Source: Mytilus trossulus (taxonomy: Eukaryota). From it: 64,000 nucleotides of DNA. The position numbers and the translations under genes are program-made. This document shows, in pieces, positions 1 to 64,000 of this stretch (its first letter is position 1; each line of letters opens with the position of its first letter). Below the pieces are notes generated by a model, which had not been told where the DNA came from, did not search any database, and saw only the letters and a list, made by a program, of their open reading frames with translations. Location of the stretch: NCBI RefSeq assembly GCF_036588685.1, contig NC_086373.1, positions 103,912,001-103,976,000 of the forward strand, in the 5' to 3' direction.

Positions 1-173
1 CATATATTGACAGAAATCCAACACACAGAAATAAATATGGCACAATATTAAATATCAAGCCTTGACTTGTTGGATTGAGAAGGCTCAATATGATGCCTGA
101 AGAGTGTAACGCTCTCTATGCTTAATAACCCTAGCAACAGTCCTGGTAACCTGGCATTAGGTAAACATTTTGT

Positions 174-950
174 CTATTTCATCAGACTATCAAGCATATC
201 CTCCTTTTCAAGTAGCAGTTTAAATTTCCCACCTTTCATCCCTGTTGTCAGACCCACTTTTTCAGAATCGAGATACAGTAGTCGATTTAATGTCATTTTT
301 TTATCCTGAATATGCAAGAAATGTGATATTATTTCTAATTATTAACACCAAATTCATGTCATTGTCTTTTTATCATGCTGATGCTATCTTACTTCGTAGC
401 AGTTTATGCAAATTCCAAAAATTTGTTCATTGAATTGAGTTTTAATTTACATACAATTGTTCTACTTGCTGATTTGTTATCGAAAGTAAATAGTTGTCTC
501 CCCTCCTTCACAGTGATGAAAATGTGTCCTGGAGTCATCCATATCTTGTGGATCTCTCCATACTTTTTTTCTATGACATCCTCATAATACTGCAAGTAAA
601 AGATGTTAACTGTATGAAATGCATAAAAAAAAATAGTAGAAAATTATGCATATTTACGGGATTTTAAAACCGAGCAGGTCCATATTAAAGGACGAAATTG
701 GAAGCATGTGCAACAAATAATGAATACTAGTAGATAGCCTTTTTTTTCAATTAAAAGAGAACTCAACAATGTTTTATTTGAATCTGGAATAAGTTACATA
801 AATTTCTCTTAATTAAATCGAAATGTATTTGTTATTGTCAGCATTCAGACATCAAAAACATCTTACATAGATGTCTTTTATGATAAGAAGTACAATTACC
901 CATTTCAATAGAAGCCAAGAAAATTTTTCCTTGTACAATGAGCATAAGTC
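174..950 (-). CDS. 3' exons of an unidentified gene (exons 950-900, 589-455, 305-174)
   Basis: Three phase-0 AG/GT-bounded exons join into one open frame ending in TAG at 176-174: DLCSLYKEKFSWLLLKW|YYEDVIEKKYGEIHKIWMTPGHIFITVKEGRQLFTFDNKSASRTI|DKKMTLNRLLYLDSEKVGLTTGMKGGKFKLLLEKEDMLDSLMK*. No family recognised. Upstream exons unresolved. Confidence 0.45.
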
Positions 951-1437
951 CTGCCAAATTGCCAAACTTATATAAAAAGAAATGACATCTTACTGCATTA
1001 ACAACTACCAACCTGCACTTATAAAAAGCAGTTAAATCCAATTGAAATAAGTCTGCCAAAGTGTGCAACTAATGAATAAAAGAATATAAAACTACTGTAT
1101 TCAGGCCATACAAACTCACCCCACATTTGATTTAAATGAATACAGATGAAAACCATAGAAATGTATCTTGGTTTTTTTTATGACTCTTATCTGTTTTTAT
1201 AAAAATAAAGCAGAAAGAAGTAAACATATCAGCATTTCTGTGATGTACACTGTTAATGAAGTAAGTTTTTCTTCTTGTAAATGTAATTTCTATTTTAACT
1301 AATAAGTCAAGAATCATTGGTGATTATAATATTAAACAATAAAAATATTCTCCAATGAATACTAAAATTAAATAATTATGAATAATGTATCTAAATTTTT
1401 ATTTTGAAAAATGAAGCATCAGTTAATTTCTATCAGT

Positions 1438-1535
1438 AATTTAAACATGGCCTGGGCCGTGATATTCGAATTTTATCCTGAGCGTTAGTGAGGGATAAAA
1501 TTAACGAATATCACCGCCCAGGCCATGTGTAAATT
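1438..1535. repeat. Long imperfect hairpin, probably the terminus of a non-autonomous element
   Basis: AAACATGGCCTGGGC..GTGATATTCG..AATTTTATCC-TGAGC GTTA GTGAG-GGATAAAATT..CGAATATCAC..GCCCAGGCCATGT. Confidence 0.85.
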
Positions 1536-3011
1536 TCCAACGATCTATGGCTTCCATGAATTATTTCGATTCTAATAGGTTTCATTTGTATAACTTCATG
1601 TTTTGAAATCAGACTTAAATGCGCCAAAAAAATAATAGACAGGAGCGGAATTTTATTTTATTTTTATTTTGTTGATTTCTCCGAACTCTTGTGCATTACT
1701 GCTTTTTATTAAGCACCGAAAAGAATAACAGTTATTTTGTCTTTTTTTAATTGCACTTTTTAAATCAATTAAATCGGCAAAGGGTCTGCAAATAGGTTCC
1801 AATACATGTAGATTTACGTGGGAAGTATATTGTAACAGCCATTATTATGTTTACCTCTGAGTCTGCGCTAAGTATAGATATATCGAGAATTTTATCACAG
1901 TGTTGTTTACAAAGCGAAAGAAGCTTGTCATACATTGTCATATAAGAATCTATTTTCAACTTTTATTAGTATCACAGGGTCCTACTAAAATGCACCCGGG
2001 AGAAGAAAAAGCGCCCGAGGAAAAGAAAAAGCGCCCGGGGAAGAGAAAAATAGCGCCCGGGGAAAAGAAAAGGCGCCCGGGGGAAATATATTTAAACATT
2101 TTATTGGCATGAGACAACTTTGTCATCTTTGTGTCGATGAAATAAGTTATGCACATTGATCTGTTTTTAATTTTAGACAAGTAATTTGCAAATTCAGATA
2201 ATAGACATTTGTAGTAAAGCACTAAAATAAGTATGAATGTTTCAATCTTAACAATACTGAATATATGAATACTATTTCGAAAGACAGTTAATAATGGATC
2301 ACAGTTTATGCGGAAGATTTATAGAATGTAACTTCAAAAGACACGTTTTTGAAAAACGATATCAAAATGAAAACAATGTAAAAAAAAAAACTTAAATTTC
2401 ACAGATAAATATTAAATATAATCAAAATTAAAAGAGTTACACATAATAAATCACTTAATAAAGCAGTACTATACATGTGATTTTTTTAAAATTCTGTGTT
2501 ATATAATTCATCATAAATTATTGGGATTTTACCCTTTTTCTTAATTGGGGCTAGTTAACAGGGCTTTAACGCTCTTTCGTGAGTGGGGTGAGTTGGTTAA
2601 ACAGAGTGGAGTGATTTTTTAGAAAGTGTACAAGTTGGAAAACAAGAGTGGTCAAGTTGGAGACAAAGTTAGGCGATTTGGTGAGGGCCAATTTGGCAGT
2701 TGGACTATTGGTCGTGCTTCCAAATAATTGTTGTAAAATTTCAAACTTTTTGCAAATAGGAAATGGCTTAATCTTGTACATGGCAGAATTAAAAAATGCT
2801 TATTTACTTAAACTACATATTATAAAACTGCAGACCACACATTCAATCATCCCCATCATAGGACAGGTTTGGAAGGTCTGCGGCAACCCTCATAAATGGG
2901 TACCAGTGTGAGATCCTCCCAACTTGTAGATGCCAAAATAACTAAGTTTACATTCTGACAGCCAGATGGACAGATCAGCAACCCAGGAAATAAATTGTTT
3001 GCATATATAGT

Positions 3012-3211
3012 GAGTCCCATTGGGGGTTCTGATCCCGGATCCCGCTTACTGTTTTGTCAGATTCCCGTATCCCGCTTACACTATGTACCTATTTAAGCAA
3101 TTCTCATTTTTTTGTCATTTCCCAGGTCCCGCAAGACATCATTTCCCGTTTTCACGACATAATAATTTGACTTTCACGTGTCACGCTTCCAAAAAATTGG
3201 AAACCCCCCTC
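3012..3211. mobile_element. 200-bp MITE, GAG...CTC ends, about 6-bp TSD
   Basis: GC-rich island flanked by TATAGT and TATAGC (one mismatch). G-run/C-run subterminal inversion. Same architecture as 5937-6135 and 46480-46687. Confidence 0.55.
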
Positions 3212-3429
3212 TATAGCTACATGGCTAACTTTTATTGGGATTTGTAATGACTTTATTAAACGGCAACTCAATTTGTGGATGTTTTCATGGGTGAATAGAA
3301 AATAAATGAATGTAATATGTATTCTTGAAAGTTAAACCTTTGACTGTGATACAGGATAACACTCTGTTGCTACTTTACAGCTAATTGTCATAGTGGGACT
3401 CTACTTTCACTTTCATGTGATACAAAGCG

Positions 3430-5492
3430 GGGTTACACTAAAGACCTGAAAGTGGACCTGAAAAGACCTGAAAAGACCTGAAAGTATACGACTAAAATTA
3501 TTCAAATTGCAACAACTTTTTTATTATTGGATGGAATTTCTTCAAGTTGGAATTTTATCAATTGTTAATAGCCATATTTCATTAAAATTTAAATTTTTTA
3601 AATTAAAAACAAAATTTTGATGCCAAAAGTTGGACCTGAAGGGAGAAATGAAAAGACCTGAAGGGACCTGAAAATCTATGTTCGGACTAATTCTAACTTC
3701 AATAACTTTTTTAATATACAGTGGATATCTTTCAACTTTTGTTTTTGTGAAACAAAAAGTTCAATATAATGATAATATAAAAAAAATACATCAAAAATTT
3801 CGTTTGGGTGTCAAAACTCGGACCTGAACGTAAATTCAAAAATCTAAATGTGCCTAAAATTCCGCTATTTTTTTTTCAAAAGAAAATAATAAACAGAAAC
3901 GAAAAATATGGTTGTTAACATTTCATGTTCGGTGTCATTTGTTCTCTTTTGGAAAACTGTCTCATTGGAATCACACTTTCTTTCGGTTACCCTTCTTTCT
4001 AATTTTTATTGACGGAAGATACTAATATGATACGCAAAACTGATACAAAAAAGACGGGAGATACCAAAGAATAATCAAAACTCACATGTCAAAACTCATA
4101 AGTCAAAGCTCATAAGTCAAAGAGACATGATATACCATAGAAATAAATAATTAAGAAAAAGATTTGGTGTCTTTAAACTATGATAACCCCATCACAATCG
4201 TTGTGTGTGTGTCCCAAGTCTGGAACCTGCACTTTGTGACAAATGTCGGACCTGCTGGATGAAAAATAAAGTCCTGAATGAACCTGTGTATATATAGTTA
4301 ATTCAACATAGCTTATAAAACATTTGCATTTTCATTCAAGAAGAGTCAAAAGCAACTTAAATTGTGATAAAAATATTTAATTTTAACGATAATCCAATTA
4401 TAAGATTAAAGTGAAATGTTTATTTAGATTAATCAAGGATTTGTATAGTTAGAACTAAGGATCTAACTATACAAATCCTTGGATTAATGATCCAATTATC
4501 ACCTAATATCAATACAAGGTGTAAATTACAACTGGCACACGTTATGTAATTAAAAATTCCAATGGACGAACACACGTCTTTAAATTATATATTTGGTTCA
4601 TGGGGTAGCAATACTATTATTTTTATTTTATAAATAAAACAGTTTAAGATATATATATTAATGCAGTATAAGCAAGTTGAATTAGTTTGAATAATTTCAC
4701 CGGGCAATCTTCTTTTTCTCTTTAGGTTTATGATTCATCATCAACAAGGTATTTTGTATTCAAATATGTTCCTGTATAAATATAAAGTCATTCTTTCTCT
4801 TCAATGGACACTTGTCTAAAATTATAACAAATAGAAAAGACAATGCTGTGCGAGTTTAAATACATCTACCCCTATGATCCTGTTATTCATGTCTTTTATT
4901 TCCCCGACAAGGTCCGAATTTTGTAGCTCAACCATTATATTTTCGATAAAATTCTTTATCATTTTAATGATAAATTATACCTTTCCTATAACAAAATTCA
5001 TTCTTCAAGGAGATTGATTGAAAACAGTTAAAGATTTTGAATAAATTTGACCACAGTCTTTTCAAGCAAATTTATGTTATTTAATTTTCCGTTCAAGTCC
5101 GAGTTTTCACACCCCAACGATATTTTTCATATCTTTTTTTTTAATTTTATCATTATACTGAATTTTTAGTTTCACAAAATCTAAAGTTGAAAGATAACCA
5201 TTCAATATTAAAAAAGTTATTGAAGTTAGAATTAGTCCGAACATAGATTTTCAGGTCCCTTCAGGTCTTTTCATTTCTCCCTTCAGGTCCAACTTTTGGC
5301 ATCAAAATTTTGTTTTTAATTTAAAAAATTTAAATTTTAATGAAATGTGGATATTGACAATTAATAAAATTCCAACTTGAAGAAATTCCATCCAATAATA
5401 AAAAAGTTATTGCAATTTGAATAATTTTAGTTGTATATTTTCAGGTCTTTTCAGGTCTTTTCAGGTCCACTTTCAGGTCTTTAGTGTAACCT
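3430..5492. mobile_element. Non-autonomous Mutator-like (MULE/foldback) element
   Basis: About 410-bp TIRs (GGTTACACTAAAGACCTGAAAG...CTTTCAGGTCTTTAGTGTAACC) with repeated GACCTGAA motifs. Perfect 9-bp TSD TACAAAGCG at 3421-3429 and 5493-5501. No transposase ORF. Confidence 0.85.
4434..4481. mobile_element. 48-bp palindromic mini-MITE (CAAGG...CCTTG), 7-bp TSD, P-element-like
   Basis: GATTAAT|CAAGGATTTGTATAGTTAG...CTAACTATACAAATCCTTG|GATTAAT. Sister copy at 46699-46750. Confidence 0.75.
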
Positions 5493-5501
5493 TACAAAGC
5501 G

Positions 5502-5620
5502 CTCTCTAATTTGAAGGTTAAAAATAGAGATTCACGTTGTGCTTCCGGTTGCATGTAATAGAAAAGTGAAAAGTTGATGAAAGAAATGAGAAGTGTTCAT
5601 TAGAACCCTAGTTATCAGTA
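5502..5620 (+). promoter_or_regulatory. Candidate CDKAL1 promoter / non-coding first exon region
   Basis: Ets-type CTTCCGG at about 5543, TTTGAA at about 5510 and GAAAAGTGAAAAGT at 5561. The CDKAL1 ATG lies 2 nt after a splice acceptor, so an upstream non-coding exon is expected. The location is inferred. Confidence 0.3.
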
Positions 5621-5936
5621 GGTTTAGATTAAAAGTATATATTTGTGTGTGAAACAGCTGATGAATCTTTTACCGTAGTATGTTTAATTAAGGTAGACAG
5701 GCTTACGCAAAAGTGCAAAATTTATGTTCGGGTCCCACAGGCACCGTGTCGGGTCCGTTCGTACCATATCTATCTTGCCCAAAATAACACCTTCGCCCTG
5801 ATTCCGTTCCTAAATGTGAGGCAGGTGTTGTTAAAAGTCTTTTAAAAGCTCTTGTTAATCAGTCTTTTAAACAGCCCTTGTTAATCAGTCTTACTCTTGT
5901 TTTGTAGTTGTGAATATGATTACAAATCAGAGTAAT

Positions 5937-6135
5937 GAGGGGGTATAGGACCTTTATTGGGACTCCGGGATCGGGTGTTTAAGCTCGGGATTTGGGGATT
6001 GCCCCTTTTGGGACCTGGGAATCCTTTCTTTCGGATTTCAGGTCGTCCGGAATTACATTATTTAAATTTGGGACCTCGGGATTTCGTTTTTATAAGTCCT
6101 GGATTTCTGTATCAGGACCCATCCTATCCGCACTC
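5937..6135. mobile_element. 199-bp MITE, GAG...CTC ends, 6-bp TSD AGTAAT
   Basis: AGTAAT|GAGGGGGTATAGG...CCTATCCGCACTC|AGTAAT. The empty site (single AGTAAT at 6380-6385) is preserved in an adjacent duplicate. Confidence 0.85.
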
Positions 6136-6445
6136 AGTAATCAAATCATTGTTTATACTTTGTGCTATGCCAAATTATGACATATTTACTGTCAGATCAA
6201 ATATTTTCATAAGTCAAATGAATTCGTACTCTGTATGCTTTTTCATTGGAAAATATTGCCCCCAATCACTTTTGCCCTGATTCCATTCCTAATGTGAGGC
6301 AGCTAGTGTTAAAAGTCTTTTACATAGCTCTTGTTAATCAGTCTAACTCTTGTTTTGTAGTTTTGAATATGATTATGTGAGTAATCAAATCATTGTTTAT
6401 ACTTTGTGCCATGCCAATGACATAATCGTCAGATCATATATTCAA

Positions 6446-6837
6446 TAGACCACTTTCGAGCTCATCCGTCACCGGAAAAAACTCGTCAATTATACGCGCC
6501 TTTATCACCGTCATTTTTGCGTTTAGGGGCGTCGTCACTTCCTTCCAATGTTGAGCGAGTGGTTGGAAAACTATAATTCTATATTGTACGAATTATTCGG
6601 CAAATTGAATTCTCAAAATTGACAATCAACACTGCTGTCATTAGGGAATTGTCAGTAAGTACCTACAGAGCAACCATTATTTCTAGTTTATCCTGCACAA
6701 AGACGATCACTAAGACGCTTGATGAACGTAAATAGTGCAGGGATACAGGCGAGCCCCTCTATCTGGTAAGTGACGTCATAAAGGCGTGCATAATTGACGA
6801 GTTTTTGCCGGTGACGGATGAACTCGAAAGTGGTCTA
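6446..6837. mobile_element. MITE with about 60-bp TIRs (TAGACCACTTTCGAG...CTCGAAAGTGGTCTA)
   Basis: Clear inverted ends flanked by TTCAA on both sides, abutting the LINE tail. A degenerate related left end lies at about 23718-23910. Confidence 0.8.
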
Positions 6838-8143
6838 TTCAATTCAATTCAAAGCTTTATTTATAGTCGGCATGTCATATAACAAATAAACATAAGCTCT
6901 CTGAGCTTTTATAACTGACAAACGCATACATTTACATAACAATCATACACAATACAAATATTAAAACATAAAAGACATAGAACATACATTTCATGCACAT
7001 TTAGGCTGCACTATTAAATACTATATTATAAACATGCATAAGCACTAAAAGCAAACATAAAAACTAAAGTATAGCATTCACAAATTATAAAAAGCTTAGC
7101 AAACATTCACAAGAAGCAGCACTATTATATTTCAAGCTATAACACAAAATAAATAAAACTATGCACATGCGTTGCAATGGCATGAGTTGCCATTCCATGA
7201 GTTTATTAGACTCTTGAATTGGGTAAAAGATGTTTCAGTTCTAAAGTGGTTTGGCAACTCATTTCATAGTTTGGCAGCAGAATATCTGAAAGATTTCAAA
7301 CCATACCTTGTTGTTCTTACGTCTGGTATTTCAGCTAAATTTTGGTATCTGAAAGAATATTTTGTTTTTTTAATATTTATAAGGTCATGGAGGTATACTG
7401 GATTTTCATGATTGAGTGTTCTAAAGACCTCTATTGCCATGGTTCTTAGGCGTCTTACTTTAAGTGATGGCATTTTTGATTTTAAAAGTAAGTCTTCATA
7501 TGTGCTGTTGTGATCCTGGTAAATGAAGCGAAGTGCTCTTTCTTGTACTTTTTCAATTTTTTTAGTGTTGGCCTCGCTGCAGAAATGCCAGGACAATGAA
7601 CAGAAATTAAAGTTTGACATGATAAAGGAGTGATATATTGTTAATTTTCCAAGTTTGTTTAAGTATTTGCCAAGTCTTTTTAATACATTTACAAATGTAG
7701 TTGTCTGGATGCTTTTTGCAGATGTTTCATATATGCGTGTTGAAATTTAGTTCAAAGTCAATGGTGATGCCTAATAGTTTGACCTCTTTTTCACATTTTA
7801 TTTTGTTACCTGCTAGATCAAATGTAATGTTTTTGCCAATTGCCAAAGCTTGAAATTTTTCAGGGTTTGCCTTCATTTGATTGGAAGAAAACCATTCTAT
7901 TAGAGCCAAACTGTCTTTTTCAAGTGTGGAGATAACGGTGTCTATATCTCTATTTGCATAAGATAATGTGTTGTCATCAGCATAATTGTAGAGTGAACTG
8001 TTTGTGGTGAAGTGAAATATGTCATTAATGAAGATGTTAAACAGTATAGGACCTAGAATAGAACCTTGTGGTACTCCTTTGTATATGTTTTGCCAATTGC
8101 TCAGACTAGAGCCAATTCGAACTCATTGTTTCCTGTTAGATAA

Positions 8144-10357
8144 GGCCACACCAATTTGATTCCTTGTTCGACGGACCCGCCCGCACCTATTTTTTTCAAA
8201 ACAGATTTTTTTTATTTTTATTATATTCCCGCTTCCCGCATCCGGAAATGAAATCATGTCCATTTCCCGCACCGTTTTTTTTGTAAATATTATAAAAAGA
8301 TCGCAACATTTGTTTATAAAATCACAGTCTAGCCTATATATAATAGATTTTAAACCTATCAGTACCCCACAACACTGGAAATATCTGCGAGAATATTTGT
8401 TTCAGCATGAAACCAATTTATTTCACCTGGGAGTGCTCCGATATAGATATATAACCGGAAATACCAGTACAGAACAAAACGTTGGTTTCTTTCCCCCTAA
8501 CTTGTATTCCCTATAAAAAAAATGTTCGTTGTTAAAGTACAAAGAACGTCTGAAGGATTTGCCTTCAACTGCAATTATAATGTATGGTGACGATCATACC
8601 CGCAGGTTTGTGAACCTGTCCAGGTTTATTCAAGGACCTGTCGTTCAGCCGTTATCGTTTGTTGATGTGGTTCATTGGTATTTTCCCGTTTGGAAATATA
8701 AATTAGATCGTTGGTTTTCCTGTTCGAATTGTGTACAATACTAAGTTGTGGTCCCTTATAGGTTGCTGGTTGGTCTGGATCAAAGCTCTGTGTAAAAGGC
8801 CGTACTTTGACATATGTTTGTAATTATCAGGTTGGAAACAACCTTCCCTCAGACAAGGGCCTTGAAGGGGTCATTTTACCATGTTTACTGATGTAGAAAA
8901 GAAAACAGAAATACTAAGGATTTGTATAGTGCTACTATACAAAACCTTTGACAACTTAGAATGTTTTACTCAAAAAGAGGAGAAATACATTATATTTTAA
9001 ACAACTTTTCTAAAAGAGGGATGGGTCCACTTATTTTGAATAATATTAAACTGTTAGAGTAAATGTGTTAAAATCCAGGAATATTACAAAATTCTTGGGC
9101 ACGTTTTGACCATTTAATACCAAATATTATAGTTCTTTGGGAAAATATTAGCCCTTTTGTACTTAAAGTGTTTTTACAATAAAAAATATATTATCTATAA
9201 TACTAAAATTACGAAGTCCAATTTTTCAGCCGTCATCACATAAAAACGACGAATCAAAGAATTCAACTTTATATATCACTAATATACTATAATAGTACAA
9301 AGGTGTAGATTGAAAATTACACACCTCCACGCCCTTTTGTTTTCCACGTAATTAATATTGCCAATAATTAAGAAGTTCCGGGTCGAGTCCGCTACCGATA
9401 CCAATAGTATATTCACGTGTTATCTATTACCTTATCTGTACGTTCCGCATCTGACAGGCGCACCCGTGACCAAACGGTGTTTTCAGGATTAATATGCTAT
9501 GTACACGGGTCATAATCACAGGGTTGACACTATTAAATTGTCAAATTGCTGCTTATTGTAGTATTTTAATCAGTAAAACTTTCTAAGATAACAATACGAA
9601 CACTAAAAATCTGGACTAAAGATAAGGCGTATAGGTACAGTTTTCAATTTGTTAGTGGGCATAACGTAAACCAGCGAATCAAAGAATTCAACTTTATTTA
9701 TTACTAATACATGTATAGGACAATGCTGTTGATTAAAAAAATACTCCATTCCAGGACCTTTTGTTTTCCAAATAATTAATATTACCAATAATTGATAAGT
9801 TCCAATTCGACGGGTTCAAACAGAAAGATTTGAAAGCAGAAAAAAACGACGTATCTTATAATCGGCACGACTTTATCAGAATGATGACTACTAAGATAAG
9901 GCTTGCACATAGTTATATACTTTAATTCATTCACGGACCCATGATATCACGGGTATGTTCTAGTAACTTATATAATGACCCCTTATAAAAGGGATATTCA
10001 TAACATTAAGGGGTTGTTCTGAACCTGATTATGACTTGGATGGAGAAAAGTCTCATTGTCAGTCACACATACATAGACCAGATTTAATTATTCAATTATT
10101 TCTTGTTGAACAGGGAAAAAATATTTCATAAATTAAAGAAATGTCAAGGTACATATGATAAATCATGTTTAAATATAGTCAAAACCTACTATTTTATGTT
10201 TACAAAAAAAAATCATAATCGCTCGCCTTTACTTTTTAAGCTTCGCCTCAAAAATTTGCAAATTAAATATTTTTTTATTAAAATTTTCAAATCGCTCGCT
10301 CGCCCCAATTTTTGAAGTCCAAAAATCCGTAGAACAAGAAATTAAATTGGTGTGGCC
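8144..10357. mobile_element. PIF/Harbinger-like non-autonomous element inside the LINE RT
   Basis: TAA|GGCCACACCAATTTGATTCCTTGTTC...GAACAAGAAATTAAATTGGTGTGGCC|TAA. Removing it restores the RT frame (KNYLSNRKQ). Confidence 0.85.
9194..9963 (+). mobile_element. Non-autonomous Helitron
   Basis: A|TC...CTAG|T junctions. Subterminal hairpin ACCCATGATATCACGGGT at 9937-9954. Internal repeat GAATCAAAGAATTCAACTTTAT occurs twice. Confidence 0.85.
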
Positions 10358-10416
10358 TAAGTAATTTTTAATGAGTTTTAATGAGGAAGTTGAAAGACCA
10401 TATGCTTCAAGCTTAA

Positions 10417-11069
10417 GGGTGCAATCAACAGTTTTTTTCTATGACGTCATATTTTGAGGGACCATCTATAATTGACCCTTAGTGGTGTTTATGTTAATGA
10501 AGATACTTGTATAAAACTAGATATCATTGGAATCAGAATTTTCTCTAGTTTATAATGAAATAAAAATAAATTGTACTTTTAATAGTACCAAAAAGTTTTA
10601 TCCAGAGAAAATGGGAAAAACATTGCCTAATCTATGCATAAAAAACATGAAATCAGGCCATGTGCACACCCATGCAGACATGATACATGCAAATTTTTCA
10701 TATTCAAAACTGTATGAATTTCATAGGTTTTTACCTGGTCTCTCTAAAAATTTATGATTCAGGCTACGTTCGCCTGCTCCGAAAAGAGCTACAGTGGGTG
10801 CAAATAAGTTTTGCACTTTTCACTGCCAAAAAAACAGGATGTTTACAGTTTGTCTCCCCTTAAAACATGTGTATTTAATCTAATTTTTAAAAATTATTTT
10901 AATCATTCAACCTGTTCTAATTGAAGCTATTTAACTTATTTTTACAATCAAATATAAAAAACATGATACTTTTTTACCAATTATGTTGATAAAAAGGGAC
11001 TTCCCTCCAAGTCTATTTTTAGTCGGGGAATAACCCCTAGTTTTTTATACGAAACTGTTTATAGCACCC
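10417..11069. mobile_element. PIF/Harbinger-like MITE inside the LINE RT
   Basis: TAA|GGGTGCAATCAACAGTTT...AAACTGTTTATAGCACCC|TAA (16/18 TIR match). Removing it restores HDLLLLKLEAYG. Confidence 0.85.
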
Positions 11070-14000
11070 TAAGCAGTAGAAGATCGTGAGGGAGACAATC
11101 GAAAGCCTTAGATAGATCCATTAGAATTGAGCCAATAAACTTATTTTGATCAAGTGCCATTTTCCAGTCCTCTATAATCCTGAGTAGAGTAGTTTGACAT
11201 CCATATTTTGGTCGAAATGCAGACAAGTATGGATGAAAGTGTGTATTGAAGTATTCAACTAGCTGGTTGTAAATTGCTCATTCAAAAAATTTTGAAATTG
11301 CTGGAAGTATACTTACTGGTCTATAGTTGCCCACATCAAGTACATTGTTCTTTTTATGCAATGGTACAACTTGTGCCTCTTTTAATTTGTCTGGAAAAGT
11401 GGCTGATTTAATAGTCATGTTTATCAATTCAGTTATTGGTTTTGTGATAACTGGTTGTGCTAGTTTTAGAACCTTAACTGATATGCCATCTATTCCTGTT
11501 GCCTTTTTTATGTTTAATTTTTTAAGTTGTTTATCTACAAATTCATTTGAGATGGCACTAAATTCTAGTTGTGGTGTGGCAGTTTTGTTTTCGTGTATTT
11601 TTTTAACACTTGGATGGTTATTATTAGCAGGTGTGTTGTTGCCAATATCTTTAGCCACATTTATAAAGAAGTCATTGAAGTGTTCTGCTACTTTCTTTTG
11701 ATCATTTATTATGTTTTATTCATCACATAGAATGATATTTTTTGTGAAGTTGCTACCTTTGTTTGTAATAAAAGGTTGAATAGTAGGCCAGAAATCAGAA
11801 GTTTTTGGTCCGCCTATGCAGCGTTCTTAAAAATATGTTTTAATGGATTTTTTCTTTATTTTATTGACTAGATTTCTTTGTTGTCTATAGAGTTCCCAGG
11901 TATTACCTGATTTTTGTTTGTTATACCTGTTGTACAGTTGTCTTTTTTTGTACACTGCTTTTCGTAGCTCCTGGTTCATAAATGGTGCTGGTTGTTTACA
12001 TTGTTTTCTTTTTTTCAATGGAGCGTGTTGGTCTAAAACATTTACCACAGCCTTTTCAAAATCTGAATATGCTTGATTTATATCATCTTGATCTATTATT
12101 TTTTCTAAGTCTGAAATAAAATTATCTTGATCTAATTTTTTAAAGCTTCTATAAGTTTTATATTCTGTGGTCTTATTTGAAATTTGACCCTTTATCTGTA
12201 CACTGATCATATTGTGAACATCACTAATACCAGTATTAAAATTTCTTATATTCATACATAAACTAGATTTATTTGTCAGTACAACATCTATCAGACTTGG
12301 ATTATTCCCCTTTGTATGACATGTAGGTTCATGGACCAGATTTTCGTAGGTGATTTGAATTTGTACTATGTATGCTCTTTCATTTGAAAATGTGACAGAC
12401 ACCACAATGCATTTTATATTGTTTGAACACAGATAATACATGGATACATATGTACAATGTAACACTCCCAACCGTATCCATCCCCTAAAGCGTGTCTGAT
12501 TCTCACAAACATGTCTAAAGACGTACTTACACTTGTATGCAAAATTGACTGCCATTACGTAAAATCACACAGGTTCCTGTAAACTTTGACATCACAATTC
12601 AAAACATTTGACGCCATAATTTTAAAAAGAGATTGTTGCTTGATGTCAGAAGGTTATAAATCATGGTTATTGGGAGGCAATATTAAGCTAAATATCAAAA
12701 GTGTAAATACATTTTATTTAGCCTAAATGAATCTTTAAAAGTTGATATCGCCTAAAAGGTGACCAATTTCATTACCACTTGGAAGTGTCCAATATTTTTA
12801 TTTACCAAAACATATCCTCTTTAAAAGCTATTATATATAGTCGCCTTCATGTAAAATTGGCACTATATTTTTGTTGAAAGTACCAGCCCTGTTCACTCAA
12901 AATGACATTTTTCAATTAACATGATTAACGGAATTAAAAAACAAACAAAAAACAAAAAATACTGTCCTACCATTTATTGTGTTTGCACTTGAATCTTGAT
13001 AATCTTGACCTTCACATTACTCCAGATTAATTTCAATGGTGATATTAAACTTTGTTATTACTGGAAGTGTTGCTGTGGAGTTTCGCATTTTGTCTATTTT
13101 CTCGGGCCACTCAGATCTTTTCATCATTTGTATGTAAAGGTCAGGGTTATACAGTGTAATCACAATAAAAGGAACAACAGTAGTGTTTTTTTGTGAAGTT
13201 TTTTTATCCTCCTTATTGAAAAATTTACATTGACGGTGACTTTACTTTCTCTGTGATATCAATAACATCTATGTAGATGTATGGAAATTGGATAAAAGTG
13301 GACACAATTAAAGATGTCTGGTTTTGGTTGGATTGTAGATAAGATAATAGTTGCATTCAAATGACATAAATGCTGCAGTATTTTGGGCACAATTACCAGA
13401 AGTTAAAAGGAGAAGTTTCAAGCATTAGTTGGTTCAAAGCCAGTTGTTTATATTTATAATAGTTGCAAGTTTGATTGCTACCATTATATAGCTTAATGAT
13501 AAATGTTTAGTGGCAAGTATTTCATGCATAATTAGAGGGCACATACAAATTAGATTAGTACAGTTAAATTGATTGTTTGCTGAGTAAATTATTTTGTACT
13601 AATAAACTGTGGTGATGACTTACTGTATTAATCATGTATGTGAATAATGCTACTGATTTCCTGCAGAGGTGTTTTCCATTTTTTTTACAGTTCTGGTTTT
13701 TTAAAAGCTCTATATACATGATATACAGGTTTTCAGGTTTTAAAAAAAAAATGGATTTCGAGTATCAATTTATCACTTTGCTGTCTACTTTTACATCCTG
13801 CACAGCCGAATAGAGACACCACTTTGGCATAGGTTACTGTATACGGTTAGTTTGATAAAGTTGTAATGTAATAGGAGTATATACATCAATGAAAGAGCAA
13901 TATTAAACCAAATAACTGTATGTTTGTTATAAGTTGACTTCAATAGCTGTAGGAGCTTAGAGTCTTTGAACTCTGGAATCAATTGAGATTTTGTTTGCCC

Positions 14001-14082
14001 AGTGACAATGTAGGGGTGTAAGTGGGATGTGTGATTGTGCTCACTTATGTTGTTTAATGATCTGGGTTTCTGTTTTACAGTC

Positions 14083-17000
14083 ATGCCTGCTGCCTGTGAT
14101 AATACAGTAGATGATATAGAAGATATTGTTGCCAAGGGAACCTCAGCTGATGATATTAGACATAACGCAGGACATAAACATGTCGTACCAAGGGCAAAAA
14201 GACTCACTAAAATGGACAGGACAAAAGACTTACAAGCAGACAGTTTTATTCCAGGTCAGTTACTTTGGATATTTTACATGTGATGGTTTAAGTATTGTCT
14301 GATAGAAGCAGAAACTCAAATTTAGCTACTTTTTTTTAAAAATGCACAAAAATTTAATTTTCAAATCCTTTCATAATACTGGTATTTGTCAATCTTATTA
14401 TTTATAATAGAAAAGGGTGACGTTTATAATGGTAATCAGATGGTAATACATGAAATTTCTGAATCATAAATATTATATTTCAGGGACACAAAGGATATAT
14501 GTAAAAACCTGGGGATGTTCACACAATAATTCTGATAGTGAATATATGGCAGGACAGTTAGCTGCATGTGGATACAAAATAACAGGTATAAATACATTGT
14601 AACATGGATCATCCAGGATGGTCTATCTTATTGAAGTAGAAAAAGTCAAATTTCACATCATAACAGAAAAAAAAATTGACGATTGTATGATATGGATGCG
14701 TACAATATTATAAAAACATGCACAGAAGACCAAGTTTATGATATTATATAAAAATGCATTGGTTCAAGAGTTGGATAAACTTTATTTTTCACCAGTCACT
14801 CATTTCATATTACTTTAAATAACTTCTTATATACATGTAGTTGCTTAAATCAACACCATAAAGTCGTGGGTAGAAATTTAGTTTCTCTTTTGCAGTCATT
14901 CCAGATCTTCTTATTTTCATATCAGTTGCATACTGACTGAAAAGAAGCAAATTTTTGACAGTTTTATATGGCATTTCTAATATGCCTGAAACTGTGCTAG
15001 TTGAGTTTATGACCCATGTTTTTTTATTTATACTGTTTAGATCTGAAAGAGGATGCAGATTTATGGTTGTTAAACAGTTGTACAGTTAAAAACCCAGCAG
15101 AAGATCATTTCAGAAATGAAATCACAAAAGCAAGAGAACTATCAAAATACTTAGTTGTTGCTGGTTGTGTTCCACAAGGGCAACCAAGGTCAGATTATTT
15201 ACAGGTAGGTACTTTAAAATCGTGTTATTCATGCTGGTTATAGTTGTTAAATGAAAGTCTTTGTTACAGCTCTTGAAAGTATAAATTTTGAAATATAGCT
15301 AGTTATGAAACTTTTCTTTTCCTCTGGCTTTTGTTAGTCCTGTATAATTTTTAGTTTTAATTCATTTATATATTTCAGAGTTTAGTATGATGTCTATTAA
15401 CACTAAACTGGTACACAATTTTGTTTAGGGGCCAGTGGAAACATGTCTCATGTGTGCAGTATTTACTGCTGTATTGAAGACCCATTGGTGGCCTTCAGCT
15501 GTTTTCTGCTCTTCGGTCGGGTTGTTCTATCTTTGGCACACTCCCCATTTCCATTCTCAATTTTTATATTTGTAGTAGTTCAATGGGATTTATGACAGCA
15601 TCAGTTTGTTTACAGAGAAAGTATATAATATACTGAAAAGTTTATTCCTTGATGTTTTATTTTACAGGGCATCAGTGTGATAGGAGTACAGCAGATAGAC
15701 AGAGTTGTTGATGTTGTGGAAGAAACTCTTAAAGGTATAAAACCATTCAAATTATATGTTCATACTCATTTTTGATAGTCAAATATAAATAAAATTATGT
15801 CCAATAAATATGCTCTTGTTCAACTTTATTTTAATCAATTAATCCATGCTTTTAAAAAGTTTCATTTAAAAAATTTAATATTTTTTAACAATAACTCGTC
15901 ATTTGTTTTCATGGGAAAGAAAATTGTATTGAAAGAAATTATTTTATCTTTTTATGTCTCTTGATTTAAACAAAAATTCACTATTTGATTAATGTTCTTT
16001 TGACTAAAGGACACTCAGTAAGGTTGTTTGGACAAAAGAAGGCAGAAGGAAAGAAGACAGGGGGTGCTTCACTGAGTTTACCGAAAGTTAGAAAGAATCC
16101 TTTAATAGAAATAATCGCCATAAACACAGGGTGAGTAGTGCAACCCAGTGTAATGAAGAAAAGTTGACTAACAGTATGTGTTGTCATTTTCAAACGTTTA
16201 TTTTCTATAAATCTAGATAAATAGTAACATGGCTGAAATTTTGAAAAAAGGAACCTAAGTATATCTTTAAAAAAATGCTGTATATATATATATATATATA
16301 TACAACTCGTCTAAACATCAACCCAACAATGTTAGATCTGTAAATTTGCTTTCGCAAATTTTTGGTTCTTCCCTCGCCGGGATTCGAACCCATGCTACTG
16401 TGATATCGTGACACCAAATCGCCTGCACTGTAGCCGTCCCGCTAGACCACACGACCACCTGGGCTCTCAAAAAAAGAGCTTTCGGTGGCCATATGTTACC
16501 TTTCCACGTCAGTTTTAATCTAGCGGCGTACTACAGTACATGATATATAAGGCATGAAGATGTTATTGTTACAGATCAGCTAAATTATCTATAGTAAAGG
16601 ATCCTACAAATTAATGTAAGATACAGTCACAGAAAATAATTATATGCATAAGTACGTCTGAGTCAGTGACAACCCTACAACAGATGTATCATATATATAT
16701 ATATATGCTTAATGTTTGCTATTCAATTAAACAATATGGTACTTCAAGAGATGCAAACACTTACAAGATGTCACATAATGTGTACATGGAACATTTAATG
16801 CAGTGTCATTTTGTATAAAAGAAATGTTTATATGTTTGCTCTAAGGTTGAGGTTCTTGATATGTCAAAATTTATCAGTTTGCCAGTATGTGAAAAAGGTC
16901 TAATTTGTATTTTTTTTTTTAGTCATAAAATCTGTTAACAAAGATCTTAATAATAAAGACTTTGTCCATATTGATCTGTCATTTGCTTTTATGCAAAGTT

Positions 17001-20000
17001 TAAATAATGAGATGATAATGAATTTTTATTGGCACACATTTCTCTTGGATAATTCTGCATTATTTAACTAATATTTCTCTCTGAAAATGTGTAAGATACC
17101 TTTGTTATTCTAAATTTAAAAAAATGGTATTTGTAGATGTCTGAATCAGTGTACATACTGTAAAACTAAGCATGCGAGAGGAGAGTTAGGCAGTTATCCT
17201 ATAGAGGACATTGTTAATAGAGCTAAACAGTCATTTGAAGGTACTAAATATATTACAGTACTTCAGATACAATTCAGAATACAGCTGTTCTTTCAATTCT
17301 TGTTCTTAGGAATTACCATATTTAGATATATGTAAATTTTATGTATGTGAAAGAAAGTAAACATTTTCTTCCTTCTAGATGAATTGATAAATACTCCAAA
17401 TATAAGTAAAAAATGGAATGGTGAGATATATCCAAATCAATTAAGCAAGTTTTACATAAGCTCACACCAATTTATTGGCAACTTTAATTTTAACTTTAAT
17501 GTCAAAGTATATGAAGTGATATCAGGTAATATTTGAATAATATATTTCATAGAGGGTGTAGTAGAGATCTGGTTGACTTCAGAAGATCTCGGAGCATATG
17601 GTCATGATATCAATGTAACATTACCTCAGTTACTATGGAAACTAGTAGAGGTTATACCTGAAGGTGCCAGGATGAGGCTTGGTATGACAAATCCTCCATA
17701 CATCTTAGAACACTTAGAGGTTAGATTTTACTTTTTATACTCTATTTCACCTGAACATATTAATAGAAGTTGTAACTGTTGCATCTATGTTACCAATCTT
17801 CTATTTACTAATTTGCATGGTTTCTGAAAATGACTTTAGTAGAAGGTATTAAACATTCATGTTGCTTCATTATTCTTTTTTTTAAACTGCCAATATGACA
17901 TTCGTTCAAATTATTTACAAAAAATATCTGACTGAGATATCCTTATAATTTTGTTTTCAGGAAATGGCAAAGATTTTGAATCATCCTAGAGTTTATAAAT
18001 TTCTCCATGTTCCTGTCCAGTCTGCGTCTGATAGTGTTCTTATGGACATGAAACGTGAATACAGCCAAGCAGATTTTAGACATGTTGTTGATTTTCTTAA
18101 ACAGAGGTATGAATTAAAATATCTTATGATATTTACAATGAGAGATAATCTATTGATTTATTTTCAGAGCTACATTTTAGGAAATTGTGTAGATAATAAG
18201 GAAATTATATGTAGATGTGTATATCCACAAGAAATTTTCATTAGTTGATTTTAATAGAAGTTGAAATTAGTCTGTCCATATGAACAACATTTTTTTGTGC
18301 TTTTCATAAAGTCAGAAGGACAATTCTGTTTTTCAGACACTTTTGGAAATTATCTTTTAATACCACAGTACAATATTTGAATAATTTTAACACTTGAAAA
18401 CATACTTCTCACAATTGAAGATAAAAAGTTCTTCATATAATTTCTAATGTCAAAACATTTAATAGAAATAAGTATTATATTGATTAGTCTTTTACATGTT
18501 TACCTTTGTCCTTTTTCAGGGTACCTACTATTACTATAGCAACAGATCTTATATGTGGTTTTCCCACAGAAACAGAGAAGGTATTGAAACTTTCCATACT
18601 TATTTTGTCACATCTTTTCAACTTAATCCAATATTGTTGTCCGTCTGTCCATTATCATCATATCGAACAATAACTCAAAACTGCTTTAACTAATTTTCCT
18701 GAAACTTTATTTTTTCATAAATTTCTGATACGACATTGAGGAGTTATTGAACTTTATTCGTTTTAATAGTGACATGCTAGCTTATCATCTTCTCAAGGCA
18801 CAGCACTTTATTGTATATAGTAATATTATCAATTTTGTTCTTTTCATACCCCGCTCAATGAGGCAGCTATTTTGAAATCACTTTGTCCTTCAGTCTGTTC
18901 ATCTGGCAAATACTTTTGTCACTTTTTTCTCATCAGAATAATCTTCAAAATGGAATGATTTCACAATTGTTCAGCAGCTTGAAAGCAATAATAATTGTGT
19001 TGGAGCACTTTTGAATCTGTCAAATACCTACTTCCTGTTAGGGGATACTTTGAAAAAAAAATTATCTGAAAAGACCTCAAAATTTTATCGCATTTTTCTC
19101 CAATACTTTTACCAATAAACAGATTGATACATTATAGTTTATTTTTACATTTTTCTTTTATTATCTATTTACAGGATTTTGAAGAAACAATGGATTTAGT
19201 AGATGAATACAAATTTCCCAGTTTATTTATTAATCAGTACTTCCCTAGACCTGGCACCCCAGCAGCCAAAATGCCTCGTATTCCTGCCCAACAGGTAAGT
19301 CAAGTCGTTAAGGTAAATTAAGAGCTTACATTTATCCCATCTTACTATATAAGTAACAGCACCTGTGATCATCGCCTAGTATTTGGTGCGATTCATGTTG
19401 CTCAGTCTATATTAGTAGATTTCTATGTTGTGTCTTGCATACTATTACTTGGCTGATTGTTTTTTTTTATTTTTAGGCATGGCGTTGTTAGTTTATTTTT
19501 TATCTATGCTTTTGAATATCCCTCTGGTATCTTTCGCCCCTCTTTTATTAGGCAGTACATAAAATTCCTTGTAAGGTAAGACAAGATATGATAAGCTTGT
19601 GATATACAGGTAAATAATCCACTACTGTCATCTGATTGATAAATCATAATAATCTACTTCAGTGTTTGCCTATTATCTCGTAAATCCAGCATTGAAATGA
19701 ATATTTCTATGTTATAAATGCTGTGGTTTGCTAAGACTAATAATACCCTAGATGTATGTGTTAATTGGAATTATTTATTGCAGGTGAAGAAAAGAACTAA
19801 AGCTGTTTCTGAATTATTTCAGTCTTATACTCCCTATGACCACAAGGTATATATGATATATAACAAGGTTTTGTTGTACATTTATATTATAGTGTGGTTA
19901 CAGATATTTATATACATCTATCATTTTGATATTGACAACAAACTTAAAGTAAATTTCTTATAAAGATTTTGAATAAAAGACTAAAAAGATTTCTAAACAT

Positions 20001-23000
20001 TTTAGAATAGTTAGTTTTCAGTTGTGGTTAAGAATTGCCTCCTCAAACCTTCTATATTTGTAATTTATCTTTTTTACCAAATAATCTGTTTTTGCAGCAT
20101 TTTTTGTATCATTTATGATGTAATCAAATCCATATTTCTAACTTGTATAATGATAAAGGGGTTAACTTTTGTACAAGATCAAGTTTACTGTGAAACTATA
20201 GGGGTCTTTTTGCAAGTTTTTTAGTAGCTCCTTTGATAGTTTTCGGTTCCATTAACTGTATTTTGTTGGGGAGAATCTCTCAAAGAAAATGAAGACCATT
20301 GAATGTTTTTATTATTTTGTTTTTTGCAGACTCAAATCCATATTATTCTTCCTTTGCTTTTCATTGTAGCTAGGTGAGATACAGAATGTATTAGTTACAG
20401 AAGTTTCTAAGGACAGACAGTACTATGTTGGTCACAATGAATGTTATGATCAAGTATGTATAGTATTTTAAGATAATATTTTATGATAAATGAGAGTGTT
20501 CTCTAAAAATATATATATATAGCCTAGTGGAACAAGGGAAGTTTTCACAAATCATTTTGAATGCAATAATAGTAAACCTAAAGTTTTCAAATGAAATATA
20601 TTTGTGTTTAAATTTTGTTCTTCAGCTACCTCAAATTTGAAAAGAAACTAAATCTGTTTTAAAAATCGTTAAAAGTTGTATTTGGTTTTTTTTCACAATT
20701 TTAGTACCTGCTATAGAATTACATATTGTAAATTACAGGTATTAGTACCAAAAGATGAACACTTACTTGGGAAATTAGTGGAAGTAAAAATTACAGAGAC
20801 TGGAAAACATTTCCTGAAATGTGCTCTAACAAAAAATGTGTTCAGACCTGATGTACCATTACCTTTAAAACAAGGACAAGTCTCTGGAGTTTCTCAGGTT
20901 AGTTTAATATCTAATCAAATTATCAGTATCAATATTGTTTAGTAGAAGTTTAAATAAAATGGATAGCATCTTATTTTCTTTAAGCTTTTAAACTTAATGC
21001 AACAATAAAATCAGGAATAACCTTTTCGATATATAGGCTACTTGTCTATGGTCAGACAATTGGATGGATTATATTGGTGTAGTACTTGTAATGCAGTATC
21101 TGGAATTGGTTTTACTGTGATGTTGGCACATTATGTCTAGAATCATCTCTTACATTACAACACATTCATTACTGAATGGATTGGCATAATTTTCATGGTT
21201 TGCTCAATATAAGTTATAATGAATCACGAGAATGCATGGAACAGTGGTATAACAGCACAACATAAAAACAACATAAAAACAAAGCATTATATATTCAAAT
21301 ACATATGTCAAACTTACTACCCCTCTGAGTAAGATTGTAACATTTGCCCCTGGACATATAACAGCCATCATTCAGTCAATCTTTATTCTTTTATGTTAAG
21401 TTACCTTTAATTAGAAATCCTCGATCACAAGATAAATTGGCAATCAATTCAATATTTCCTGATTTATTTTTTTATATGTAAGTTACCTTTAATTTGAAAA
21501 TCTTCATTCAGAAGATACATTTTGCAGATTGACAATCAAATTACCTTTCCTGATTATTTATTAATGGAAGAACAAATGTTTTCATTATGTCTTATCTTTT
21601 AAAAGGATAATAAAAATACCAACAGAGTTTTTTTTTCTCTATAGATACACTGACAGTAAGCTCTGTAAACACCAGATTTTATTTCGTTGTAACACTTCCG
21701 ATATATGACATCATGATTTAATTAAAATATATATGAGTGCAATAATGCAACATTGATCTTGATGAATAACTAATGTTATGTTATGTAATCAATATCATAT
21801 TAATGGATTTTCATTGTTGTGTAGATTACCTCCTGCCCCCTCAGTCATGGCCTATGCAGCTTTTCCATAGTTAACATGTTAAAGTTTGTAATTAGGTCTG
21901 TTCAAGATTAACAAATTATTGTAAATCAATGGTATTTAGTATGCAGTTGTATAAGCAATAGTACATCTTATTCCCTTTAATATTATAGCCCTTCTACATA
22001 TTTATTGTACATCAACTTTAAAACTTTTGCATAGTTTAACATGTAAAAGTTTAAGTTACCATATAGTTTAAAAGGAACCACTTATGATTGGTAAATGGTA
22101 TTTAGTATGCAGTTTTATAAGCATATGCACACCTTATTGCTATTCAATATTTTGCCTTGCCCCTTAAGTCAGGGTTGGTTGACTAATGTTTTGCATAGTT
22201 AACAAGTTACAGTATTGTCATTTTAATCCAATATTTGCATTGTACTGTATATGTTACATACAGGTCAATAGCCATTTCATTGTGTTAACAGTTAATTTAT
22301 TCCTTGATAGCAATCTATTGATTTCTTCCCAACAAGTGTCCTTTTGCTTGTGTGTCCCAATGACTGTAAACTAATTATCAGTTTTTGTCGTTATCTCAGT
22401 TAATCAGTTACCTTCTTCTTCTTCTTCTTCTTTAAGGTCAACAAGGCTTCAATACTGAAGAATACATGTTGTTGCGCATGCGTGATTGACAAAAAATTAT
22501 ACAAAATTTATAAAAATATTTTTATAACAATTGGAGTGTTTGTATTTACAGATTGTGATTAAAAAAATATATGTACATGTTTTGTTTGAATTTGTTTATT
22601 TCAACCATACACTATAGGACAACTATATTTTGTGTTGGGAATTATTTGAATGTGTATTTGTCTGTCTGGCAGGGATCACATTACCATGACCTCATTTTCA
22701 TGGTTCATTGGTATATGTTAAGATAGCTCAATATGGATAGCCATAATGTAATATTTGTGTTACAGCTGTTTGGCTTTAATAACAAGAGAGAGTTGCAGTC
22801 TAAACATTATCCTCACCCAAAAAATCATTGAATCAATATGAAATATTTCTGTGATATGTGCACCTACATGATTCTCATTAACAAGTACTTAACATCCGCC
22901 TAGTATTAATAAATAGAATGCATAAATAGAGTAGACAGCTTTTGAGTATTTATTGATAACAAAAAACTCTTGTGAAACTCCCGTTTATATGCTTAAGTAA

Positions 23001-24494
23001 TGTGAAGCTGTGATATGTATCACTTCTGTTGTTCCTGCTGTTTTCTGTATATTATGCAATCTTTCATGTTAAACTATAAAAGTCCATATAATATTGATGT
23101 AGACAACAGTTTCTTGATATGCGGTGAGGACATAACTAATTAAACTCATTTACATATTAATTTTAATGTTTGTTTTTTTCAGCTAAAATGTTGACATTCA
23201 TATTGATTATTAATAAACTCTTTGTTAAATGTATTCAAAATCACAAAAGCAATATTGAGCTAGAATTCAAATTCTACTTAAGCAGAAATATCATGAAAAG
23301 GCAAACAGCAGAAATTTATTAGTGTTGAATAAATTGCAAATAGAAAATTATGCAATTGGTCTTATTTGCATTAAAGAATATATGGCAAACATGTACTATT
23401 TCATGTCTGTATTTTACATTAAATACCTCAATGATTGATTATTCTACTTTATAATGAAGTTTATTTGTCTTTTATTGAATGCCTTTAAAACTATATGCTG
23501 ACGTATTAAGAGTGTTATTTGCAAAAACCATCAAGAATTTTCCAATATTGTTTTCAATATTAATTAAATATTAAAAATTCACATAACATCCAATATTTGT
23601 GTTCAAATTAACAAATAATGGCTTTGATAAGAAGAAAAAGAAAAAAAGCAATTATTTTCAAGTGTTCATTTAGTTATAAGCCAAGCTAACATCAAGCATA
23701 GATAAATAAATGGATTCAATAGACCACTATTGACTTACGTCCTGCACCAGAAACATAAGTCAATTTTGCATGCCTTTATAGCGTCATTTACAAGATAGAA
23801 GGGACTACTTGTATCCCTGCACTATAAAGTTCATCAAGCGTCTTTATGATCGCCATTATGTTTGTTCTATAGGTACTTATTCACAATTTCCTAATGACAG
23901 CATTCATATCTATTTTTATATAAAAATAAAGAATTAGGTATGATTGTAATGTTACAGTACAATATAAGAACAAACTCATAAAATCAGTCCAACTGGGCTG
24001 AACTCATCAAATGGGTACTAATAGAAATATATCTATCAAAAATACATAGTGGAGGTGGACAGGTACTTTTACATCCCAATTTGAAAATTTCATTTTGTGG
24101 AAATTCTGTGTTTACCTTGAAATCCTATATGATCACTTGTTGTAACTCTTACAGAAGAAAGTAAAGAAGCTAGGAATTTGAAAATAATGTTTAAAAAAGG
24201 TATACTGTATGCCAAAACAGTTAAACTTTTGTGAAATCAAAAACTTGTTTTAAACTCTTATGATTACAGAACTGATGGTCCCTAATCAACTATAAGATTG
24301 TATTCAGTAAGAATAGAACTAATAGTATATTTAGAATTGTAATGAGATATGAAATTTGATTTAACTTTTTCTTTACTTTTCTGTTTCAGGTACAGACTTC
24401 CAGTAAGACAAATATTTTGGTGACTATTTCATTTATTGTGTTAGTAATAGCTGTCTTAGTCAAATTACAGACATTGTTATTTAGTGGAACATGA
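14083..24494 (+). CDS. CDKAL1: Threonylcarbamoyladenosine tRNA methylthiotransferase (radical-SAM MTTase), 14 coding exons
   Basis: Exons 14083-14254, 14484-14585, 15041-15204, 15668-15734, 16010-16130, 17137-17240, 17553-17719, 17961-18106, 18520-18580, 19175-19294, 19784-19846, 20370-20453, 20739-20897, 24390-24494, all GT-AG and phase-compatible. Motifs: [42 protein letters not shown] (CxxxCxxC), [33 protein letters not shown], a TRAM domain and a hydrophobic C-terminal tail anchor. AATAAA at about 24511 and 24705-24720. Confidence 0.97.
16303..16690 (-). mobile_element. Element inserted in a (TA)n tract, with an internal tRNA-like Pol III cassette
   Basis: (TA)n on both flanks. Minus strand reads GCCCAGGTGGTCGTGTGGTCTAGCG (A box)...GGGTTCGAATCCCGG (B box) at about 16464-16372. 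Confidence 0.7.
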
Positions 24495-24959
24495 GCCTTA
24501 TGAGAACGGGAATAAAGTATTTTTAAACAGGGATTAAAAGCTTTTATTGTATGATTTCAAGAAATGTGTCCACCAGTTGGATACATTCAGATGTTTATCA
24601 AAGTGTTTTAGCATGGAAAGTTCTTATGTGTTTCATCATAGTTTTATCATGGAAAGTTCTTGTGTATTACATCATAGTTTTAAGAAATGCATTATGTGAT
24701 ATCAAATAAACTGAATAAAAGGTAGTAGGAAATTTACAAACACCTGAAATTAAAGTTCTTATTTCATCTTTCAAGTAAATTTGTGAGTGTGTGTGTGTGT
24801 GCATTGTATACTTATGTTACTCAAGGTTTATGTAGAGTACATGCAGCTTTTGTGAAATTGTATATTTTTAACCAGATCATAATTTGAGAGCTGCTCAACC
24901 AAAGCTTTTTAAATTGTCAAAAGATTTTAAAAGACCAAATGACAAAATATATTTATAGG

Positions 24960-25250
24960 TCATAATACTGCCTTCAACAATGAACAAAGCCCATACCCTG
25001 TAGTCATCTGCAATAGGCCCCAAAATGACAAATGTAAAACAATTCAAACGTAAAAAACTAACAACCTGATTTATGTACAAAATAATGAAGGAAAAACAAA
25101 TATGTACAACAGCAACAAAAGATAACCATGAATATCAGGCTCATGACTTAGGACAGGCACAGACAGAATGTGACAGGGTTAAACATGTTAGCAGGTGCCC
25201 AACCCTCCTTTAAACCTAGGATAGTGGTGTAACAGTACAACTTAGAGCAG
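24960..25250. repeat. Abundant short interspersed repeat family
   Basis: Shared motifs GCCTTCAACAATGA(G/A)CAAAGCCCATA and GAAGATGTGGT..TGCCAATGAGACAACT recur at about 25563-25776, 32600-32905, 41130-41450, 42110-42330 and 60715-60760. Confidence 0.7.
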
Positions 25251-25306
25251 ACTATAAAAATTGAAAAAGGCTAATCATCAAATGGATACTTAAAGAAATA
25301 TATCTA

Positions 25307-25451
25307 ANNNNNNNNNNNNNNNNNNNNNNNNNNNNNNNNNNNNNNNNNNNNNNNNNNNNNNNNNNNNNNNNNNNNNNNNNNNNNNNNNNNNNNNNNNNNN
25401 NNNNNNNNNNNNNNNNNNNNNNNNNNNNNNNNNNNNNNNNNNNNNNNNNNN
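25307..25451. other. Assembly gap (N run)
   Basis: Run of n characters. Confidence 0.99.
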
Positions 25452-25459
25452 TCACCATT

Positions 25460-26585
25460 ATCTCTCAATCAACAGGCAACCAGAATAACATTGGCTGTCT
25501 TTGTAGATATACAAAGAGAATTTGATAAGGTATGGTAAGATGGAATCCATGCAAAAATGCTTCGTTCATTAATTTTTATATAAATAAGACCGTAATTTTC
25601 TCGTTTGAATTGTTTTACATTGTCATATTGTGGCCTTTTATAGCTGACTATGGGGTATGGGCTTTGCTCATTGTTGAAGGCTGTACTGTGACCCATAGTT
25701 GTTAATGTCTGTGTCATTTTGGTCTCTTGTGGACAGTTGTTTCATTGGCAATCCTACCACATCTTTTTTTTATATTCGATATGGCATTAGTTGAAGTATG
25801 TACAAATGGACCAAATCATACTTGTACAATAGAAGAACCAGAGTGCTAGTAGATAGGCAATGTAGATTGAAAGTACTCTTAAAACAAGGGGTCCAACAAG
25901 GAGAGTTTTACCCCCTAACTACCTATTCTACTCTTTTGAACAACCTAGTACCAGAGCTACCAAAAGCAGTACAATCAGCTCTTCATGCAGAAGATATTGT
26001 TCTCTGGTGCTCAGAAGAGAATGCAACTACAGGGAAAAACTAAATACAAACAGCTTTAGATATGATAGTCACATGGGCTAACACAAACACTTGTCTTTAC
26101 TCTCCTCAAGAAGACTCAGAAGATCCAGCTTTACATTAGAGACAAAAGCCTTACAAAAAAAAAACCAGGATATTCTACCTAAATATATCAAACTGATAGC
26201 TTTCACAATGAACAACAACCCTGGTGGAGATAAACTTGGAAATGTCAATATCCATTCCTCAGTTCTGCTTATTACCACCAAAGATGGACAGACTAGCACT
26301 GTCAAGAAAACACTGACAATGAGTATGCTTGAAGACGAGTACCCTGCTGAACCCTGGGTAATAGTTTATGCAGATGGGTTAACCACAAAAGCCACAACAA
26401 AATAGGGGGCTGGTATTTACATTAAGTACTGCATCAGAGATCGACAATCAGAGGCAATACTAACAGGCATGCAATGTTCAAGCTACAAAGCAGAAGAAGA
26501 AGCCCTTATTAATGCTGCACACTCCATAACAAATGAAATAGATGACACAACTCCAGTTATAATCTTCACTGATGCCCTCTCTCTA
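25460..26585 (+). mobile_element. Decayed RNase H-bearing LINE fragment (I/Nimb/Ingi-like)
   Basis: AVFVDIQREFDKVW, WTKSYLYNRRTRV, GVQQG, LHAEDIVLW (degenerate YADD), then VYADG..GAG...SSYKAE..AL...IFTD (RNase H-like). Contains stops and deletions. Interrupted by a short repeat at 25563-25776. Confidence 0.7.
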
Positions 26586-27004
26586 CCTGTATATTGATTA
26601 CTTTCGTGGTCAATATGTTGAAAGCACCTGTATATTATTCAGATACTCTAAACTTATAGTGCCATAGATATATTTGGTGTTTTGGCTGATAGTAAGTTTC
26701 AAGTGGTCAAGTCCATATCTCCGATACTATAAGCTATAGGTATATTTTATTTGGTGTATTGAACTATTGCAAGGTGAAAATGTCCAACTGGAAGGCATCA
26801 TCTGACCTTGACCTCATTTTTAATGGTTCAGTGGCTAATCTTAAGTTTTTGTGTGTTGGTCTGTTTTTCTTCTTTTTTTGTACGCAAAAGGTTAGCCATA
26901 TTTGGTGTATGGACATACTTTATGATATACATGTCAGTCTAGTTTTACCTTGACCTCACAATTCGTTTCTTAGTGTTAAGTTTGTGGGGTTTTTTTTATT
27001 GTTT

Positions 27005-28266
27005 TTAGTTCACCTGGCTCAAAGGGCCAAGTGAGCTTTTCTCCTCACTTGTCGTCCAGCGTCGTTAACTTTTACAAAAATCTTCTTCTCTGAAACTACT
27101 GGAACAAATTAAATCAAACTTGGCCCCAATCATCATTGAGTATCTAGTTTTAAAAATGTGTCCGGTGACCCAACCAACCAACCAAGATGGCCACCATGGC
27201 TAAAAATAGAACATAGGGGTAAAATGCAGTTTTTGGCTTATATCTCAAAAATCAAAGCATTTAGAGCAAATCTAACAATGGGTACAATTGTTTATTAGGT
27301 CAAGATCTATCTGTCCTGAAATTTTCAGATGAATCTGACAACCTGTTGTTAGGTTGCTGCCCCTGAATTGGTAAGGAATTTTAAGGAAATTTTGCTATTT
27401 TTTGGTTATTATCTTGAATATTATTATAGATAGAGATAAACTATAAACAGCAATAATGTTCAGCAAAGAAAGATTTACAAATAAGTCAACATGACCAAAA
27501 TGGTCAGTTGACCCCTTAAGGAGTTATTGCCCTTTATAGTCAATTGTTAACCATTTTTCGTAAATCTTAGTAATCTTTTACAAAAATCTTCTCCTCTGAA
27601 ACAAATAACTACTGGGTCAAATTTAACCAAATTTGGCCATAATCATCATTTGGTATCTAGGTTAAAAAATGTGTCCGGTGATCTGGTCAACCAACCAAGA
27701 TGGCCGCCATGGCTTAAAATAGATCATAGGGATAAAATGCAGTTTTAAGCTTATATCCCAAAAATCAAAGCATTTAGAGCAATTCTTACAGGAGTAAAAT
27801 TGTTTATCAGGTCAAGATCTATCTGCCCTGAAATTTTCAGATGAATCAGACAACCTGTTGTTAGGTTGCTGCTCCTGAATTGGTAATTTTAAGGAAATTT
27901 TGCTATTTTTGGTTATTATCCTGAATATTATTTTAAGATAAAGATAAACTGTAAACAGCAATAATGTACAGCAAAGTAAGACCTAAAAATAAGTCATCAT
28001 GATCAAAAGGGTCAATTGACCCCGATAGAGTTATTGACCTTTATAGTAAATTTTAACAATTTTCATAAATTTGTACATTTTCCACTGTAACTACTGGGCC
28101 AAGTTCATAATAGATAGAGATAATTGTAAGCAGCAAGAATGTTCAGTAAAATAAGATCTACAAACACATCACCAAAACACAATTTTGTCATGAATCCATC
28201 TGTGTCCTTTGTTTAATATTCACATTGACCAAGGTGAGCGACACAGGCTATTTAGAGCCTCTACTT
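27005..28266 (+). mobile_element. Helentron-associated (DINE-1/pearl-type) non-autonomous element
   Basis: T-run, then AGTTCACCTGG..GGGCCAAGTGAGC 5' end, a short GTC tract, two about 505-bp core repeats, and 3' AGGTGAGCG plus GGCT..TTAGAGCC hairpin plus T-run. Confidence 0.85.
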
Positions 28267-29883
28267 TTATAATATGAGCAATAGGCAAACTATATTCGAT
28301 GTTTGGAATGATTGTTAGTGTATAACGTCTGTCTGGCAATAATCATCTTGCCATAATATAATTTTCATGGTTCATTGATCAATGTGAAGTTTTCCTGGTT
28401 AAGTTTGTTTCTTAGATGTGTAATAGGTCAACTACTAGTTTATTTAAAGCATATTTTTGGTGAATGGAATGCTTGTAAGATGTGCATGTATTTTACAACT
28501 TCCAACTTGACATTGACCTCATTTTCTTGTTCAGTTTATGTGATAGTTGTAATAAAGCTTTATATTTTGAAAGACATTTGAGCATGTGCTCTTGCTTTAA
28601 TTTCAATCCCTAGAATCACAGAATCTGGATTAGACTTTTTATACATTTAACGGGAAATGTCAGATCAATGATGGCAGCAAAAATCGTAGATGTATGACAC
28701 TTTAGACAATTCAAAAGGCCCGGATTGTTGAGTTTTCTCTCCATGAAACGTTAGCATTACTAGTTTCATGCATTTGACAAAATCTGTTTCAAAAATTCAC
28801 GAAAGCAGATGCCTAAAATTGTTGACTGTTTCCGGAATACGACACAAATGACATTTATAGTGTTTTCTCTCATACCTAGAAAATTACAATCTGAACACAG
28901 GAGTTTTTATCATCTCTAAGGATTAATATTGTAGAAAACTAACATCTAAGGAAGCAGCTAAGTATGGTGTAGGGACTACACTGTGAAAATGTGCGTCAAT
29001 GCACATGGTAATTGGATCTCCTGTAGGTACATTGATTAATTACACTAGGAATTGATGTCATTAACTTATTATGACGAGGGAAAATTGTCAATGCATAGGA
29101 TTGGAAAGAAGCATACCATCACGTACTTTAATCATTGATCTGCAAGTTTTAAATACGAACAAAGTATTCTTTTGTTCTATTCGATTTTCTAACACTTCTA
29201 TGAGGGCCGGCAATATTTTATTGAACAAATATGATGTCATATATCATGAGTTTTAAACTATCGTGCAAGAAAGCGGGAATACATAATTTAATATTTTCGT
29301 CGCCAGTTTGCTTATGTGTAATTTAATTTGTGCTTATGGTTTTTCTCGTTTGAATTGTACCAAAGTGATATCTGAGGATTGAACTCCTGGTCAAAGTCGG
29401 GGTACCTTGACAAACCAAGGCCCCCAAAGTACCCATTCTAGTTAGAACTATGGCCTGGGTACCAGAGATGTGTGTGGGAGGATGAAAATCACCCTTCTAT
29501 TGATCTAAATTTTCCAGCGCCCTTTACAGTCACCTGTAGTTATTTACACACACGTCGTTTTGGGCTATAGTCATGATGGTGGATAGTTGTCTCATTGGCA
29601 TTACCACCTCTCTTTATATTTTCACTGTCGTTATCAGAATTACCTTGTGTGTGCTTTCCCCTAAAAACCAATCAGTAAACAATCTGGTAAATTAAAAACG
29701 ATAAAATAATTTTAATACTATAAAATTGTCAATATAAACGTATCCCCCATATAATACAGGTTTGTTTTAGTTGAGCTTACTTGACCATTTCATGCAACAA
29801 TTAAATCCCCCATAGAAATTCACAGAATTTGTATAACTATTTCCTTATTGTCACCATGTTAATGAGCATTACATTTTGCAGTT

Positions 29884-32800
29884 TTACTTATAACCTTGCA
29901 TGATTTTCCACATACCCTTGTCGTGAATTTTTACAGGGTTTTCCTTTGCTCTCCTTGCCTGAAAACCTTCTTTTAGGGGTGGTAAGAAAGTCCTTGAAGA
30001 TGGTCGTGATATTGAAGGCAAAGCAACATTGCCTTGTTCAAGAGAAGACCAAATTTTTCTATTTGGTAATCTGCTGGCATACTTATTTTGTGTCCCCGAA
30101 ACCGAAAGCGGCAAGGATGAGCTAGGCACCCCATTAACACGTCTATACATATCATCTCGATTATATTTAGGTTTCGGTTTTACAGCCAACTTTTTGTCAT
30201 AGTTACTAGTATCTGATAGCACAATTTTTCGTTCGCCTTCTGCTCTCTTTGTTGAAACTGTTATGCTGTCAATATTTATACCCTTTGGAGCTGGATGAAA
30301 GTGCACCTTTGTAGTTCGTTCTTTCCTTCCTGCTCTATGTGTATCTATTGTATGTTGTTCACTAGTCATGTCATTATAATCACTATTTCTGGTGCTTGCA
30401 GTTTCTACAGTGAAATGATCGTTATACCTTTTACGTGTTCTTCTCTTCTTACCAGGTGTAGTCAACATATCAGTGATCGATTGTTCGTTTCTTCCATGAT
30501 TTTCAGGAACTGGTTGGTTTCTCGTCTGCTGAATCTTTTTAACTTCCTTTTTGGACTCCTTTTGGCTTTTCTCCTGTTCATTATATATGTGTCGTAGATC
30601 AGTTGCACATTCTCTTACAACCTTTACTAGATCAGTTATTCCATTTTTATCTTTACTATGACTTTCTTCAACCACATCGTCTTCTTCGTCGGACATATAT
30701 GCTTCTTTTAGTGCTCTTCTGATGGCTGACATGCTCATGCGCTGTCCAGACCTACCTGCATTTTGTTTTGACTTAAGTTTTTTACTTTTAACTTTGTCAA
30801 AAAGACGAAAGTCATTGTCGTCGGAAACACATGATACAGGTTTTGTATTACTTTTGTTTCCGTAAGCATCATTCACTATGGCAAATAAACCTGAGTCGTG
30901 CCTTTCCTTTACAATTTGTAACGCTGTCTTTCCATCACAATTAATTTTACTCAAATCGAGACTGATTTGTCGTTTTAGGTGGGCGTCAACTAGTAATTTT
31001 ACCAAATTTTTATTTCCAGTTTCGCAAGCATACATAAATCCTGTAAATCCATCATTGTCTGTTATATTTACCTCTAGTGATGGCTGAAACATACAACAAT
31101 ACCTACACATTTATCTCATTACTATAGTACATACTAAGTACACTAAACAAACTGCGATGTTTGACAAAACAAGATTGTCACAATATATTATAACTTTAAG
31201 ACATATACTTCGAATTTGACATAAGCGGTCAGCTCAGTACCAGAATGATATGAAGATTCTATTTTTTTAAATTATCAACTCCCTCACCTTGGCAGCAATA
31301 TACAAACTTCCCCTGCATATATAGGATATGCATTCCCCTACTCATTTGGTATTCAAGAGCTTTCAACTTCTCCTTGCATGGACTTTATGAAACGTCTGAG
31401 CAGAATATTGATGAACCAGGGTTATATCAAAGAACGTTTCCTCCTTTTTTCTAAATTAATTCATCAGAGATACCAAGACCTTGTTGATAAATATATCGTA
31501 TCGCTTCCCAAATAACACAAGGTTGTCTTGAAAAAGAAGGGCGAAAGATAGCACAGGGACAGACAAACTCATATATAGATCGAAAATAAACTGACCACAG
31601 CTAAAAAAGAAAAACAAAAACAAACAAAAAAGTATACAAGACATTTAACATAGAAAACTAAAGACTAAGCAACACGAACCTCACCAAAAACTGGGGGTTG
31701 ATATCAGGTGCTCGTATAGGTTCTAAGTATCAGCTTAATGTCTAGGTTTTTTTTTATTTGTCTTTATATTATCAACATTAACTGATATTAATCTTTTTGC
31801 ATTCCGCCATAACGATTGTTATTGTGCCGTAGTCATTTCTGTGTTCTTGTCTTCATTTCTGTTTATGTGTTTTGTCTTTATGTCATATTGTTTTTCTAAG
31901 TTGGCGTAGTGGTTTGCTTTTACCATTAATTTAATAACACAATCTTTACTGCTGTATCCTTATTTTTGACATTTATACCTTCTATTTTATAGACATAAGA
32001 AGATGTTGTAAGAGTTCCAAAGAGACAACTCTCCATACAAGTTACAATAAGTAAAAGTATTCCATTATAGTTCAGAGTATGGTCTTCAACACAGTTATTG
32101 TGACCTTGTTTTGTTCACACATTGCTATCAGTAAATTGGATTCTGTACCAAGTAAGGAACTGAAAGTTGTTTTCCATTCGTTTGGTGAATTTGAGCTATT
32201 ATTTTTCAATTTGATAAGGAACTTTTCGTTTTGAATTTGCTTGGAGTTTGACCTATCTTTGTTATTTTACTTTTATAGCATACATATTACTAACATGTAA
32301 ATGTTATATATATATATATCACGTTCCTGCACACACAATTTTACGCACAAAAAGGAAACCATACATCAATACATAACAACAACAAGTATATACATGTATA
32401 GGAACATAGAACATCGTGCCAAGCTCACATTATCGCACCATTTCAGAAAGTTCCCGTTATGACGGACAGGTGTAACGAGTGTCAAGTTACCATAAACTAA
32501 CGTGGGACGAACGAACAGACGGGCGGACGGCCAAACGGTTGCATAGAGGGAAAATATGATTCCGTCATCTGAAGTTTGACGATAATCTGTTGAAAGTAGA
32601 TATAGGAAGATGTGGTGTGAGTGCCAATGAGACAACTCTCCATCCAAATAACAATTTAAAAATTAAACCATTATAGGTTAAAGTACGGCCTTCAACACGG
32701 AGCCTTGGCTCACACCGAACAACAAGCTATAAAGGGCCCCAAAATTACTAGTGTAAAACCATTCAAACGGGAAAACCAACGGTCTAATCTATATAAACAA

Positions 32801-35800
32801 AACGAGAAATGAAAAACACGTATATATTACATAAACAAACGACAACTACTGTACATCAGATTCCTGACTTAGGACAGGTGCAAACATTTGCAGCGGGATT
32901 AAAAACCCTTTTTTAACAGAAATAAACTCTTTTGTAAAAGTATTTCAAAAGATTTGGTTTGACGCGAATTAAGAAACATCAATCCGTTTAACTATTGTTT
33001 GTATATGCCTTATTTGTGGTATCAATTGTCGTGAAAATGTGAATCGATTTAGTTAATTTCTTGACTATTTTCCACTAAGATAATAAATAAATTAAACAAA
33101 AATTCGATCGCTCACTATATATAATATATTTATGATTAATTTTTCATGTTCGACTGAGAATCGTGTTGAACAAAAAGTATTTGTGTTTAGGGTTTCCTCC
33201 CTAAAGTTCGGTTTTCTTCAATTTGCTGATTTTCAACCTTTGTGTAAATGGAGAACTGCAGTTTTATCACGAGTAACAATCAAAAGTGTCTGGTATACAT
33301 TTTAGCAAATTGATTTTGGTTAGTAGGAATACATTTATATCAAGTTGTGTCTGATTATTCTGCCGACTAGCTCAAAACATAATCTGATACCTTTAGACCT
33401 TGCAGAAGTTTTGGCTTTACATGTAATGAGTGCTAATTTTCCTATTATAAGTTATGTAATTAAAAAAATAACACTGAAAAGTTGTTTTAATATTGCCGTG
33501 AAGATTTTTTGCATTTATGGCCATATACCATAAAATTCATATCAAATTTCTGATTTTGATTCATTAAAAAAAAAGAAATAACAAAAATACCGAACTCCAA
33601 GGAAAATTCAAATCGGAAAGTCCCTTATCAAATGTCAATACCAAAAGCTCAAACACATCAAACGAATGGAAAACAACTGTCAATTGAATTGTTGCCATGT
33701 GATACATTGCACATTCGGATCTCACCTGTCTGAGAAATAGGTTAATCGTATCTTCTTGTTCACAAATACAAGCTGACATGAATGCTGTTTGACCTTTATT
33801 GTCTTGTAGATTTATATCTGGTTTGAAGTTTAAGATTGTTTTCAAAAGAGCTAGACGTCTAGTAGGATCGAACACTTTCCGCACACAAACCATTAGTAAT
33901 GTCTCAGATAAACTTTTACTGTTAATGTCAATCCATTCTAACATAAGATGAACCTACAATAGAAAAGAAATATATTCCGTTATGCATTCTGTGATTATAG
34001 ATAACACAGAAGTATTATGGTATCAAATCTTTGGATATTTCAAGTACTGGTAGCATGAGTGTTAAATCTGATTTTATGCCAACCCAGTAAAGTTTCAAAT
34101 AAAGCTGCAAGATATACAAACATCTGGTTGATGAAAAAACAACTTGGCATTTGTTTAATCAACATAGAAGATATATAAAGCATGAACCCGCAATCATGCG
34201 AACAGACAATAAATGTCTTTTGTCCGGCGTGGGACGTTTGTGCTTTTACATATGACGTTTGCGCTAAATGTTAAATGGACACTTGCGCTCATTTCATATG
34301 ACATTTGCGATTATATAAATGACATTTGCGCTTTTATGGTATTTACTTCTCATGACTTTCATCCTATTTTATCCGGGCTTTGGACCTGGTAGAGTTAAAT
34401 AAAAAAAGTCGTATTTTTTAAATTATGGTTAAAAGTCATTTCGAAGCACATTCATGTGTGTAAAAGTCTTTTCATAGCACATTTAATTTAGTTTGTTCCT
34501 TATTCGGCGCCGTCATGATACTTTTCTTTTACTACCTTGGTGTAAACAATATTTTATTATGAATTATACAAGTGCATTTTATACATGTTAAAACGGATTA
34601 AAACAAGCAACAAGTGCTTATCTTCTCTTACTATACCTTAATATCGTCCATAATATGCATCTGATATGTGTCATTGAATGTTGATTTAGCAATCAAACAA
34701 TCAACAGTAAAGACTTTTGTCATATAGATCACTATTGGCGAAAGCGGTGTAAACTATTTGTACAAAGCTATATGTTTCATAAGATAGAAGACCAGGACTC
34801 TGTATACCTTGTATCCAGATACATTAGGCTACAAAGTTTAAGTTTGTCATATGTCCATATCCATTGACTGCTTGTAATAATATATTTTTTGTCGTATAAA
34901 TTCAAAGACAAATCGAAGTCATTTTCATTGTGTTTTCAAATGAAATGCAAATAACTTTACAGGTAAGTCTTTGAATGTATACGACAAAAAAAACTAAAAT
35001 GTAAATATTTGACTTAGATTGATTAATGGAAGTCATTTCAGACTTTCTCAAATCGAAGTCATTTACATTTGTGTTTTGAAATGAAATGCAAATAACTTTA
35101 TAGGTAAGAGAAAGTCTGAAACGATTTCCATTATTAATCAATCTAAGTCAAATATATTTACATACAGATTATTATTTGACTATAAACACTTTTTATAGAT
35201 TTTTATAGTTTAGTATTTGCTACTATTCAATTCGAGTCGATATCTTGAGATAATGAAATGATTCAGAAAAAGGCCCGTCCTCTGTTCTTTACCAATGCAT
35301 AGATTAATACCATCAGTTACAAAAAAAATATCAGTAATTACGATGATTTTAAAAACAATGAGTTAAAAAAATTGAATGGTCGGTGCTTGAGACGATAACT
35401 GAGTTTTTAAGTGGTATTTCTGTTCATTATTATTTGCAGAGATATATCATGAAATACATGTCACTGTTATGTGTTACCAGAATATGTTTTATGGAATGTA
35501 ATGTAATGGAATTTGATGCAACTGCCATACAAGTGAGAGGTTTAGCTAGCTATAAAACCAGGTTCAATCCACCATTTTCTACACTAGAAAATGCCTGTAC
35601 CAAGTCAGGAATATGACAGTTGTTATCCATTCGTTTGATGTGTTTGGACTTTTGATTTTGCCTTTTGATTTTTGATTTTCCTTTTTGAATTTTCCTCGGA
35701 GTTCAGTATTTTTGTGTTTTTACTTTTTTTTTATGACCAATAGCGTCAGCGCTTAGCACAGTTAAGGATTATTTTTGATAGGGAAATATATTTTTGCAAC

Positions 35801-38800
35801 AGGTTTTTCTACAGATTGTGTTCTTAATTTTATACATTTTACTTTTTAACTATTTTTAATAACTGATACAAATCCATCTTTTATATCAAAATAGTAGTCT
35901 GCAGCGATCTTAAGATATTGTTAAAACATCGAAGAACACATCGAAGAAGTTGTAATGCTATGCGATATTGTAACGATTAACTGCCGCTGGTACTTGTGGG
36001 AGTACATTCAACGGGGAATGGGCCCTACCTCTTACTTGTGTAGCTCACCTGGCCCAATGAGTCAATGAACCTCTAGTTTAATGAACTTGGCAGTTGTATT
36101 TCACATTGATACGGAAAAGTGCATTTGTTAAAGGGTTTTATTGCAAGCTATAGGAAATTGTTTCAGGAATGCATATCAATTAGTGGCTAATTACTTGCAC
36201 GTAGACACGTAGAACACGACAGGCGATTTCCAAATCAGGGACTAAGTGTTGTGGTTATATACATATTAGGCATCATGATTTCTGTTGTTCTGGAGCCATT
36301 TAAATCCAGAAGGCGTTATAATCGATACAGAGTTACTAATTTAAATCGAAAATTTTATTTTTGATCTGTTTTTAAATTTGATATAGTTGCGTTGAAATAT
36401 GATAAACCTCCTGACATCAATGGTTGCTTAGGGACAATAAAAACTTCACATGTAAACCTGAAAGTATTTATTGATTACATTCTGAGTGTCTTTATTTTTT
36501 CTCTGTATCAAATAAAATTAATTCATTTGATTTTCGAAAGATTCTTCCGATCACCAGGGAAAATCGACAAGATCATGAATAGAGTGTAAATTAATAAGAA
36601 ACTTTCATTTTAAAATCAACTCTACAAGCATGTCTTCCATTGTATCATATATTTTTACTTGAAAGCAGGCTAAGTGCATTACGCTGAACAAACCAACCAC
36701 GCGTAGTTGAATATTCTATTTTCTAATTGAATATTTATTCCGAAGCCTTGAAAATAAGTTCACTTGACGTTCAAGTTAGACTTTTAATAGTAATTAATAT
36801 TTGATAAATTTACGAAAAACATAATTGTTTATAATCTATTTATACACACAATTTATAGAAGAAAACCCAAAAATGTTCATTTATTTTCTAATATCTGTCG
36901 CTGTACTTATGAATTTCATTCATACCTCATGGTTTATTATATTTGAGAGCTGTATACACATAAATATGGAGTACAAATATTTCATGGAAACAAAATTTGA
37001 AAATGAATTGCTTTTCTAAGTGTTGTCATTGAATTCATGCTTTTTAGCCGAAAAAGATAAACAAACATGAATACCAGTTATAACTGGTCTGACTTATTTA
37101 AAACGATATTTTCATACTGAACATCTTGGAAGCATATCGTCGTCGATTTATCGCCCGTCCGTGCGTTTAATGCTCATAAAATATAATTGGGAGGGAAGCT
37201 TCTATGGGAGGGGGAGGTGACCTTCTGGTGTCTAAATTAAAATCCATAGACTTTTTTAAAGAAATTGTCAAATTGTAGTTTTTATCATGCTTTATCCAAA
37301 AATATAATAAAAAGTATGGGTCACCGGTTTTTTCACACTACGCGTTGTGCAAAATTTGTATATTCTATATAGATTATGCATGAAAAACCATATTTTGTGC
37401 AATAGGAAGACAACACATAATTTTAAGATAAAATATGATAGATAGCTCTACTGATATTCTTTCAGATAAGAAAGAAGAAATATTGAGGTCACCCTACTTG
37501 TTTCTGGCTACATATTAAAATAGATAAATTCACAACACATTATATTGTAAAATTACTTTGTCTAAGGTATCTCCCCTTATATCTGAGTTATCTACCTTTA
37601 TTTGGAAAATTGTTATAAAATGATAACCAAAGCAAAAATATTCCGGTTTTTTTGGTAAAATTCAGCTGTAATAGGATAAAACATATAACTTTCTATATTA
37701 ACATAAAAAGCCGTATACATGAATAACATACTACTCTCGAAATTTGCACATCAAATATCTAGACCGAATTGTTTCCACGTCAAAATTCAAGATGGATGAA
37801 AACACCCAAGCTACTGGGTGTCTTCATCAAGCTACTTTAAATAGACATACCGACCGTGCAAGGGCTGTATAGCCAGTCAAGGTCGTTAAAAACTTCCATT
37901 TTTTGTTGTAAATAGATTTAGGTGTTAATTTGAGTTTTTCTTGCTTTAAAAATTAAAACAAAGCTTATTCAGATGTAAGGTATAGGGGAAAGGACGACGC
38001 TTATTGATTTTTCGGGTCAATAGATCAAAGTTAAAAGTCGATTTGATAAACGGATTCCTGAACAAACTTGTTTATATAGAACCCGGAGAAATTATCCCAT
38101 TATTCAAATAAGGTCATAAATGAAAAAGAGCACGCGAGTTGATATTAAACCAGAATTGAATATATAAGATTGTTTCACTTTTACATCATACCATTGTTTA
38201 TGTCGTGTACAAGTTGTAATTTTGTACAGACTATCATTTTGTACATATTATAATTTGTACGATGCAAAAATACAAGTTATAACATGTACAAAACTACCTC
38301 ATACATGTTATAAAATGTACAAAATATTGCTTAAAAATTTATCTAACTTGTACAAAATTACAGCACATGCTATAAACCTCAATAGTAGTTTCATCATGTA
38401 CAAAAATTTTGTACATATTATAACCTGTAAAAAATTGCAACTTTGTACACGACATATATATAGGTAAACATCATAGTATGAAATTCTTCACAATCTTTAT
38501 TGCCGCGAGATGAAATATCGAAACTTCATTTATTTTTTTATTTTAAAGAAATATTTGTATTGACCAAGCAAGTGCCTCCACACCAAGCCGGCTAACCAGG
38601 GTCATTTGAACCCTTCATAAATAATTAACCCAAAGACGGTTTGCTACGTCCTAACAAGCATACATACTATTTAGTACCTTTGAAAGATAAGGCAGATCAA
38701 GTTAGAGCACTCACTGTTGTAACGCACTTGCTTTCACATGATGTATAGTATCGAGGATTGTTTGATGAATATTTGGTTTTGATAAATAATTATCATTAAA

Positions 38801-40590
38801 TACACATTGCTCTCTCAAATCATTAAATAAAACAAATACTGCCTTTTGTCTCGGGTAATAATTAAGCGATTTAATTAACTTTTGAAAAGAAGTAAATCCC
38901 GAATACCCGGTATCGGTCAATAAATCCTCAACGAACGGTTATTGTATGATGTTGTTTTTCGAATACAAGCAAGAGTCAAACTTCATTTCAAAATGTCTTT
39001 CGCAGTAGCAATGTAGTTTCATTGCATACGGGGTATATATCTCCCAATTGATACGATATTCCCGTGCTTGCATTTCTTATCATGATTTTCTTGATAGAGG
39101 ATTACTGCTCACAAGGAAGCTATTAAACCAAGAGTTCCAAATGGTGAAGTTGAAATCATCCCTTCGTAAATTTTACGGACGCCATCACGAGTTGGTTGAC
39201 CGTTATGGAATAACCGTTTCACAAATGATATCGGATATGTTCCTTACGTCGTAACTACAATCCCCTTCCCTACATGAATTTGACCTACCGAATTAGACTA
39301 TTTACCGGATTTGTAATCACATAAGCAACACGACGGGTGCCGCATGTGGAGCAGGATCTGCGTACCCTTCCGGAGCACCTGAGATCACCCCTAGTTTTTG
39401 GTGGGGTTCGTGTTGTTTATTCTTTAGTATTCTATGTTGTGTCACGTGTACTATTGTTTTTCTGTTTGTCTTTTTCATTTTTAGCCATGGCGTTGTCTGT
39501 TTATTTTAGATTTATGAGTTTGACTGTCCCTTTGGTATCTTTCGTCCCTCTTTCATTGAATATTCGAAATCGTAAAAAAATATTTTAAGTTTATGATACA
39601 GACTCTCCATAACATTCAATTTTCTGTAAGATTTTACCATGCATCTTAAGTTTTGAACGTGAAAGTAAAATAGATACAGGCAATTGCTTACATCTAAACA
39701 GACTTTTTTGTTAAATCTTGAGACAAATCTAGATGAACATAAATGCTTTTGCAAGCGTTCTTGCTTGGTAGTATACTGGTATACATACTGACATCGTATA
39801 TGCATCGAACTTGTAGGAATTCACTGTTCAGTTGTTAAAATAAAGAAAAAAATTGGACGTTATGTCAAAATATGATATTACACTTCTTTATCAAATATAA
39901 CAAACTTTAAATTGTTTGTTTTTTACTACAAATACTTTTATTTCAGTAAAACCAATATATTTTTTTCTCCTTCTATTAGACTTAACGAGACTATGTATAT
40001 ATGGGAAATAAAGTACATAGAATTACTGAATAATAATAAAAACCAATATATTTTTTTCTCCTTCTATTAGACTTAACGAGACTATGTATATATGGGAAAT
40101 AAAGTATATAGAATTACTGAATAATAATAAAATGTCAAAAAATTATCTTCATCGGCTATATCGTTAAAATGTGCATTGCATGCATGCTATAGTATTGCCT
40201 AGTCTTTGAAGTCGGAGTTTGTAACTCTATCCAAATATCATTTTAAATATTAGTGTATAGCAATATAATATTTCTCACAGAACGTAACCAAAAACTAGTG
40301 CAATAAATCTTCAAATTCATGACGTCATCAACGTTTAAATCTTAGTTTAAACCAATTTTTACTTTCAAATATTATATTGCTATACAATAAAAGGGTTATT
40401 GCATGAATATTGGGGAATATTATCCCTCGTAGAACATATATTGCACTCGCAAGCTCGTGCAATATAAAATTCTACTCGGGACAATATTCCCCAATATTCA
40501 TGCAATACCCTATAATATTATTTGTAATTAATTATTTCTACTAACCTGTCGAACACTTCCATTTTGTACAATAAGATCAAAAACACTCAT
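29884..40590 (-). CDS. Ankyrin-repeat protein with long low-complexity basic C-terminus (about 490 aa, 3 exons)
   Basis: Exons 40590-40546 (MSVFDLIVQNGSVRQ; in-frame TGA upstream; least certain), 33953-33726 and 31083-29884, all phase 0. Ankyrin motifs: DINLQDNKGQTAFMSAC, VNITDNDGFTGFMYACETGNKNLVKLLV, INCDGKTALQIV. Confidence 0.8.
38201..38454. mobile_element. MITE with TGTCGTGTACAA...TTGTACACGACA ends, TA flanks
   Basis: About 45-bp imperfect TIRs with many internal TGTACA motifs. Confidence 0.7.
39023..39550 (+). mobile_element. Penelope-like retroelement 3' fragment
   Basis: AYGVYISQLIRYSRAC...LLTRKLLNQEF...LKSSLRKFYGRHHELV resembles a PLE RT C-terminal region (recognition from memory). 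A degraded relative lies at about 31290-31520. Confidence 0.65.
39947..40131. repeat. Direct tandem duplication, about 91 bp x2
   Basis: TAAAACCAATATATTTTTTT(T)CTCCTTCTATTAGACTTAACGAGAC...GAATTACTGAATAATAA occurs twice, nearly identical. Confidence 0.9.
40393..40510. repeat. Long imperfect hairpin, probably an element terminus
   Basis: GGGTTATTGCATGAATATTGGGGAATATT...GCACTCGC AA GCTCGTGC...AATATTCCCCAATATTCATGCAATACCC. Confidence 0.85.
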
Positions 40591-41453
40591 TATTATTCCG
40601 ACACTCTTTCAAAAAGTTGTGTTGAAAAGTTTTCCAAAGTCATTCTGTTTTCTAGACCAACAGCATTGTGATCTGAATTTTTCCATCAAAATCTATCTGA
40701 ACAGGAATACAGACGTAACCTTTCATGAAGCTATTTAATCAAACTTATGGTCACTGACGTGAACATTATGACGAAAACAAAATCAACATTTATGTAAAAC
40801 TTTTGAAATCGATTTCCATGTAGATATATTGTCTTGAATATTGATCATATGCACTTTGCATTAGGTAAATCAATGGCTTGGTGGTACCAATTACTTATTA
40901 TTCTATATTCTATACTTGTTCTTTTATGTCACTGCGGTTGTTTTAAATTTACTTGTAAGTAAATATAGTTGTTCATCTAATCCAACGATTTTTTTTTATA
41001 TTGGTTGGAATTTCCATATGTTTTTGTTAAAGTGAATCGATGGGACACTTTGGTTTGATTATATGCCTGGTTATCTGACTTTAAAGCTTGAATTTAGGCT
41101 ATTGTGTTTTTTCCTATTTAATATATGAAAAAAAAGATGAAATTGAAACAATGAACTCTTCACAAGAGACGAAATGACACAGAAATTAACAACTATAGGT
41201 TACTTTACGGTCTTCAACAATGAACAAAGGCCATAGAAAACTAACGACCTTACCAATGTACAAAACATATTGAGAGGGATCCTGACCCTCTCTTAATCTG
41301 AGACAATGGTGTAACAGTAAAACTTGAGAACGATTTATAAAAATCCTTTGGCTCTACTCATCAGATGGATACCATTAAAAATATGTCTAAAAAAAAAAAA
41401 CACAGAGTGGACGTGGTCGGGTACTTGTACATCCCAACATCAGAAAGACACTA

Positions 41454-41893
41454 GAATCATATTCAAAACAGTGTGGTCCTGGCCATTGATTGACGACTTA
41501 AATTATCCCATTGACTGGGACAGATTAGGTGAACGTGTGTCGGTAACAATCACTGCTCAATATGTACTTGTTAAAGACACTGAATCTGTGGAGTCACCAA
41601 AGGTTCTCAACACCTAAATAAAGCAATTCGAAAAACGAATCCGGAATAATACGATGTGTTGATTTATATTAATAATATAAATCAAAACATGAAGGTTATT
41701 CCTGAATAATTTTCGAATTATTTTATTATTAAAGGCGTTTAGAACCTTTGGTGACCCCACAGTTTAAATTCTATAATAAGCAAGAAGTGTGCAATGGTCG
41801 TTACAGACAAACGTTCACCTAATCTGTCCCAGTCAATGGGATAGTTTAGGTCGTCAATCAATGGCCAGGACCACACTGTTTTGAATATGATTC
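41454..41893. mobile_element. Foldback MITE, about 190-bp TIRs, TA TSD
   Basis: TA|GAATCATATTCAAAACAGTGTGGTCCTGGCC...GGCCAGGACCACACTGTTTTGAATATGATTC|TA. Splits a host repeat whose uninterrupted form is visible at about 60773-60800. Confidence 0.85.
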
Positions 41894-43700
41894 TAAGTAC
41901 ATATCTGAGAGAACTGATATCGCAGTTACTGACAGTTACTTCAAAGAGAATAATAACTATCAAAGTCCACTTCATTAATTGTCTCTCCTCAACTTGTTGG
42001 ACGCGACACAAATGCCATTGAACGATCTCTCATCGACTAAGTAAAATGGTTCAGCAATTCAATATTCCACAAAATCCCAACTGATTCAAGGTTTATGATT
42101 TTGTTTTATAAAAAAGAAGATTGCCAATTAGACAACTCTTAACAAGAGATCAAATGAAACAAAAATTAACATATTAAGGTCAACATACGGCCTTCAACAA
42201 TGAAAAAAACCAATACCGCAGTCAGCTATAAAAAGCCCCGAAATCACAAATGTAAAACAATTAAAATGAGAAAACTAACAGCCTAATTAATGTACAAAAA
42301 ATGAACGAAAAACAAATATGTAGCATGTTATGAATCTTTTATCGCCTATATCTAACCTGTAAGGTTAACTTTGTTTTCCTTTTTGCTTTTCAAACAGACA
42401 AACGAAAACATTGCTTTTCTTTAATAGATTAGAAACAAAAAGTGTTTGAATTTATTTCGGAACGACTTCTCAATGCATGCATGAACCAAGGTTTTGATGT
42501 GTGTTGGGATATAACCGAACAACCGACATTATACAGTTGCACTTTTAAATTGGGCATTTGTCATTTACGTTGGTTGCATATCATTTATAATTTCTAGTTG
42601 GTATCAAGAACTGTTTCACATTTTGTCAGAACGAAGTTTTTTTTTTAACAAACTATACGGTATGGATTTTGTTATTTTGTTTAATCCGCTGCCTCGTGTA
42701 AAGAGAATGCCACACTATGTGGGCGTTAATAATGCTGTCATCAACTCTTTGAGGGATCCGAATTTGACCTGTTACAAAATTTGTCACTATCCAATATACC
42801 CTAATTTTCTAGTGACAGTTCAATTTTCCCCAACGGCTTCTATTACAGGACCTATACATATTGTATTCATTGTAAGTTTAATTTTTCCTGAATATGCATG
42901 AAATATTTGCCACTGGACGTTAGACAATCAGAAAGCAGTGACGGGACTAAACGTTTTTGGAAGAAGCCGATCTGACCACGTTCCTATGTACTGATCTGGT
43001 TCCAATATGACCGAGGCTTAACACTTTGAAAATAAAACATAGTACCATAGAAACTAAAATGGCACACAAACATACCATACCAACTATCATTAGGAACTAT
43101 TCTAGTGAAGGTAAATGCAGAAAAGCCCTCGGATGCATGAAATTTATAAAGTGTTATTTTTATGTCGTTGTGTTACTGTTTCGTTGACATACATCCCAAA
43201 ATCTCGTTAGAAAGTGGATGGTAAGATCAGGTAACTTCAACTTGATGATTTGATATTAATGACATATGTGGACTACTTTCACCTAAAATGGTTTATTTTT
43301 TTCAAATTGTGACTTAGATGAGAGAGTTGTCTCATTGGCTCTCATACCACATCTTCTTATATTTATTATTTGGACCCTGTATGATTGTTGTCTCATTGGC
43401 ACTCATATCACATCTTGTTTCTACATATTGTACAAGTCAAATAATACAAGCTTTAACAAATTCTATCAACCAGCATAAAGATTGCAAAAAGGCATATAAA
43501 TGTATGACTAAATACGTTATTTTTTTGAAATGTGATAGAATAAATAAAAAAAAACATCGGTTGATTATAAATCCATTTTTTTGTTTATAAAATTAACATA
43601 TTTACAACTGATTTAAAATATTCAAATGATTTTAAAATATCTAAAATAATAAAATATCAATATAGCACCAAATGTTAGAAATAAGTTTGTGTAATACTCT

Positions 43701-44834
43701 TCACGGTGACCACACTTGAGATCCAGCTGACGAATTAATCATGTACATTTGATTGTGTGCCATGGGATTAAACATAAAGGGCTGAGGCTTGCACACATTT
43801 GGCCCCATAAAGTTATGTCCAGGAAACGAAGTTTCGGTTTTCAAATGAGCATTCGGAATCATTCCTGAAAACTGTGGAAAACCTTGTCCGTACCAAAAAC
43901 AGCTATTTTGGTTTAGTTGGTTATCTGGCGAATTACTGTTGCTAGAGACTTCTCTTGATGGCTGGCTAGCTGGAGACACAGATTCTGTTCCTGGGCTATC
44001 GAACGGCGATACACTATTGGAATCTTTTGGCGATTTGAACGGGTTCCACACATTGCTATGAGAGCTCCTGTTATCCGGAGTTGCAATGTTTGATAAGTGT
44101 CCAATATGTCCAATCAAAGGCTTCACTTCAACATTTCGAGGATACCAAACACCTTCAGGAGCAGACACATGACGAACCTTTTGTTTACCACCGGCGCCTT
44201 CTTTGAAACGGTAACGACGACGTAAAAAACTTCCATGGTCGAACATATCTTCATAGTCTGGATCAATTGCCCATTCATGACCTTTTTGTCCTGGTTTTCT
44301 TGGCAGCTTCACGAAGCATTCGTTCAAAGCAAGATTATGTCTTATAGATCCTTTCCATCCTTTCTGGTTTTCTTGGTCACGGTAGTATGCATAGCGGTCG
44401 GTAATGAACTTATAAATATCATTGAGTGTCAGTCTTCTGTCGGGAGAGTTACAGATGGCCATACTTATCAGAGCAATGTAACTGTATGGAGGTTTGCCTT
44501 TTGGAATCGGTCGTTTACGTTTTCGATTGCCTTTAGTTTGAGTTAACAAGTTTTCATCCTCACATACCTCAATCGAAGACGGTTTAGTCGAGTTTTCCTG
44601 AGAAGCATCACACTGCGACTCCACTAGTCTCTCTTGATTCAGGCTATTGTTGATATTTCTTTCGGTCAATATATTTGTCGATGGAATATAATGTTCCGGT
44701 TTATACATTTCCTGAAGCAAACTAAAGTCATTACATCCATGCATATTATATGGTGGTAGCTCAACAGGTGGCTGTTGATACGAATTCCTGTAAAAACTAG
44801 TTGGATAAGCATCGCCGTCTATAGCACCAGACAT
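43701..44834 (-). CDS. FoxE: Intronless forkhead-box transcription factor, FoxE-like, 377 aa
   Basis: Forkhead domain [14 protein letters not shown]...[17 protein letters not shown]...[15 protein letters not shown]. The preceding [13 protein letters not shown] matches the FoxE-type RRRKRPxQRGKPP flank. The Fox call is certain, the subclass is probable. Confidence 0.85.
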
Positions 44835-46154
44835 GTTGATAAAACAATATAACAGTTAAAACAACACTTTAAAATAAAATAAACAACGTTAGCACTAAAA
44901 TATAAAGGGCACTTCTTGTTGACAATATCAACTCATCTCAATTTGAGTTCATTTTGACTTTGGTCACGTGATTATGTAGAGAAATGCCTATCGGGTACAC
45001 CGAGTAACCGTAATAATCACGCGATTATCTTTTCTTTTACTGTTAATTACTATAACAACAAACGGATTACCTTGTATAAACTTATATCATATGATAAATA
45101 ATGCAAAATCGTGTAATTGTTTTTGCTCAATTCAAAGCTTGAGACCGTAATGATATAGTTTCAAAACAAGTAATTGAAATTTAAATGACACAAACCTAGG
45201 CTAATGAACGTTAAATACATTAGATTTAATTTTGCATAATTTTTGCAATTGAAAACATTTTTTTTTAAACAATCTTTAATTCTAGGTAACTTCTATTAAC
45301 ATTAAATATAATTTTGAACAGTAAGTCCGAGAATTACTGGTTCAATTTTGAAAGGTTTTAACCTATAAATTCGTAACTACATACATAAAATTTAGAATGG
45401 AAATGGGGAATGTGTCAAAGAGACAACAACCCGACCAAAATAAAAAAAACACAACAGCAGAAGGTCACCAACAGGTCTTACAGCATATTTCGAAATACAA
45501 TTTTAAGAAAAATGCTGTGATAGTTATTGGATGGATATGAAAAGAATTTCCTCGATTAAATTGTTTACCGTTCGGATCATTTCATAGATTCGGGTTATTT
45601 GAATCTGTTTCAAAATCTAGTTTTACAAATATGATTAAAATGATAATTATTTCTACAGCTCGTGAATATTAAGTGCTAAGATAAACCGTTTAAAAAATAT
45701 TTCAGTCCGGCTTCATGTGAAAAAATAGCAAAATTGTGACTAAAGCAATATACACCTGCATGTGACTTGCCTATATGACAAAGTCAAATTAGGTACTTGT
45801 GGTCTGATGAGTTTTGCAGAACTCTGCGATTATATATAATTTTTTGAAACTAGGATCGGTATAAAACTAATGCTCGTTTTTTTTTGGTATGGAGAGTTTT
45901 AGAAAGAAAAAAAAACCTTTTTTATTTATTGTTTGGTTGGAGCATCAGAAATATTGTAATTATATTTAAGGCCCTCAAAAAAAAATTCATGCATACAGTT
46001 AACATTCATACATTAAAATACAATTTATAAATATATTAAAACTGAGACTACTATAACACATGTGTTTTAGTAGTCTCAGATTACTAGTATAATATTATAC
46101 GCAATAAATGGCAATATTTGATAAAGTTTTGTTTAATTTTCTTATTCTTACAAT

Positions 46155-46202
46155 CAGAGACATATAATATATTATATGTCTCTGTTATATTATATGTCTC
46201 TG
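46155..46202. mobile_element. 48-bp palindromic mini-MITE (CAGAG...CTCTG), 7-bp TSD
   Basis: TTACAAT|CAGAGACATATAAT...ATTATATGTCTCTG|TTACAAC. The right end is internally duplicated. Confidence 0.6.
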
Positions 46203-46479
46203 TTACAACTAAAGAAAGAAAACAAATTATTTGACTGGCTAATAATTTTCAAGAAAATGATAATAACAATATTTCTTGAATAATTCCACATTACGACAAT
46301 TTGTTATAATGAGTGGTAATTATTCAATACCTTGGTTGCAGAATAATGAAAAGATTTTTTATGCATAATGGTGTCAAATTAACATGACTTTTTTTCTCTA
46401 TTTAGAATATAATTATTTGGCATTGAAAGTTACACCCCAAACGTGCGTCCCAGCTATATAATGGATTCCCATAATACAT

Positions 46480-46687
46480 GAGGGTCTGGATGGGGGTCTG
46501 TTATTCTGTAAACATTCAATTTTCACCCCTTTTTTTCTAATCTTCAAAACATAAACCCCTTTTTTTCTCTAATCATCAAAAAATTAGATCACGCATTTCT
46601 CTAATCTTCATTTTTTTTCCCGTTATTCTCTAATCTTCATTATTAAAGGGCAGTATTCTTTAATCGTTTAACCTCATCCAAACCCTC
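46480..46687. mobile_element. 208-bp MITE, GAG...CTC ends, 6-bp TSD ATACAT
   Basis: ATACAT|GAGGGTCTGGATG...CATCCAAACCCTC|ATACAT, with internal TTCTCTAATCTTCA repeats. Confidence 0.8.
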
Positions 46688-46698
46688 ATACATGTAAT

Positions 46699-46750
46699 CA
46701 AGGATTTGTATAGTTCGAGGTATAGTTAGAACTAATGATACAAATCCTTG
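46699..46750. mobile_element. 52-bp mini-MITE (CAAGG...CCTTG), 7-bp TSD
   Basis: ATGTAAT|CAAGGATTTGTAT...ATACAAATCCTTG|ATGTAAT. Confidence 0.75.
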
Positions 46751-47492
46751 ATGTAATATACTGATATAAAGCGTATTCTATATTCCGGAAACAGTTATCC
46801 TTTTCCGAAGTACACTCTTGTATTATATTTGGAGCGGCCTTTTTGATTTTTGAATGAAGAAGAAGAACGAAATATGACAAAAATGAACATATTCCACAAT
46901 GGTTAACAAGATATAACGTATAAATTATACATTATTTCCAATAGCTGATTCAAATTTTACTGTTAGCATAGACTTAAACATGAAAAAGGTAAATATTGCA
47001 CCGTATCTAAAAACATCTTTATTTTACATTTTTTAAGTTTTACTTTTATGTCAGGATTTTTTTTTATAGTTATTCTTTCGGATATACATCATAACATGTA
47101 TCATTTTATCCCTTTGAAGTATTTATTCATATAGGTGTAGAATAGACTTAATGTACCAGCCAGAACGACACACCCAAAACCAAATCAGCCTGAAAGTCGA
47201 CACAGGCACTTGTGTCTATCCATAGGAAAGCATATATGTCTAGAAATGTGTCCTTAAACCAACATATCAGAATTTGTAACTGCTACATGATAATGGTTAC
47301 ACTGGTGACAAGCTATTGTTTCAAATCCGGGTCCGTCCGCCCTGATTCTGGTTCGCCCTAATACCTGTTTGCCCCGAGTCCGTTCGCCCTGATTTTATTT
47401 TTTAGTATAGTGTTGCGTTGTGTGAATATTATAATTGAATGCCTTAAAGTCAGTCTACAATTTCGCCGAATATTTACGATGTTTCATGTTAA

Positions 47493-48050
47493 AGTCATAA
47501 GAAACCTCAAATTTAAAAAAAATATGCATATGTTTTTTATAACTAAATGGATAGTTTTCATTATACAACTTATGTACATATACTTTTTTCTGAGGAAAAT
47601 TCTTTAATTTGTCCACATTTAGAAGAAGTTTACTTATTTTTAATAGCTTGCTTCCAGGAAGCAATTTGCCGACATATTTTCCATTTGCATAGTGACCCGA
47701 GCGTAACCCTCCTCGTAAAAATCCAGTGACAACAATACGTATGGATTTGTCATTGAAATAAACAAATATCTGATTATACATGTTAAACACGTGCTCAATA
47801 CCCATGCTTTTTGTGATTTTTTACTATAAGGTGACAATCGGTAAAACTTGGCTTCAAAACACGGCATTTAATGAGCAGCCATATTTGTTTAATCATTACA
47901 AACAGAGAGAAAAAAAATGACGATTATATGATATATTTGCAAAAATAATGATAAAATTGTGCACATAGGACTAAGTTTATGATGTATACTTGCATTGGTA
48001 CAAGAATTGGACAAACATTATTTTTCACCACTCACTCGTTTCATATGACT
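47493..48050. mobile_element. Kolobok-like MITE, TTAA TSD
   Basis: TTAA|AGTCATAAGAAAC...GTTTCATATGACT|TTAA. A right-end fragment of the same family lies at about 14660-14818. Confidence 0.75.
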
Positions 48051-48536
48051 TTAACTTGTCTAAAGCTAGCTGTTATACTAGGTTATAAGTTTCAGTACAT
48101 TTCAGGACTACACGATATTGTGACTTCAAGGTATTGAGGACTAATTAAGTTTGCATCTGTATGTAATTACGTTAGTAGGAAATATAAGTTTCTGTGAATT
48201 TCAGCACTTCATTGTATTTTTAAATGTAAAACAACTGAAGACTAATTTATTTGTATGTAATTGAATATAACCGAACTGTACTTCACACACATTTATTTCC
48301 TAAACAAATATTTAAAAGCACCAAATAGAGTTACAATTAGTGAAACAAATACCAAAAACACAGTCACACTGCTGTACATTGATCACTTGTCATCAGTGTT
48401 TTTACCCATCCTTTTTTTATTTTTTATATTTTAAACTGAATTTTACCCATCCAAGCTGACTATTTTATTTGAGAAAAATGTTATTCTTATTTTTAATCCA
48501 TCAAAGACAATTTATATAACAATCAGTGAATTAAAG

Positions 48537-49258
48537 CGGCGTTTTGCATTTGCGCCGATCTGCATTTCATTTGCGCCGAATTTTTCTTTCATTTGCGCCG
48601 ATTTTTGTTTTCATTTGCGCCGATTTTATTACAGGTAAATTACAGGTGAATAGATATAAGAAGATGTGATATGAGTGTCAATGAGAGAACTCTCCATCCA
48701 AGTCATGTTATTTTTCATTATAGACCTCTTCCATTTTCCTCTTGCACAAATGTAATGAACTGTCAATCACAACTTGTATATAACTGTTGTATATAAAGGC
48801 CTACAAGATACATCTCCAGACTTTTTTCCTTGTTGACCGTATCCGTTGTTCTTTAGCATCTGTCTTTTGGACATCTGCCACATGGTTATGCTCGATCTGT
48901 GTTCTGACAATAGAATCCGTGGTGACTCTGGCTTTACACAATTTTATGGTACATAAGTAAGATATGTAGTTATGTTTCAGAACACTGACCTTCCGATATG
49001 TATGACCCTCGATGTCCTCGGTCCGTTTCAGTGTGCAATACGTCCATCAAGTTACAACGAAGTTCCAGAACAATATGAATCAAAATTATCTTAAACATGG
49101 ATGAAAAATAATTATAAACATATTCGACCAATGGTATAGCACAGAGTAAGTACATGTACGAGTTTTAACTTACCTGTAAATCTAATTAGGAGCAAATATA
49201 AAATCGGCGCAAATGAAAGAATGAAAATTTTCAAAATCGGCGCAAATGTCATACGCCC
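48537..49258. mobile_element. MITE with repeated ATTTGCGCCGA subterminal motifs, 8-bp TSD
   Basis: AATTAAAG on both flanks. Four CATTTGCGCCGA on the left, two TCGGCGCAAATG on the right. A related motif cluster lies at about 34225-34335. Confidence 0.75.
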
Positions 49259-49592
49259 AATTAAAGGTTTCAAAAGACACCTAATCAGCAATCAAAATTC
49301 AATCAACAGTAATTAAAAATAATTATAAAATAAAAAATAAAAAAAACATTGCAGCCAAGAATTTTATATAATTAATATAAATTTGGCAAATATTCTGTAT
49401 TTAACTTTTAATAGATATACATAAATTTAGATATATATATATATATTTCGTTCATTGATGTAACATATACTTATCATAAATGAATATAGGGCGAACGAAA
49501 CCACGGCAAACGGACTGTTCAGGGCAAACAAACTCAGTGCGAACGAACCTAGGGCGAACATGTATCAGGGCGAATGATCCCGATACCCTTTT

Positions 49593-50930
49593 TTAGCTCA
49601 CCTGGCCCGAAGGGCCAAGTGAGCTTTTCCCATCACTTTGCGTCCGTCGTCCGTCGTCCGTCGTCTGTCGTCGTCCGTCGTCGTCCGTCGTCGTCTGTCG
49701 TCGTCCGTCGTCGTTAACTTTTACAAAAATCTTCTCCTCTGAAACTACTGGGCCAAATCAAACCAAACTTGGCCACAATCATCATTGGGGTATCTAGTTT
49801 AAAAAATGTGTGGCGTGACCCGGTCATCCAACCAAGATGGCCGCCACGCCTAAAAATAGAACATAGGGGTAAAATGCAGTTTTTGGCTTATAACTCAAAA
49901 ACCAAAGCATTTAGAGGAAATCTGACATGGGGTAAAAATGTTTATCAGGTCAAGATCTATGTGCCCTGAAATTTTCAGATGAATCGGTTAACCTGTTGTT
50001 GGGTTGCTGCCCTTGAATTGGTAATTTTGAGGAAATTTTGCTGTTTTTGGTTATTATCTTGAATATTATTATAGATAGAGATAAACTGTAAACAGTAATA
50101 ATGTTCAGCAAAGTTAGATTTACAAATAAGTCAACATGACCGAAATGGTCAGTTGACCCCTTTAGGAGTTATTGCCCTTTATAGTCAATTTTTAACCATT
50201 TTTCATAAATCTAAGTAATCTTTTACAAAAATCTTCTCCTCTGAAACTACTGAGCCAAATTAATCCAAACTTGGCCACAATCATCTTTGGGGTATCTAGT
50301 TTAAAAACTGTGTGGCGTGACCCGGTCAACCAACCAAGATGGCTGCCATGGCTAAAAATAGAACATAGGGGTAAAATGCAGTTTTTGGCTTATAATTCAA
50401 AAACCAAAGCATTTTGAGGAAATTTGACATGGGATAAAAATGTTTATCAGGTCAATATCTATCTGCCCTGAAATTTTCAGATGAATTGGACAATCGGTTG
50501 TTGGCTTGCTGCCCTCCAATTGGTAATTTTTAAAGAAATTTTGCCGTTTTTGGTTATTATCTTGAATACTATTATAGATAGAGATAAACTGTAAACAGCA
50601 ATAATGTTCAGCAAAGTAAGATCTACAAATAAGTCAACATGACCTAAATGGTCAATTGACCCCTTAAGGAGTTATTGCCCATTATAGTCAATTTTTAACA
50701 ATTTTCATTAATTCGGTAAATTTATGTAAATTTTTACCAAATATTTTTCTCTGTTACTAATGGGCAAGGTTCATTATAGATATAATTGTAAGAAGCAAGA
50801 ACGTTCAGAAAAGTAAGAACTTCCAACACATCACCATCACCAAAATACAATTTTGTCATGAATCCATTTGTGTCCTTTAATATGCACATAGACCAAGGTG
50901 AGCGACACAGGCTCTTTAGAGCCTCTAGTT
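49593..50930 (+). mobile_element. Helentron-associated (DINE-1/pearl-type) element
   Basis: AGCTCACCTGGCCCGAAGGGCCAAGTGAGC, (GTC/GTCC)n at 49641-49713, two about 502-bp cores, 3' AGGTGAGCG plus GGCTCTTTAGAGCC hairpin. Confidence 0.9.
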
Positions 50931-51637
50931 TTATATCCATGGGATAGTCGACTACCCATTTGTAATAATCTAAAAAGTGCTTGTGCAAGTCAATCATCAT
51001 GAGAATACACATTTTAATATGACTATTTGTTCTCCATAAATAGACATCACAGGAAAAGTAATATTTAAGAATTGAATGCTTCTTTTTGTAAATTTATTGG
51101 GGTGTAAAAGCGTTGACCGAGGTACATTTTGTATTAAGCGCGGAAGTTACAAAAAGAAGCATTCAATACTTATAATTACATTTTTTTAGCTAAGATCATG
51201 AAAACACGATTGTTATCCAGTTTTATTTAATTCACCTGTGCACTTTATTATGGGACCTCATGTCATCATGCATGATAAATGTTATTGTCTCATGCAATTG
51301 TATACGGAATAACATGTGATGTGCTGTTAGTCAATCAGAATAACGTATTATAATGAAACATACATCTAATGTAATTATTGTTGTATGATGTTAAAAAGTT
51401 CAAGCGGGACAGATTCTCCTGTCAAAAAGGACAGATTTCCAAATAGCGATTAGGTGTATCAGTTAAAGATGCATACTATACTTGCTTTTGGCTGTGTGAA
51501 ATGTACAATTATGTAGCCATGTCTGGTTATAATGGGAAGTTCTGGACGTTAAATTGCCTTTTGTAAGAAAGTGTCATGCTTTTGTCACAATTCAATACAT
51601 GTAGTCTGTACATGTATATTATTTAATATTTTTACAG

Positions 51638-54600
51638 AGAAGCACATCAAACAGTAAACTGACAAGAAAGTCATCAGTTAGTAGAAGGAAATCTGTGACT
51701 CCTTCATCAATAACCAGTGACAAACAAGTGGATACTAACTATGTTTCAAATGATACAACTTCCACAGTTCAGATTCATACTGCATACTCACGTTGTAACA
51801 AAAGTGATGCATCATCCACTGACATTTCTGTCAAGCCATCAACAACTGTTCTTAATACTGAGAATTATAATGTATCCTCTCCTGCATCATTTACAAGTGA
51901 TAATTTTAACATTGATCTAAGAAGTCCAAGAAGTCGTAAATTAAGCAGAGCCAACACACAAACAACTGATGTTAGAACACCAGAGACCTCTCCATTTGTT
52001 AACAGTGAAGTTTTCATGCCATTATCAGTGGATACACCCCCAACTGCCTCACTCATTACAGCTAATGATGATGATGATGATCTACCTGCTACTCAAATGC
52101 TGGATAACAGAGTATTGAAAAGTATGTTATGTAAATCAAACTGTATAATTATGTAATGATATACAAATTTACATTGTTACATTAGTTGCATAAGTACACT
52201 TTGTATATATAATTGGGCATTACCATACATCATTAATTGAATGTGTACTGGTAAAGATATGATTTTTCCATGCTGAAGATTGTAGGGTGGGACAAAACAT
52301 TTGGAAGATATCATTGGGGTTGAGTATTCATGATGCAGTTATAAAACAAGATATATTTCAGATGCAATAGCATAATAAAACATGATATTTTTCAGATGTA
52401 ATAGCATCAGTTATATCGCATAATATATTTCAGATGTAATAGCCTCAGTTATATCGCATAATATATTTCAGATGTAATAGCCTCAGTTATATCACATGAT
52501 ATTTTTCAGATGCAATAGCCTCAGTTATATCACATAATATATTTCAGATGTAAAAGCCTCAGTTATATCGCATAATATATTTCAGATGTAATAGCCTCAG
52601 TTATATCGCATAATATATATATTTCAGATGTAATAGCCTCAGTTATATCACATAATATATTTCAGATGTAATAGCCTCAGTTATATCACATAATATATTT
52701 CAGATGTAATAGCCTCAGTTATATCACATAATATATTTCAGATGTAATAGCCTCAGTTATATCACATAATATATTTCAGATGTAAAAGCCTCAGTTATAT
52801 CGCATAATATATTTCAGATGTAATAGCCTCAGTTATATCACATAATATATTTCAGATGTAAAAGCCTCAGTTATATCACATAATATATTTCAGATGTAAT
52901 AGCCTCAGTTATATCACATAATATATTTCAGATGATAATATATTTCAGATGTAATAGCCTCAGTTATATCACATGATATTTTTCAGATGTAATAGCCTTA
53001 GTTATATCACATAAAATATTTCAGATGTAATAGCCTCAGTTATATCACATAATATTTTTCAGATGTAATAGCCTCAGTTATATCACATAATATTATTAAT
53101 TCGTATATTTTAACAAATTTGATTCGTTTAGGGATAGTCACATGTTAAACTATATTTTCGAAGGTAGAGAGAAAACGGCGGATAGCAAAAAGCATATTGA
53201 CCTGCAAAAAGCATATCGCACGGATATTTTTAGAATATCTAAAAACCGATATACTTTGTGACGTCATGTAATGAATTTCAGGATATTGTTTAACGTTTTG
53301 AAACACATGATATCTGTGATCGATTATTTGACGAAAAAAATCTTCGAATACATATATAAAAAAAGTAAATGAAATAACAACTAATATGTTGTTATTGTCA
53401 AGGACACAATGTAATATCCATAAAATTCCAACAAACCTAAATGATGATTTTAATACAAATATGGTCGGAAATTAATAATATAACAAATATAGCCTTTGTA
53501 TGAGGTCAATACAGGATATATCGACCCAAAGAAGTATATCGACCTCGGACTTCGTCCTCAGTCAATATACTTCTTTCAGGTCAATATATCCTTGTATCGA
53601 CCTCATACAGAGGCTATATTTGTATAATATATTTCAGATGTAATAGCCTCAGTTATATCACATAATATATTTCAGATGTAATAGCCTCAGTTATATCACA
53701 TAATATATTTCAGATGTAATAGCCTCAGTTATATCACATAATATATTTCAGATGTAATAGCCTCAGTTATATCACATAAAATATTTCAGATGTAATAGCC
53801 TCAGTTATATCACATAATATTTTTCAGATGTAATAGCCTCAGTTATATCACATAATATATTTCAGATGTAATAGCCTCAGTTATATCACATAATATATTT
53901 CAGATGTAATAGCCTCAGTTATATCACATAATATATTTCAGATGTAATAGCCTCAGTTATATCACATAATATATTTCAGATGTAATAGCCTATGTAGAGG
54001 TGAGATCCACTAATGACAACAGAAGTGATGCTATTCGTAAAGAATTAGAACACTTAGGAGCCACAGTGACAAAGAAATTCACAGAGGATGTCACCCATGT
54101 TATCTTCAAAGAAGGCAGCAAGAGAACAAAAACCAAAGCTGCTAAAAATAAATGTCATCTGGTGTCAGTCCTCTGGGTAGACAGGTAAAAAAAGAACAAA
54201 AATAAAACTACTGTACTAGGGTGATGGGTAGACAGGTAAATAAAGAACAAAAATAAAACTACTGTACTAGGGTGATACATGTAGATAAAGAGCACAAATA
54301 AAAACTACAGCTGATATCTGTAATGGGTAATGGGAAGGCTAGAAATAAGAACAATAAAAATTCATACGTCAGTATTGAATGTAGTCCAATAGAACAGAAA
54401 ACCTACTTCACACTACTTTAAACTTTCTCGTTTCTTTATTCAGTTTTAAGTATGACAGACAGGTAAGAATAATTCAACAGCTACAAAAATTGTACAAAAT
54501 AACTAAAATTCTATGTTTTCAATTGTAGTTTTGTATAAATCAAATAGACTAGAAATTAAATAACAAAAAAAACCATTAACATATATATATATGACATAAC

Positions 54601-57600
54601 TCATGACATTTTTAACTGATGTTTCTCATGAAATATACTCAGTAAGGATTAAATGTGATATTTGTATATTACAGTTGCAAGCAGTACCAAGAACATGTAT
54701 CTGAAAGACTTTACCCAGCTGTACTTCCTACCACTAACAAAGGAACACCTCTTTTTCTGGCAAAACTGAAGGTAAAATAGAGATTTTTGTGTGGAAAATT
54801 TATTAAGCTGAACTTATAAAGTTTTAAATTATTACACTAACACAGAAACAATATATTCATATCAAAAGTTCTAATGAAAATGACTTGCCTTGTGTGGTAG
54901 AAAACACTGTGGTTGAAAACTGTTAGATTATGGTAAATTTATATCTTAGTTTAAACATATTTGTTTATAGTGTATTGGGAAACAAGTTTTGCAACCTATA
55001 CTAATCCCTTTCCACTTTACGGGTGCGAGTGCTGCCTTGGAGCGGCATTAGCCTACTCTTTTTTCGAAATCTACAAGGATGTCTTTAACGTGCAAGAGAT
55101 ATGGCTCTCTTAACACGGGTCCGACTTACTATCATTGTTTCCTCAAGACCAAACTCGCAAATGGTGTCAAGAGAGAGCCGAAAATTGAGTTCCTAAAATT
55201 TTCATCCCAAACAGGAATCGAACCAGAACCTTTGTGTTAGTAGTCCGATGCACTAACCACTACACAAAATTAATATCTTTCAATCATACATGTATACATT
55301 TTTTGAATTCGAGTAACTTCCCTGTGTAGGCAAAGCTTACTAACATTAAGTTATATGGTTAATAACAAGAGGCTCTCAAGATGCTGAATCGCTCACCTTA
55401 ATTCTTTTGGTTAAATCTCTCATCAATGATTATTTTGGCTTTTCAATTTATTTAAATGTTTTTTGGATCGTCCTATTTTCTTTAAAAGCAAAAAAAAAAT
55501 CATTTTCTCTGATGTTCTATTTTAGCCATAGAAGCTATGTTTCCTGACATACAAGGAAATAAAATATAAAATTTATACTAGATACTATGAAACTCATTTA
55601 GCCTAAGTTTGACTGAAATTGATACAGCAGTTTCAAAGGAGAAGATTTTTTAAAGTAAGTCAACATGATGAACAAATTGTGAAAAAAGTCTTTAAAGGGC
55701 AATAACTCCTTAAGGGGTCAATTGACAATTTTGGTAAGATAGACTTATTTGTAGAACTTACTTTGCTGAAAATTATTGCTCACTTTAGGTAGCACTCCAC
55801 AGTTAGGTGTGTAGTTTCGCATTTTGGCCCCTGTGGATTTTTTAAATATGAGAGCTAGTGTGCAATAAAATTCATTTTTGGATAGCTGAGTATTAAAATA
55901 GCCTTTGTATTGGGTTTATATGAACATCAAGGTTATGTAATGTATGTAATATAGGCTGTTTTCTGTATGACAGTCCGTATTTGCATGTCCATACCATACA
56001 TTGGTCCGGCAATTATTGTAATGTTTTTTTCCAACTTTTTATCGCACGAACTTTGTGATTGGATTTTACGAAAAAATGAGGCGAAAGACACCCATTTTTT
56101 ATTTGATCATTAGGAAGATTTAAGGAAACAGTTTCTAAAAAGGTATTACTCAAAGGCATTGAAATTCTAGTTTGATCCAAATTTTGGGGGGATAAATGAC
56201 ATGTTCACCCCCCTTTTTGCAATATTTTATGGTAAATAAATGCTGAATGTTGCCATGGATACACATAAAAGGAATTAATTTTCACCCTTTTAACTTTGGA
56301 AAATTGAATCTATGGAAGATACTGATTACATACATATGTACATGTACAACACAAACAGTTAGGTTAATGTATTAGAAATCCAGGAATAGGAGATGATAAA
56401 ACATTTTGGGGCTCATTTTTAATTTTATTTTCTAACTGTGGAGTGCTACCTTATGGCACATCAGAAAGCACAGAAATGCACTTTTAAAGTTAAAATTGAC
56501 CACAAATCTTTAGTCTTTTATGTTCTTGTTTTAGTTCTGAAGGTAAAAAAACTGCTAGGAATGCAATTTATGTTAATTTTATTGTTTACTGTCCTTAGCA
56601 ACCAAATATACAAATTTTGACACTTAGACATGTTGCGGTCTTAAATTTTTACCCCGTTAGCTTTGCCCTTGTAACCAAAGATTGCGCTTTATATGATAAT
56701 CTCAGAATGTATCGCTTAATATTTTTGAATGTGAATAAGTCAAATAAACATTTTTAGCAGGATTTTATATCATAATTTGGCATTAAATAAATTTAATGAT
56801 GCCAGTACTGCAAGAAATTTATACCATGCTTGAGAGCTTCTAAACCAAGGTTAGGTATGCTATTTACAGCAAAAATTACCTATAAGTGCTTTCAAACACC
56901 TAAAACTTGTATAATTTGTCCTCTTTTAAGGTAATTTTATAATTTCAAATAAAAAAAAGGGAAAAGTTTTAGAAATTTACCCCAAAAATGAGACAGCCTT
57001 GAAGTTTTTCACTATGATCCAGCATTTATTTTAAAATCACTTTTTGTCGCGTTTCAACACCAACTGCTAACCTTCATAAAATCTTTATTACTGAACCAAT
57101 TTTAAAAACTAGCATACCATTTTCATTGTAACAACTAGTAGAACACAGAAAACATAAAAAAAGTTTAGGCAGGAGGGGAAAAATTTCACCTTAAGGTAGC
57201 ACTCCACAGTTAGGTGTGTAGTTTCGCATTTTGGCCCCTGTGGATTTTTTAAATATGAGAGCTAGTGTGCAATAAAATTCATTTTTGGATAGCTGAGTAT
57301 TAAAATAGCCTTTGTATTGGGTTTATATGAACATCAAGGTTATGTAATGTATGTAATATAGGCTGTTTTCTGTATGACAGTCCGTATTTGCATGTCCATA
57401 CCATACATTGGTCCGGCAATTATTGTAATGTTTTTTTCCAACTTTTTATCGCACGAACTTTGTGATTGGATTTTACGAAAAAATGAGGCGAAAGACACCC
57501 ATTTTTTATTTGATCATTAGGAAGATTTAAGGAAACAGTTTCTAAAAAGGTATTACTCAAAGGCATTGAAATTCTAGTTTGATCCAAATTTTGGGGGGAT

Positions 57601-60600
57601 AAATGACATGTTCACCCCCCTTTTTGCAATATTTTATGGTAAATAAATGCTGAATGTTGCCATGGATACACATAAAAGGAATTAATTTTCACCCTTTTAA
57701 CTTTGGAAAATTGAATCTATGGAAGATACTGATTACATACATATGTACATGTACAACACAAACAGTTAGGTTAATGTATTAGAAATCCAGGAATAGGAGA
57801 TGATAAAACATTTTGGGGCTCATTTTTAATTTTATTTTCTAACTGTGGAGTGCTACCTTAAAGTTTATCTCTATCTATAATAATATTCAAGATAATAACC
57901 AAAAACAGCAAAATTTCCTTAAAATTATCAATTCAGGGGCAGCAACCCAACAACAGGTTGTCTGATTCATCTGAAAATTTCAGGGCAGATAGATCTTGAC
58001 CTGATAAACAATATTACCTCATGTCAGATTTGCTCTAAATGCTTTGGTTTTTGAGTTATAAGCCAAAAACTGCATTTGACCCCTATGTTCTATTTTTAGT
58101 AATGGCAACCATGTTTGTTGATAGATCAAAACTTCGGATACAATTTATAAACTAGATACCCTAAGGAACATTCAGTTAAAGTTTGGAAGTATTTGGCCCA
58201 GTAGTTTCAGAGGAGAAGATTTTTGTAAAAGATAACTAAGAATTACGAAAAATGGTTAAAAATTGATTATAAAGGGCAATAACTCCTAAAGGGGTCAACT
58301 GACCATTTCGGTCATGTTGACTTATTTGTAAATCCTACTTTGCTGAACATTATCGCTGTTTACAGTTTATCTCTATCTATAATAATATTCAAGATAATAA
58401 CCAAAAACAGCAAAATTTCCTTAAAATTACCAATTCAGGGGCAGCAACCCAACAACGGATTGTCTCATTCATCTGAAAATTTCAGGGCAGATAGATCTTG
58501 ACCTGATAAACCATATTACCCCATGTCAGTTTTGCTCTAAATGCTTTGGTTTTTGAGTTATAAGCCAAAAACTGCATTTGACCCCTATGTTCTATTTTTA
58601 GCAATGGCGACCATGTTTGTTGATAGATCAAAACCTCGGATACAATTTATAAACTAGATACACTAAGGAACATTCAGTTAAAGTTTGGAAGTATTTGGCC
58701 CAGTAGTTTCAGAGGAGAAGATTCTTGAAATAGTTTACGACGACAGACGACGGACGACGACGGACGCCAAGTGATGGCATAAGCTCACTTGGCCCTTCGG
58801 GCCAGGTGAGCTAAAAAGGAAGATAACAAAAATACTGAACTCTGAGGAAAATTCAAAAATGAAAGTCCTCAATCAAATGGCAAGATCAAAAGCTCTTACA
58901 CATCAAATGAATGGATAGCAACTGTCACATTCCTGACTTGTTTCAGGCATTTTCTTATTTAGGAAATGATGGATTGAACCTGGTTTTATAGGAAGCTAAA
59001 CCTCTTACATATATGACAGTCGCATCAAATTCCATTATATTGACAACTTTGCGTGAACAGAACAAACAGACACAATAGGTCAAAATGTAAAAAATAGGGA
59101 TACAGCAGTCAACATTGTGTTATCATCCCTCTGAATCACTAAAAAAACAAATGTAGCAAAGAAGCACAAAAAGTTATCTATGTGTATGGAGTCTAATTTC
59201 AAAACACTTCATTCTGACAAGTAATTTAATGAAAATTATGAAATATTTCAGACAGAATATATAAGGATGATGCTAAATGTTACAGAATTTCGTACAATGA
59301 ATATGATTTAACATAGAAAAGTTTTTGTCTTGCTCTTTAGAAAGCTAAGTCGATGCAGCCTAGTAACTTTGACGAAGAAGTGGCAAACAGTGCTGAAAGA
59401 TGCAACAAAAGAAAAAAACAGTTGGTGGAGAAATTACAGTCTTCAGAATGTACACCACAAAATTCTCCTAACCTTGGTAGAATACTAGTTCAAGAAACAC
59501 AACCAAGAACTCCAGTATGTATTAAATACCTGTAACCTTGGTAGACATGGTTCAAGAAACAAAACCAAAAACTCAAATATGTATTTTTGAAAATACACCT
59601 AACCTTAGTAGTCTACTGGTTCAAGGAACACAACCAAGAACTCCAGTATGTATTAAATACCCCTATCTTTGGTAGAATGCTGGTTGAAAAACATCATCAA
59701 AAACTTAATTATGTATTTATATTCCTAAAAATTCTAACCTTGGTAGAAAACTTATTAAGGAAACGCGACACAGAATTCCAGTTTCCATTAAATATTCAGT
59801 GGCGGATCCAGAGGGGGGGTTCCGGGGGTCCGCACCCCCCCTTTATTTTGGCCGATCAATGCATTTGAATCGGGATAATTTTGCACCCCCCCCTGCACCC
59901 CCCCCCTTTGCCCTGGGCTAGCACCCCCCCTTTCGAAAATTCCTGCATCCGCCACTGATATTTCACAAATACTGTCAACTTTGTTATACATGTAATACTG
60001 GTTTGGAAAACACAACCAAAAACTAAAATATGTCAAAAACCCATGATAACAATTTCCTGGGAAAGAGATTTTAAAATGTTTTATCCAAAAAAGAAATTGA
60101 TAATATAAGCCTATTTATTACAGATTGATATCAATACTCCAATAAGACTGTTGATTCCTGACACTCCACCAAGTATGAGAGAGAAGATGAAGCAAATTAT
60201 GGCGAAGGAATCAGGTCAGATATCTACTTATTTTTATAAAATATTCTTTAAGTTTTTAATATGAGGGAGAGAGTTGAAAATTTTATTGTGCAACCTCAGA
60301 TATTAAAGATAAATATTCTCAATTTTATAGAAACAATTGTCTGTTGATATCATTTATAGTTATTTAATCTCTCAATAGAATTATGCATTTTGTTTTGGAA
60401 AAAAGTAACAGTTTCAAAAGATATTTGACGTGATAATATGTGTTTGCCTATGTGTGTAGAGTAGGACTTTTATCAGATAAATATTAAGAATAAGACCAAA
60501 ATAACTGTTTATTTGCCTCCTGATATTTGTTTGATGTACATTAGATATCTTAAAGATTTATTGTGTTTGAATGATTCTTACAGATACACCAGAGAGAGAG

Positions 60601-63600
60601 ATGGAGGAGGAAGAACCATTACAGAGAAGATTATTTAGTAGGTTTATTATCATGCCATCCATCATTGAAGGAAAGATACCATTAAAAACTAAATAAGTTT
60701 GGTATTAAGTATAAAAATATGAAGATGTGGTATGATTCCCAATGAGACAGCTTAGACATCCACACAACAGTAAGACACTAAGAACAGATCTGAGAGTACT
60801 AGCAGTTACTGTCAGCTAGTTCAAACCTAATAATAACTAATGAAAAAAACATGCATGTAAGATTGAAAAATCAATGAAACACATCCAACTTCCAATGAAT
60901 TTAGTGTAAAGAACTCATAAAACATGACCTTGTACAATGCCAAGTTACAGGTATTGACAGATTGTAGATCCATGAATGTGTATATGTATATACAAATAAT
61001 ATTGAGTTTAATTTAAATTTACAAATAACAAAATTAATATAGATACAAATAAAATTAATATTCCAAGATCTAATTACAGCGTTGAATTGTAGTGACCTTT
61101 TTACCCATTACTTCCCATGTCCAGGCTAGGTAATCAACATCTCTGTAGAAATAAGGATGTGCTATCCTATTTGAAATAAGTTTTCAATAGATACATCTAT
61201 ACAATATAACCAAATCTTTAATCTATGGAAGAATTTATTAAAGCTTCAAAGTATTTAGTGGTACAAAAATCCCTGACTTATTAATTTTTCTTTTTTCTTG
61301 CTGTGTTGAAGACCCATTGGTGGCCTTCCGACGTATTTTTTTACTCTTTATCGTGTTTTTGTCTCACTGACATGTTCCCCATTTCCATTCTCAATTTTAC
61401 CAGTAATACATAGATTATTAATGCAATTCATTTTCTTTTTTTTCCAGCTGGAGTTCAAAATGTCAGCTTTGAATCCAATGATGTGGATCATCTTATGGAT
61501 GGTTTAAATGATGAAATCAAAAAATGTATAGACAATATGCCTGAATCCCCAATACCACCTACCTCATTAGATAAACCAGTATCTAGTCCATCTAATAACA
61601 AGGATAAACCTAGTCATTTGTCAGCATTAACTTCTGATCTTAATCCAGAAAAAAAATCTCCCAAATCAAAAAAACGTCGGAAATCTATGGCGGTTGTAAA
61701 GTTTGCAGAGGATGAAGTGAAAGCCAAAAGAACATCAAACAGGAGAAAATCTGTTGCTATATTTACACCATCTAAAATTGTGGATAAAGATTCGAGGCAG
61801 GATGAAATCCTTATAAAACAGCCTTCATCAAAAATTTTGAAAGGAAAAATGATTGAAGTGTCTCCCTTGGCACAACAATCAGATATTTCTTCTGTGGAAA
61901 TATCTAATGTTAATAATAATGCAGACAACAATGTGTCACAGAAAAGAAAATCAGTCAGCAGACGTAAATCTATGGTGACCAGCAAGAAATTACTCGATAA
62001 TTCTGAAATAGAACACCGAAATTCTGTAGAAAATTCTTCTGTGGAATTAACTAATGTTAATAATAATGCAGATAATAAAAATGTGTCACAGAAAAGAAAA
62101 TCAGTTAGCAGATGTAAATCTATGGTGACCAGCAAGAAGTTACTTGATAATACTGCAATAGAAAATAAAAGTTCTGTAGATAAGTCTGAAGATAAAAAGA
62201 CATCAACTAATGAAACTAACCTTACTGTGGAAAGAGACAGTGATACATGTGATCAACAGGAAAAAGTTGTGGCTGGAAAATTTGTAATATCAGTTGATGC
62301 AGGAAATAATGTTATATCAGTGGATTCAGTTAAACCACAGTCATTAGTTGAAGTTTCTTCAAGTATAGATATAGACAATACAACAAGTCAGTCAGTTCGG
62401 AAAAAGGGACCCCAGAGAACAATCAGTAAGAAAAAATTACTTCCCCTATCTGATTTGGATCCAGATTTACCTCTTCTGTCAAAAACACCAGATGGTTATA
62501 CACCTACCAGGAAACGTCAATGGGCATCTTGTAGTGGACTAGAATCTAATATTTCTGCATTGTTTCCTACTCAATCACCGAAAAGGAAACAACCACGTAA
62601 AGGAAGTCTTTCAGAGAAAAAGTCAAGTCAAGAAAGTCATCCAAGTGCCTCTGGTAGTAACAATATTGTAATGCCAGATGAATTGACATTACAAGAAACA
62701 ACAATCAATTCTAGTACAGCTACACAGAATGATAACTCAATGTCTTTAGCATATGGTGACTCAATACTAAGTTCTCAATCTAGTAGATATGCCCCCAGGC
62801 CAAGTATTGATGAGTTTAACTTAGCAAGAGGGATTAAACACATGAGAAGACCAAGGCCCGTATCAACATCTTCTTACAGGAAATCAGACAGTGACAGTAG
62901 TGATAATAGTCTACCAAAGAAGATATACAGAAGAAGTCCTCCTACAAGACCATCTCTTGTCATGACAAGTCTTCATGCTGAGTACGTAACTTTCTTGTCG
63001 TCACTTGACCTCTTTTATCAGCTGTCTCTTATTCAATGTTATAGATTTTGTTATAAACTATATTCTTAAATCCCTATGCCAATTAAATACAATATTGAAA
63101 ACAATTATCAAAGGGTTGTTTATTTTCAAAGTTATATTCTAATTCCATGTTTCATAACCTTGCATAAGCGACTATGTTTATTTTATTCTAATGCTATTCT
63201 ATGGATGGAGATATTTGTTTTGTTAAAGATTCACACTTACATTTTATATTTTGAAGACAATAAAAGTATTACTTTTATGAAATAGAATTCAGCCTTTTTT
63301 CATCTATTGAAAATCTGCATTATAGAAATAACATCACTTTCCTTACTTTCATTTATAAAACAATTATGTTTTTAGTAAAATGTTTAAAAAACTAAAACAA
63401 ATCACAACAGAAGTTACAAGTCAAATGTTACAAATTTTATGAATTGTAAAAATTAATCAAATTATTTTTATTCCAGAGAACAGGATCTTATAATATCTGT
63501 TGTGAAGAGATTAGGACACTTTGTGATCTCTGACAATGTAACAGAGACAACAACACACTTGATATGTGGTGGACCTCGGAGAACATTAAATGTGCTGTAT

Positions 63601-63988
63601 GGTATAATGAGGGGGATAATGATTGTTCATAAGCAATGGGTAAGACATATTTACATTTTCCTTTGTTTAGAAAATGGGAATAATGTTTCTCAGTTAATCC
63701 TACACTTTGAAGTATGTTTGTAAATGATTTAAGTTATCACATCTTTCTGACAGTATCAACAGTTAATAAGTGTTGAGTCTTGTATATTACACTACATACA
63801 AAATCCTGTCAGTTTTTTTCATATTGTTGAAAATTAGAAAAGACTCTTTAAAATAAAGAATCTGTTTAAATTAGAACAGAAATGAAGATATATACTGGTC
63901 TCTTTTTCAGGTGTTATCATCATTAGAAGCGCAATCATGGTTACCAGGGGATGATTATGAAGCAACTGATTATTTCCCAGTTGCAAAG
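51638..63988 (+). CDS. MCPH1: Microcephalin (BRCT domains), partial: start uncertain, continues past the window end
   Basis: Exons 51638-52121, 53980-54184, 54675-54771, 59341-59514, 60124-60214, 60584-60637, 61448-62981, 63477-63639, 63911-63988 are phase-compatible. N-terminal BRCT LKNVIAYVEVRS...VTHVIFKEG...LVSVLWVDSCK, KSMQP motif, second BRCT SLVMTSLH...TTTHLICGGPRRTLNVLYGI...WVLSSLE...YFP. Confidence 0.93.
52345..53991 (+). repeat. 38-bp minisatellite (about 30 units) built from the MCPH1 BRCT1-exon splice acceptor
   Basis: Unit ATGTAATAGCCTCAGTTATATCACATAATATATTTCAG. The last TTTCAG|ATGTAATAGCCT (53979/53980) runs into the exon. Confidence 0.95.
53094..53623. mobile_element. 530-bp insertion with a terminal 141-nt hairpin, inside the minisatellite
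   Basis: Interrupts one repeat unit, with ATAATAT on both sides. Hairpin at 53483-53623. No TIRs. Confidence 0.8.
54945..55266 (-). mobile_element. tRNA-derived SINE (probably Meta-domain type)
   Basis: Minus strand: GTGTAGTGGTTAG (A box), GGTTCGATTCC (B box), central CCCGTGT...CTTGCACGTTAAAG motif and an AT-rich tail. Confidence 0.65.
55364..58815 (-). mobile_element. Helentron-associated element (reverse orientation), interrupted by a composite element
   Basis: Reverse-complement 5' structure at 58782-58813, (GAC)n at 58738-58766, 502-bp core repeats and a 3' hairpin at 55369-55398. Confidence 0.85.
55788..57857. mobile_element. Composite-like Kolobok (KolobokP-type) non-autonomous element with two 663-bp terminal direct repeats
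   Basis: 55788-56450 and 57195-57857 look identical. Each has TIRs GGTAGCACTCCACAGTTAG...CTAACTGTGGAGTGCTACC. Junctions are TTTA, TTAT, TTAA and TTAA. The middle is about 740 bp and non-coding. Confidence 0.75.
59470..60035 (+). repeat. Degenerate about 65-bp tandem copies of an MCPH1 exon end plus donor
   Basis: AACCTTGGTAGA..GTTCAAGAAACACAACCAAGAACTCCA|GTATGTATT recurs at about 59470, 59534, 59601, 59667, 59736 and 59996. Confidence 0.8.
59797..59957. mobile_element. 161-bp GC-rich MITE, 5-bp TSD
   Basis: ATATT|CAGTGGCGGATCCAG...CTGCATCCGCCACTG|ATATT. Confidence 0.85.
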
Positions 63989-64000
63989 GTAAAGTGATAT

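Follow-up and report, generated by a model that had tools for sequence, protein, structure and literature searches.

The attP site of the CTX phage, like the attC sites of integrons, is a recombination site formed by a folded strand. At attC it is the folded bottom strand that undergoes one exchange, which is resolved by replication with duplication of the cassette as the result (PMC5027507, PMC3458562). Animal Cryptons were described by Kojima and Jurka in 2011 as elements without terminal repeats, for which a circular double-stranded model is cited (PMC3212892), and Eulor5/6 have been assigned to Crypton (PMC5753468). In an active algal CryptonF clean excision goes together with a gain of copies, termed a complex mode (PMC9977147), and the accessible text on Starship circles reports these without hairpin or strand analysis (10.64898/2026.09.21.753150). 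A 2026 review states the Crypton mechanism to be undemonstrated (PMC13565253). How a Crypton moves has never been shown, and the accepted model of a cut-out circle cannot alone account for copy gain. No description of GA/GA hairpins or of a folded-strand route for Cryptons was found in the literature searched, to whose scope Repbase, Dfam, Repbase Reports, Goodwin 2003 and supplements did not belong.

Here, we describe three elements (A, B and C) in a window of 64,000 nucleotides from Mytilus trossulus (contig NC_086373.1, positions 103,912,001 to 103,976,000). The hairpin elements are non-autonomous CryptonA derivatives, in the case of A very probably so, and represent a variant within a known kind; our analysis makes it likely that the Crypton tyrosine recombinase acts on one strand folded back on itself. 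This strand, which reads GA on both sides of an internal loop beneath the hairpin tip, is hereafter called the GA strand.

53090 to 53626, minus strand: element A, non-autonomous, 537 bp without a coding frame (family median 544)
53483 to 53623, minus strand: hairpin of A, placed 5'-terminally on the GA strand; folding energy -52.1 kcal/mol (minus strand) and -45.6 kcal/mol (plus strand)
53545 to 53559, minus strand: tip of A, a GA/GA 2x2 loop, a 4-bp stem and a GNA triloop (53551 to 53553)
40250 to 40514, minus strand: element B, non-autonomous, 265 bp with an internal deletion (family median 295 bp)
40393 to 40510, minus strand: hairpin of B, with GA/GA loops at 40447-8/40455-6 and 40427-8/40476-7
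1438 to 1948, plus strand: element C, lacking part of its hairpin end and some internal sequence (family median 934 bp)
1438 to 1535, plus strand: remaining portion of the hairpin of C, with a GA/GA loop at 1480-1/1490-1 and a GNNA tetraloop

The hairpins each form one terminus of a dispersed element of high copy number, and in A, B and C alike this terminus is the 5' one of the GA strand, which is the minus strand for A and the plus strand for C. An earlier note on this DNA had described hairpins of unrelated sequence with a common symmetric 2x2 loop, two to four base pairs under the apex. All six of its dinucleotide coordinates were confirmed in the letters, the loop is present in the folds of all three hairpins, the apical loops on the GA strand are cGAAg, cTTg and GTTA as described, and the three families share at most a 23-nt similarity at chance level. 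The limits that it gave for the hairpins of A and B stand, while 1438 to 1535 proved to be a truncated copy of a C hairpin that measures about 163 nt at full length; the second loop of B (TC/TC at 40427-8/40476-7) had been overlooked. On the GA strand, A and C close the outer side of the 2x2 loop with a T.G wobble pair. Hairpin A is far more stable than shuffled sequences (z about -14, none of 200 shuffles being as good), and the ViennaRNA energies are no measure of mini-hairpin stability because the program leaves two-pair tips unpaired on some strands. In DNA, tandem sheared G.A pairs are stable, as is the C(TT)G loop. Mini-hairpins with GNA and GNNA loops are likewise of high stability in DNA and of much lower stability in RNA, and the tip of C has the two-pair GC stem of the type called most stable (PMC13037366). 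Unlike the mini-hairpins described there, those found here sit at the top of a long transposon-end stem that contains tandem G.A loops. An RNA role for the hairpin was rejected, the loops being of DNA type and Rfam giving no match in 52300 to 54300.

Three of the eight long hairpins of the window have the GA/GA loop under the tip, and the other five are without the motif. Among the further repeats of the window, 41452 to 41895 and 6440 to 6843 are long, MITE-like inverted-repeat elements with arms of 126 and 69 nt and no GA/GA tip, and 34885 to 34991 and 35005 to 35155 form an adjacent pair of related fold-back elements with irregular tips. A decayed hairpin element at 51054 to 51386 is 78-86% like repeats in the loci L161, L173 and L177, which have long hairpins with a GNA tip and without a GA/GA loop; it is possibly another Crypton end type. 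A run of 144 N occupies 25308 to 25451.

A first look at the 1.3-Gb genome gave 971 candidate copies of A, 1503 of B and 881 of C, of which 40 were scored per family; read depth across the elements is very high, depth not being equal to copy number. When copies were compared, as the earlier note had proposed, both GA dinucleotides were kept in 22/22 copies of A, 33/33 of B and 29/29 of C, a sample of top-scoring copies from a tip search with at most 3 mismatches that is biased to intact ones. Tandem arrangement was found in 8/32 A and 3/62 B copies having both ends, and two A hairpins apparently without a far end were ordinary copies (one checked, one listed at full length). The claim that the elements are TIR-less was borne out: A, B and C have no TIRs at both ends and no true duplication, and the ends of B and C are shared with recombinase elements. 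A TIR DNA transposon, which would have TIRs at both ends with duplication, was accordingly rejected, and Helentron/DINE-1 and MITE readings were ruled out by the end structure and the partner enzyme. The bodies of A (53259 to 53266), B (40320 to 40327) and full-length C copies contain the same 8-bp CRE-type palindrome, a candidate only, which may be due to chance.

Long copies that carry the same hairpin and code for a tyrosine recombinase, which the earlier note had suggested looking for, were found for families B and C. Element C matches the 3.05-kb elements L162 and L156 at 74% over its first 192 nt and at 95% over its last 37 nt, and B matches the 2.8-kb element L141 at 83% in the hairpin and at 25/27 nt of the far end. 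The partner proteins match DUF3504 and Phage_integrase, and the catalytic residues R179, K213, H306, R309, H332 and Y341 are kept in at least 90% of 67 aligned sequences. The structure model of the partner recombinase has a pLDDT above 90 across most of residues 20-350, and in a fold search with this model the nearest solved folds were those of Cre, with no particular likeness to the integron integrase (2a3v at rank 45). Homologs bear the names KIAA1958-like and ZMYM2/QRICH1-like, and the nearest named homolog of one recombinase is a Mytilus protein (96%). In the DUF3504 search 150 of 341 candidates were scored and 100 windows of 8.5-10 kb were taken around the matches; no partner for A was present in about 100 10-kb windows and 60 shorter loci drawn from those scored DUF3504 candidates and from protein-search and Phage_integrase loci. 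The end geometry of A equals that of B. B and C are almost certainly Cryptons, and A is very probably one as well. The earlier note had allowed for either an HUH nuclease or a Crypton-like tyrosine recombinase. The second is upheld by both ends of B and C being shared with DUF3504-coding elements, and the first is not supported, five frames of at least 100 aa, scanned inside two partner elements, having held no Rep/HUH domain. Nor do the hairpin elements form a separate class, as had been proposed, since they are non-autonomous Cryptons, A very probably so.

In the multi-copy recombinase families Y2, Y4 and Y5, and in one Y3 copy, the hairpin is located at the element boundary. Hairpins also occur within an intron in Y1 and Y3, and none was seen at those ends of Y1 elements that were located. 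The orientation of the GA strand relative to the gene is not constant among families. Recombinase genes in L121-L124 and L128-L130 have an intron with one to three GA/GA hairpins, which in Y3 have the opposite orientation to the terminal hairpin. An intact recombinase element of 3661 bp is present in three tandem copies in L125-L126 (G000:C8:8980600-8991600); these are 99.7% identical, which indicates a very young family. A family B copy is nested at an equal position in two copies of another hairpin-ended recombinase element (L149 2770-3090 and L154 2815-3135).

The ends of the elements share one anatomy. An inverted copy of the far end lies behind the hairpin and forms, with the hairpin base, a mirror of the joined-end sequence. 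On the GA strand the joined ends of A, B and C alike read as a box, a 7-nt spacer and an inverted box, and the mirror has a spacer of 5 nt. The boxes flanking the spacers are short and AT-rich.

53616 to 53626, minus strand: 7-nt spacer of A (53620-6) and inner box (53616-9), with a putative cut between 53627 and 53626
53470 to 53490, minus strand: mirror of the joined ends of A, with a 12-nt match to the far end (53470-81), a 5-nt spacer (53482-6) and a box (53487-90)
53090 to 53101, minus strand: far end of A, a box and a short arm able to pair with the mirror
53080 to 53089, minus strand: target half of A in the satellite, with the second box (53080-3) and a 6-nt spacer (53084-9), and with 53627-30 as the first target box
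52336 to 53991, no strand assigned: satellite array with a 38-bp unit, hosting A; each unit carries a target of two boxes at a 6-nt spacer (box-6-box)
40367 to 40399, minus strand: mirror of the joined ends of B, with a 24-nt match to the far end and a 5-nt spacer (40391-5)

The two-base deficit of the mirror was also seen in several recombinase-coding families, judged by eye in those rows that could be read, the automatic far-end finder being unreliable in many rows.

In the rebuilt target sites, after removal of tandem-joined and duplicate ones, the second box was found at a spacer of 6 nt in 76 of 105 independent sites (A 22/24, B 39/53, C 15/28), a spacer of 5 in 4 and a spacer of 7 in 8, against a background of 12.5%. 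A fresh set of A copies, obtained with an end-blind query, had the spacer of 6 in 16/19 sites and those of 5 and 7 in 0/19 each. The element spacer was retained at the hairpin end in 122/124 copies (A 23/24, B 52/53, C 28/28, fresh A 19/19) and exactly followed the far end in 1/124 (A 1/24, B 0/53, C 0/28, fresh A 0/19), and its retention at the hairpin end fits the exchange of a single strand only. The crossover is fixed to one bond in B and ambiguous by at least one shared base in A and C. Identical 7-mers flank only 7/21 copies of A, 6/33 of B and 0/28 of C, and a target duplication model was rejected on these counts. The 7-nt match at 53087/53624, which had been regarded as a junction repeat, is instead target microhomology, neither a target duplication nor a fixed terminal repeat, and arises from a fortuitous match between satellite target and junction. 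The satellite unit contains a perfect box-6-box target for family A, and excising 53090 to 53626 in silico leaves one exact 38-bp unit. Once inserted, a copy has such a box-6-box site at its own far end. In run X1 one contig runs from one flank of a C copy into the other and is shorter by exactly 935 nt net, as predicted, with one differing base; it is a single contig with 20 nt on its short side, and to that extent weak. At L063 1462-1464 the empty allele of this run differs from the filled one two bases ahead of the cut, a position at which the filled allele agrees with the element box; the difference is either a polymorphism or target conversion at insertion. A BRCT exon (53994 to 54185, plus strand; Pfam PTCB-BRCT, 1e-12) follows immediately downstream of the satellite and element A, which are probably intronic. 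We take this exon to be microcephalin-like.

With one detector, long hairpins with a GA/GA loop were found in 43 of 99 recombinase windows (two adjacent windows being counted once), with 28 distinct tips, and twice in 399 kb of background from which A, B and C had been masked. Control loops were rare in the same windows, with AG/AG, GG/GG, CA/CA and AC/AC in 0/99 and AA/AA in 4/99; the 56 windows without a GA/GA match may be too short, contain decayed copies or have other end types. None of 24 other tyrosine recombinase loci had such a hairpin within 1.5 kb. The GA/GA hairpin also occurs in two of four metagenome contigs that encode a related recombinase, and the design is thus not limited to this genome. 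Among closed 2x2 loops GA/GA made up 22/67 in 78 hairpin clusters, from loci that are enriched for recombinase neighbours and not random, as against 4/49 in long-spacer inverted repeats, a BLAST-based tally in which loops close to the tip are missed and the control may include split Crypton arms.

That folding is specific to one strand, as the earlier note had inferred, is supported by covariation in the stems and by a wobble bias on the GA strand. Between the C stem and that of L162, 15 pairs have changed on both sides and are still paired and 2 are broken, and for L194 the numbers are 25 and 1; L160 gave 16 compensated and 15 broken pairs, and the B stem against L141 gave 5 and 7, the broken ones in these two comparisons being partly alignment shifts. 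Compensatory changes could also come from arm-to-arm repair. In 27 clusters, one of which is a false match (a tandem repeat, L176) and among which there may be related families, single mismatches elsewhere on the GA strand were G.T in 17 cases and A.C in 3 (p about 0.003, computed by hand). Further 2x2 loops on this strand (23 in all) were GA/GA in 5 cases, GA/AA in 5 and TC/TC in none. Tip loops were GNA or GNNA in 16/27 clusters, the same loops as in the DNA mini-hairpins (PMC13037366), and their complements in none. The inner stem varies from 1 to 6 pairs across clusters, which a rigid double-stranded binding site would presumably not permit.

These observations may be accommodated by a model in which the GA strand becomes exposed and the GA/GA loop with its GNA or GNNA cap nucleates folding. 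The fold would create a two-box recombination site with an unpaired 7-over-5 spacer and boxes at about the distance found in the target. A single strand exchange with a double-stranded box-6-box site would then excise or insert a single-stranded circle, and the junction would be resolved by replication, with the donor retained in one of the two daughters and a gain in copies. The products observed are exactly those predicted if the GA strand is exchanged at the spacer's 5' edge; had the other strand been exchanged, the element spacer would lie next to the far end, contrary to what is found. As inserted copies offer a box-6-box site at their far end, excision could use the same geometry, and tandem copies would follow from the use of that site as a target. 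The tip lies 60-90 nt from the putative cut and hence beyond the reach of a core dimer; the cap probably nucleates and marks the fold, which is the least supported step. We hold it quite likely that the recombination site is folded, if a cruciform is included, and assign a probability of roughly 0.64 to a folded GA strand that recombines as a free single strand with a duplex target.

The same Crypton could use the same 7/5 site as one arm of a cruciform that a supercoiled duplex circle extrudes, without any free single strand. Once the element is circular, joined ends, hairpin and mirror make up one palindrome of 150-200 nt, and the target and strand-bias data all fit equally. A cruciform nevertheless accounts poorly for excision from the chromosome, given a distance of 0.3-4 kb to the far end, and for the rise in copy number, and both of its arms would bear a site while a single outcome is observed; we regard it as unlikely. 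Recombination may also be of the classical double-stranded kind (Goodwin model), the hairpin having another job, such as the priming of circle replication or protection against nucleases, or being kept paired by arm-to-arm repair that the tandem G.A pairs escape. The joined ends by themselves do resemble a two-box recombinase site, and the predicted fold of the recombinase is Cre-like. Double-stranded exchange by tyrosine recombinases normally needs matching spacers, however, and the donor spacer of 7 and the target spacer of 6 differ in length and sequence, so that they presumably could not pair as duplexes. Two-strand exchange would moreover leave the element spacer at either end, not at the one end where it is found, and a mirror shorter by two bases is left unexplained. 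GNA-loop mini-hairpins are known from phage and plasmid priming sites (PMC13037366), as a priming role would have it, and taken together we consider the double-stranded route distinctly improbable.

Movement by an HUH nuclease, by a peel-and-paste route like that of IS200/IS605, Helitrons or Replitrons, would agree with strand-specific hairpins, the lack of duplication and similarity 5' of the cut, all of which IS200/IS605 also have (PMC13565253). A tyrosine recombinase is nevertheless the only enzyme found between matching ends, the palindromic two-box target with a 6-nt spacer is the pattern of a recombinase dimer, and the fuzzy ends or variable duplications of Replitrons (PMC10288648) are not seen. 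This makes HUH-driven movement very unlikely, with an HUH gene acting in trans as a conceivable case, most of all for A. Chance mismatches in fold-back repeats or MITEs would explain why five of the eight long hairpins of the window lack the motif. They are next to impossible to reconcile with the keeping of both GA pairs in all copies examined, the bias to one strand, the 22/67 against 4/49 closed loops and the 43/99 windows against 0/99 for AG/AG, and were rejected.

If the reading of a folded, free GA strand is true, there is a eukaryotic recombinase for which the insertion of single-stranded DNA requires neither spacer homology nor double-strand breaks. The anatomy described here specifies which strand is involved, where it is cut, how the donor folds and how the target is spaced, and with intact enzymes and matching ends supplied, the Crypton mechanism becomes approachable with oligonucleotides and one purified protein. 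The GA/GA tip and the mirror junction also provide a sequence-independent means to recognise and delimit animal Crypton families. We lean, by a small measure, to the wider view that animal CryptonA recombinases are eukaryotic single-strand recombinases which take a 7-over-5 folded strand into a degenerate box-6-box site without spacer homology, by a copy-out route that arose apart from those of integrons and the CTX phage and was also used in the ancestors of human DUF3504 genes.

Eulor5/6 are presumably hairpins with a similar tip. With CryptonA and its non-autonomous derivatives (PMC3212892; Eulor5/6, PMC5753468; Glomhopper, PMC13465315) the present elements share, in the partners of B and C, a DUF3504-type recombinase with intact catalytic residues and no additional C-terminal domain, and further the lack of TIRs and of true duplication, many short non-autonomous copies and target microhomology. 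The terminal GA/GA hairpin, the mirror junction and the 7/5/6 spacer rule, all seen here, are absent from the accessible CryptonA texts, and the Glomhopper paper, as far as available, does not mention a hairpin or palindrome (PMC13465315). IS200/IS605, Helitrons and Replitrons likewise combine strand-specific hairpins with copy gain and no TIR (PMC13565253, PMC10288648). Unlike them, the elements described here have no HUH gene between their ends (five frames, two partner elements), a hairpin of 100-190 nt and a two-box target; unlike the Replitron, they lack fixed terminal direct repeats, a fuzzy right end and variable duplication (PMC10288648). Integron attC sites differ in that the present system is eukaryotic, with one site per element made from both ends and the mirror, no conserved AAC triplet R boxes in the junctions and no cassette array; tandem G.A loops replace defined extrahelical bases, and the modelled enzyme appears nearer to Cre. 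The folded substrate has been demonstrated for attC and IntI and is one that we infer here (PMC5027507, PMC3458562). In both systems unrelated sequences are held under one fold, one strand is favoured through unpaired features, and an unpaired spacer lies beside the cut with microhomology only; a single exchange with a duplex partner, as at attC, would follow for the Cryptons as well.
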